Source: Dendrobates tinctorius (lineage: Eukaryota). Taken from it: a DNA stretch of 64,000 nt. Below are positions 1 through 64,000 of this stretch, piece after piece. The position numbers and the translations under genes were made by a program. Numbering within the stretch: position 1 is the stretch's first letter; the number at the start of each line of letters is the position of its first letter. Where the stretch lies: assembly GCF_039654945.1 (NCBI RefSeq), contig NW_027361875.1, positions 1-64,000 on the forward strand, written 5' to 3'. The notes below the pieces were generated by a model, which did not search any database, was not told the DNA's origin, and saw only the letters and a program-made list of their open reading frames with translations.

Positions 1-549
1 GAATGTCGGAATGAGTACCTTATCTGGCCACTCCAACTCAGAGGCCAGTGTCCGGAACTAGATGGCGAAGTGGCTGACCATGGATGAGCCCTGTGATAAT
101 GCCAGCAGCCGGAGAGCGGTGTCATGGGTGACTCGCGGTCCTAAGAAGACCTGCTTCAGAGTGGCCAAGAACTGCGAGGCACTCTGCACCACATGAGCAC
201 CACGCTCCCACAGCGGTGTGGCCCACTCCAAAGCCCTGCCCGACAAGAGGGAAATGACAAATCCCACCTTAGCCCGCTCAGAGGGGAATCATGCAGCCAG
301 CATCTTTAGCTGTATAGCGCACTGGCTCACAACATCCCTACAAGAGGCACTATCGCCCAAGAATTTCTTGGGCAGCGGGAGGTGAGACAAAGTCGGAGCA
401 GGGATGGCAGTGGTCACACGAGAGACAGCCTCTGTGGCTGCCTGGAGCACGACCGCGGCAACATCCGCAGCTGAGGCTGGACGCTCAAGAGCCGCCAACC
501 TGCCCTCCAGCTGCCGGAAGTACAGGAGGAGTCGCTGCTCGTCCGCCAT
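1..549 (-). pseudogene. gag: Gypsy (Tf1/sushi-like) LTR retrotransposon gag, disrupted, continues beyond window start
   Basis: ORFs 289..549 and 58..267 give LPKKFLGDSASCRDVVSQC and GFVISLLSGRALEWATPLWE, typical of sushi/RTL-type capsid. An in-frame stop separates them. Confidence 0.85.
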
Positions 550-577
550 TACTAGACAGACCCTGGTGCTAGTATAC

Positions 578-1606
578 TGTTAGGGTTGCGGATCGCACTA
601 AATATAAAATATAAGGAAGTGCGATCGCAACCCGGGGTCCACCGTGCAGAGATGAAAAACTGCTGCTTAGTAATAATGGAGTACTAAGTGAGCACCTGCC
701 GGTTAGCCACTGACCCGGTGTGCACAGGAGCGAACTCTGTTACTTCACAGAGCCGCTGAAAGAATCGCCGGAGCCTGTTAACCCCCACAGGACTCGGCAG
801 AGGAAGCGCATAGCGTAAGGTCAAAGGACTCAGCCCTTAGACAGGACTGGAGTCCCTTTAGACCGCTAGCGCTCGGCACCACGGCTGCGGTGCCAGCAAG
901 AGTTACTATGATAGATAACACGTGCAAGTGTGCACAGTGCCGCTCAGGCGGACACCACTAATAGCCTGGGATTGGGCTAGATAAGCGCACAGGTTGCACA
1001 TGGTTTTGCACAGGTGTGGCTGTCACTTGCCGCATTACGATAGTGCCCTGCAGTGGGTGACACCATCGGACGCTAGTGTGCAGAAGACTGGAATGCACTG
1101 TGGCGTATACACTAGCCACTGACAGGCGCTGACTCTAACCGCTAAACCCTAACAACAGACACAACCAAGGGTAGGTGTTTCATACGGAGTCAGCCACCAG
1201 ATACATGCATCCATCATCATACACTCCATAAGTATTTGAGTCTATACTAGCGCCTGGACGAAAGGCCATGCGACCCTTTTATAGCAGTGTCCTTCCGGGG
1301 CCTTCCTAGTGGTCCAATGGGAGCAGCAATAGGACCTGAGCATGTGACCTCAGACTTCCAATGAGAGGACTTCCCACGGGCATGCTCAGTGGGCCGAAAG
1401 AAGGACTTAGTCTCAAAAGCTGCTCGCTGCTGGCTATTGCAGGTTACGATTGCTGAACTCTGACGACAACAGTAGTAGACTGAGCAAGACACCAGGAACG
1501 ATGTCTTTGCTGAGCAGGCTCCTCTGTGGCTGGAGAGGAATGGGAGACTGCAGAAGGCAAGGCCTTGGATTCCTGCTGTGCAGAGGCAGGAACCCGACGC
1601 CTAACA
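578..1606 (-). mobile_element. 5' LTR of the Gypsy element (about 1.03 kb)
   Basis: Termini TGTTAGG (578) and CCTAACA (1606) form a 7-bp inverted repeat. Minus-strand TATAAAA at 1283-1277. Lies immediately upstream of the gag ATG at 549. Confidence 0.8.
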
Positions 1607-1683
1607 TATAGGTGTCTTATATATATATATATATACAGACTGTGTGCTGCCCTGCAGTGTGTATATAGATGTCCTATAGTACT

Positions 1684-2700
1684 CAGCTCTGGCAAAATTT
1701 AAGAGACCCACTTCACAGTTTTATAAAAAGTAATAGGAATGAAAAAGTAACTTTTAACCATGCCAAAGGAGTTGAAAAGAAAAGTCTTGAGTGAGGAAAA
1801 GAAGGGCTCAATTCTGGCTTTACTAGCAGAGGGATACAGTGAGTGTCATGTTGCCTCCATCCTTAAGTTTCTAAGATGGCAGTCCATTACAACAAGGTCA
1901 AGCAGCAGACATTGGGGACAACAAAGCTACAGACCAGCAGAGGGCAAAAACGACTCTCCACTGACTGGGATGACCGTCATCTTATTCAAATGTCACTCAG
2001 CAACCGCAGGATGACATCAAGTGGCCTACAAAAGGAATGGCAGCTGGGGTGAAGTGCACGGCAAGAACAGTTCATAACAAGCTCCTAGAGGCAGGGCTCA
2101 AGTCATGTAAAGCTATAAAAAAAGCCTTTCATCAATGAGAAGCAAAGGAGAGCCAGGCTGAAGTTTGCCAACAACCATAAAAATTGGACCATAGAGGACT
2201 GTATTAAGGTAATCTCTGATGAGTCTAATTTTCAGCTTTGCCCATCACACTTGTCGTCTAATGGTTAGACGGAGACATGGAGAGGCGTACAAGCCACATT
2301 GTCTTGCACCCACTGTGAAATTTGGTGGGGGATCGGTGATGATCTGGGGATGCTTCAGCAAGGCTGGAATTGGGCAGGTTAATCTTTGCTAAGGACGTAT
2401 GAATCTAGCTGCATACAAGATTATCATGGAAAAACAGATGATTCCTTCTGCTCAGGCAATGTTCGACAACTATGAGGACTGTTTTTTTTCCAGCAGGACA
2501 ATGCGCCATGCCACACAGCTAGGTCAATCAATCTGTAGATGAAGGACAACCACATCAAACCCCTGTCATGGGTAGCCCAATCTCCAAACTTGAACCCCAT
2601 TGAAAACCTCTGGAATGTAATCAAGACGAAGATGGATAGTCACAAGCCATCAAAGACGAGCTGCTTAAATTTTTGTACCAGGTGTGGCATAAGGTCACAT
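1684..2700 (+). mobile_element. Tc1/mariner element, internally deleted, frameshifted transposase
   Basis: End CAGCTCTGGCAAAAT resembles the end at 25403. Peptides MPKELKRKVLSEEKKGSILALL and [15 protein letters not shown] are split over several frames. Confidence 0.85.
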
Positions 2701-2919
2701 CACCAGACTACATCACCAGAACCTCTGTCAGTACATTAATGCATTCACAAAACAAAGTTTTGCATAGTTGATAAGTGTTTGGAGAGTTTCAAAGAAAATC
2801 AGTGTGAGCACACTCAACCTTATACTGAATTTTTGGAAAATAAATTCTACCAAATCTTCCTCATTATCTAAGTTTTAAGGATTTTTCAAATTTAACATGA
2901 AGCACATTATGGATTTCTA

Positions 2920-3180
2920 GATGACCAGAACCACCATCAGCACATAAATGCAGCACCAGAACCACCATCAATACATGAGTGCAGCACCAGAATCACTATC
3001 AGTACATGAATGCAACACCAGAACCACCATTAGTACATTATAGCAGCACCAAAAGCACCATCAGTACATGAATATATCACCAGAACCACGGTCAGTACAT
3101 GAATACTTCACTAGGACTACCGTCCGTGTTATGAATATATGACCAGAACCACTGTCAGTACCGGAATACATCACCTAATT
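2920..3180. repeat. About 30-bp minisatellite (CAGAACCACCATCAGTACATGAAT...)
   Basis: About 8 degenerate tandem copies visible by eye. Confidence 0.8.
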
Positions 3181-3640
3181 CAGTACTGTGATCATTTGCA
3201 ATTCCAAGTATGTCCTTAACATAACTCCTAACTTTTGAAGAACAGAAAGAGGGGCAAATTTTGGTCACACCCTTAGCCACGCCCATTTACCATTACCTTT
3301 CTACCCTGATAGGAGGAGATGTCAGAGGGGCGGTGACTGTGAGAGAAATTCAGATGCCTGTGACTGCAGGGCGTCGACCCAAATCAGGGACGCTGTATCT
3401 GGGACAGTTTGTTTAGTGTCCAGTTCAATGGTATCGAGCGGCTGGATGGGAGGCCTGCAAATATCTTACTGTCCCGCATTCCCGGCGCGGCTTTTGATCA
3501 CTCAGGGCCAGTGGATGTCATCTGTGTGTCCTGCTCCTCTTCAGTTGGGACATGTAGGTTTAATTTTTGTTCATTCATTCACAGTCGGAGCCGCCTTAAC
3601 TTTCTCATCTTTACAAAATCTGGCTTTTTTGTGTCTGTAA

Positions 3641-4274
3641 GGCCATGTTCACACATTGTATAAATACTGTATTTTTTTTGTTTTTTTGCAGGTCCTGCAC
3701 CAAACTTCACAATAACAATCTTCTCTGATTATTGCTACACTGTTTCCTTATTTGATGCATTTTTGGTGCAAATGTGAAGCTGTGTTTTTAATGTTTTCTA
3801 CAGTTTTCAAGAAATCGCATCCACTGCTTGTTCAACCCAGCAAAATTTCTGTGTAAAGCAGAAAAAACACAGCGTTTACGCTACATGTACATGGTCTAAA
3901 TTTTTAAACAAAATGAATGAAATTTTATGAAATTTCCGCCCTTGATGCGTCTAAGGATGTTGCTGTAATGTGCAGTTTTGGTGCTTTTTTTCTCTATAGA
4001 CTTCTATGTGGAGCCTGAAAAAAACCGTTGTTGCATATTTAAGTGCAGAATCAAAGCTTTTCTGCAGTATTAAAAAAGTGTTAAAAATGCAGATTGACAT
4101 CTGCACTAAAAAAAGGCATCAAATAAGGGGGGAAAGCATAAAAGAAATGCTGCAAACACGCAATAAATATGGATGATTGTTATTGCGTCATGTGGAGCAG
4201 GCACCTACTGAAAACGTGCAGAAAACAAGCAGCAGAAAAAAAACACTGTATTTATGCTACGTGTGAACATGGCC
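3641..4274. mobile_element. PIF/Harbinger-type MITE
   Basis: 14-bp TIR GGCCATGTTCACAC / GTGTGAACATGGCC, flanked by TAA and TCA. Confidence 0.75.
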
Positions 4275-4469
4275 TCAGCGTTATAATGTTATTACATTTT
4301 TATTAGGTTTAATGCAGAAAAAATATCAATCACTCCATTAACCGATCCACGTAAATCTGATTACTGTGTTATGCAGGTCGTTACGATTACAAGGACATCA
4401 AATATGTCTGTTATTTGCTGATTTGTGATGTTTATTATTAAAAAAATCCAATTAAATCTTGCAATATCA

Positions 4470-7400
4470 TCAATGTGACATTTTACTGAATCTGTCCACC
4501 ACCACCATAATTACCGTATTACCTGCTGACACGGGTAGATCAGTCATAAAATCGATGGATAAATGAGTCACAGATCCACTGGGAATCACCAATGGTTGGA
4601 GGGACCTAGACAGACGGACGAGTATGAAACGTTTTAGAACGTGAACAAACACTGCAGGCGCTACATATTCCTGTGCATTGTGATGTACCCCTGACCACCA
4701 AAAACGCAGAGTAAAAAGATCTGTGGTGACTTTATTACCAGGATGTCCGGCCAAGACTGAATCATGATGTTCACTAAAAACTCTTAGCCGGAGATTCACA
4801 GGCACAGTTTACCTAACGGACAGGCCGCAGGGCATCTCCCTGAGCATCAACAACCTCATTTTCAAGATTGGAGAATTAAAGACTCAACCAACCCTTTTTG
4901 TAATATACGCACCGGTTCACAATTATCTCCACCCATAGGATAATTAGATAAGGCATTCGCCTTAATGTTTTTGTTCCCTCGTCTGTATGTAACAAAAAAG
5001 ATAAACCTGGTGAAGAACAATGCCCATCTTGCCTGTCGAGGCGTTAGACGTTTCGCAGACTCTGGATATACAAAATTCCTATCATCCATGATTACCACAA
5101 CTGGTTGAACTTCTCCCTAAAGAAAATGACGGCACGATTACCAAGAGTTTCCTGTTATGAATGTCATAATTCCCGTACATGATTTAAAAAAAAAAATATG
5201 CACATGGACTCCATTTACCAGGAGACGCACCCTGCAACACTACAACACTACAGCTCCCACTTCAGAGGCCTCAACTTCTACAATAAAAGGCTGAGTGACG
5301 TCAGGCTGTATGAGAATCAGCACAGATGCAAAACACTTTCAAATTATCAAATGACCTCTCTGGCCGGACTGGACCACATGGAAAAGTCTGTCCCTTTCCT
5401 AGTCATATCCGTCAGAGGTTTGGCCACTACCAAAAAGTTTTTGATGAACTTGCGGTAGTACATAGATGGTGAAACTCAAAAACCTTTGTAACGCCTTTAA
5501 ATCCTCAGGACGATCCCAATTCATTACCGCCCAGACATTCTCCGGATCCATGCGAAAACCGGAGGACGATAACACATATCCTAGAAAAGGAATCTCCTTA
5601 ACCGAGAACATACATTTCTCTGGTTTGACAAATAATTTATTGTCTCAGAAAATCTTTAAGATCTGCCTGACATGTACCTGATGTGATTCAAGGTCAGGTT
5701 AATAAATTAATATGTCATCAAGATAGATCACCACAAATCTACCTACCAGGTGACTAAAAATGTCATTAACAAAGTGCTGAAAGATGGTGAGAACATTAGT
5801 CAACCCAAATGGCGTCACAAGCTTCTCATAGTGCCTTTAAAGCATATTGAAAGTGGTTTTCCACTCACCCCCCTCTTTAATGCAAATGAGATTATATGCC
5901 CCCCTGAGATCCAGTTTAGAAAACCATTTTACTCCTACAATGTGATTAAAGAGGTCAGGAATGAGAGGAAGCAGATTAGGATCCTGAAACGTGATCTGAT
6001 TGAGTTTGTGGAAATCTAGGCAGGGGCTGTCTTTCTTTGCAAAGAAAAACCCCACAATCCCCCGCAATGGGGGATAGGGACGGTCAGATATTGACCCTTG
6101 ACAAACTTTCCTCAATAATGTCCTTCATGGCCTGCCTCTCTGGACCAGAGATATTATATAGTCTGCTCTTTTGCAGCTTGGCCCCAGAAACAAGATTAAC
6201 GGCACAGTAATGAGGACAATGGGGAAGAAGTTCTTAGCACCCCTGCTCCAAGAACACATCCCCAAAGTCAGACAGGTATTTAGGCAAAGACTGGGTAACC
6301 ACCCTTGCAAGCCAGTTGCCCAAGCAGTGTCCTTGACAATACTCACTCCACTTTACCACATCCCGGGTGTGCAAATCTACCACAGGGTGGCGCAGAGTGA
6401 GCCAAGGAAGTCCAAGAACCACAGGTGAAGACAGACCCTCTAGCACATAATAGTAATACCATCTGAGTGCATGGCCCCTGTAGATGTAACGCTTGGACGG
6501 CTTGATTAAAATACCCCTGTCTCAAGGGTGCGGAGTCGATACGTTTATTTTTTAACCATTCCATTGTAGATTTTGCTTTATGTTTGGGATCATTGTCTTG
6601 TTGGAAGACAAATCTCTGTCCCAGTCTCAGGTCTTTTGCAGACTCCAACAGGTTTTCTTCAAGAATGGTCCTGTATTTGGCTCCATCCATCTTCTCATCA
6701 ATTTTAACCATCTTCCCTGTCCCTGCTGAAGAAAAGCAGGCCCAAACCATGATGCTGCCACCACCATGTTTGACAGTGGGGATGGTGTGTTCAGGGTGAT
6801 GAGCTGTGTTGCCTTTACGCCAAACATATCGCTTGTCATTGTTGCCAAAAATTTCGATTTTGGTTTCATTTGACCAGAGCACCTTCTTCCACATGTTTGA
6901 TGTGTCTCCCAGGTGGCTTGTTGCAAACTATAAACAACACTTTTTATGGATATCTTTGAGAAATTGCTTTCTTCTTGCCACTCTTCCATAAAGGCCAGAT
7001 TTGTACAGGGTACGACTGATTGTGGTCCTATGGACAGACTGTCCCACCTCAGCTGTAGATCTCTGCAGTTCATACAGAGTGCTCATGGGTCTCTTGGCTG
7101 CATCTCTGATCAGTCTTCTCCTTGTTTGAGATGAAAGTTTAGAGGGATGGCCGGGTCTTGGTAGATTTGCAGTGGTATGATGCTCCTTCCATTTCAATAT
7201 GATCGCTTGCACAGTGCTCCTTGGGATATTTAAAGTTTTGGAAATCATTTTGTATCCAAATCCGACTTTAAACTTCTCCACAACAGTATCACGCACCTGC
7301 CTGTTGTGTTCTTTGGTCTTCATGATGCTTGCTGTGCTTCAACCAGAACCCTGAGACTATCACAGAGCAAGTGCATTTATAGACTTGATTACACACAGGT

Positions 7401-8309
7401 GGATTATATTTATCATCCTTAGTCATTTAGGACAACATTGGATCATTCAGAGATCCACAATGAACTTCTGGAGTGAGTTTGCTGCACTGAAAGTAAAGGG
7501 GCCAAATAATATTGCACACCCCACTTTTCAGTTTTTGTATTTCCAGAAAAATATAAAATAACCAATACATTTTGTTCAACTTCACAATTGTGTCCCGCTT
7601 GTTGTTGATTCTTCACCAAAAATTTACATTTGGTATCTTTATGTTTGAAGCATGATATGTGGAAAAAGGCTGAAAAGGGGGCCGAATACTTTCGTAAGGT
7701 ACTGTAGGTCGGGATAGTTTATATGGTTTGAGGCCCTGGACTTGGACGAACCTAGCATTGATCAAGTTAAGCCCTGCCCCACTGCCCAGAAATGCAGAAA
7801 TAACCACCTTATTTTTGCCCAGATGGATTTTAGCCGTCAGAAAAAAATGAGTCCTACCAACTGCGGAGAAATGCACACCTGGGTTGCTAACCTCTCCGTG
7901 ACCCAGACTCCTTCATTTTCTGGTGGCTGTTTACAGTGAGATAAAGAAGGACACGTGCCCACAAAATGGCCCTTTGTACCACAGTAAAAATATACTCCCC
8001 CTTTGAACCGAACAACAGACTGCTTTCCAGAACAAATTCCCCCACCCAACTGCATGGGTTCCTCAGATGACTCAGAGAAGGATCCCCTTGGCCCCGAACC
8101 TGCCGCCCTTTGGAGTGTCTATGTCTCTGGCGAAGACAGCATTCCACCCGGATAGCCAGAGACATGGCCATCTCAAGGGAAACTGCAGTTTCATACAGGG
8201 CTAAGGCATCCAACACCCTTCCTAATAGCCCTTCACAGAACTGGACACGGAGCACGGAGTCATTCCATTTAGTGTCAGTGGACCACCCCGGGTTTTTGGG
8301 GTATTCCAT
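4470..8309 (-). pseudogene. Degenerate Gypsy gag-pol (gag, zinc knuckle, protease, RT, RNase H, integrase), interrupted by a Tc1 fragment
   Basis: Fragments [73 protein letters not shown] and VVVDRFSKMSH occur in Gypsy domain order. Many stops and frameshifts. No LTRs seen. Confidence 0.9.
6540..7704 (-). mobile_element. Tc1 (Passport-like) element, 3'-truncated, nested in the Gypsy protease region
   Basis: Left TIR ends at 7704 followed by TA. ORFs MKTKEHNRQVRDTVVEKF and VKHGGGSIMVWACF...QQDNDPKH. Same family as 54818-56432. Confidence 0.9.
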
Positions 8310-9609
8310 TGATTACTTTTACCTTTTTTCGCACATGGGTTTACTTGGAGTATCTTAGTTCGGCTTTGCCAAAGTTATCTTTGGAGACAAGGAGACCAAT
8401 TTCACCAACATCTGCAAAAACCTCTAGGGGAGAGGTCTCACTTTCACCTGGTGTCTAACCCTACAACTTGTATATTTATAATATTCATCACCAAATTGCT
8501 CTCCTGGATGGTTGGGAGACATGACTCTTGGAGGAGGTTTAGATCCCATTCTTTATTCATGGCAGTGTTCTTGTGCAAAATTGTTAAATTTGTTAGTGAA
8601 TCCCCTCCATAGATGTAAAGCCCCCACACATTAGTGGTTTAAAGATGCTTTACTTTTGGCGTGACACAGGGCCCATAGTTGCGCTTAGGTGTTTTTCTCC
8701 AGACAATCCAGGCACTGCAAATATTTTTTTTGTCGATGTATTGGTTAAGAAAAGTTTAACAAAACTTATGAAATGCCAATAATTGTACTTAAGTAACCAC
8801 AGAAACATCCAACCAAGAGATCAAATAACGCTGAAGAAGAAAACTTTGGGAAAATCAAAATTTGTATCAATCTCAGAACCATTGGCCACAACTGTGTCTT
8901 TACCAGTTCTCTATAGCTCTGTTTTTTTCAGCAGGATTCTTCCCTGGTCTCCTATGTTCTTGGCAATGGTTTATGACCTTGAAGTCTATTCTCTTGTACT
9001 AAACATTTTTACTTCCGTTGTAGTGGATTTTCTTCATGGTTTTGCTTTTAAAAACCCAATAAAAAAGAACTGCTTCTTGGTTTGTGGTGTTTGCCTCTAA
9101 CAATGAGAGTGAAGGGCATCCAGCTGTCCTTATTCCATGTGGCACTTTTGCGTGCTTAATGCTTTTTATTGCATTGCTCAGAGCACATCTAGAATGTTTC
9201 CTTTAATCACATCACATCCCATTATAAGTATAGAAGGAGCGAAGCATCACCATAAAAGAATTTGCCTTTTACTGCAACTGTTTTGAACATCTTATAACAC
9301 TATTAGTTATGGTTAAAGAAATGTGGATCACATTATACAATTATCTACTGGGTCCTACTGTTGCTTGTGTGGCCTAGCAAACTGAACTCCAGTGTGTGCT
9401 GCAAGATTGAAACCCCAATTTTATGAAACACTTTGGCCATGTTCACACTGTATTCTGCTTTATAATCTACATCAAAATGTACGCAAAGCATCTGCTCTGA
9501 CAGAATACTGCAGCTGATCACTGACTGCAGTGGTCACAAGGCAACAATCTAAGAAGAATGTCACATGACCCCAGGAAGATCACAGAAGCAGCGCCAGTCT
9601 AGGAGTTAA

Positions 9610-10059
9610 AGGGTTTATCCAGGACTATTTTCTTTACTATTGTGCCTAAGAGCCAACAGGCAGGTAGTTGCTAACTACCTACCTGTTCTACTTGGCACCG
9701 AGTGATCACCGCCGCCCCTGCTGGCGATTTAGCTGCTTCCCGTCAACACAGCAGCTCTTCTTACTGGATGCTGTGTCAACAGGATGTGACTGCTGATGTC
9801 AGGCTGATTGACAACCAGGTCCGCATAGTTACGTAGCGGTCAGCCGGCTGGATATCAGCATGGTGTCGGCAGTCACACCACATCAGCAGAGTCGGCTGCT
9901 GCTCTGTCGATGTGACCTCAGTGGAAGCCATATAACTGCCAACAGGAGCTCTATGCCGGCTAAGATCTGTGCTGGGCACAATAGGCAGGTAGGTAGCAAA
10001 TATATGCCTGTTAGTACTAATGCACATAGTACAAAAAAAAATAGTTGCTGATAACCCTT
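9610..10059. mobile_element. T2/Kolobok-like palindromic MITE
   Basis: TTAA-AGGG...CCCTT-TTAA termini, with internal inverted symmetry (AGGCAGGTAG repeats, GTACTA/TAGTAC-type arms). Confidence 0.65.
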
Positions 10060-11347
10060 TTAAGTATGGACTTTGAATTATCACCAGAATTCAACTACTA
10101 AGAAATGGTTGTTCAGTAGTTGTCAGCCCCTTTAATATCTATATCCTTTCAAGCCCAAGTTGATCCAGAGAGAGAAAGGCAGATATTATTCTCTAAATGG
10201 CAAAAACCCAATTCTCCATAAGGTGGAAATAATTAGTTCCTGATTTCTATAGTCCCTTCGATAATATTAGCACTTAGTCACTTTGCTATAGGTAAGTGGT
10301 AGACTGTGCACGTGTCGATATACTTAACAGTCGACATCTTCTCCCATGATCTGCCCCGTTCCCGTTCTTTTTGTACCACACGACTGCACTTCAGACTAAC
10401 TAGACCGCGCAGCGTTTGCTACACCACTGTGAGTCTCATAAGATTCCTGTAAATAAAACAACTTCCGGTCCTCACAAAAGACGCCTAGTCTGAATTGCGG
10501 TCACGTGGTGCAGTAAAGGACCAGAAGAGTGCGGATCACGGGAGCAGATGGCAATTATACATGTGTGGCCCACTCTTAATTTTTTTCAAATCTGCAGCAT
10601 GTCAATTTTTTCAGCATAACTGCAACATTATTACACCCATAAGAAAAAAACAATGCAAAACACTGCAGAGATAATGCATCAAGCAGGTTTTTGCAGCATT
10701 TTTGGTGAGTAAAACATATACTATAGATAGATAAATCACACATGTAATCTTCTTAAAAAAAAAATGAGCACACTTTGGCTTTTTTTAAAAAAAAAAACGC
10801 TGAGTGTGAACATAGCTTTACTGTCCTAGACCACCTGCTACACAAACGTAGATCACTCTTTTTCAACTCCAGTCTGGAAGCATCCATAACTAGATGTAGT
10901 TTTCAAGACAATTCCATATCAGAAATTCAGCTTTTTCAATGTGGTTTTCATTTTTTTTGTGATGACTTTTAAGGCTGGCGTCACACTAGAGAGGAATACG
11001 GATGAGTGAGAGGCATTAAAAACACACATTGCACACGGACCAATGATTCTCTATGGGATAGCTCCCATCAGCCGTATTTTTGTCGCGTATTTTTTACGGG
11101 CCGAGTCAATCGCAGCATGTTGCGATTGTCAGCGTACTACGACCGTAGTCCGCCAATGTAAGTCTATGGGTGCGCAAAAAAATACATTACACACGGACCA
11201 CACATGTGACCTGCGAGAAATACGCAAGACTTCTCCTTGTGACAGGAAATGGACCAATCCATCATCAGGAAGCTTAGACATGCAAATTAGCTCAAAAAAC
11301 GCTCCAGACATACCAGGAAGTACGCCTCCACGGAGTACATCAGCGTC

Positions 11348-12949
11348 ATGTCTAGCCACATTAATGTGGAGCTCTTAATTGTGTTGGTCCAGGAAAGGCC
11401 CGAACTTTTAGACCAACGGGTTGTCCATTATTCAGACTGGGCCCGAAAATAGGGGGCATGGAGGCGCATCTGTGTGCACATGTTTCCAGACTTTGCCCAA
11501 CGGCCACGTGAGGAGCAACAACAAATTCATAAGTAATTGCCTTTTTTACCAATCAGCTTAAAGGCTAGAAGTGAGCTTTTTGAAAAGTAGCCCCTACAAT
11601 CCTATACTGTGTATGTAGGTATCCCTGTTTGCTAACGACAAATTTAGCTACAAACCACCCCTTACTAGGCCACATGACTATATGAAATGTTAGGAATATT
11701 GCTTGGCACATTTCACAAAGGTTAAAGTCCATTTTCACTTCACATTGCAGTTGAGGATGTGATGAGACGCTGGCGCAGCATCCGCGACCAGTACCGGCGG
11801 GAAAGACAGCAGAGGGCCAGGAGTGGGGCAGCAGCATCGACCAAGCGGAAATACATATATTTTGACTGTTTGTCATTTTTGGCACCCAGTATAGATCTCA
11901 GACCGTAAGTACAGACATCACACCACATGACACATATGCTTTTTAGGGTCAGAGCTACATTTATTTTTTTTTACATTTCCTAACAAAACTCAGTCCAACC
12001 TCACAGAGAGGGAGACAGGGTCGGATACTAAGCCCATTATAGACCCAGACAGGGGATGGGAAGAGGTGGCTGGCCCATGTTCTGACCCGAGCTTTTGCAA
12101 CCCCCAAGTCCCACCAGCATCAGGACCAGCATCAGGTTCTGGACCTGGTCCAGAACCAGCAGCCAGCAACGTAGAAGACCTTGGCAACAGCAGCAGCCCT
12201 ACTGGCCGTCTTGAGGGGTCCCCCCAGCCTGCAGCCCTAGGCCACCGTGGGAGACGGAGAAGAGACAACACTGCCTCTGATACCCGGAGGCATGTAGACA
12301 CAGGTGTCCTCAATTACCTGTCCAGGGCTGCCCAGGATTAGGGTGAAGAGGCATATTGCCGAAGCCTGGTCCGGGACCTTCGTCCCCTACCCCATGAGGT
12401 GAGGCTACGTGTGCGAGGATCCATTCAGATCCTAATTGATTCATGCACACACCCCAATGACCCATATGAGTTGTTTGAGTATCTTGAGAGGTGGCAGCTC
12501 GCAACCCGTAACCGTCTCCGCCTTGCCCGACAACCAGATGTGCATGCTCAATTAGGATCTGAAGTTCCACCTGCACGTGTGCCTACACCTCCACCCATTC
12601 CCCCCCAAACCAACCTTGGCATCAACAGGGCCAAATGGCAGCCTATAATCAACCTGCCCAATATGGCCACTTGTACAGACCCGGTGTTGGAGGCTGGCCC
12701 CAACCTGGGTTTGGACAACATGGTCATATTGGGGGGTATGATGGACGTGGCTACAATCAGCCACAGGATTTGAATCTCCATTATCCTTATGGTCTCTTTG
12801 GTGCGCAGCTACATGACCATGGCCACATATTCCCACAGGGCCAAGAACAACCACCCCAACAGGGTGATGGTCAAGCTGGGCACCCCAACCCCCAACAAAG
12901 AGATGAAGGTCTCCCGCCATCACCTCCGCCAAGCTACCAGCAGTTATAA
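11348..12949 (+). pseudogene. Harbinger MADF/Myb-SANT DNA-binding protein with BESS-like segment, spliced, disrupted
   Basis: ATG at 11348 reads MSSHINVELLIVLVQERPELLD...RK*GAWRRIC. After an intron (about 11530-11750) it reads VMRRWRSIRDQYRRE...KYIYFDCLSFL. Later YCRSLVRDLRPLPHEVRLRVRGSIQILI. In-frame stops present; 3' end approximate. Confidence 0.8.
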
Positions 12950-13209
12950 CAACCCAAATAATATAATGTTCTATACAGAAAAGGCTAAATGGCCAGGGCA
13001 ATATCTGCCATATGACCAAAATATGGTCAACAGTATTCTAAGTTATTTCTTGCAATTATAAAAAGTTTGAAAATGAAACTTTGGCCCTCTTCTTGAATTA
13101 TTTTAGGCATTCGAATAAGTAAGTCAACTTTAGCCCATATAAACCAAACACACAAATCATAGAACAGCAAAAAAATAGATTTATATACACACACATAAGA
13201 ACATCACAA

Positions 13210-15331
13210 CATATATATTGTACAGCCTGATCTTGCCAGGTAGTAGCACCATGAGGTGAAACAAAATACTGGGTGAACACATCACGTACTTTGAGTCCTG
13301 AGAGAGGACGCCGTAAAGGGAGCACACGTGGCCTAGGTATATCCCCATTGTCCACCACACCTTCAGTCACATCAGATGAGGAGCAATCATGCAGTCTAGT
13401 GAAGTTATGGAGGACCACACAAGCTTTGATGACCTAATTGACGGCTTCACTCAGCTGAATGGCAGACTGGAGGACACGTCATTTAGCACAAAGAATGCCG
13501 AAGGCGCACTTCACCAGTCTTCGGGCACGTGAAAGGCGCACATTAAATATCCTGCGCCGGTGGTCAAGGTTTCTGCGCGGGTATGGCCTAATGACATGCC
13601 TGGTCAATTTGGAAGGCTTCATCCCCCACTAGGACATAAGGCACCACTTCTTGATTTGAGCCTGGCAGCTGACGTGGTGGTGGTAGGTCCAACTGGTTAT
13701 TGCGCAGCTGCCGACCCATAATGGAAGAATTTTAGACTCGGGAGTCTCCAGTTCTTCCATAAGCCCCAATGTCTACAATTATAAACCTGTAGTTACTGTC
13801 AACCAGAGCCAACAAAACTACAGAAAAATATTGTTTATAATTATAGAATTGAGATCCTGAGTTCGGCGGCTTACGCACATGGATGTGTTTCCCATGCAGG
13901 GCTCCAATACAATTGGGGAATTGGCAGTACAACTCAAATCCCCTGGCAATCCTCAACCGGTCTCCCATCTTGGGCTCTGGCATGACCAGATGATGAATTC
14001 TGGACCAGATTTCTGAACATGTAGCACGAACGATGCCAGATATTGTCGATCGCCCAATCAAAAACTCTAGATGGAGTGCGGCATAAGGGCCCCGTCACAC
14101 ATAGCGACGCACCAGCGATCCCGACAACGATATGACCTTGTCAGGATCGCTGGTTTGTCGCTACATGATCGCTGGTGAGCAGCCAAACAGGCAGCTTCAC
14201 CAGCGATCAGCACCAGCGACACGCGGGTAACAAGCGACGCACGTCACTTAGTTACCCACTGTGTACCTTAGTTACCAGCGCGCTGGTGCAGGGAGCTGGT
14301 AACCAAGGTACATATCGGGTTTCTAAGCGGCGCGTGGCACTTAGAAACCCGGTGTATACTTTGGTTACCAGCTCCCTGCACCAGCACGCTGGTAACTAAG
14401 GTACACATCGGGTTTCTAAGCGCTGCGCGCCGCTTAGAAACCCGATGTGTACCTTAGTTACCAGCACCAGCTCACTGATCGCTGGTCTCCCGCCTGTCAC
14501 ACGCAGCGATGTGTGCTGGCCAGCGGGAGACCAGCGACCCCAAAAATGTCCAGGGCTTTCCAGGACGATTAGCGATACCCAGCAGGGGGGCCGGTCGCTG
14601 GTACGTGTCACACACAGCGATCTCGATGGTGAGATTGCTGTTGCGTCACAAAACTTGTGACTCAGCAGCAATCTCGCTAGCGAGATCGCTGTGTGTGACG
14701 GGGGCTTAAAAAAGGCCAGCTGTGAGGAACCTACAATTAAACAAATGTAGATAATATATACATTAATACATGCTAAAGGATGCACACATTACATATAGAT
14801 CAGCAGAACAGTGTGTAAGAAGCTTGGTGAACAATACATATATACATGTACCACGACTATGTAATGTGGAATAACACATCAAAGTCTTCTAAGTTTTAGA
14901 GCATATATTTGGTACCAATTCATAATGTTACTCGGCCAAAAAGGTGTTACTGAGTAAGAGAATTCTTTGGGAAACTAATCATCTACATACATTCTGTAGC
15001 TGAGGAATACATACCGTAACATAAGGAGAAGGCGCTCCTCCGCAGAGATACATTTGCACATCCGGGTGTCCTGGAAGGTGATCCCTGGGCGCACTGTCTC
15101 CAACAAAACATCAAAGGTAGAAACGGTCATCCGACAATAGAGGAAAAACTTGTCGGGATCTGTCCTCAGAGCTGCATAAAGCCTGTGAAAATGGCCTTTA
15201 TTGAGGCGTTGTCTCAAATGCGGATGCACCCACATTCGTCTCCTCCTCCTCGGATCCACAATCACGGGGTATGGCTGGCCAAAGCGCCAGGACAAAACCC
15301 AGTTGAACAGAACACGGTCAGTTGGGGTGAA
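13210..15331 (-). pseudogene. Harbinger (HARBI1-like) DDE transposase, 2 exons, disrupted
   Basis: Exon 1 ends ISAEERLLLMLR. GT-AG intron 15014-14731. Exon 2 reads FLTAGLFYAALHLEFLIGRSTISGIV once the MITE is removed, then FPNCIGALHGKHI and FYNYKQYFSVVLLALVD. Premature stop at 13732. Confidence 0.88.
14087..14706. mobile_element. Harbinger-type MITE inserted in transposase exon 2
   Basis: TIR GGGCCCCGTCACAC and TAA duplication. Internal alternating inverted repeats GGTAACTAAGGTACACATCGGGTTTCTAAG. Confidence 0.85.
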
Positions 15332-15937
15332 CTGAAGTGTGTCTGACATGTTTGCCAACAACCACCAATACACCAACACAAGCACAGCACCAAAATGGGC
15401 AGATTGGAGGCTGCCACCTGATGTTGAGGCGATAAATAGGGTTAATGCTGATGATTTGAATTATGTGCAGGCCTCAAAAACGTTAAATGTCCATTTTGCA
15501 AAGTTACGAGAAAAAATCGCTATACGGATCACATACGGATTACATATGGATGCTTACATGAGAAAAACATGCGGCCACACCCTGACAACGGATGACATAC
15601 GGATCACTATTTAGGGACCATTTATGCGTAGTACGGCAGTACAATATGGTCCGTATTTTTCGACGTTGTGTGTGACTCCAGCCTAATTCATTTCTTTACA
15701 CTTTTCCACACATTTTTTGCAGCTTTGTTTACGACAATGTCAGGTTTGGTGTAAAATGCATCAAAAACGTGACATTTCACTTTTTTATTTTTCTGCTCCA
15801 AAATCCACATTAAAAACTGCTCCAAATACTCCTTAAATAACCTAATATTGCTTTCAATGGTTAATCCACATTGCTGGTGATACAACAGGTTGTTTTCCGA
15901 CAAGGTTTTGAAAACTGTGCCACGAAAAAAACATAAA

Positions 15938-17148
15938 GGGTGTGTGCACACGTTGCGGATTCTGCTGCAGATCCGCAGCGCTTTTGGTCCTGCGGATCTG
16001 CAGCAGTTTCAGCTGTGGTGAACAGTACCATTATAATCAATGGAAAATGGAATCCGCAGTGTCCACGGTGTGGAATTTTCCACGCGGATTTGCTGCAGTT
16101 TCAAATCCGCAGAATGTCAATTCTTTGTGCGGATTCCGCTGCAGTTTGGCACCTGCTCCAAGGCAGGTGTCAAACCGCAGGTTAATCCGCAGAAAATCCG
16201 CAGATAAACCGCAGGTGTTGTGAACTCTCTTAATCCGACATTTGAGGCAAGGCTCCCTCTGGTGGATACTGCTGGTAGTGGAGCTGGTCAACATGATGTT
16301 AACCCAACAGCTGCAGAAGATAATTGGAGGAGTGGGGGTAGTGACAGAGACTACATAAGCGAGCAGACTTCTCTCAGTGGCTGCCGGTGATACACCTTTC
16401 TTTCCTTATTGAGGATTTCTGTCTCCTGCCTGATCCTGCATTTTTCAGCTAAGTGTCATTTGCTAAACCCTTTGCATATGATTTTGCCTTGCTGTCAGGG
16501 GTCAGCTTGCTCCCCCAGAGGCTGCTGACTCCTGCCCTGTATTTTTGTATCTTGTGTTTGTTTGCTCAGTCCCCTGCTGTATTAGCCTATTGCTAGCTGC
16601 CAGTTCACACCTGAGTGCTGATATAGTGGGGGCGAGGTTTGTGCAAACCTCAGTATTTTTGTACATCAGTCGTGTTGGAATTGTTAGGGTTTTAGCGTGA
16701 TTGTAGACAGTGCCTTTTCTGTTCTGTCCTATCTAGTCAGTGTGGGCCCCATCATTTGCTCAGCCTATTTTCTGTCTGTGTTTGTGCTTCATCTTGTCTC
16801 ACCGACAGTCTATGTTTGGGGGCTGTCTATTCCTTTGGGGATCTGCTCCGGGGCAGTTTAGATTTCACCTTTCTGTCTTTAGGCTTAGTTAGTCCTCCCG
16901 CTGTGGCGAGGCGTCTAGGGCAACGTAGGAACGCTCCACGGCTACTGCTAGTTGTGTTGTTAAGATCAGGGGTCTGCAATCCGCTGAGTGACCAACCTCT
17001 CTGGTGTTCTGGTGGCAGAGCCTATTGCGCTCTCCTCCTTGGTGACCCATTCATAACACGCAGGTCTTTTAACCTGCGGTTTTACCTGCAGATTTACACA
17101 AATCCGTGCGGAAAATTCCGCAGCACAATCCGCAGTGTGTGTTCACCC
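15938..17148. mobile_element. Harbinger-like MITE rich in TGCGGATT/AATCCGCA repeats, interrupted by a solo LTR
   Basis: Degenerate TIR GGGTGTGTGCACACGTTGCGGATT versus AATCCGCAGTGTGTGTTCACCC. Confidence 0.6.
16216..17058. mobile_element. Solo LTR (843 bp)
   Basis: TGTTGTGAA...TTCATAACA termini flanked by the direct repeat CGCAGG (16210-16215 and 17059-17064). Confidence 0.8.
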
Positions 17149-18195
17149 GTATATTCCTTGTGAAATCTCCTCCAAGCTCGATTCCTCTTTCAAAAAAAAA
17201 AAAAGAAAAATGAAAAAAAAACCCAGTGTGAACATTCCGTTAGCACAAACATGGATTCCATCACGCCCCCAGTTATCAGTATCGGAACACCGGTATCTCT
17301 TTATCTACTGATGGACCCCCGAATGTGACAGCGTCAATAATACTTTCATAAATAGATTAAATGCATATTTGATAATTAATTGATGTATGCAGCTGACATT
17401 ATTAATCCAATGATCTGCATCTCATACAATCGTCTGTTTCCTCCGTTATACAAACATTTATGAGAGCTATCCGCCACTTACAGAAGTACCAATCATCTTG
17501 CAATTCTGGGCATTCGTCCCACTTAGAGAAAAAAAAAAACCCCTCCTTAGCATTGCAAATTGTCCTCGAGTTCTTAGCAATTTGTTGAAAGGCTCTGTAT
17601 ACTGCCGAAAATGAAAAGTTTCTTTCTTTCTCCGCATGTAATTTGCAGCTCGGCCTCATTAAACATTTCATTGCTCACGGGTTGATCTGAAATAACTGGC
17701 GGATCGATTTACAAGACTTGTTTTTCTAAAAATACCGTGCAAAGGGAAACGTAATATTTCGGTGCTTATAGTAAGGCCTATCGGGGTGCGTTGACATCGG
17801 CATAGCTTTCTCATTTTTAACTCTTGTAACTTCAAGGAAATAAAAAATATAATGAAAAGCGACTAATCGTTTTAAATAGAGCTTCTATGCTTTGCTAAAC
17901 AGCATTGTGCTCGGGTGCATTGACAACTGGCACTAATGTTTTCTGAAGTGCACGTCTAATCCGTGTCTGAAATCCTAACAAGTCTTATTTATCTACTTCC
18001 AGCGCAATTGGCTTTTTTTTTTTTTTTTTTAATGAATCCAATAACTTACCGGACCTTTATCTAATTTAAGCTTATCTAATAATATTCCACAATAGAAAAT
18101 AAAATTATGATTAAAGTCTAGATAAATAAATGGAGCAAGATTGCCTGCAGGATAAAGTGTAATGGGGGGTGTATAGATCTCAACAAAGTTGTTAA

Positions 18196-18800
18196 AGAGG
18201 TGGTCCAAAGTCCAAAGTAATTTTCCTTCTAAATCCTTATATATTTAGGGCTATAATCTAAACTATTTCTAATATACTTGAATTAAAAATTCACCTACCT
18301 TTGTTTTTTTCTTCACTTCCTGTCTGATGATGCTTTATTTGAGAATCGCAATGCATGCTGGGATACTCAAAAGAAGTATCTTCAGAGGGCAGAGGCTGAG
18401 GTATCTGCCACAGTCTCTGCCTGCTCCCTGAAACGAAGTGTCATCAGTGACGCTTATTTCAGGTGTTGGGCTAGTCCCTGCGCTATGTGTACTGTACGAT
18501 GTGCACAATGACAGCGCACTCTCTCACCGCTAGCTCAGATCAGCAATAATGAGCCAGCAACAGAGCGCAGTGTCAGAATACCCTGCATGCAGACCAGCGC
18601 CACCCCCGCAAGTGATGTCACTGGTCTATGCACGCTGGGCATCCTATCAATGCTCTCTGTTGCCAGCTTATTACTGCTGATCTAAGCTAGCGGTGAGAGA
18701 GTGCGCTGTCATTGTGCACATCATGACCAGCCCCTGAAACGAGCGTCACTAATGACACTTTGTTTTAGGGAGGACGCAGAGGCTGTGACAGTGACTACAG
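18196..18800. mobile_element. T2-like MITE with long internal palindrome, right end lost or obscured
   Basis: Starts TTAA-AGAGG. Arms about 18499-18570 and 18650-18721 are reverse complements. Confidence 0.6.
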
Positions 18801-21219
18801 TCGGATTACAGAGTTTTTGTTACCTAAATACATGGATAAAAAAAATGATTTCTGTAATTGAGCTTCATTAAAAATGTTAAATAGTTGAGCTTCTACAGCC
18901 TCTATGTATCACAGTACATAACAGAATGAGCTATAAGTTAACCTGTCATATACAGTATAACATATACAAATTATGCTCACCTTATCAATCTTCTCATACT
19001 GTGGTAACAATTTCCCAGCAGTCTCTGTATACTTGTGCTGCTGCTTATTTTGCCCCATATAGTGCATGAGCATTAGGGTCCATGCAGAGGTCCGTGGATC
19101 TCAGTCCAAGCATGGACCGCAATGTACAGACTGTCCATGGGTCTCACAATCTGAACTCGGCAGCATCATAAATGAATATGAGGTTGACAAGTTCAGGTTA
19201 GGACACTTGTGGATAGACCATATGTTGCAGTCCCAGCTCAGACCAAGATCCAGGGACCTCTGCATGAACATTTACTGGATACAATTGCAATTAGGGTGCA
19301 GACAGACGGCCGTATAAATCGGAATGAGATCAGACCGGAATGCATGGAATGGCCGACGTCTCTCTTGAACAGTGTGACAGCTGCATAGAAATACATGGAA
19401 CGATCACATTCTGGTCGGGAGAGCAATGTATCAGTGGTCAGATTGATGAGCTATGCCAGTCAGTTGTGGAAGCAGGGTTATATAGATTAGCTGGACTGCC
19501 ATACACATGAGAATTAGTCCAGTAGTGATAATCTCCTTCTAATAAAACACTGATTGTATTGCAAACTACAACACACAGCGTAATAAGTGACACATCTGCA
19601 ATCAGGCTCTCTTGCCCTATATTATGTTGCTCTCAGAATAAATAGCATAAACCTGTTAACAGATTCCCTTTAATGTTGATGAAAAAAGTGTGCAGTAAAA
19701 AGGTTACTTTGGGATAAGGCTCCGCTAAGTGCAATAAATTGCATACACAACTATTCTGTAGTATATTGTCATATGCTTTCCTTCTTTTCCTGTGTTTTTT
19801 ACAAAACACCTATAATAAGCATGGTCTATAGCTTCCCCAATCCTCTAAAACTGTTTTTTTGGGCTCATACCAGTCCAACACATCGAGAAACCTTGTCATT
19901 CCAACTTGCATACAACTCCATTTCAGTGAATGGTTTTTGTTAATCAACATTCTCCCAGCACTATAGGTGCTGGAACTTCATTTCCCTAACTCCTATATTG
20001 CATTGTCATTGTCCAATGTTTTTCCTATTCTGACCTGAAAGTCCACCACTGTTATGCCTTATGTAATATGACCAACAATAGATACTCACCCTCCTGTCCA
20101 GCGTTTTGCCAGATGATTGCCACCGGTGTACTCTTTACATTGGCTGCACACCACACAGACTGTATAAAGCACATAATTGCTGCAGCCAATCATTGACCTA
20201 ATCAAGATACTACTGTGGTAAGTTATTGGCTGCAATGGTCACATGTGGTATATGAGCTATTACATCAGAAGCCAATGTGAGCAATATACCAGAGGGGCAC
20301 ATCAGGGACACAGGGTGGCAATGGATGGCGAGTATATATTATTTAGCTATTTTAGCAATATTACGGCCTGTGGGCAGCTTTTTTTTTACTCAACTTGGAC
20401 AACCCCTTTAAATAGTGTTTTGCAGATTGTCTATGTAGCACATTATCTACTGAGTGAGTTGAGGTTTTCAGAGAGTAAAGCGATCGTTAAGCCATATTAT
20501 TTTACATCTTTGACCCCGCAGAGTATTAGATTTATAATATTCTGCCATATGTTAATGCGGACGTAGAATTGTATTTATAGCACCGTGATCCTAATAATTT
20601 TCGATCTCTTCCCTGGATAGATATTCTGTCCTACTGACAGTGTTGGCTAGGAGTTTCCCAACCCAACCAGTGTTTTGGATGGCATCCAGCATTATGTTAT
20701 TTGCTCATCCTAAAATGATGTCCGCTATGTATGTGGGATGAGGATATCGGCTCCGGGGTTAGGACACACAATATCAGAAATGCAATACAAGTTTATCTAG
20801 TGATAGTAGTTCTGACTTCTGGATTGGATCCCAGCACGGACTTGGCAGCAGTCAATGACTTTCTGAACTTCAATGGAAATTCAATGTATTTATCCAGTTG
20901 CGGGATTTCTATTCTTTGTTCCTGATAGATGCCATGGAAACATTGCACTAAAACAACTAAATAACACAAAAAAAACTATTTTAAAGATTGCAAAACAGTA
21001 ACTACAATACAATACCGTGGATATGGCACAACTGTGCTATCTTTGTGATGTTTAGGTCATTATTTTGATAGGGTCAATTCTCACAGTGCAAATTTCAGTA
21101 TATGGGTTTTTCCCAAAGACGATTAGGGAAAATAAATGCAATATTAATATTATTTATTGTATTGTGATGATTAGGTGAAAAGGGGATATATAATTAATAT
21201 ATACGTAAAATAAAGTAAA

Positions 21220-22445
21220 CTAATGCTGATAGACTAGTACAGAGGGGGAGAGGATTCTGCCCTCCAGGCTTTCAATTTTTTAAGTAATGGGGAAGGAGAC
21301 AGTAGGTCCAGGGATTGGAGCACCTCTGGTGGTGGCAGTGACGTTATTGCAGATCTTCCTGGTCAGATGTGTTTTCAGGTTGCGTCTGAAGGTTCCTAAT
21401 GTGGGAGATAAATCGGATTTGCTGATGCACTGAATTTTAGAGTCTGGGGGAAGCTCAGAAAAAGTCAGGTTGGGCTAGGAATGTACGAGAGTGGAGAAGT
21501 GAAGGAGGCCTTATAAGGAGATATATGAAGGAGGCAGATTATGGATGGCTGTCATAAATGGAATTATAAATTATACAGATCAAAGGCTGGGGGCATTGGA
21601 TCACTGCCTGCACCACCCACTATGAAAAGGTAATTGAAGCAGGTTATCTGACAGAGTGCAGGCATGGAGTGAGTATACAAGTGGAAGGGAAAGAAGTGCT
21701 AATCAATTAAAGGTGAAGATATCTGCCTGCCCAAAAGAAGAAGGTATGGCTCCATAGAGACCTCACATGACAATGGAATTATAATATTTTCCATACTCTA
21801 TCTAGAAAATCCAAGTTTAACACAATCCATTGATATATCCATCATCAGGGGAACATATTTGCATCTGTGGGTAAAATTGCAAACATTTTGGTAGCAGGCA
21901 ACCCACAGAATCGCAGTAAGTCCGTGAATGATGGATATATCTTATTCGTGTGTGGTATGTATAGAATGCTTGAAGGATGTTCAGTAGGATGACGGCCATA
22001 TTGTTTCTCAAAGAGGTTCCTGGGAGAAAATATGACCAACGACAGAACTATGGCATAAAACTGGATTAGAATCGACTCTAATCAGCTGTGTGTCATGAGC
22101 AAGTGGTGTTCAGGACAAGTTGGAGGAAGCGTTATTGCGGTTTCCTGACAATGGCCTTATAAGTCAGTGTTAGTAGTTTAAACTGGATTAGGACTCGTGA
22201 AGGAAGAGGTGGACTGATCGGGCAGCGGAGTTAAGGTGTGCAAGAGAGTTTGTGAGGCCACAGAAGAGGATATTGCAGTAGTCGAGGCAGGAGATGATGA
22301 GGGCATGCACTAACATTTTAGCATGTTCGGTGTTGAGGAGATGACAAAGTCTGGAAATATTTTTGCGTTGGGGAGACAGGAGGTGGTGAATGCTTGGATG
22401 TGCAGTTTGAGGGCCAGAGCAGAGTCAAGGGTTACACCAAGATTT
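21220..22445 (-). mobile_element. Old fragmented L2 LINE 3' region
   Basis: LGVTLDSALALKLHIQA and an LVHALIISCLDYCN-like segment near 22270-22445. Similar to the plus-strand L2 at 42413. Confidence 0.6.
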
Positions 22446-23575
22446 GTGATACCAAGGAAAATGTGATAACTGTAGGGGGGTTGTGTAAGATGGGAAAGGA
22501 TTATGAGCAGCATGCTCATTGTGCCACAATTTTGCCACAGATGTCAAATTTGTAATCCTAAACCCCACCTTTATAGGAATTTGCTGGAGCCTCTGGATGT
22601 GCGGCAGAGGGCCCACTCAGCTATATAGAAACCCTATGAGCTTACTACAACTCCATACAAAATACAGTCATGGTTATGAGCCCCATTATAGTCCAGGGTG
22701 ATCAACTGAGTAATAAGTATTCTGATCATAGTGATATATTCCTCAAGTCACCAGTGGCCATCACCAGTGGCCATCACCTCTGGGTAGTAGCTTTCACTAG
22801 GAATTGTCTCCACTATGTATGAACATAATTGAGGGGCCGATACACAGGTTATGCTGGGTCACTGCACTCCCTCCAGATAAAAAGAATTAGGCAAAGCAAT
22901 GCTTGTAAGTATACAGTTAGGGCTCCTTTTATCACCATCAATGCTGAGGGAGATGTCCTGTCTTTAAAGTACAATTAGGACCCCCTCGCAATTCTTGAAC
23001 AGGTGCCCGCTTCACTCTATAACCACCTCTTATAGAAAAAGGGGCTCAATTATTTAGGAAATGAAGGAACACTTGTGACTGCAAATCTAACTGAAGAGTT
23101 TTGCTTGATATGATGGAGGCAGTTTCTGCACTTTCCCCACAATTCCTGGTCTAGATTTAGATACCCGGTATCTGTTCTGGTATGTTTAGCCTTGTCCATT
23201 TTAAATAAACTGTATTGCTTTGAGAAATCTGAAGTTTAGTTTTCCTGGGAACAGAGAAAATACAGGAAGTTAAACAATCACTTACAAACACAATAGAATT
23301 AAGACTATAACCTCAAATTTCCTGTGTGGTCTCAGACATTGGCAAATGTATGGCTCTGTCACTTATGGTATGTATATTTAATGTCTATATTCTACATTTA
23401 CACGCAGAAAAGACATACTGTAATATGTAAACGGGAAAATACATTGTAGTTATACATATTGTGAGAAGTTGACTCACTCAGCTGCTTCCAAAGGTAGACA
23501 CAGTAACGCTTCTTGTGGTAAATTATCTGCTGGTTTATTGTGGAACAGCATAAACTATAGCAGGGTTCAGCAAAG

Positions 23576-24550
23576 CAGGGGCATAACTACCGGGGTCGCA
23601 GGGGTTGCAGCTGCGACGGGCCCGGAGTGATTAGGGACCCGCCCCGGGCGCAGCCAGCAGGGGAGTGCAGTCGGGCTGCCTAATGCGGCGGTCCGCAGTG
23701 TCTCCCCCCGGCGGCTGCATTCTGCCGCTACCCGGACTGGGAGTCGGATGTTCTCTGTGCCAGGTGTCAAGCTGACAGCCGCACAGAGAAGCTGCGGTGC
23801 ACTGACTCCCAGTGATGGTAGGAACTAGAATGGAGTTGATTTTTTGAGGTGATGATGTCACCGGAAGGGGCGGGTCCTCCTTCAGTCCAGTGAGACTCCC
23901 ATAGCAGAAAGCTGCGCTGGAGAAGCTGGATATGAAGGGCTTTATCTTGGAGCTGTGTGAGGAGAGGACCAAGGGGCTGCATCATGGACCCTTGTACAAA
24001 TGAGATTGAGGAGCAGGACTCGGTGTGAGTGCTCTGAGGATGTATTTTGGAAAGAGGTTGATGTTACTTGAGTGGGTCTGCAAAGGAAAGATGATGATGA
24101 GGGGCTGTGTGGGGAATAGAGGAGATAATGAGGGTCTGTGTGGGGAAGGGGAGGATGATGAGGGTCTGTGTGCGGAATGGACGATAATGAGAGGCTGTGT
24201 GAGAAGGGTGGATGATTAGGGGCTGTGGGGAGAAGGGGGATGAAAAGGGGCTGTGTGGGGAATTGGGGGATGATGAGGGGCTGTGTGGAGAATGGGGGAT
24301 GATGAGGGGCTGTGTTGGGAAAGGGGGGATTTAATATGTGTGGGGGAGATTTGAGAACACAAAATGAGCAAAAGGAGAGATGCAGAGCATGTATGAGGAA
24401 ACAGAACTATAATGACACTTCTATCTATAAGGGCATCATGTGGAGATTTTCTACAGAAGATTGGAGAAGTCTGCAGAGATGAGCTGTGGATGAGAAAACT
24501 CATCATGGGGTCTAGACAAGATGAAGAAAAGAAGCAGAAGGACTCCAGAG
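23576..24550. mobile_element. Unclassified non-autonomous element with internal about 29-bp minisatellite (24090-24330)
   Basis: GC-rich terminus CAGGGGCATAACTAC and tandem GATGATGAGGGGCTGTGTGGGGAA units. The other end is not seen. Confidence 0.45.
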
Positions 24551-25403
24551 ACGGGTGCAAGACACTGTGGCTTGTACGCCACTCCAGGTCTCCGTCTAAC
24601 CATTAAACGACCAGGTGTTGGGCATATCTGAAAATTATACTCATCAGAGAAGATTACTTTACTCAAGTCCTCTATGGTCCAATCCTTATGGTCTTTGGCA
24701 AACTTCAGCCTGGCTCCTTTGCTTCTCATTGATAAAAGGCTTTTTTCTAGTTTTACATGACTTGAGCCTTTCTTCTAGGAGCCTGTTACGAACTATTCTT
24801 GCCATGCACTTCACCCCAGCTGCCATTTGCCATTCCTTTTGTAGGTCACTTGATGTCATCCTGCGGTTGTTGAGTGACATTCGAATAAGATAACGGTCAT
24901 CTCAGTCAGTGGAGAGTCGTTTTCGGCCTCTGCTGGTCTGTAGCTTTGTTGTCCCCAATTTCTGCTGCTTGACCTTGTTGTAATGGACTGCCGTCTTAGA
25001 AATTTGAAGGATTGAGGCAACATGACGCTCACTGTATCCCTCTGCTAGGAAAGCCAGAATTGAGCCCTTCTTTTCCTCACGCAAGACATTTCTTTTCAAC
25101 TCCTTTCGCATGCCTAAAAGTTATTTTTTCATTCCTATTACTTTGGGATATTACTAGCACTTGTTTTGCCTTCTAGCTAGTCCTATTGCAAGAGGATTGT
25201 GAACACCACAGCAGGGTTTTTTATACTTTCCTTCATTAAATAAGATTTGGTTCAGGTGATCACCTAATCAGAAACACATTAAGTAGAATGAGGTGTACTC
25301 TGGTTGGAATTTAACTGACACTGGAATGGAATGGCTGTCAGACATGTAGAGAAGCTGATTTTTATAAAACTGTGCAGTGGTCTCTTAATTTTTGCCAGAG
25401 CTA
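24551..25403 (-). mobile_element. Tc1 5' portion (same family as 1684-2700), abutting a (TA)n tract
   Basis: ELKRNVLREEKKGSILAFL and KVIFSDEYNF. TIR at about 25360-25403. Confidence 0.85.
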
Positions 25404-25413
25404 TATATACACA

Positions 25414-25465
<52 letters not shown>

Positions 25466-26506
25466 CCGTGGGGGTTTCAGCAGCTCTCTGGTACCTGTGT
25501 GGATACACACAGGAACAGGGTATTTATATCTAACAGGATAAAGTTTATTCTCCTTCACAAACTTTACACCTCCAAAATGAAAACCGCCTTTCTTCAGCAC
25601 AAATGAATAACAAAAGAGTCCTCTTTCCAGGTGAGCAAACTAAACCCCACGGTCTCAACAACTTGGTATTACAGGAATCTCTCAGGCAGCAGTACAGACT
25701 ATCCACCAGCTCTTTCTCCAGCCTCGGTAAACTTCCGGCCATGTTCTGACTAGACGTGTCCAGCCTCTCTCAATACACTTGCATTGAGCGAGGACGCGCA
25801 CGTCTAGTCAGCACATGACCGCATGTTTGCAAATTGTATACTTGCGTTCATGCACCCGCCAGCAACGGAGAATCCTCACAGAATGCAGTGTGCAAAAAGT
25901 AAGGACTCACAAGTCTACAGTCAAATAGCCGCCCAAGGTTGGACAACAACTTTAAAAAGAGTATCGCAGTTCGGGGTCATCAAACAGTCTGTAAATGTTC
26001 ATTTTCCATTATTGGGAAATTAAGCTTTCAGTAGGTTGGTAGCCTCCTTTTACAACCAGAAGTGTGAAATATTATTGCAAACTGTATAAGATCTGAGAAA
26101 ATTCTGTGAATATTTATGGGAGTCTCCCGTAGTCTCAAATTCTCTCATATATATCATCAATTATGAGCCAAAAAGCCAAAAATGATCACCTTCTATACCC
26201 ATTGTGCTTGTACCTCTTGTCAGTGGCAAGATATGACAAGTCTCTGGCTCACTGTTCACACTTGTCTTTGGTAAGCCAATAAGCCATGTCGCTTATCATT
26301 AGCGCAGTTTTCCTTCCTTGTTTATAGCGCATTTATTGAAATTTCTAATAGCACAAAATTACCCAATAGATTTCCTGAATATATGGTTATGGAACTTATG
26401 GGATCTACGGGAGGCCTCCACACCCTGCTGGTAATATCTATGTGCAGAGGGTGTCATGAATTTTCTTTCCCTAAAGAGGAACTTTACATGACAGATACAG
26501 CTTATA

Positions 26507-28114
26507 CAGTGGGGAAAAAAAAGTATTTAGTCAGTCAGCAATAGTGCAAGTTCCACCACTTAAAAAGATGAGAGGCGTCTGTAATTTACATCATAGGTAG
26601 ACCTCAACTATGGGAGACAAACTGAGAAAAAAAAATCCAGAAAATCACATTGTCTGTTTTTTTTTTCATTTTATTTGCATATTATGGTGGAAAATAAGTA
26701 TTTGGTCAGAAACAAGCAATCAAGATTTCTGGCTCTCACAGACCTGTAACTTCTTCTTTAAGAGTCTCCTCTTTCCTCCACTCATTACCTGTAGTAATGG
26801 CACCTGTTTAAACTTGTTATCAGTATAAAAAGACACCTGTGCACACCCTCAAACAGTCTGACTCCAAACTCCACTATGGTGAAGACCAAAGAGCTGTCAA
26901 AGGACACCAGAAACAAAATTGTAGGCCTGCACCAGGCTGGGAAGACTGAATCTGCAATAGCCAACCAGCTTGGAGTGAAGAAATCAACTGTGGGAGCAAT
27001 AATTAGAAAATGGAAGACATACAAGACCACTGATAATCTCCCTCGATCTGGTGCTCCACGCAAAATCCCACCCCGTTGGGTCAGAATGATCACAAGAACG
27101 GTGAGCAAAAATCCCAGAACCACGCGGGGGGGACCTAGTGAATGAACTGCAGAGAGCTGGGACCAATGTAACAAGGCCTACCATAAGTAACACACTACGC
27201 CACCATGGACTCAGATCCTGCAGTGCCAGACGTGTCCCACTGCTTAAGCCTGTACATGTCCGGGCCCGTCTGAAGTTTGCTAGAGAGCATTTGGATGATC
27301 CAGAGGAGTTTTGGGAGAATGTCCTATGGTCTGATGAAACCAAACTGGAACTGTTTGGTAGAAACACAACTTGTCGTGTTTGGAGGAAAAAGAATACTGA
27401 GTTGCATCCATCAAACACCATACCTACTGTAAAGCATGGTGGTGGAAACATCATGCTTTGGGGCTGTTTCTCTGCAAAGGGGCCAGGACGACTGATCCGG
27501 GTACATGAAAGAATGAATGGGGCCATGTATCGTGAGATTTTGAGTGCAAACCTCCTTCCATCAGCAAGGGCATTGAAGATGAAACGTGGCTGGGTCTTTC
27601 AACATGACAATGATCCAAAGCACACCGCCAGGGCAACGAAGGAGTGGCTTCGTAAGAAGCATTTCAAGGTCCTGGAGTGGCCTAGCCAGTCTCCAGATCT
27701 CAACCCTATAGAAAACCTTTGGAGGGAGTTGAAAGTCTGTGTTGCCAAGCGAAAAGCCAAAAACATCACTGCTCTAGAGGAGATCTGCATGGAGGAATGG
27801 GCCAACATACCAACAACAGTGTGTGGCAACCTTGTGAAGACTTACAGAAAACGTTTGACCTCTGTCATTGCCAACAAAGGATATATCACAAAGTATTGAG
27901 ATGAAATTTTGTTTCTGACCAAATACTTATTTTCCACCATAATATGCAAATAAAATGAAAAAAAAAACAGACAATGTGATTTTCTGGATTTTTTTTTCTC
28001 AGTTTGTCTCCCATAGTTGAGGTCTACCTATGATGTAAATTACAGACGCCTCTCATCTTTTTAAGTGGTGGAACTTGCACTATTGCTGACTGACTAAATA
28101 CTTTTTTCCCCCAC

Positions 28115-28116
<2 letters not shown>
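26507..28116 (+). mobile_element. Complete young Tc1 DD34E element with about 200-bp TIRs
   Basis: TA-CAGTGGGG...CCCCACTG. The two TIRs are nearly identical apart from homopolymer lengths. Confidence 0.95.
26876..27899 (+). pseudogene. Tc1 transposase (340 aa if one G is removed from the G7 run at 27126-27132)
   Basis: ORFs 26876..27145 and 27138..27899. WSDE, HDND and PIEN motifs, with 34 residues between the second D and E. Confidence 0.9.
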
Positions 28117-28160
<44 letters not shown>

Positions 28161-29077
28161 TCATTTTGCAAATGTTTAGGCACCCCTTATCAAATTACAC
28201 ATTCTGTTTATTTTCGATGTAAGAATAAGAAAACAATTTTATGAAATAATGGATTTTTTGTATACTTCACAGTTGAAAAAATGTTCCACTATAAACTTGA
28301 ATTCAGCAAGTAATAACGAAATCCTAAAGGAACAATATGACGTATTAACCGTACGACATTTTCGGGATAATGTGATTTCTGAAAAACAGTATGTCGATTA
28401 TGTATTGACTGAAAGGATGCAAATAAACAGTAAGGGGAAATCCACATGGGACAGGAAAAATGCACAGCAGATTACAATACCAGGTAAAATCCACAGCAGA
28501 TTACAATACCAGGTAAAATCCACAGCAGATTACAATACTAGGTGTGGTGTAATGACCACTGTATCCGCTAGGGGCGCTGTGTAGATGTCCCAAGAGAGAG
28601 AATGAGTGGCAGAATATGGAAGGACCGTTATGTATCTCAAGGTGGGTGGCCTTGAGATGGAGACTTATGTATGTGTGTAGATCAGCAATGACATTGCTGA
28701 GGTGTTGCTTCAATGTGTCAGGGTGAAGTCTCCAGGTAACTAGAGAGATGGGCAGACCTAGTTACCTACAAACCCACCCAGGGTGTGTGTTTAAAGAACA
28801 CTGTTGTAAAGAGTGTGAGTGGTTGAAGGATCTGTGATGAGGTCAGAGTCATGTAACATAGTAACATAGTAACATAGTTATTAAGGTTGAAGGGAGACTT
28901 TAAGTCCATCTAGTTCAACCCATATCCTATCCTAACTTGCCCTAACATGTTGATCCAGAGGAAGGCAAAAAAAACCCATGTGGCAACAGTAAGCTTCACA
29001 TTGGGGAAAAAAATTCCTTCCCGACTCCACATACGGCAATCAGACTAGCTCCCTGGATCAACGCAATATTAAGGAGA

Positions 29078-31923
29078 CTAGTGTATATACCCTGTAATAT
29101 TATACTTTTCAAGAAAGGCATCCAGTCCCTTCTTAAATTTTAGTAGTGAATCACTCATTACAACATCATATGGCAGAGAGTTCCATAGTCTCACTGCTCT
29201 TACAGTAAAGAATCCGCGTCTGTGAGTATGCTTAAACCTTCTTTCCTCCAGACGTAGAGGATGCCCCCTTGTACCCGTCACAGGTCTAAGAGTAAAAAGA
29301 TCACTAGAAAGGTCTTTGTATTGTCCCCACATATATTTATACATTGTAATAAGATCACCCCTAAGCCTTCGATTCTCCAAACTAAATAACCCCAAGTGTA
29401 ATAACCTGTCTTGGTATTGCAGACCCCCTAGTTCCCTAATAACCTTGGTTGCTCTTCTCTGCACCCGCTCCAGTTCAGCTATGTCTTTCTTATACACCGG
29501 AGACCAGAACTGTACACAGTATTCTAAGTGTGGTCGCACTAGTGACTTATATAGAGGTAAAATTATGTTCTCCTCATGAGCATCTATGCCTCTTTTAATG
29601 CATCCCATTATTTTATTTGCCTTTGCAGCAGCTGCTTGACTCTGGCCACTAAATGTGAGTTTGTCGTCCACCCATACACCCAGGTCTTTTTCAGTGACTG
29701 TTTTGCCCAGTGTTTTACAATTAAGCACATAATTATACAACTTGTTCGTTCTACCCAAGTGCATGACCTTACATTTATCCCCATTAAAGCTCATTTGCCA
29801 TTTATCAGCCCAAGCTTCTAGTTTACATAAATCCTCCTGTAATATAAAATTGTCCTCCTCTGTATTAATTACCCTGCAGAGTTTAGTGTCATCTGCAAAT
29901 ATTGAAATTCTACTCTCTATGCCCCCTACAAGGTCATTAATAAATATGTTAAAAAGAAGCGGGCCCAAAACTGACCCCTGTGGTACCCCACTGCTAACCG
30001 AGACCCAGTCCGAGTGTGCTCCATTAATAACCACCCTTTGTTTCCTATCCCTGAGCCAGCTCTTAACCCACCTACACATATTTTCCCCTATCCCCATTGT
30101 TCTCATTTTATGTATCAACCTTTTGTGTGGCACCGTATCAAAAGCTTTTGAAAAGTCCATGTACACCACGTCCACTGCATTCCCTTGGTCCAGTCCGGAA
30201 CTTACCTCTTCATAAAAGCTTATCAGATTAGTCTGACAGGAACGGTCTCTTGTAAACCCATGTTGATATTGGGTCATAAGGTTATTCTTCTCCAGATACT
30301 CCAGTATAGTATCTCTTAGAAAACCCTCCAGGATTTTACCCACAGTTGAGGTTAAACTTACTGGCCTATAATTTCCAAGTTCAGTTTTTGTCCCCTTTTT
30401 GAATATTGGCACCACATTTGCTATACGCCAGTCCTGTGGTACAGACCCTGTTATTATGGAATCTTTAAAGATTAAAAATAGTGGTCTATCTATGACTGTG
30501 CTTAATTCCTGCAGTACTCGGGGGTGTATCCCATCCGGGCCCGGGGATTTGTCAATTTTAGTGATTTGTAGATGCCGCCGTACTTCCTGCTGGGTTAAGC
30601 AGGTGACATTTAATGGAGAATTTTTATCCCTGATCATGTTATCCGTCATGGGATTTTCTTGTGTCAATACTGTTGAAAAAAAGTCATTTAGCATATTGGC
30701 TTTTTCCTCATCCTCATCCACCATTTCACCCAGACTATTTTTAAGGGGGCCAACACTATCATTTTTTAGCTTCTTACTATTTATGTAGTTAAAGAATATT
30801 TTGGGATTATTTTTACTTTCTCTGGCAATGAGTCTCGCTGTCTCAATCTTTGCTGTCTTGATTTGCTTTTTACAGAATTTATTTAATCTTCTGTATTTAT
30901 TTAATGCCTCATCACTACCTACTTGCTTTAATTCGCTAAATGCTTTATTTTTGTCCCTTATTGCACCCCTTACAACTCTATTTAGCCATAGTGGTTTCCT
31001 CCTATTTCTAGCATATTTATTCCCATACGGTATATACTGTGCACAGGTCCTATTCAGGATGCTAATAAACGTCTCTCATTTTCTTTGTGTATTTTTATGT
31101 CTCAGGATATCATCCCAGTTAATTGCACCAAGATCATCTCTCATCCGTTGGAAATTTACCTTCCTGAAGTTTAGTGTCCTTGTAACCCCTCTACTACACA
31201 TCTTATTAAAGGATACATGAAAACTTATTAATTTGTCATCACTATTACCCAAGTGACCCTCAACCCTTACATTTGATATGCGGTCTGGCCTGTTGGTTAA
31301 CATTAGGTCTAGCAGTGCCCCCCCTCTTGTTGGGTCCTGAACCAGTTGTGAAAGGTAATTGTCTCTCATCGTTGTCAGAAACCTATTACCTTTGCTGGAA
31401 CTGCAGGTTTCGGTTCCCCAATGTATTTCAGGGTAGTTGAAGTCCCCCATAATAATGACTTCTCCTTGAGTCGCTGCTTCATCTATTTGCTTTATGAGGA
31501 TATTCTCTGTAGCTTCCATTATTTTTGGAGATTTATAACAAACCCCTATCAGTAATTTATTATTTCCCCCCCTCCCCTTATCTCTACCCACAGGGACTCT
31601 ACATTTTCATTAGATTCATATATATTATCACGAAGGATGGGTTTTAAGGATGATTTTACATATAAACACACGCCTCCCCCTCGCTTATTTGTACGGTCAT
31701 TTCTGAACAGACTATAGCCCTGTAAATTAACCGCCCAGTCATGGGTCTCGTCCAGCCATGTCTCAGATATCCTCACCATGTCATAATTATGTTCCAACAA
31801 CATTAACTCCAATTCCTCCATTTTGTTGGCGAGACTTCTGGCATTAGTATACATGCACTTTATGTATCTCTCTGTACCTCTATTCTTTCTTAAATTATTA
31901 ACTGTTCTAACCCCACCCCCCAT
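29078..31923 (-). pseudogene. CR1 ORF2 (APE endonuclease plus reverse transcriptase), one frameshift and one nonsense codon
   Basis: CMYTNARSL, SETWL, MGDFNYP, NYRPVSLTS, DFSKAFD, GVPQGSVLGP and FADD motifs. Frameshift near 31570. Stop at 31076-31078, then open to 29078. Confidence 0.92.
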
Positions 31924-32014
31924 GCCACCTCCACCCCCAATGTCATTATTTGTGCCCAGGTCTCTATCTGCACTGTCTTCCCCTCCTATAAAAGGAATAC
32001 CCTCCCCCCCGTCC

Positions 32015-32400
32015 CTAGTTTAAACACTCCTCCAACCTTCTAGCCATTTTCTCCCCCAGCACAGCTGCACCCTCCCCATTGAGGTGCAGCCCGTCCCTAG
32101 CGTAGAACCTGTAGCCAACTGAGAAGTTGGCCCAGTTCTGCAGGAACCCAAACCCCTCCTTCCTACACCAATTCCTGAGCCACTTATTAACCTCCCTAAT
32201 CTCCCGTTGCCTCTCTGGCGTGGCACGTGGTACAGGAAGTATTTCCGAAAATACCACCTTGGAGGTCCTTGCTTTAAGCTTACAGCCTAATTCCCTGAAA
32301 TCATCTTTAAGGACCTTCCACCTACCTCTAACTTTGTCATTTGTGCCGTTGTGCACCATGACCGCTGGATCCTCTCCAGCACCCCCCAGTAATCTGTCAC
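32015..32400 (-). pseudogene. CR1 ORF1 SGNH/esterase domain fragment
   Basis: VHNGTND...YARDGLHLN motifs. Confidence 0.85.
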
Positions 32401-33444
32401 TGTGACCCAGTGGGCGTGGCTATGGACCATATAATGTGGCCAGGGTAGGTCACATGTGGTGAATGCTGGGACCTGGTTGGTCCAGTGTGGAAGGTCCCGC
32501 TGAGAAGGGGATTCCTGCCTGACAGCACGTGTGGATGCTGTGTTTAATGGCTGCAAATACCTAAGAGTTCCCTGGAGGGAATGAATGTCTGCAGTATGGA
32601 GAAGCAGCCATGAGAGAACCCTGAATGGGTGAGATATAACTGTGAGGCTGAAAACCCTGCGTATTGGACATTGCTAACAGAGTGAAGCTCTGTCATGGAT
32701 GCTATGCCGTTTATATATTGCTGGTCATGGTTTATGATGTTTAATAAACCGCATGGACTATACTGGTTTGTGGAAAACCTGTGCCGGATCTGTTTTTTTG
32801 GCTGCCAAGCAAGTGATCCCCTACTTAAATGACAGCGCTACCTCACAATGGTGAAATCCACAGCAGATTACAATACCAGGTAAAATCTACAGCAGATTAC
32901 AGGACAAGGAGAAATCCACAGCAAATTACAATAGAAGGTAAAATCCACAGCAAATTACAGGACAAAAAGAAATCCACAGCAAATTACAATAGAAGGAAAA
33001 ATCCACAGTAGATTACAGCTCCAGGTAAAATCCACCGCAGATTACAATACCAAGTAAAATCCACAGCAAATTACAATACCAGGTGAAATCCACAGCAAAT
33101 TAGAGAAGCGGCTAAAATCCACAGCAGATTACAGTACCAGGTGAAATCCACAGCAAATTAGAGAAGCGGATAAAATCCACAGCAGATTACAGTACCAGGT
33201 GAAATCCACAGCAAATTGCAGTGGCAGGTAAAATCCACAGCAGATTACAATACCAGGTAAAATCCACAGCAAATTACAATACCAGGTGACATCCACAGCA
33301 AATTAGAGTAGCGGCTAAAATCCACAGCAGATTACAGTACTAGGTGAAATCCACAGCAAATTGCAGTAGCAGGTAAAATCCACAGCAGATTACAGTACCA
33401 GGTAAAATCCACAGCAGATTACAATACCAGGTGAAATCCACACC

Positions 33445-35460
33445 ATGAGAAAACAAATCCAGAAAATCATCTTGCCTGATTTGGCAAGATTTATTTTGCA
33501 AATTATGGTGGAAAATAAGTATTTGGTCACCTAAAAACATGCAAGATTTCTGGCTCTCACAGAACTGTAACTTCTTTAAGAGGCTCCTCTGTCCTCCACT
33601 CATTACCTGTAGTAATGGCACCTGTTTGAACTTGTTATCAGTATAAAAGACACCGTCCACAACCTCAAACAGTCACACTCCCAAACTCCACTATGGTGAA
33701 GACCAAAGAACTGTCAAAGGACACCAGAAACAAAATTGTAGCCCTGCACCAGGCTGGGAAGACTGAATCTGCAATAGGCAAGCAGCTTGGTGTGATGAAA
33801 TCAACTGTGGGAGCAATAATAAGAGAATGGAAGACATACAAGACTACTGATAATCTCCCTCGATCTGGGGCACCATGCAAGTTTTCAACCCGTGGGGTCA
33901 AAATGATCACAAAAATGTTGAGCAAAAATCCCAGAACCACACGGGGGGATCTAGTGAATGACCCGCATAGAGCTGAAACCCCCGTAACAAAGGCTACCAT
34001 CAGTAACACACTACGCCGCCAGGGACTCAGATTCTGCAGTGCTAGATGTGTCCCCCTGCTTAAGCGAGTATATGTCCAGGCCCATCTGAAGTCTGCTAGA
34101 GAGTATTTGGATTATCCAGAAGAGTATTGGGAGAATGTCATGGTATGATGAAACCAAAGTAGTAACAAAACTCGTTGTGTTTGGAGGAGACAGAATGCTG
34201 AGTTGCATCCAAAGAACGAACACCATACCTATTGTGAATCATGGGGGTGGCAACATCATGCTTTGGGGCGGTTTCTCTGCAAAGGGACCAGGACGACTAA
34301 TCCGTGTACATGAAAGAATGAATGGGGCGATGTATCGTGAGATTTTGAGTACAAACCTCCTTCCATCAGCTAGGGCATTGAAGATGAAATGTGGATGGGT
34401 CTTTCAGCATGAGAATGATCCCAAGCACACCGCCAGGGCAATGAAGGAGTGGCTTCGTAAGAAGCATATTAAAGGGAATCTGTCACCCCTTTTTTGAGAT
34501 ATCATATAATGATATAATTCAATTGTGTGTTACCTAAGTATTGTAGTCGTATTTTTCCCCCCGCACCTTTGATGCATAAATACCTTTGTTATCACTCTTC
34601 AGATTTATGGAAATTGCCGCGGTCCGATGGGCGTGGCTTATTCTCCCCCCACCTTGACTTGCTTGACGTAATTTCTTCTGTGAATCTAACAGATGGCATT
34701 GTTTATTCGCGCCTGCGCATTCATAAGGCCCCTCGCGCTTGCGCAGTATGCTTTGCCCAAATGTGGGCAAAGCATATAATCGCTACTGCGCATGCGCCGG
34801 TATTTTTCCCTGCATCTATGACCCAGAAGTTTTCATATGCATACGAAGACCTCCGGGTCATAGACGCCAGGAAAAATACCGGCGCATACGCATTAGCGAT
34901 TATATGCTTTGCCCACAGTTGGGCAAAGCATACTGCGCAAGTGCGAGCGGTCTTTTCAATGCGCAGCCGCTGACATACTACGTACGTGAACGCAAGACTT
35001 ACTATAATGAAATACGCAGAGCAAGACAAGGTGGGGGGGAAGAATAAGCCATGCCCATCAGATTGGACCACGGCGATTTCCATAAATCTGAAGAGTGATA
35101 ACAAAGGTATTTATGCATCAAAGGTGTGGGGACAAGGGGGGAAAAATATGACTACAATACTTGGGTAACACAACTGAATGATATCATTATATGATATCTC
35201 AAAAAAGGGGTGACAGATTCCCTTTAAGGTCCTGGATTGGCTTGGCCAGTCTCCAGATCTCAACCCCATAGAAAACCTTTGGAGGGAGCTGAAAGTCCGT
35301 GTTGCCCAGCGACAGGCCCAAAACAGCAATGCTCTAGAGGAGATCTGCATGGAGGAATGGGCCAACATACCAACAGTGTGTGCCATCCTTGTGAAGACTT
35401 ACAGAAAATGTTTTACCTCTGTCATTGCCAAAAAAAAAATATATAATGAAATATTGAGAT
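33445..35460 (+). mobile_element. Older decayed Tc1 copy (same family as 26507-28116) with MITE insertion
   Basis: [16 protein letters not shown], with frameshifts and truncated TIRs. Confidence 0.9.
34473..35223. mobile_element. T2/Kolobok-like MITE, near-perfect 750-bp palindrome
   Basis: TTAA-AGGGAATCTGTCAC...GTGACAGATTCCCT-TTAA. The transposase reading resumes after it. Confidence 0.9.
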
Positions 35461-35910
35461 GAATAGAAAAAATGAGTTCTGTGCTTTAAGTCTTTGCACT
35501 AACATATTTTTGGTTTGTTGTGCACTGACCTATAAAAGTGAATGTGCAAGGGCACATGAGTAATGCTCCATATGGAATCAAAAATGTCCACAAGTCATAT
35601 GGATATCAAACGCAGACATACAGAAGACATTCGGAACATCATACTGATGAAAAATCGTCTGTTTTTTGTTTTTGTTTGTGGGTGAGGGAGAAAAACATGA
35701 TTTTCCATAAGCTTATCTGAACTCTGACTCCCTGAAATAACTGACTAAGGCTCCATATTTCCTGGACATGGAAGGTCCTTAGGACTCATCCACCACTCTT
35801 TGTCATTTGTATCCCCAAGTTAACAGGAGAATTGGGCTCCATTTGTAGGAATCCAGTTTACTGGCTCATTCTTCTATTGTGGCATCTACCAAGGAGAAAT
35901 CATATGTTAA

Positions 35911-36408
35911 AGGGAATTTGTCAGTAAGATCACCCCTCCTAAGCCATCTATATGGGCGTAGGTCATAGGAAGTTGAATAAAATGACACCTTGATATCTGC
36001 TATCCGATATCTCATTCCAGGGAAATCCACATTTTACTTAATATGCAAATTAACTGTTAAGATCTATGGGTCGGACATAGATCTCCCTGAGAATCTGCCT
36101 CCAGAGCTTATTATAAATGAAAGGAAGCGTTACCAGTGTGAGACATGTAATGACTGACAGTCTGCTCTCCTGATCTCACACTGGTAATGCCCCTCTTCAT
36201 TTATAAATAGCTCTGGAGGAAGAATATCAGGGAGATTTATGTCAGGCCCATACATATTAACAGCTTATTTGCATATTAAGGAAAACATAGATTTCTCTGG
36301 AATAAGACATCAGATCTCTGACATCAAGGCATCGCATTATTCCGCTTTCTATGACCTGCATGCCCATATAGACGGCTTAGGATGGCTGGTCCTACTGGCA
36401 GATTCCCT
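35911..36408. mobile_element. T2-like palindromic MITE
   Basis: TTAA-AGGGAATTTGTCAG...CTGGCAGATTCCCT-TTAA, with complementary arms. Confidence 0.85.
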
Positions 36409-37045
36409 TTAAACACTATTTTATGGACAATAATACAAGGTGATGGTGCCAAATATTTAATGTAGAGTTACATAATGATCCCCAGTTTGTTCCAAATAGC
36501 TCAGCGAGCGCACGGATGTCTCATTTGTCGACTTGGCCTCTTTTCCCACTTCTGACAATTTCTGGCATTTTACATTCCGGAGATGAAAATAGAGATAAAC
36601 ATATTCAGAAAATAAGGTTCGGAACGGAGTGTGGGAGTGATGTTGCTCAGCAACCAAAATATGTGAATGAAAAGGACACTGGCATCATTGAAAAACTCTT
36701 GATATACTAGGAAGCAGGATCTGCGAGAGCTGGTAACAGCAATGGTCTGTGTGCTCACTGGTCCCGCTGGGAAACAAGATACTAGTGGCACCGCAAGGTC
36801 CACACACTTCCCTCACAGCCTCAGTGAAGCAGAGCTTATGTGCCGGCTGAACACTGATCCTTCTGTGCCTTGTTTTCAATGAGGAGGAGGAGGAGTGCTA
36901 TGTTGCACATAGAGGATATATCAATAACCTTGAAATATTTGTCAATTTCTGCTATATACAAAGGGGCAATACTCAGAAACCCTGGATCTGCAACTTGAGA
37001 TTCTGATTTTGCTCTTGCCCTATGTCACATTTCAAGGCTCGTTAA

Positions 37046-37229
37046 AGGGTCCATAGTGACTTACAGGATCGCTGCTTCCAGCAGGTGGCGCTATAGAGTT
37101 CAAATGCTCTTCCTCTCTGAAGAGGCAATTTGCATATTACATTTCCTAGAGGAGCGCATTGCATGGCCTGTAAGTCTCCTTACATTGGCATGCCAGTATG
37201 TCACTCTCCACAAGGAGACATGTCACCTC
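37046..37229. mobile_element. Short TTAA-flanked MITE
   Basis: TTAA at 37042 and 37230; AGGG start; degenerate right end. Confidence 0.5.
37078..37091 (+). promoter_or_regulatory. CTCF consensus motif
   Basis: CCAGCAGGTGGCGC matches the CTCF core CCASYAGRKGGCRS. Binding is unproven. Confidence 0.5.
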
Positions 37230-37599
37230 TTAAACCTAAATCCTAAGAGTAAGGTCAGATGGCACAATGGAGAGATAGTTGATGCGTTAAAAAAAAACAC
37301 TTTTGGCTGACTACATGTAGTTTTATAATGAACAAAAATTCTTTGACAGTGCATTATTTGGTCTTTATGTTTAGCAGGGTCATTTACACTGGTGGGCCTA
37401 AATCATTCACTAAGCGCCTGCCTTTCAGCTGTGCTCATATGCAGCTGCTGCAACCCTTCCATTAGTCTCAAGTGCAACACCTGCAGAACATGGGGCCATT
37501 CCGATTGACCGCACAGTGTTGCAGGTGAAACAACCGTTTCTGAGAAAGATTTTAAAAAAAAAAAAATGCTTCAAGACCCTGCTAACAAATCTGCAACGG

Positions 37600-37812
37600 T
37601 GTCTGCCATTATTACCTCCTGTGGTCGGCATTCCACAGTCTGACAGCTCTAACTGTAAAGAACCCTTTCCTATTAAGCAGCTGGAATCATCTTTCCTACA
37701 CAGGTAATGGGTGCTCCCTGGTCCTTTGTAAGGTCTTTGGAAAAAAATAAGTCATGTGTCAGTCCTTTGTATTGACCACAAATGTATTTATACACATAAA
37801 TGGTGTCTCCTC
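37600..37812 (-). mobile_element. Old CR1 3' fragment
   Basis: TTCCACAGTCTGACAGCTCTAACTGTAAAGAA resembles 29181-29212 (FFTVRAVRLWN). Confidence 0.65.
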
Positions 37813-38602
37813 TGCCGGTCAACATTCATTAAACGACTTTGTCACTAGCTAGTTGCTACAAATATTTGCCATTCTTCACAAAATGTTAATTAGGGGGGCA
37901 TTCTTCGGGGCTATTTAGGAAGGACCAAATGAGGTTAATTTTACGCAAACTGAAGATATTGGATGAGGGGTCGGTCAAGTCCTAGAGTTTTTGCCCTAGC
38001 TGCCCGGTACTGAAGCTTGGCTGCAGTAGTGACCCAAAAAATGTCAATGCAATCGAGATGTCTGAAGCCAGCTTTATTGTAATCCCAATTTGCCATAAAC
38101 TGCAGGAGAATATTATTCACTTTATTTCCCATGAAAAGTCAAGTTAACTGAAATTGTGTGCACACAGGCATACCGCAACCTGCCCTCTGTGCCCTCGCTG
38201 CTAACAGCATTACCTGTCTTGTGCGCTCAGATGAGTAACTTAGGATATGTTCAGACACTGCATTAGCTGCCCAGTGGACTGGAGATTGGGAAAGATCTAT
38301 TCTGAACTTAACATTTCTGCCTGAGGAGTTTTCCTCTGTAAGTTTGACCTTTCTAAAAGTGTCAGCAATGGGATCACTAAAATCCACAACTAATGTTCAT
38401 TCCAACTAAATGACATTGCAATTATTCTGCTCATAAATCTCATTAGAAGACTATTATTCCGCTGACTCACGTTGGTCGTTTTGATGCCATAATACCCTTT
38501 TCCCCATTTTTAATTTATAGCATTAGATTGTAGTGGTACAGTATGTATCCCATTCTGTAGCCACAGACACGGCCAAGACAATCAACACTACCTCACCTTT
38601 AA

Positions 38603-38960
38603 AGGGAATCTGTCAACAGCATTAAGTAGAGGCAGAGACCCTGATTCCAGCAATGTGTCACTCACTGGGCTGATTGCTGTAGTTTTGATAATCTCTTGCT
38701 GATAAAACAGTGATTTTATCACTAGAGAACTAGTAAACCTGCTGCCATGTAGTCCTCCATATTTATAAGTTCTATTTAACCCCGCCCCCACCGATTGGCT
38801 ACTTTCTGGCTTTGCACAGAGTACACAATAAGCTGACAATTAATAGTGTGGTTGGGGTTATACAGAGATCAGCATTCAGAGATCTAACAGGGATTTGATC
38901 ACAACTGCAGCAAGCAGCCCAGTATGTGACACATCACTGGAATCAGTGTCTTTGTCCCGA
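38603..38960. mobile_element. Truncated T2-like MITE (family of 40673-41105)
   Basis: Starts TTAA-AGGGAATCTGTCA; internal similarity to the 40673 element. Confidence 0.6.
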
Positions 38961-39249
38961 TTGAGCACATCAAGGCCATATGATCTACTGCTTTTTATTA
39001 AAAAAGCAGTTAATCATACTGCTCCTGTTATTCAGCCCTCGTACCATGATCAATAGCTCCCCTGAATGAGTGTGATTTCTCCACAATCCCCACATACAGT
39101 CCCCCACAATTTCCACACAGTTTGTTGGATTTCACAGCCCCCTCCACACAAACACACATGAAGTTGGGATTGTCAAGTTGTTCTCGTTTGTGGGAGACAA
39201 GACCATCCTGAAGACCAATACCACTCCCCATAACTTAACCCCATACGCC

Positions 39250-39887
39250 GCTTAATAACACCAGAGACCAAGAGTTTCTTTTGGAATATGTATGGCCACA
39301 GCAGCCTTTTATTAAATTAACAAACAACAATAAATAATGTAATGTAGCAATACTTGAACACTGGGGAGGAGTCCTTGAAGCCACAAAGATCTAGGTGAAT
39401 TAAACTGTTGTGGACGAAACCAACATATTACTCCCAGCCGTTACCCCACAGGCTCGGGAGCACCACCACACCGAGGTATATTGTCCACTAATCAACTAGG
39501 GGATCCGCCCACTTTACGGAAACTCCCCATCCAATTTTCACCAGATCACCACCACCAAATCAATGAACATAGGAGACCCAATACCATGAGTCTCCAAAAA
39601 CAATTTAAAAACGACTCCAAGGACTCCCCCCTTTCGAACCGCCATGACCCGAGTAATCCTGACCTTGCCAAACGCCAACCTAGAAAAAAGAGGGAGGGAG
39701 GGCGGGACAACTGCTTATTGTAGCAGAGCGGGAACTGTGAGGAGGGAGGCCCCACTACACACCCATATATAGTGGCAACACCCCCTCAACTAACCCACTC
39801 CCCCCACCTTCACCCCTCCAAACCCCCCGTCATGCTGGCCTCCGCCTAACGCCTTTCCTGGGGGAGGGGAGGCTCGGCTCCAGCCAC
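39250..39887 (-). mobile_element. Unclassified interspersed repeat, possibly a tyrosine-recombinase retroelement (Ngaro-like) terminal-repeat remnant
   Basis: On the minus strand: GC-rich start, TATA-like tract near 39770 and AATAAA near 39310. No coding evidence. Confidence 0.3.
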
Positions 39888-40672
39888 TACTATATAATTA
39901 CCTCCACAGCCTTGCACATACTATGATGTCCCCCACAAATTATTATTGCCCACAGCCCCCCCAAAGAGTATAATGGCCACTACAGCCCCCAAATAGTATG
40001 ATGGTTGCTACAGACCCTTATACACAGTATGATGGTCCACATAGTCCCCCACACAGTCTGATCACCCGCACAGCCCTCCACACAATATGATGCCTCCCAC
40101 AGGGTATTATAGCCCCACTTATTCACCCAACACACACAAGTAAATAATAGTAAAGTAAAATCACTACTCACCTTGCCTCCATCTCCACAGCATGCTAGTT
40201 CAGTGTTTGCTCTTTCATACTGAGGCTCCACAGCAGGCGCGTTCCAGTGACGTCATTGCGCCTGGTGCAAAGAGACGATCAGTCACACAGGCCGAATCGT
40301 GGAAGACAGAGAAAACGGCTCCCTCCTCCACCATTGTATTAATATTAACTGGTATCTGCATCCAGAGGAAAATTGGAACGTTGGAAGTGTGGAGGGCGGT
40401 TGTGGCGTGCAGTCCACTTTTGCTGTCCCTGTCCATGGGCCAGATAGGACCATAGAAAGGGGTGTAGTTTGCCCAAGTCTGAGATAAAGGCAAGCAAATA
40501 GACTGGTCATAAGCAGTCTCTTTCAATGCCGTTGGAAGTGGTCATAAGCCACATCCATGCCGTTTTTTTACGGAATGAATAGGAATCCCCTAATAAAGTG
40601 ATTTTCAAAGTTTAATAACTTTTCATGATTTGCAGAATTATGAAAAAAAAAAAAAGTTTAGTTACTCCTGAA

Positions 40673-41105
40673 AGGGAATCTGTCAGCAGGTTTTTGCTAT
40701 GTAAGCTGAAGACAGCAGGTGGTATGGGTTAACACACAGATTTAAAGGATGCCTCTCTTATCAAGCTCAGGTTTTCTTGTTTACAATGATTGTATTAGCA
40801 CCAGGACTTTATCATTGTTGGGACTATCATGAGTTCTGGTCTGACATGCCCCTTCCTTTGATAGGCACCTCACTGTCTATGAACTTTGTACATGGAGAGC
40901 CTGGTGTGGGTGGGGTTAGATGTAATGTGGGTGTGGTTAGCTGTGGTATGGGCAGGGTTAGCTTTCTCAGCTCTGCTTCATGCTAAATCTAAAAGCTCTG
41001 ATTGTGTCAGAATGGCTGCACTCAGTAATCTAAGTGATACATCACTGGATTCAGCTTCTGTTCTGCTCTCAGATAAGGTATCAAAAACCTGCTGACAGAT
41101 TCCCT
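40673..41105. mobile_element. T2-like MITE
   Basis: AGGGAATCTGTCAGCAGGTTTT / AAAACCTGCTGACAGATTCCCT-TTAA. Confidence 0.85.
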
Positions 41106-41696
41106 TTAAGATGAGAGGACCCGATGATGCTACCTGTACACTGTAGACATGCATTATCTGGGCTAATTCATTTCATGACGACAGATATAATCCAAGAACG
41201 CTGTCTTCAGGTTGTCTGGAATGTATCTGCTTGAAGCTGACAGGTTTGTAGTGTTAACACTTCCCACATCGTGCTGGCACACCCACGGTATCGTCACCGC
41301 GTCCTTTTACAGTAAATGCCACACAAAATCATAATAGCTGCCAGGACGAGAATTGCCTATAGGCACAAATACTCTCAATGGTGGATCATCCAACGCTGTG
41401 ACAATGTGCCAGGTCTACAGTGGATAGTGACAGATAAGCCAGAAAAGGCATTTTATTAATAGCAAAAAGTTCTACCAACCGCTTCCCATGAATTACTCGC
41501 AGGAGTTTTCTTGGGAGCTAAACGAAAAACTAATTCTGCAATTACTGTTTCAGAGATAAGTAAGTATCCATTAGGATGTGCTCCATGAACTGTGAAGTAT
41601 GTCCCAATAGTCTAATCAAGACATTAACAAAGGGCAAACCTCAGAGGTTATCTGCTCCAGCATCTGCACTTTCCTTCCTTCAATCATATGGTCTTA

Positions 41697-42251
41697 GGGC
41701 CCGTCACACATAGCGACTCACCAGCGATCCTGACAACGATATCGTTGTCAAACAGACAGCTTCACCACTTCAACAGCGATCAGCACCAGTGACGCCGAGC
41801 GAGCTGCGTCGCTGTGTACTTTAGTTACCAGCGCGCTGGTGCAGGGAGCTGGTAACTAAGGTACACATCGGGTTTCTAAGCGGCGCGTGTCACTTAGAAA
41901 CCCGATGTGTACCTTGGTTACCAGCTCCCTGCACCAGCGTGCTGGTAACTAAGGTACACATCGGGTTTCTAGGCACAGCGCGCCCCCTTTGAAACCCGAT
42001 GTGTACCTTAGTTACCAGCTCCTGGTCGCTGGTCTCCCGCCTGTCACACGCAGCGATGCGTGATGACCAGCGGGAGACCAGAGACCCCAAAAATGTCCAG
42101 GGCTTTCCATCAACAATCAGCGATACCGGCAGGGGGCTGGTCGCTGATCGCTGTCACACACACACATCTCGCTGGTGAGATCGCTGTTGCTCACAAAACT
42201 AGTGACTCTGCTGCGATCTCGCTAGCGAGATCGATATGTGTGACGGGGTCC
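41697..42251. mobile_element. Harbinger-type MITE, same family as 14087-14706
   Basis: TIR GGGCCCGTCACAC, TTA duplication, and the same internal inverted repeats. Confidence 0.85.
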
Positions 42252-42365
42252 TTAGTTTAGAGACAGCTTTCTTTCTTTTAGAGTGGTTTCACACACCCAC
42301 CATGTGATATATTTGCTGTGGTTTATTTTTCTGCAGTCAAAAAAACTGTGATGCTATAAAAAAAA

Positions 42366-42412
<47 letters not shown>

Positions 42413-42413
<1 letters not shown>

Positions 42414-43223
42414 TTCAAACCACATATCCAAGCCCTCGCCTCCTCCTGCCGCCTGAAACTCAAAAATATTTCCCGGATCCGTACATTCCTCAACCATGAA
42501 ACCACAAAAACACTAGTGCATGCTCTTATCTCCGGCCTCGACTACTGCAACCTCCTACTCTCTGGCCTCCCCTCCAGCACTCTGGCACCACTCCTGTCTA
42601 TCCTACACTCTGCTGCCCGACTAATCCATCTGTCTCTCCGCTAATCCCCTGCCTCCCCCCTATGCCAGGCCCTTCACTGGCTTCCTATTGCCCAGTGGCT
42701 CCAATTCAAAACCCTAACCATGACATACAAAGCCATCTACAACCTGTCTCCTCCATACATCTGTAACATGGTCTCCCGGTACCTACCCGCACGCAACCTT
42801 CGATCCTCACAAGATCTCCTTCTCTACTCTCCCCCTTATCTCTTCTTCCCACAATCGCATACAAGACTTCTCCCGTGCTTCCCCCATACTCTGGAACTCT
42901 CTGCCTCAACACATCAGACTCTCACCAACAACGGAAACCTTCAAGAATTTACCTGAAGACCCACCTGTACCGACAAGCCTACAGCCTGCAATGATCCTCA
43001 GTCTACTGAACCACCGCACGACCTGCTCTACCCTCTCCTACTGTATCCTCACTCATCCCTGTAGACTGTCAGCCCTCACGGACAGGGTCCCCTCTCCTTA
43101 TGTACTTGTGTGTGTCCCTTGTCTTGCACATGTTTATTGTACTTGTCTATATATGCCCCTTTTTCACATGTAAAGCGCCATGGAATAAATGGCGCTATAT
43201 AAATGCATAATAATAATAATAAT
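42413..43223 (+). mobile_element. L2 LINE 3' end
   Basis: LVHALISGLDYCN-like RT C-terminus, followed by 3' tail TGTAAAGCGCCATGGAATAAATGGCGCT and (TAA)n. Confidence 0.85.
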
Positions 43224-44489
43224 ATATACACTGTATATTATATATACACACACACAGCAAACAGTGGACAGCCCCTAATATTGGATCTAATTTAAGCATG
43301 CAGCAATTTTTTTCTTTGGACATGTTCACGGCCCCATAAAATAACACTGGTCCAAGTGCGATCCAATGTTTTGTTGGGTCACATTTGGAATAAAAAATAT
43401 GGTGATATGCATGAGCCCTAAAAGTAAAGCAACAGAAAACCTCCTGCAATCATGGAAGCATTAGCAGGGAGGTATTAGTAATCAAATAGGTCCCAGGATA
43501 ATGAACAAGTATATTTTATTTTAGTCTATCCTATTCAGTTAATTGTACAAATACATAAAACTCTTTTTGTTAAATGAGTAGCCTTATCTTATTAAAATGC
43601 GAAAATTGCAAAGTACTTGTAAAGATAAGCAAGTTTTCAATTTACCTCCAATTATACTTCTCACTCTTCAAGAACTGAGGGATTTTTAAATCTGCAGTGT
43701 ACAGCTTGCTGTAAAGGTTCCCCGGCTATCTCAGAGGTGGTCGGTTTCCTAGGCAAGGAGTACGTTGTTGCAAGCTCTTTGCTATAGAGCTTTGAAGTGC
43801 TGCTCTGAGGCAGGATGGATCCCTGGATCTGCCTAACCTCAGTGCTTCTGTGCTTCTCCCATGCTCCAGAGGCAAAGATTTTTCTGGGAGAAGCTGGATT
43901 TTCCATTTGAAGTCATCTTAACATGTTTTCTGTCATGGAATGATGGCAGAGGACGAGCAAGGAATGACCAATAATGGAGCTATTTTAGAAGAACGCCATA
44001 AAGCTCCTGTGTAATTAAGCATGCAATTCCTTCCCGCTTTGATAACTACTCTAATTTTTAAGGGTCTAATTTATACAAAATTGTCTTATAAGTTATCAAG
44101 TCTAATTATTTGAATGGGTGCCGCTGCCTTATTTATGAAGGTTCTTATTTCCTTCTTCCCATTGTGATGGAATAGTTGTCTCCCTCATAACAGGGAGAAT
44201 GAATAAAAACTAGTGATGAGCGTACGTGCTTGGATAAAGTGTTATCTGAGCATGCTCGTGTGCTAACCGAGTATCTTCAGCGTGCTTGAATACTATGTTT
44301 GAGTTTCCACGGCTGCATGTCTCGCCGCTGTTCGACAGCCTCAACGCATGCAGTGATTTCCTGTTTATTGAGCAATCCCTGCATGTGTTGTGGCCAGTGT
44401 CGGACTGGAGCACCTTGGGCCCACCAGAGAAAATAATTCTTGTGGCTCACTATATAGCTACATAGAAATAAATACAAGACCACCAATTG

Positions 44490-45040
44490 TGCGGTAAAAC
44501 ACGCTAATACCAGGGTATAATATAAGATAAAAGGAAAAAAAAATCCAATCTGATGCCGGCGCTCCCGAAAAAAGTATAATGTGAGAGATCGGCTTACTTA
44601 AAAAAAAAATTAAAAATTTTTTATTCTGAAGTAAAGCAGTAAAAACAACAACACGTTTCGGCTTAAAAAAAGCCTTCATCAGGTAGGCCGAAACGTGTTG
44701 TTGTTTTCACTGCTACACTTCAGAATAAAAATTTTAAAAAATTTTTTTTAAGTAAGCCAATCTCTCACATTATACTTTTTTAGGGAGCGCCGGTATCAGA
44801 CTGGATTTTTTTTTCTTTTATCTTATACCTGCGGACGACTGAGGATCACCCCATTGACCAAGAGCCGTGCAGCATACGGAGTAATTAGGACCTCGGTTTG
44901 GGACATTCCCCCAGGGCCAATACGCTGTTCCTTCAACCCTCAATTTGGTGAGTGTATCAGCTTTGTATTTTCATTTGTGACATTTTTAATATTGCACTTA
45001 GATCCTGCGCTGTGCTGTCCCTTTTATATTCCCTATCCTC
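44490..45040. mobile_element. Penelope-like element remnant with inverted pseudo-LTR
   Basis: Arms 44521-44662 and 44687-44827 are inverted, with a hammerhead core at the apex. GTGAGT donor near 44948. Outer boundaries approximate. Confidence 0.65.
44646..44686 (-). ncRNA. Minimal type-I hammerhead ribozyme motif
   Basis: Minus strand reads CUGAUGA-A-GGCU-UUUUUUA-AGCC-GAAAC-GUGUU-G. Confidence 0.65.
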
Positions 45041-47680
45041 AGGGTACTATATGAAAAGGGTATAATATAAGGTAGTACGTCTTAATTATGTAGCAGGGGT
45101 TGGGGTAGAATCATAGAATCATAGAGGGGTAGCCCCCTCATAGAATATAATGCAGCCCCCTCTCATAGAATATAATGCAGCACCCCACAAAATATAATGC
45201 AACCCCATAATAAGGTATAATGCATTCCCCACCATAGAATATAGCACCCTCATAGTGTATAATGCAGTCCCCCTCATATAGTATAATGCAGCCCCACTAC
45301 CGAATATAATGCAGCCCTCCATAGAGTATACTGTAGCCCCCTCATAGGGCATAATGCTGCCCACTGAAAAAGTAATTTAGTCACCTGAGAATAATGCAGC
45401 CCCACCACAGAATATAATGTTGCCTCCTCATAAAGTATAATGCAGCCTCTCCCCACCACATCATCGTCCTCATCACCACCTCCATTGCCTTCTCCCCCAC
45501 CACCCCTATCATTCTCCCCACCACCCCCATCACTGCTCATTCCACCACCTCAATCATTGCCTCCTCCCCCACCACCATCATTGTCCATTTCATCACCTCC
45601 ATCATTGCCTCCCCCACCATCATTGCCCATCACCTCCATCATTGCCTCCCCCACCAGCATTGCTGCCCCCCACCATCATTGCCCATCACCTCCATCATTG
45701 CCTCCCCCACCATTATTGCCCATCACCTCCATCATTGCCTCCACCCACCATCATTGTCCATCACTTCCATCATTGCTTCCCCCACCACCATCATTGTCCA
45801 TCACCTCCATCATTGCCTCTCCCCACCAATATCATTGTCCTTCCACACCACCCCTCTCTCACACACACAGAAAGCACCGCATCACTCTCTCACACTCAAA
45901 GCACCGCACCACATACACACGCAGACACACAGACACATAGCACAGCTCACCTCCCCGCAGCACATCCCGGCAGCCTCTTCCTCGCCGGCAGCTTTCTGTC
46001 TGAGACAGCGCGCTGGATGATGACATCATCCAGCTGGGCTGTCTCAGACAGGAAGCGCTGGGCAGGAAGCCGGGATGTGCTGTGCCGTGTGTGTGTATGT
46101 GGTGCGGTGCTTTGTGTGTGTGTGTTGTGTGGTGATGGGGCTTTACAAGCGGGTATTGTTAGCTGCAGCCTGCTGCTATCGCTGCCCGCTATTAAAGAGA
46201 AATGGTATTCACGCCTCTCCACACCCATAGGGGCGTGGGGAAGCGTGAATATTCTTTTCGCTTTAGCAGCGGGGACAGGATCCTGTCTCCAGCTGCTGCT
46301 ACGCTGGCACAGGGCAGGCCCCCTTGACTCAGGGGCCCCATAGCCACTGGCTGGGGGCCCCTGGAGCAGTGGGGGCCCTTGGAGCCGGGGGGGCCCTAGG
46401 CAGCTGCTAGCCAGTATGCCAGCAGGTGTAAGTGTCTGGGCCCACCGGAGGGTCCTCCGGTTCCTCGGTGGGCCAATCCAAGCCTGGTTTCTGCTGTCGA
46501 ATAGCCGTGAGACATGTAGCTGCAGGGACTCGAACATATTATTCAAGCACACTGAAGACACTCGGTTAGCACACGAGCATGCTTAGATAACACCATATCC
46601 CAGCACGTTCGCTCATCACTAAGAAGAACCTTATCATAAGGTGATGTGTATCCACTGAAATACTTAGGTAATGTACCAATTTAAACTTTAAAAATTAGGG
46701 CAAGTATATATCTTCTCATTTGATCATCTAACCAGTGTGTGGCCACCTTGTGGGATGAGTGATGTGGAGGTGAACCATTTATCCACTAGGTCATTTCCTC
46801 TTACTGTTTTGAGGACAATCGATTTAAATATTTGTCAAGTTCAGGTCTCTTTTACACCGGTTGATGAGCAATGATGGGGACAGAACAATTGCTAATAAAA
46901 CTGTCCTTCCATATACAGTATCATGGATACATGGTACCAGAGTCAGAATGGCCCATGGGGAAATATGTGAATCCCCTCATGGAACCCTGTGCAGGAGTAA
47001 GACACTTAACCCCTAAATGGCCCAATACATTTACTTGACTCTGCATAGATATCGTCATTCATTCAATAAACCAACCAGTTTATTAATTAAATGCAGAGGT
47101 AGAATTGTGAATTGGAGCAATGTAATATTTGCATGTAACTGAACTCTGGGCCCCCAGAGTAAATATTACTGGTGGGCTCCTTCAAGGCCAGTCCGACACT
47201 ACACAGAGCAATTTGCTGCTGATACCAGGGTAGTACGAGCGTCATTTGTATTCCTCGTCCGTAGAAAAATGTTAAAAATAAGTTTCACCTCCTTCTCCAT
47301 TCTGACAGTCCATAAAAATCAGTCTGCACTAAGATGCCTTCCGAACGCCGTCCGATTTTTTTCACCGACTCATTGACTTGCACTGTCGATTTTAATTCAA
47401 CCCTCGGATCAAAATCAGCTATATCTCCAATATTTCCCGCGGACTTCTCGGGCAGAGAAAAAAAAGGACATGTGCACAGCCCTATACACTATCTATCATA
47501 GGTACAAGTACTATTTGTGAAAACCGCACATAGCACTTGTACGTGATTACCAGACATATGAATGAGCCCTAACAAGGATTTTTGGGGGGGCTGACAATTC
47601 AAACACCTGAGGAACAAAATGGCATGTATACATAGGAGGATAAATCGGGAATGAGTGTTCTTATTTTTGACGATTATCTA

Positions 47681-49579
<1,899 letters not shown>

Positions 49580-50238
49580 TATTTGTCTGAATGCATCATA
49601 ACTTATCGGTCAACTGGGTATTAAGTTAGAGTCTGATTTGGGCTCTATTTGGAGTGTCAGCTACTATTATGAGAAAGTGACTTCAATGATGTAAGTCCAT
49701 AACTACAGCTGCGCCCCACATCATTGCTGTGCCCTATTTCTTTGGTAATTACAGAACTGGTATTTAGTTATAGCTAGCCAAAGATAACCTCATATAGAAT
49801 GTACACACAGAGTTTATTACTTATATCCATGTTAAAGAACGACATTGCTAAGTATAGCTTAGATGAAATAAGCTGTAACACACCAGGTGTGGTGAGCAGT
49901 GAAATGACCTGGAACTTATATGTGGATGCATCATCAGGACTCTTGTGTTCAATCCTTGTGGGAATCGTGCGTTATCACAGCGTCGTCCAAATTTAGAAAT
50001 ATTTCTAGAACCGCTAAAGGGCTTTGCAAGTGTTCCCAGTATGTCAGGGCCTTCAGCCACATGGCATATTGGGGTCACTGCTGGTTTCCACCACTTCTAT
50101 CCTTAATTGGGTGCAGAGGAGTGAACCATGTCTGTTAGAGCGATTTCCTTATATTATTTACATGGATTCAGTTTAGCAAAAAATAGGGCATTACAGGAAT
50201 AGGCAAGTGAATATGAGTGTTTAGTGCATCCTGTGGTA

Positions 50239-51852
50239 CAGTCATATGTAAAAGTTTGGGCACCCCTATTAATGTTAACCTTTTTTCTTTATAACAATTT
50301 TGGTTTTTGCAACAGCTATTTCAGTTTCATATATCTAATAACTGATGGACTCAGTTATATTTCTGGATTCAAATGAGGTTTATTGTACTAACAGAAAATG
50401 TGCAATCTGCATTTAAACAAAATTTGACCGGTGCAAAAGTATGGGCACCCTTATCATTTTCTTGATTTGAACACTCCTAACTACTTTTTACTGACTTCCT
50501 GAAGCACTAAGTTGGTTTTGTAACCTCATTGAGCTTTGAACATCATAGCCAGGTGTATCAAATCATGAGAAAAGGTATTTAAGGTGGCCACTTGCAAGTA
50601 GTTCTCCTATTTGATTCTCCTATGAAGAGTGGCATCATGGGCTCCTCAAAACAACTCTCAAATGATCTGAAAACAAAGATTATTCAACATAGCTTTTCAG
50701 GGGAAGGATACAAAAAGTTGTCTCAGAGATTTAACCTGTCAGTTTCCACTGTGAGGAACATAGTAAGGAAATGGAAGAACACAGGTACAGTTCTTGTTAA
50801 GCCCAGAAGTGGCAGACCAAGAAAAATATCAGAAAGGCAGAGAAGAAGAATGGTGAGAACAGTCAAGGACAATCCACAGACCACCTCCAAAGACCTGCAG
50901 CATCATCTTGCTGCAGATGGTGTCACTGTGCATCGGTCAACAATACAGCGCACTTTGCACAAGGAGAAGCTGTATGGGAGAGTGATGCGAAAGAAGCCGT
51001 TTCTGCAAGCACGCCACAAACAGTCGCCTGAGGTATGCAAAAGCACATTTGGACAAGCCAGTTACATTTTGGAAGAAGGTCCTGTGGACTGATGAAACAA
51101 AGATTGAGTTGTTTGGTCATACAAAAAGGAGTTATGCATGCGCTGTATTGTTGACTGATGCACAGTGACACCATCTGCAGCAAGATGATGCTGCAGGTCT
51201 TCGGAGGTGGTCTGTGGATTGTCCTTGACTATTCTCACCATTCTTCTTCTCTGCCTTTCTGATATTTTTCTTGGCCTGCCACTTCTGGGCTTAACAAGAA
51301 CTGTACCTGTGTTCTTCCATTTCCTTACTATGTTCCTCACAGTGGAAACTGACAGGTTAAATCTCTGAGACAACTTTTTGTATCCTTCCCCTGAAAAGCT
51401 ATGTTGAATAATCTTTGTTTTCAGATCATTTGAGAGTTGTTTTGAGGAGCCCATGATGCCACTCTTCATAGGAGAATCAAATAGGAGAACTACTTGCAAG
51501 TGGCCACTTTAAAAACCTTTTCTCATGATTTGATACACCTGGCTATGAAGTTCAAAGCTCAATGAGGTTACAAAACCAATTTAGTTCTTCAGGAAGTCAG
51601 TAAAAAGTAGTTAGGAGTGTTCAAATCAAGAAAATGATAAGGGTGCCCATACTTTTGCACCGGTCAAATTTTGTTTAAATGCAGATTGCACATTTTCTGT
51701 TAGCACAATAAACCTCATTTGAATCCAGAAATATAACTGAGTTCATCAGTTATTAGATATATGAAACTGAAATAGCTGTTGCAAAAACCAAAATTGTTAT
51801 AAAGAAAAAAGGTTAACATTAATAGGGGTGCCCAAACTTTTACATATGACTG
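50239..51852. mobile_element. Palindromic Tc1 derivative made of two inverted 5' halves
   Basis: TA flanks. Arms 50239-50952 and 51139-51852 are 714 bp each. ORFs 50592..51092(+) and 51062..51499(-) share their N-terminal sequence almost exactly. Confidence 0.95.
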
Positions 51853-51933
51853 TATAAGAATAAATAATATTGCATTTTATAATAAAATTTCACAGTAATG
51901 ACTATAATAAGTGCATCACTTAACATACACATA

Positions 51934-53501
51934 CACTGTGTTCCAAATTATTATGCAAATTGGATTTAAGTGTCATAAAGATGTAATTTTTTGTTTTTCA
52001 AATAAACTCATAGATGGCATTGTGTATCAGGGCTCTTTGGATCACTGAAATCAATCTCAAACGCCTGTGATAATTAGTTTACAAGATGAGCTCAATTAAA
52101 GGAAAACTACTTAAGAATGATGTTCCACATTATTAAGCAGGGCACAGGTTTCAAGGAATTTAGGAAATAAAACGGATCTCTCTGCTGCTGAAAAGCATCA
52201 AATAGTGCAATGCCTTGGTCAAGAGATGAAAATACTAGATATTTCCCAAAAACTTAAACGTGATCATCGTACTGTTAAGAGATTTGTGGTTGATTCTGAG
52301 CACAGACATGTTTGTGCTGATAAAGGCAGAATGAGGAAGGTTTCTGCCAGGCAAGTTCATCGGATTAAGAGAGTGACTGCTAAAAAGCCATTACAAACCA
52401 GCAAACAGATATTTAAAGCTGCTGGTGCCTCTGGATTCCCTCAAACCTCAAGGTGTAGGATCCTTCAAAGGCTTGCTGTGGTGCATAAACCTACTATTCG
52501 GCCACTCCTAAACAGTGCTCACAAGCAGAAATGGTTGCAGTGGGCCCAGACATACATGAAGACTAATTTTCAAACAGTCTTGTTTACTGATGAGTGTCGA
52601 GCAACCCTGGATGGTCCAGATGGATGGAGTAGTGGATGGTTGGTGGATGGCCACTATGTCCCAACAAGGCTGCGACGTCAGCAAGGAGGTGGAGTCATGT
52701 TTTGGGCCGGAATCATGGGGAAACAGCTGGTAGGGCTCTTTAAGGTTCCTGAAGGTGTGAAAATGACCTCTGCAAAGTATATAGAGTTTCTGACTGACAG
52801 CTGTCTTCCATGGTATAAAAAGCAGAAATGTGCCTTCAGGAGCAAAATCATCTTCATGCATGACAGTGCACCATCTCATGCTGCAAAGAATACCTCTGAG
52901 TCATTGACTGCTATAGGCATAAAAGGAGATAAACTCATGGTGTGGCCACCATCTTCCCCTGACCTCAACCCTATAGAGAACCTTTGGAGTATCATCAAAC
53001 AAAAGATCTATGAGGGTGGGAGGCAGTTCACATCAAAACAGCCGTTCTGGGAGGCAAATTCTGACTTCATGCAAAGAAATACAAGCAGAAACTCTCCAAA
53101 AACTCACAAGTTCAATGGATGCAAGAATTGTGAAAGTGATATCAAAGAAGGGTTCCTATGTTAACATATAACTTGGCCTGTTAGGATGTTTTGGAGTTAA
53201 ATAGCTTTTTTGTTTGGTGAATGTGACCTCCTAATGCTGCAAATTCCACAAATGAGCATTTTCAGTTCTTTAAAACAAATCAAATGTTTAGAAATTCTAC
53301 TGTGCATAATAATTTGGAACAGTGCAATTTGAGTTTTTATTCATTTTGGAGATTATACTGTTATCATTGGGAGGTTTCTTCAATAAAATTTGATGTATAC
53401 TCTAACGGGTGATGACTTTTATTAGACTGACTGTCATTTGTACTGACTATTTAGGAAAATCATAGAAAAATATAATTTGCATAATAATTTGGAACACAGT
53501 G
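51934..53501 (+). mobile_element. Tc1/mariner DD37E (TRT-like) element
   Basis: 27-bp TIR CACTGTGTTCCAAATTATTATGCAAAT with TA flanks. Confidence 0.92.
52160..53164 (+). pseudogene. DD37E transposase with lost start codon and C-terminal frameshift
   Basis: FTDE, MHDSAPSH and [10 protein letters not shown] motifs, with 37 residues between D and E. No ATG at the expected start. Confidence 0.85.
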
Positions 53502-53518
53502 TAATGTATGTGTGCATA

Positions 53519-54197
53519 TCTAATATATAAAGCTCAAGTGTGTGTGTGTGTGCGCGTGTGTGTGTGTGTGTATGTATGTGTGTGTGTGTCCGGGATTGGC
53601 ATCTGCACCGTCGCAGCTACAGCCACAAAATTTGGCACAGTCACACGTCTGGACCCCGAGAGTGTCCAATTCTATGTGGTGAGGTGAAATTTTAACCCCG
53701 CGCGTTCCAATTCACCAAACAATTTTGCCCCTATCTATATAATGGGGAAAAAGTGTGTGTGTGTATCAAGCCCGCCCCTCATTATGTCATAATGGTTGCC
53801 ATGGCGACGTTGATGTCATCATAGGTTGCAAGCCCCGCCGCTCATTATGATGTCATAATGGTTGACCATGGGATGGAGGATATGTATGACGGGTATATGG
53901 GCACGGGACTATAGGATGGAGGATGTGTGATGGGTACTGGAATATGGGATGGAGGATATGTATGACGGGTATAAGGGCATGGGACTATGGGATGGCAGAT
54001 ATGTATGATGGGTATATGGGCACGGGCCTATGGGATGGTGGATATGTATGATGGGTATATGGGCACGGGCCTATGGGATGGCAGATATGTATGATGGGTA
54101 TATGGGCACGGGACTATGGGATGGAGGATAATTATAATTTGTTAAAACTAACCACAGTTAGTTACTATGCCCGGGCAGCGCCGGGCTCTTCAGCTAG
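53519..54197 (+). mobile_element. Non-autonomous Helitron with internal microsatellite and about 44-bp minisatellite
   Basis: A|TC 5' end, GCCCGG-N6-CCGGGC hairpin at 54169-54186, CTAG|T 3' end. Confidence 0.8.
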
Positions 54198-54817
54198 TAC
54201 TGTATATAACAAAAGAATGCAGCCGCACTCTGCAAGCACCAAGATATAAGCAAACAATGAATATATTAAGATTAGACTGCGTTACTGCAATACAGAATAT
54301 ACATTTAAGATGAAAGTACTTATAGCACAAATTGGCCATTTCATGAGAGCCCACCAGCCGCAACAAAGCGTACTTTTCTTTGATGGAACCCTAAATCTCA
54401 TATTTATCAAATATCTCTCTCCCAGCTAAAAGCCTACAAATGTAAAATGTATGCGTTGTAGAGGCTGGTGGGCACACGTGAATTAGTCAATTTGTGCCTT
54501 CATTTTATAAGTATATTCTATATAGCAATATGTGAATATATACTTTACACTTGTAGTCAACATTATTCTATTCCCATTTCAAATTAGGTTTATTAGCAAA
54601 ATTTACAAGCTTTCTGCAGTTTGCAATTGACCAATTAAATATTAATTGTTCTTATCTTGACACAACATACATATTTTTTTTTTTCAAATTCTGCCCCAAA
54701 TACCACTTTTAATGGCTGCTCCATTCTTGTGATTTCTCATCCCGTTCATGACAAATTTCTTTAGTACTTACTAGAGCTCCTTTGGCTGTTATTACCTGAT
54801 GCAATAGTGATACAGTA

Positions 54818-56432
54818 CAGTGCCTTGCGAAAGTATTCGGCCCCCTGGAACTTTTCAACCTTTTCCCACATATCATGCTTCAAACATAAAGATACTAAAT
54901 GTAAATTTTTGGTGAAGAATTAACAACAAGTGGAGCACAATTGTGAAGTTTAACGAAATTTATTGGTTATTTTAACTTTTTGTGGAAATTCAAAAACTGA
55001 AAAGTGGGGCGTGCAATATTATTCGTCCCCTTTCAGTGCAGCAAACTCACTCCAGAAGTTCATTGTGGATCTCTGAATGATCCATTGTTGTCCTAAATGA
55101 CTAATGATGATAAATATAATCCACCTGTGTGTAATCAAGTCTCCGTATAAATGCACCTGCTCTGTGATAGTCTCAGGGTTCTGTTTGAAGCATAGAGAGC
55201 ATCATGAAGACCAAGGAACACAACAGGCAGGTCCGTGATACTGTTGTGGAGAAGTTTAAAGCTAAATTTGGCTACAAAATGACTTCCAAAACTTTAAACA
55301 TCCCAAGGAGCACTGTGCAAGCAATCATATTGAAATGGAGTATCATACCACTGCAAATCTACCAAGACCTGGCCATCCCTCTAAACTTTCATCTCAAACA
55401 AAGAGAAGACTGATCAGAGACGCAGCCAAGAGGCCCATGATCACTCTGGATGAACTACAGAGATCTACAGCTGAGGTGGGACAGTCTGTCCATAGGACAA
55501 CAGTCGTACACTGCACAAATCTGGCCTTCATGGAAGAGTGGCAAGAAGAAAGCCATTTCTCAAAGATAGCCATAAAAAGTGTTGTTTAAAGTTTGCAACA
55601 AGCCACCTGGGAGACACACCAAACATGTGGAAGTAGGTGCTCTGGTCAGAAGAAACCAAAATCGAACTTTTTGACAACAATGCCAAACGATATGTTTGGC
55701 GTAAAGGCAACACAGCTCATCACCCTGAACACACAAACCCCACTGTCAAACATGGTGGTGGCAGCATCATGGTTTGGAGCTGCTTTTCTTCAGCAGGGAC
55801 AGGGAAGATGGTTAAAATTGATGGGAAGATGGATGGAGCCAAATACAGGACCATTCTTGAAGAAAACCTGTTGGAGTCTGCAAAAGGCCTGAGACTGGGA
55901 TAGAGATTTGTTTTCCAACAAGGCAATGATCCCAAACATAAAGCAAAATCTACAATGGAATAGTTCACAAATAAACATATCCAGGTGTTAGAATGGCCAA
56001 GTCAAAGTCCAGACCTGAATCCAATCGAGAATCTGTGGAATGAGCTGAAAACAGCTGTTCACAAACGATCTCCATCAAACCTCACTGAGCTCGAGCTGTT
56101 TGCCAAGGAAGAATGGGCAAGAATTTCAGTCTCTCGATGTTCAAAACTGATAGAGACATACCCCAAGCGACTTGTAGCTGTAATCGTCGCAAAAGGTGGT
56201 GGAACAAAGTATTAAGTTCAAGGTGCCGAATAATATTGCACGCCCCACTTTTCAGTTTTTGAATTTCCACAAAAAGTTAAAATAACCAATAAATTTTGTT
56301 CAACTTCACAATTGTGTCCCACTTGTTGTTGATTCTTCACCAAAAATTTACATTTTGTATCTTTGTTTGAAGCATGATATGTGGGAAAAAATTGAAAAGT
56401 TTCAGGGGGCCGAATACTTTCGCAAGGCACTT
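54818..56432 (+). mobile_element. Complete Tc1 (Passport-like) element, transposase disrupted
   Basis: TA-CAGTGCCTTGCGAAAGTATTCGG, about 210-bp TIRs. MKTKEHNRQVRD through [15 protein letters not shown], with stops and frameshifts. Confidence 0.93.
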
Positions 56433-57023
56433 TACATAGCCAGACACCAGCTCAGCATTGTTCCTGAAGAATGATAGTCTGTTCTTCCTGGGCAATGGTC
56501 TCCAGGTCTTGGGTGGTCAAGAGAGCAGTCCAAAACATTAAGAGAAGTGATCATTTTGTTGCACAAACAAGGAAAAGTGTACAAAAAAGACAGCAAAGGC
56601 ATTAATGTTCCTAAATATACAGCTGGAAGCAGATTTTTCAAGTTAAAGGAAAACTGGAGGAAGCCATCACCGGCTGCCATCAGATTCCTGAGGAGGTAGG
56701 TGGTCAAGGGTTTTTGACAGCCTGCCTCGCAATCAAAAACCCTTGAGGGACTGCAAAAGACCCGCATCAAGATTTGGTAAAAGCAGGCAATGAAATTTTA
56801 GTATGGATGCTTACTAAATGCTGAAGGTCTCCATGCCCGAACCCTAACAAGTTCACCCCTACTAACCCAAAAGCACATAAAAAATGTTTATGCTTAAAAC
56901 CACAAATTACAGGAGTTTTGTGATTCTGTTACGTGGAACAAAGAATCACAACAAAAATTTGGGCCTATAGATCAACTGTTTGTCTGGAGAGGAAAGAATG
57001 AAAATACAGTAAAAAAAACCCTG

Positions 57024-57293
57024 TCTACAGTGAAGCATTGTGATGGCTCTATGATGACTACAATGAAGATGAAGCATGGAGGTGGTTCAGTGATGCCTAC
57101 AGTGAAGCATAGAGGTATCTCGGTGATGCCTACAGTGAAGCATGGAGGTGGTTTGGTGATGCATATGGTGAAGCATAATGGTGGCTAGATGATGCCTACA
57201 GTGAAGCATGGCAATGACTCGATGATGCCTATAGTGATGCATGCTGGTGGCTCTTTGGTAAATATAGTGAAGCATGGCAGTGGCTTGGTGACA
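57024..57293 (+). repeat. 8 x 33-bp minisatellite derived from Tc1 transposase codons ([11 protein letters not shown])
   Basis: Tandem CCTACAGTGAAGCATGGAGGTGG...GTGATG units, followed by FWGC. Confidence 0.85.
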
Positions 57294-58778
57294 TTCTGGG
57301 GCTGTTTATCTTTTTCTAGCATTGAAAACTTGCAGTGTTCAGATGGTAAGAAGAATTTAATCAAGTATCAAGAAATATGACAATACTACCAGGCATACCT
57401 CAAAGTCCACAAAGGCTTGGTTTCAGAAGTCCTGAAAGATTCTGGAGAGTCACATTTACCTGACCCAACACCCATAGTACGGTAAACCTTTGGTTGGATT
57501 TCAAGAAGGAACACAGCTCCTTCATCCAATAGTGAACTAGAAGCCATTCCCCATCTGGAATGGGCTAATATATTCCTCAGGAATACTGTCAGAAGCTTGT
57601 GGTTGGCTATACATCACATTTGCAGCAGGTCATAGCAGCCAATGCGTTCTAAACTAAGAATGTTTTTGATGAAGAGGTTGATTAATTCTGAGCCTTCGGT
57701 TGTCATTAATAGTGGTATTTTGTGTTACAGTTGGAGAAACCATTTATTAGATTAGTTGTGATGAGCTATTTAAATTGTTCTTGCTTGTTTGTTTTTGTAA
57801 CCAGCAAAAAGTTTGCAAAATGTACCAATAAACCTAATTTGCAATGGGTGTTGGATAATTTTGATTACAACTTCTCAAAAGCCTCTTGCTATCTGTTGCA
57901 TGATGTGAGATTGGAAGAAGGTGGGATAAATCTATGCTGCAAGTAGTACGAGATGTTGATGAGACCGAGGAGGTTTGAATGCGGTTTTTATCAACACGTT
58001 TCGAAGCATGCTGCTTCCTCTGAAGATAGATATTATCCACGAAAAATCGTGATATGAAGTATATCCAAGTGATAATTAGCAACATTAGTGATATTCCCAG
58101 CTTTAAAAACAGAATAATTTTCTTATACAGAAGATTGGAGCACTAATAACAAGTTGTACGTGCAACATTTGCATAATCCTTGAGATATTGGTATCAATGA
58201 AATCCATAAAGTAGCATTTATTTCCAGATATACAAGCACTTCCTTCCATACAGTCTGAAGCTCAGTGGGTGTTCTCTATAAAAATAGTAAGGTAACTGTT
58301 TTCCATCATAATATTCAAAAGTGACTCTCACACTGATAGCTCTGCTCACTATTCTACAGAAATGTCTGAGCTAGAAGACCACGACAGCTGAAGGTTCCTG
58401 GAAATGGTACAATATAATCCCAGGGAGTCTGACGGCTGCTTAGATACTCGTGCTGATATCAAGTCTACATTCTGCTTACTAAGGCTCCTTTTCATCATTT
58501 CATACTAAAAGAAAATACCTATGTGAACTCAGGTTATTTTTTATTAAATAAATATATAAAAGGAGAAAAAAGTAGTTAATAGAATGACAAACTATTAACA
58601 TATAGTATGACACTGCAAAGAAAAATCTACATCAAATTTTATTATTTTTATTATTATATTTATTTATATAGCACCATTAATTCCATGGTTCTGTACATGA
58701 GAAGGGGGGGTTACATACAAATGTCTAGTTATTTCTTCAAATGTCTTAATAGAGTAGTATCTTAAGTGTTTACCTTGA

Positions 58779-59110
58779 AGGGGTTGTCCAGGCTTGCAAA
58801 TCAAGACTACAGTCTTGTGAATCCTCAGTGTGCACAGTGCGCTCTGTTAGAATGTGCTGGCACAAAGAGCGGGCAGTCACGTGACTGCAAATATGCGATT
58901 TGCATCTTTCTGGCTACAGTGTGACTAAACATGTCCAGCCTCGCTCCATTCACTTCCATTGAGGAAACCTGTGCACAGCTAGCCAGCATGTGACTGCAGA
59001 ATCTGGATAATCATGACAGTTCGCACTGTTCACGCTGTGTGGATTTTCATTCGGCAGACACATAGAATGACTGCAGCCTTGAACCCCCAAGCTTGGATTG
59101 GACAATCCTC
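58779..59110. mobile_element. Decayed T2-like MITE
   Basis: AGGGGTTGTCCA...TGGACAATCCT ends. Confidence 0.5.
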
Positions 59111-59790
59111 CCTCTCACTTCTGACTGCAGCTTTATCCCCCTCCTCCCTCTCCCTTCTGATTGAAGTTGTATCCCCCTCCTCCCTCTCTCTTCTGACTGC
59201 AGCTTTATCCCCCCTCCCTCCTCCTTCTGACTGCAGCTTTATCCCCCCTCCCTCCTCCTTCTGACTGCAGCTTTATCTGCCTCCTCCCACTCCCTTCTGA
59301 CTGCAACTTTATCCCATCCTGCGTCTGACTGCAGCTTTATCCCCCTCCCTCTTCCTTCTGGCTGCAGCTTTATCGTTTTATTCCACTCCTCCCTCTCCCT
59401 TCTGACTGCACAGCCTTATCCCCCTCCTCCTTCTTCCAACTGCAGCTTTATCCCCCTCCTCCCTCTCCCTTCTGACTGCAGCTTTATCCCCCCTCCCTCC
59501 TCCTTCTGACCGCAGCTTTATCTGCCTCCTCCCTCTCCCTTCTCACAGCAACTTTATCACACTCTCTTCCTTCTGACTGCAGCTTTATCCCCCTCCCTTC
59601 TGACTGCAGCTTTATCCCCCTCCCTTCTGACTGCAGCTTTATCCCCCTCCCTTCTGACTGCAGCTTTATCCCTCTCCCTTCTGACTGCAGCTTTATCCCT
59701 CTCCCTTGTGACTGCAGCTTTATCCCCCTCCCTTCTGACTGCAGCTTTATCCCCCTCCCTTCTGACTGCAGCTTTAGCCTCCTCTCTTTC
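59110..59790. repeat. 27-37 bp pyrimidine-rich minisatellite (CTGACTGCAGCTTTATCCCCCTCCCTT)
   Basis: About 20 tandem units; the homogeneous 27-mers lie at 59570-59775. Confidence 0.9.
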
Positions 59791-61190
59791 TTCCTTGTAT
59801 CTTCTGATACTTTATTACTGCAGAAAAAACTTCTTGAGTTTTCTGAATATACATTCAATCTGTCTAACTGTATGGTAATGAAAACCTACAGAAGTTCATA
59901 TATTCACCTGAACTACTGATGTATGCAAAACCAAGAACCATAACTGTATCGTTTTGTTCCTGTCACACGGCACAATGAGGTTCCCTTCTCCTACCTCACT
60001 GCCATTTTAGACAGGTCTTTTAATAGATATTTATATCGCTTCCAAACCTGCAGTAGTTATTTACAGCTCAGAAAAGATTTTTTATGGTTTCTATTAAAGG
60101 CTTCTAAGAAACCTTGTAGACTAGTCTTGTAAAATCCGGTATGTTGCAGGTTACAATTACTAAATATATATATAAATTCTTCAAGGCCTAAATGTTTCTA
60201 AAGAGAAAAGGATGAGTGCTACGTTAATTGCGGCAAGCAGACCAACCTATGAGAACCCGGTAATATCTGCCAGGGCGTAATTATGTCTTATGCATTAAGA
60301 GCTTGAAAAAAAACCCCATAAGATTAAATTACAACTATTCCTAGTAATTAGACATCCCCCAAGTGATTCACATAACATCAGGAAAAATACGTTATCCTTC
60401 TGATTGAAATTCAAAAGGAAACTTAGAAGAAAAACCTAGAAACCCTCATTCATTTTGATTCCGTTTCCCCATCTGGTTGTGGATTATTATATGTTCTGCT
60501 CATCAGTTAGTGAGACATCCATCATGTTCAGCCATGTATAGGTAGAATATGCCCCCTCTTAAGTCGGAGCTTGTCAAGGCAGAAAATGTTAATCTTTCCT
60601 TATAATTTGTCAATTTAGTAACCTTCATTGCTTCCTTTCTAGTTCTAGGGCATATTGTTGTGACATGATGCCCAGGACAGGATTGCAAGGTTAAGTTTAA
60701 TATTCGCTTATGTTTTACGTGAAAAGATTATGACTGACGAACAAGTTACAAAAAAACAAGAACACATTTATATGAAACCACAGAACGGAAAGGTTCGCAT
60801 ACTAGCTTTTCAGCAGCATGTAAAACCTAGAATACTATGGCTCTGTTCACATTTGCGTTGTTATTACAATATTTTTAGTTAACTATCAAAACAGAAATAA
60901 GAAAATGATGGAAGAACCTGGATTCTCTGCAGAATGAGCGCCAGCTGTGGCAGATGTACCCCCGCTGACTATAATGGGGTCAATCTGGTTTTACCGGACA
61001 AAGCCTCTCTATTTAATGGAGTATTTTTGGCTCCGATCTGAGCAGAGTCTCTCATTCATGAGGCTGGTGGTCAGCAGTACATTTGTATGAGCATAAGGGC
61101 TCAAGCTGTTACATGTAGTGCACCATACCGGCTTGTAGCCTAGCAGTGATCCTTCCATACTAGAACTTCAGACTGGCTTCCTAGAAGTTA

Positions 61191-61420
61191 GGGCAGTATG
61201 GTGGCTCAGTGGTTAGCACTGTTGCTTTGCAGCGCTGGTGTCCTGGGCTCAAATCCCACCAAGGACATCTGCAAGGAGTTTGTATGTTCTCCCCGTGTTT
61301 GTGTGGGTTTCCTCTCTTATGCTAAAAATATGCTGATATGAAATCTAGATTGTGAGACCCATTGGGGACAGTGATGATGATGTCTGTAAAGCGCTGTGGA
61401 ATTAATGGCAATATATAATT
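61191..61420 (+). mobile_element. tRNA-derived SINE (V-SINE-like) with L2-type tail
   Basis: A box TGGCTCAGTGG, B box GGCTCAAATCC, core GGAGTTTGTATGTTCTCCCCGTG, tail TGTAAAGCGCTGTGGAATTAATGGC. Confidence 0.85.
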
Positions 61421-62467
61421 AACATACGTTACTAAATGTTCTACTGAAGAGATTCTTTTCAGTAGTGGAGCTAAAGTGTCACCAGACTAGAGTGACTCCT
61501 GTAAAAATGATAAGCATGAGGTATTAGTTGATATTCTTGGCCAACATTTGAAAGCCTTCAACCCGTGACAATGTTTCTGCAAGACAGTACAATTATTGCA
61601 AGTAGATCGCTATCGCGTTTCATGAGTAAGGACTCATGTATTAGGAGGATAAGAGTACTAATCTGCGCTGCTGTGCTAGATTCCAGAAATCCAGAGGACG
61701 CAGTTTGTGGTTCTTCTAAAAAAAATTTGGTTCAACTTCAAAACGCATTGAGAATAAACCACATGATCTGATCCCTTACTACGTCCTCCGGATTTCTGGA
61801 ACCTAGTACCGACTACTATTCCTATCCTCCTACCACTTGTTCTACATGGCAGGATCTCCCGTCCTGAGGGTACTTGATTACTCAGTTGTGGGTTAAACAA
61901 CCCCAAAAGCTGAGCATTTCCTATACCTCTCACCTAGACCAGTTTCTCCAGCTTATAAGACCCTATTGCGTTTGATGTCCTCTCCTCTTTATAGTAAGGA
62001 CTTAGAACGTCTGAAATGTGTCAGCGTTTGCTTTAATGTTGCAAGAAGACAAAAAAGGATGGAGTGTTTTTAGCAAAAGAAAGCGAGACAGCACTTTTTT
62101 TTCACTTTAAGCAGAGACACTAACCTTTATCAAACTCCCCAAACTTTAAATTGGCACGCATCTTTTCAGCATGCCATAAATGACACAGCTTCAATTGTTT
62201 GACTGTTCTTCGTTAGGATTGGCTAAAATTAAGAAAGACTTAAAAAATTAATTTCCACAAAACCAATATATTAGTGAGTCAGGAGGAGAGGCAGTTGTCA
62301 GTTTGTTAATGATTATCAGGCCTCGTTTATCAAAACGGTCTAGTAGAAACGTTGGTTTTGTTGCCTGTAGCAAACATCTAGAGCCCAGCTTTATTTCTTA
62401 CACCGAGATGGGAAGGAAGTTACACTATCTTAGTTGCAACGGGAAGCAACCCCAGTTTAACTGTTGA

Positions 62468-62937
62468 GCCCCCTTCACACGTCTGTATAAAACATTTATT
62501 TTACTCATTTATATAGCGCCATTAATTCCAGAGCACTTTACAAACATTATTGGCACTGTCCCCATTGGGGCTCACAATCTAGAATGTGAAAAACCGATAC
62601 CGATTTTATCAGTGTTCCATGTGTGTTCTTCTGGTATAGATAAAGAAAGAATGAAATTGCACAGTTTCTCCTATACCTTGCAATGTTAAACACGGAAGGC
62701 ACACGGATTCCATCTGTGTGTGTTCTTCACGGACCCCTAGACTTGTATTGGCCATTGTAATCCGTGCTGCCTTAAGAAAATAGGCATGTCTACATGTGAT
62801 CCACACAGACACTCGGTAAATTAAAAGAGATGGACATGTGAAGATCACCATAGGTTATAATGGATACAAGTTTAATCCATGAAAAAAATGGATACCACAA
62901 ATACCGTAAACACGTACCGTACATATGAAGGGGGCCT
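62468..62937. mobile_element. Harbinger-type MITE containing a minus-strand SINE tail (62495-62582)
   Basis: GCCCCCTTCACA / TATGAAGGGGGC ends. The inserted tail is the reverse complement of about 61345-61415. Confidence 0.6.
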
Positions 62938-62981
62938 TAGACTGTATGGGGGACACTTATGCTACCATGTAGTCAGATATA

Positions 62982-64000
62982 CAATTGCAGTCAAAGCTAT
63001 TCAACCCTCATTGCAAATTAGGTTTATTAGCAAAATTTACAAGCTTTTTGCTGTGTGCAATAAGCCAATGCAATAAGTACAATTTAAATCGCTCAGCACA
63101 ACTAATATAACAAGTGGTTTCTACAAATTCAATAGATAAAGCTATTTTTAATGACTGCTGCAGTCTCAGAATTATTAAACTCCTTCAGGACAAGCGTCTT
63201 TAGTACTTAGTAAAGCCCCTTTAGCTCTCTTGATGCACAACCAGACACCAGCTTCTGGCAACCATCCTGAGGAATCTTAGCCCATTTATCTTGGCAATGG
63301 CCTCTAGTTCTCTAATATTGTAGGATTTTCATGTTGCAATTGACTTCATCAAATTACAAAGATATTTTTTTTTTATAGGGTTCAAGTCAGGACACTATTG
63401 CGGACACTCCAGAATATTCCAGGACTTCTGAAACAAAAGACTTTAAAGTTATGTATGAATCATTGTCCTGTGGGAAGGTCCAATGATGCCCAAGCTTCAG
63501 GTTCCTCAGAAAAGTTGTGATATTTTCTCCTCAGATTTCCTGATACTTGATTGAATCCTTTTTGCCCTCCGCACACTGCAAGTTTCCAGTGTCAGAAAAA
63601 GCAAAGCACCTTGAGATCATCACCAAGCTACTGCCATGCCTCATTGTAAGCACCATGGAGCCACCACCATGCTTCCCTTTAGGGAGGTGTTCTTTCAGTG
63701 TATGTTTCATTCTTCTCCCTCCAGACATACCACTGACCCATGGGCCAAAAAGTTTGTTTTGTTTTATCACACCACATAAGAGCAACCAAAATTTTTGTGG
63801 CTGACTTCTCTTGTGCTTTTAGGTCTGTGGAGGTGTATATGTTAGAGTGTGCACATAGCCTCTTCAGAGAAGACGACATACTCTACTTCTGTAATATGGC
63901 ACCATGTAACATTCGCCTTCATGCACAACTTTTCTAATTTGTAAGTTCTACTCCAAGGGTTGATTTTTATAGTAAAGTGTCTTATGGATATTTGTGTGAT
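62982..64000 (-). mobile_element. Decayed Tc1 element, 3' part, runs off the window
   Basis: TA-CAATTGCAGTC end; KHGGGSMVL and SIKYQEI peptides. Confidence 0.8.

What the first reader, a model, noticed from the sequence alone, without database searches (positions are those of the whole stretch)
50239..51852. Head-to-head Tc1 made of two left halves: a 714-bp hairpin encoding only the DNA-binding domain twice
Seen: the TA-flanked 1614-bp element has arms 50239-50952 and 51139-51852 that differ at roughly a dozen positions by eye. Each arm holds the left TIR, the promoter region and the N-terminal ~105 codons (paired-like HTH, GRPRK, second HTH). The 186-bp spacer continues the transposase just past the first catalytic D, then switches strand at a TG microhomology. 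The catalytic domain and right end are absent. Inference: it arose by template switching or abortive gap repair and may still be mobilisable in trans. Any transcript would fold into long dsRNA against the parent family (a Mu-killer-like siRNA source), and truncated proteins could act as dominant-negative TIR binders. This makes it a candidate self-silencing or repressor element.
Basis: partly seen in the sequence, partly recalled or inferred. Interest (0 to 1): 0.75.

Follow-up and report, generated by a model that had tools for sequence, protein, structure and literature searches.

The report
Fold-back Tc1 transposon, two left halves
A dead "jumping gene" in a frog genome is built from two mirror-image copies of its own front half; it is real and was inserted as a unit, but this is a known way for such elements to rearrange, and its proposed self-silencing role is untested.

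Summary
A TA-flanked 1614-bp element (50239-51852) has two inverted 714-bp arms with 11 mismatches (1.5%) around a 186-bp spacer. Each arm carries a full IR/DR left end and the first 105 codons of a Sleeping-Beauty-like DNA-binding domain. The spacer runs just past the first catalytic D, then flips strand at a TG shared with the parent sequence.

Contigs of a run labelled as another organism show the exact empty site with a single TA, so the element, or a full-length precursor, was inserted here.

Canonical family copies have terminal repeats of only about 211 bp, so the 714-bp arms are derived.

The structure matches a published mechanism: template switching between terminal repeats during gap repair, then microhomology joining ("Goblin", PMC3814204).

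First-stage notes of this scan list at least 10 more 1600-1616-bp "fold-back Tc1" elements elsewhere in this genome, two of them naming a 714-bp hairpin. I could not check them, but they point to a trans-mobilised non-autonomous family.

The silencer and repressor readings remain untested. There is no locus-specific RNA, no small-RNA data and no sign of selection on the ORFs.

Verdict: real, a new member of a known kind, moderately interesting.

The parts
50237..50238 (.). Left TA target-site duplication
   Evidence: Sequence. The empty-site contig in run X5 keeps a single TA (joint 50235->51852, 3 letters fit either side).
50239..50952 (+). Left arm: parental positions 1-714 (left IR/DR, 5' UTR, codons 1-105 of the transposase)
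   Evidence: Inverted repeat I1; arm alignment with 11 mismatches.
50247..50269 (+). Outer direct repeat (putative transposase-binding site) of the left IR
   Evidence: Families D1/I2; motif scan gives 4 exact sites in the element.
50432..50454 (+). Inner direct repeat of the left IR; left/right homology of canonical family copies ends at about 50449
   Evidence: Contigs of canonical right ends diverge at 50449 and, mirrored, at 51642 (loose ends).
50637..51095 (+). Left truncated ORF: 152 aa from the ATG plus stop. Residues 1-128 are the complete PAI-GRPRK-RED DNA-binding domain; the rest is a 24-aa out-of-frame tail.
   Evidence: Pfam HTH_SB 1.2e-16 and HTH_Tnp_Tc3_2 7.3e-18; PDB 2m8e and 5unk.
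50953..51138 (+). Spacer (hairpin loop): parental positions 715-900, present once
   Evidence: translation in the shifted frame.
51021..51022 (+). Site of a 2-bp (AG) deletion that shifts the transposase frame; many family contigs carry the two extra bases
   Evidence: read-laying table 4: 'put in behind 51021: AG' in 12 contigs of X1, 7 of X5, 4 of X15 and 1 of X6.
51091..51093 (+). Codon of the first catalytic aspartate (WTDETK motif)
   Evidence: The identification of the motif rests on knowledge of the Tc1/SB DDE domain.
51139..51140 (.). TG microhomology at the strand-switch junction
   Evidence: The canonical copies read ...GCATG then G-AGG... (loose ends at 51140 and 51127). The reverse complement of the left arm reads TG-CGCTG....
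51139..51852 (-). Right arm: inverted copy of parental positions 1-714
   Evidence: Beyond the canonical repeat limit (51642) it carries left-type interior, not the canonical right-end interior.
51062..51454 (-). Right truncated ORF: 130 aa from the ATG plus stop. It has 105 canonical residues (PAI, GRPRK, most of RED), then 25 residues read through the junction into the antisense of the spacer.
   Evidence: No protein in the 5.8-billion collection covers the junction tail.
51637..51659 (-). Inner direct repeat of the right arm
   Evidence: D2, I2.
51822..51844 (-). Outer direct repeat of the right arm
   Evidence: D2, I3.
51853..51854 (.). Right TA target-site duplication

Best explanation
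This is one copy of a non-autonomous fold-back derivative of an IR/DR-type (Sleeping-Beauty-like) Tc1 family of a frog. How it formed (inferred): a full-length copy was excised and the gap was being refilled from a template copy. The strand growing in from the right side copied the terminal repeat, switched to the nearly identical left terminal repeat, and went on into the left interior up to position 714. The strand growing from the left reached position 902. The two released 3' ends, which had the same sense, paired only at TG/CA and were joined. The product keeps two complete IR/DR ends and the full-length size of 1.6 kb, so a family transposase supplied in trans could move it. How it came here: it was inserted at a TA that is still empty in a related organism or haplotype (insertion shown; insertion as an already folded unit inferred). 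Since then it has decayed neutrally. Each arm still has an open reading frame for the DNA-binding domain. Any read-through or convergent transcript would fold into about 700 bp of double-stranded RNA. No activity as a silencer or repressor is shown.
For: The structure is as described. IR/DR ends are intact and identical at the binding sites. TA duplication is present. An X5 contig (record 17, depth 8.5) joins 50235 to 51852, skipping 1616 = 1614 + TA with no footprint, and has 3 substitutions in 536 nt of flank. X1 contigs cover both flank/end junctions without a difference (records 1 and 3). Canonical copies diverge from this element exactly at 51140 and at the inner repeat at 50449/51642, so the parent has terminal repeats of about 211 bp and a normal catalytic continuation. 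The arms differ more (11 in 714) than the flanks of the filled and empty alleles (3 in 536; one-sided p = 0.085). This hints that the fold-back predates this insertion. The mechanism is published for Goblin/Ozma (PMC3814204). IR/DR elements poorly mobilise miniature substrates and seem to need spacing between their ends (PMC5224488), which fits a derivative of full-length size. Transposons with two identical preferred ends are efficient substrates (PMC4505599). Unchecked notes describe at least 10 elements of 1600-1616 bp with the same description on other pieces of this genome.
Against: I could not see any second copy of the junction myself. The read-laying output lists no contig across 51139. 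All runs were contigs, so there is no depth and no long-read span. The family is absent from the protein and contig collections I could search. A 2-nt microhomology is weak evidence on its own. The arm-versus-flank comparison is not significant. X1 may be the sample the assembly was made from, so it is not independent support. The empty-site contig could come from a paralogous locus.
Confidence: 0.72

Rival explanations
1. Single in-situ event. A normal full-length Tc1 inserted at this TA and was later converted on the spot, by excision plus aberrant gap repair or by replication template switching between its terminal repeats. The fold-back never transposed.
For: The formation mechanism acts at the donor site by definition (PMC3814204). 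The empty site only shows that something was inserted here. I verified no second copy.
Against: Notes describe at least 10 same-size elements on other pieces, two with 714-bp arms (unchecked). Arm divergence tends to exceed flank divergence, which is the wrong direction for a conversion that came after the insertion.
Confidence: 0.12
2. Functional reading of the first reader. The fold-back family is an effective trigger of silencing (hairpin RNA processed into small RNAs against the parent family, as with Mu killer), and/or its DNA-binding-domain ORFs make proteins that block the ends of active copies (KP-like).
For: The anatomy equals that of Mu killer: two copies of one terminal repeat plus an inverted partial transposase 5' region (PMC3440606). 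The predicted fold is -1348 kcal/mol with 707 of 714 positions paired. Both ORFs are open, and the left one has the complete PAI-RED domain. Tc1-like elements of Xenopus are transcribed on both strands and yield piRNAs (PMC3144230). Notes place other copies in introns or UTRs of host genes (unchecked).
Against: There is no locus-specific transcript. The run guessed to be RNA has no depth on the unique left flank (49700-50154), and its depth over the element and the neighbouring repeat cannot be told from other copies. There are no small-RNA data. Coding differences between the arms are 1 synonymous to 3 non-synonymous, and divergence is similar in coding and non-coding parts. Open ORFs are expected by chance at 0.8% decay per arm. 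Vertebrate germlines rely mainly on piRNAs, and long dsRNA is often edited or sensed, not diced (general knowledge).
Confidence: 0.12
3. Assembly or sequencing artefact (fold-back chimera).
For: Palindromes are a known artefact of some long-read libraries. No independent long read was available to me.
Against: The arms differ at 11 sites. Two different unique flanks carry a TA duplication that matches a precise empty site in another run. The junction lies at a coding position with microhomology, not at a read or contig end. The same structure is reported from many other windows.
Confidence: 0.03

Closest known systems
Goblin, a derivative of the Tc1/mariner element Ozma in Aedes aegypti (Yang et al. 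2013, PMC3814204)
   Same: Both subterminal regions derive from one end of the parent, with different lengths and inverted relative to each other. They are joined at microhomologous sites that are inverted on the parent. The proposed origin is a template switch between terminal repeats during gap repair, followed by end joining.
   Different: Goblin is a miniature element built from the right end. This one is full-length in size (1614 bp), built from the left end of an IR/DR-type vertebrate Tc1, and keeps the 5' UTR and the DNA-binding-domain ORF twice.
Mu killer of maize (PMC3440606)
   Same: [quoted passage not shown] The transcript is a long hairpin.
   Different: Mu killer is a single locus of the Mutator superfamily in a plant with RNA-directed DNA methylation, and its silencing effect is shown genetically. 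Here the superfamily, the host and (apparently) the copy number differ, and no silencing is shown.
MADE1 / hsa-mir-548 (Hsmar1-derived palindromic MITE; discussed in PMC5224488)
   Same: It is a Tc1/mariner-superfamily derivative that is essentially a palindrome. It was amplified in trans, and its transcripts are processed into small RNAs.
   Different: MADE1 is 80 bp long and consists of the two terminal repeats only. It comes from a simple-IR mariner. It has no coding sequence.
KP element of Drosophila P (truncated transposase repressor; from memory, not read here)
   Same: It is an internally rearranged non-autonomous copy that still encodes the DNA-binding N-terminus of the transposase.
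   Different: KP is a simple internal deletion, and its repressor activity and spread in populations are demonstrated. Here expression and activity are unknown.
Sleeping Beauty / Tdr1 IR/DR Tc1-like elements
   Same: It has TA target duplication and terminal repeats of about 210 bp, each with two direct repeats. The DNA-binding domain is PAI-GRPRK-RED, and the first-D motif is [12 protein letters not shown].
   Different: The catalytic domain after the first D and the right-end interior are missing. The right end is a second left half.

Membership tests
Tc1/mariner superfamily, IR/DR (Sleeping-Beauty-like) Tc1 group | TA target-site duplication flanking CAGT... termini | tested here: met
   precise empty site with one TA.
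Tc1/mariner superfamily, IR/DR (Sleeping-Beauty-like) Tc1 group | Long terminal inverted repeats, each with two direct-repeat binding sites | tested here: met
   23-nt repeats at 50247 and 50432 and mirrored at 51637 and 51822, 185 nt apart. The canonical repeat limit at about 211 nt is inferred from contig loose ends.
Tc1/mariner superfamily, IR/DR (Sleeping-Beauty-like) Tc1 group | Transposase with bipartite paired-like DNA-binding domain (PAI, GRPR hook, RED) | tested here: met
   Pfam HTH_SB and HTH_Tnp_Tc3_2 above their cut-offs; PDB 2m8e, 6urs and 5unk.
Tc1/mariner superfamily, IR/DR (Sleeping-Beauty-like) Tc1 group | Complete DDE catalytic domain (needed for an autonomous member) | tested here: not met
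   The coding sequence stops 15 codons after the first D. The continuation seen in family contigs is absent from the window. The element is therefore a non-autonomous derivative, not an autonomous member.
Fold-back / long-TIR derivatives made by template switching in gap repair (Goblin type) | Both subterminal regions derived from the same parental end, inverted, of unequal length | tested here: met
   Parental 1-902 on the left and 1-714 inverted on the right. The right arm carries left-type interior beyond the canonical repeat limit.
Fold-back / long-TIR derivatives made by template switching in gap repair (Goblin type) | Microhomology at the junction, inverted on the parent | tested here: met
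   TG at 51139-51140 is shared by the parental continuation and the inverted arm. It is only 2 nt, so it is weak on its own.
Fold-back / long-TIR derivatives made by template switching in gap repair (Goblin type) | Related elements with shorter terminal repeats and a normal interior coexist in the genome | tested here: met
   Thousands of family contigs were laid in three runs. Their loose ends show the canonical continuation at 51140 and the canonical right-end interior at 50449/51642. No full-length copy was read end to end.
Fold-back / long-TIR derivatives made by template switching in gap repair (Goblin type) | Several copies with the same junction at different loci, each with its own target duplication (a transposed family) | tested here: inconclusive
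   Only unchecked first-stage notes exist. My own searches for the junction outside the window found nothing, in collections that also lack the family.
MITE | Miniature size (tens to a few hundred bp) without coding sequence | tested here: not met
   The element is 1614 bp with two ORFs of 130-152 aa.
Mu-killer-like hairpin silencer | Inverted duplication of the transposase 5' part together with its terminal repeat | tested here: met
   comparison with PMC3440606.
Mu-killer-like hairpin silencer | Transcription through the palindrome | tested here: inconclusive
   Run X6 (RNA by guess only) has family contigs over 50306-51133 and none on the unique left flank. They cannot be assigned to this locus.
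Mu-killer-like hairpin silencer | Small RNAs from the arms and heritable silencing of the parent family in trans | not testable with these tools
   There was no small-RNA run or genetic test within reach.
KP-like truncated-transposase repressor | ORF keeping the DNA-binding domain and lacking the catalytic domain | tested here: met
KP-like truncated-transposase repressor | Purifying selection on, or expression of, the truncated ORF | tested here: inconclusive
   The arms differ by 1 synonymous and 3 non-synonymous changes. This shows no sign of constraint, but four sites give no power.

The most novel reading that the evidence does not exclude
The fold-back is a mobile, multi-copy 'suicide' derivative. 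It is the one kind of non-autonomous element that the IR/DR quality control lets through, because it keeps two full ends at native spacing. It therefore spreads with the family into transcribed regions. There, each copy feeds about 700 bp of double-stranded RNA covering the promoter and 5' coding part of the parent into small-RNA pathways, and supplies end-binding protein fragments. In this way a vertebrate Tc1 family would shut itself down. That would be a Mu-killer-like trigger that is itself transposable, in an animal.
Probability: 0.1. Interest if true: 0.75.

Novelty: new member of a known kind. Interest (0 to 1): 0.4.

Why it matters
There are two points of modest interest.

First, work on Sleeping Beauty and Tdr1 concluded that IR/DR-type Tc1 elements do not give rise to amplified internally deleted derivatives, perhaps because the ends need a minimal spacing (PMC5224488). 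A fold-back derivative that replaces the right half with a second left half keeps both complete IR/DR ends and the native length. If the other copies noted in this genome share the junction, it shows how such a family can still spawn a successful parasite of itself.

Second, the structure is the animal counterpart of maize Mu killer. If the copy-number notes hold, it is present in many copies, some reportedly inside host transcripts. That makes the question 'does a DNA transposon family generate its own silencing trigger in a vertebrate?' directly testable with small-RNA data from this frog.

For this single locus nothing beyond an ordinary, neutrally decaying insertion is shown.

Tried and rejected
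1. Looking for other copies of the junction.
- The protein word search with the junction-spanning right-arm ORF found only relatives of about 80% identity or less, and none covered the tail.
- The exact look-up of the 86-aa ORF that crosses the junction found nothing.
- The exact junction 23-mer in metagenome contigs gave 0.
- The positive control with the outer repeat motif was also 0 in metagenome, genome and viral contigs.
- These blanks therefore say nothing about copy number.

2. Getting a full-length family copy to compare left and right terminal repeats. None is in the window: blastn and tblastn found only other Tc1 families at about 40% amino-acid identity. The closest contig fetched (L001) belongs to a family about 80% identical. 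I tried to read left- versus right-specific variants from the 'other letters' table of read laying. I dropped this because contigs are placed on the best-fitting arm, so an unflagged site is ambiguous.

3. Model 'an excised or broken linear element folds back and then integrates'. Rejected as less likely because pre-cleaved linear Sleeping Beauty substrates are not accepted by the transposase (PMC5224488).

4. Model 'two independent insertions, or a nested insertion, plus deletions'. Rejected because the empty site shows one TA and uninterrupted flanks. This model would need two exact deletions.

5. Rfam scan for known miRNA or other RNA families in 49500-52500: only chance-level hits.

6. The promoter/terminator scan is for bacterial signals and is irrelevant here.

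7. Locus-specific expression could not be judged. All runs were served as contigs, and the run guessed to be RNA does not cover the unique left flank.

Full report
**What is there**

The window holds a 1614-bp element at 50239-51852, flanked on both sides by TA and starting CAGTC.... The repeat finder reports one inverted repeat with arms 50237-50952 and 51139-51854 (716 nt including the TA, 98% complementary) separated by 186 nt. It is by far the longest inverted repeat in the 64-kb window.

The arms differ at 11 of 714 positions (1.54%), without any indel. Eight differences are transitions and three are transversions; two are of CpG type.

**What the parts are**

- Each arm begins with an IR/DR-type end: two 23-nt direct repeats, 87% alike and 185 nt apart (50247 and 50432, mirrored at 51637 and 51822).
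- From the ATG at 50637 the left arm encodes a DNA-binding domain. It matches Pfam HTH_SB (residues 1-52) and HTH_Tnp_Tc3_2 (69-129), both above their curated cut-offs, with GRPRK between them. It also matches the solved PAI and RED subdomains of Sleeping Beauty (2m8e, 6urs, 5unk).
- The arm ends at codon 105.
- The spacer continues the same gene. A 2-bp deletion behind 51021 shifts the frame; many family contigs have AG there (table 4). In the shifted frame the text reads [38 protein letters not shown]. This is the stretch around the first catalytic aspartate of Tc1 transposases; the motif identification rests on established knowledge of the family.
- Fifteen codons after that D the sequence turns into the reverse complement of position 714.
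- The left ORF (152 aa) therefore holds the whole DNA-binding domain plus an out-of-frame tail.
- The right ORF (130 aa) holds 105 canonical residues plus 25 residues read through the junction.

**Comparison with normal copies of the family**

No other member of the family is in the window. The several other Tc1-like elements present are only about 40% identical at the protein level.

Contigs of four public runs laid on 49700-52400 show that the family is very abundant, with thousands of contigs laid. Their loose ends show what a canonical copy looks like.
- Contigs that follow the spacer leave it exactly after 51140 and go on with G-AGG-CTA-AAA..., the normal continuation of the transposase.
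- Other contigs follow the outer end only as far as 50449 (mirrored at 51642), the inner direct repeat. They then continue with a different interior, which I take to be the canonical right end.

So the parent has terminal repeats of about 211 bp and a normal gene. The 714-bp arms of this element are derived. Neither the canonical continuation nor the canonical right-end interior occurs anywhere in the window. Because the parent reads ...GCATG-G... and the inverted arm begins TG-CGCTG..., the dinucleotide TG at 51139-51140 belongs to both partners. The 2-nt microhomology is real, though weak on its own.

**Is it real, and how did it get here**

- In run X1 (same organism label, possibly the assembly's own sample), one contig covers 49700-50261 and another covers 51831-51952, both without a difference. 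Both flank/end junctions therefore exist in reads (records 1 and 3).
- In run X5, labelled as a different organism, a 941-nt contig at single-copy depth (8.5) runs along the left flank with 3 substitutions and 3 small insertions in 536 nt. It then jumps from 50235 to 51852 with three letters fitting either side.
- That is the exact empty site: one TA, no footprint, then 82 nt of right flank (table 5).
- The element, or a full-length precursor, was therefore inserted at this TA in the lineage of the assembled genome.
- An assembly artefact is very unlikely. The arms differ, the flanks are different unique sequences, the target duplication matches an empty allele, and the junction sits inside coding sequence.
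- Still missing: a read across 51139 from an independent sample, and a long read spanning both arms. The read-laying output lists no contig bridging the junction, and all runs were served as contigs.

**How it formed**

The anatomy has three features: both sides come from the same parental end, their lengths are unequal (902 and 714), and they are joined at a microhomology that is inverted on the parent. This is exactly what Yang et al. described for Goblin, a derivative of the Tc1/mariner element Ozma (PMC3814204).

Their model runs as follows. After excision, the gap is refilled by synthesis-dependent strand annealing. One nascent strand, having copied a terminal repeat, switches to the other terminal repeat and continues into the wrong subterminal region. 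The released ends are then joined by microhomology. The same paper notes that long-TIR and hairpin-like elements whose autonomous relatives have short TIRs may arise this way.

Here the two nascent strands would have the same sense, so they could pair only through TG/CA, as observed.

I considered two other routes.
- An excised or broken linear element folds back and then integrates. This is disfavoured because pre-cleaved linear Sleeping Beauty DNA is not accepted as a substrate (PMC5224488).
- Two insertions plus deletions. This does not fit the single-TA empty site.

**Was the fold-back itself mobile**

Direct evidence from my own calls is limited to a hint. The arms differ more (11 in 714) than the filled and empty alleles differ in the flank (3 in 536). 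This suggests the arms began to diverge before the insertion here. The difference is not significant (one-sided binomial p = 0.085, or 0.17 without the CpG-type sites).

Published experiments make mobility plausible.
- Transposons with two identical preferred ends are the most efficient substrates for Mos1 and Mboumar-9, and the authors state that a similar result was seen for Sleeping Beauty (PMC4505599).
- IR/DR elements handle miniature substrates poorly and seem to need spacing between their ends (PMC5224488). This derivative preserves that spacing, because it has the size of a full-length element.

The strongest lead is not mine. The scan's first-stage notes list at least ten further elements of 1600-1616 bp on other pieces of the same genome, described as fold-back Tc1 made of two 5' halves. 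Two of them name a 714-bp hairpin. There is also a 1335-bp derivative.
- About 783 windows (roughly 50 Mb) have been read, so this would extrapolate to hundreds of copies.
- These notes are unchecked, and I could not read those windows.
- They moved my estimate that this is an amplified family from about 40% to about 80%.

**Function**

Nothing is shown.
- The RNA of the element is predicted to fold into one long stem (-1348 kcal/mol; 707 of 714 arm positions paired with their mirror positions). That follows from the inverted repeat.
- The only run guessed to be RNA (X6) has family contigs over 50306-51133 but no depth on the unique left flank. Nothing can be assigned to this locus, and the run may be DNA.
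- Between the arms, the coding part has 4 differences (1 synonymous, 3 non-synonymous) in 316 nt, and the non-coding part has 7 in 398 nt. This is the pattern of neutral decay.
- At under 1% decay per arm, open ORFs of 130-152 codons are expected by chance.
- Rfam has no family here.
- The Mu-killer analogy is structurally apt. [quoted passage not shown]
- Tc1-like elements of Xenopus are transcribed on both strands and yield piRNAs (PMC3144230).
- Whether this fold-back family contributes to that remains a hypothesis. I put it at roughly one in ten.

**Context**

The element lies in a transposon-rich stretch, between two other Tc1-like elements.
- One lies at 47679-49581, with 148-nt inverted ends and a DDE_3 ORF.
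- The other starts near 51935. It has a 319-aa DDE_3 ORF at 52205-53164 and is itself very abundant in the runs.

I found no evidence that the site lies in a host gene.

**Verdict**

The origin and mobility parts of the interpretation are supported by anatomy, an empty site and published precedent. The silencing and repressor parts are untested. This is a new member of a known kind: a fold-back non-autonomous derivative made by template switching. It has two noteworthy features, full-length size in an IR/DR family and a doubled promoter-plus-DNA-binding module.

Noticed in passing
window 51935-53300 (ORF 52205-53164 +): Another Tc1/mariner-type element starts about 80 bp to the right of the fold-back. 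It has a 319-aa ORF with a DDE_3 domain (E 5.6e-13). Summed contig depth over it is about 5,000-10,000 times the single-copy flank depth in X1, so it is also a very abundant family.
   Followed up: partly
window 47679-49581: A Tc1-like element has 148-nt inverted ends (92% complementary) and a 242-aa ORF with a weak DDE_3 match, just left of the finding. The fold-back therefore sits between two other DNA transposons.
   Followed up: partly
window 26512-28112 and 33489-35375: These are two copies (86-92% alike) of yet another Tc1-like family. The first has 204-nt terminal repeats that are 99% complementary. Arrays of a 29-nt tandem repeat lie beside both (28423-28573 and 32763-33545, 18 or more units).
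   Followed up: no
window 6538-7677 and 54851-55981: Two inverted copies (91-98% alike) of a further Tc1-like family lie 47-48 kb apart. The N-terminal domain is about 40% identical to that of the fold-back.
   Followed up: no
window 29078-30724 (-): A 548-aa open reading frame has a reverse-transcriptase domain (RVT_1, E 1e-35), so a retroelement lies in the same window.
   Followed up: no
window 51021-51022: The frameshifting 2-bp deletion of this copy appears to be shared by much of the family. The two extra bases are present in only about 40% of summed contig depth in X1 and X5. This suggests that a frameshifted, already dead subfamily makes up much of the family.
   Followed up: no
window 50264/51826 (read laying joints, runs X1 and X15): In two runs, contigs join the outermost 26 nt or so of each end through the same 33 unrelated letters. 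This would be a tiny derivative of roughly 85 bp. It would be noteworthy because IR/DR elements are said not to form miniature derivatives (PMC5224488). The evidence is at contig level only.
   Followed up: no
window 50690->51372 (X15) and 50262->51390 (X5): Contigs join left-arm positions directly to left-type interior of the right arm at other breakpoints. They could be deleted copies of the fold-back or independent head-to-head junctions. The matching sides are short (26-29 nt), so they may be artefacts.
   Followed up: no
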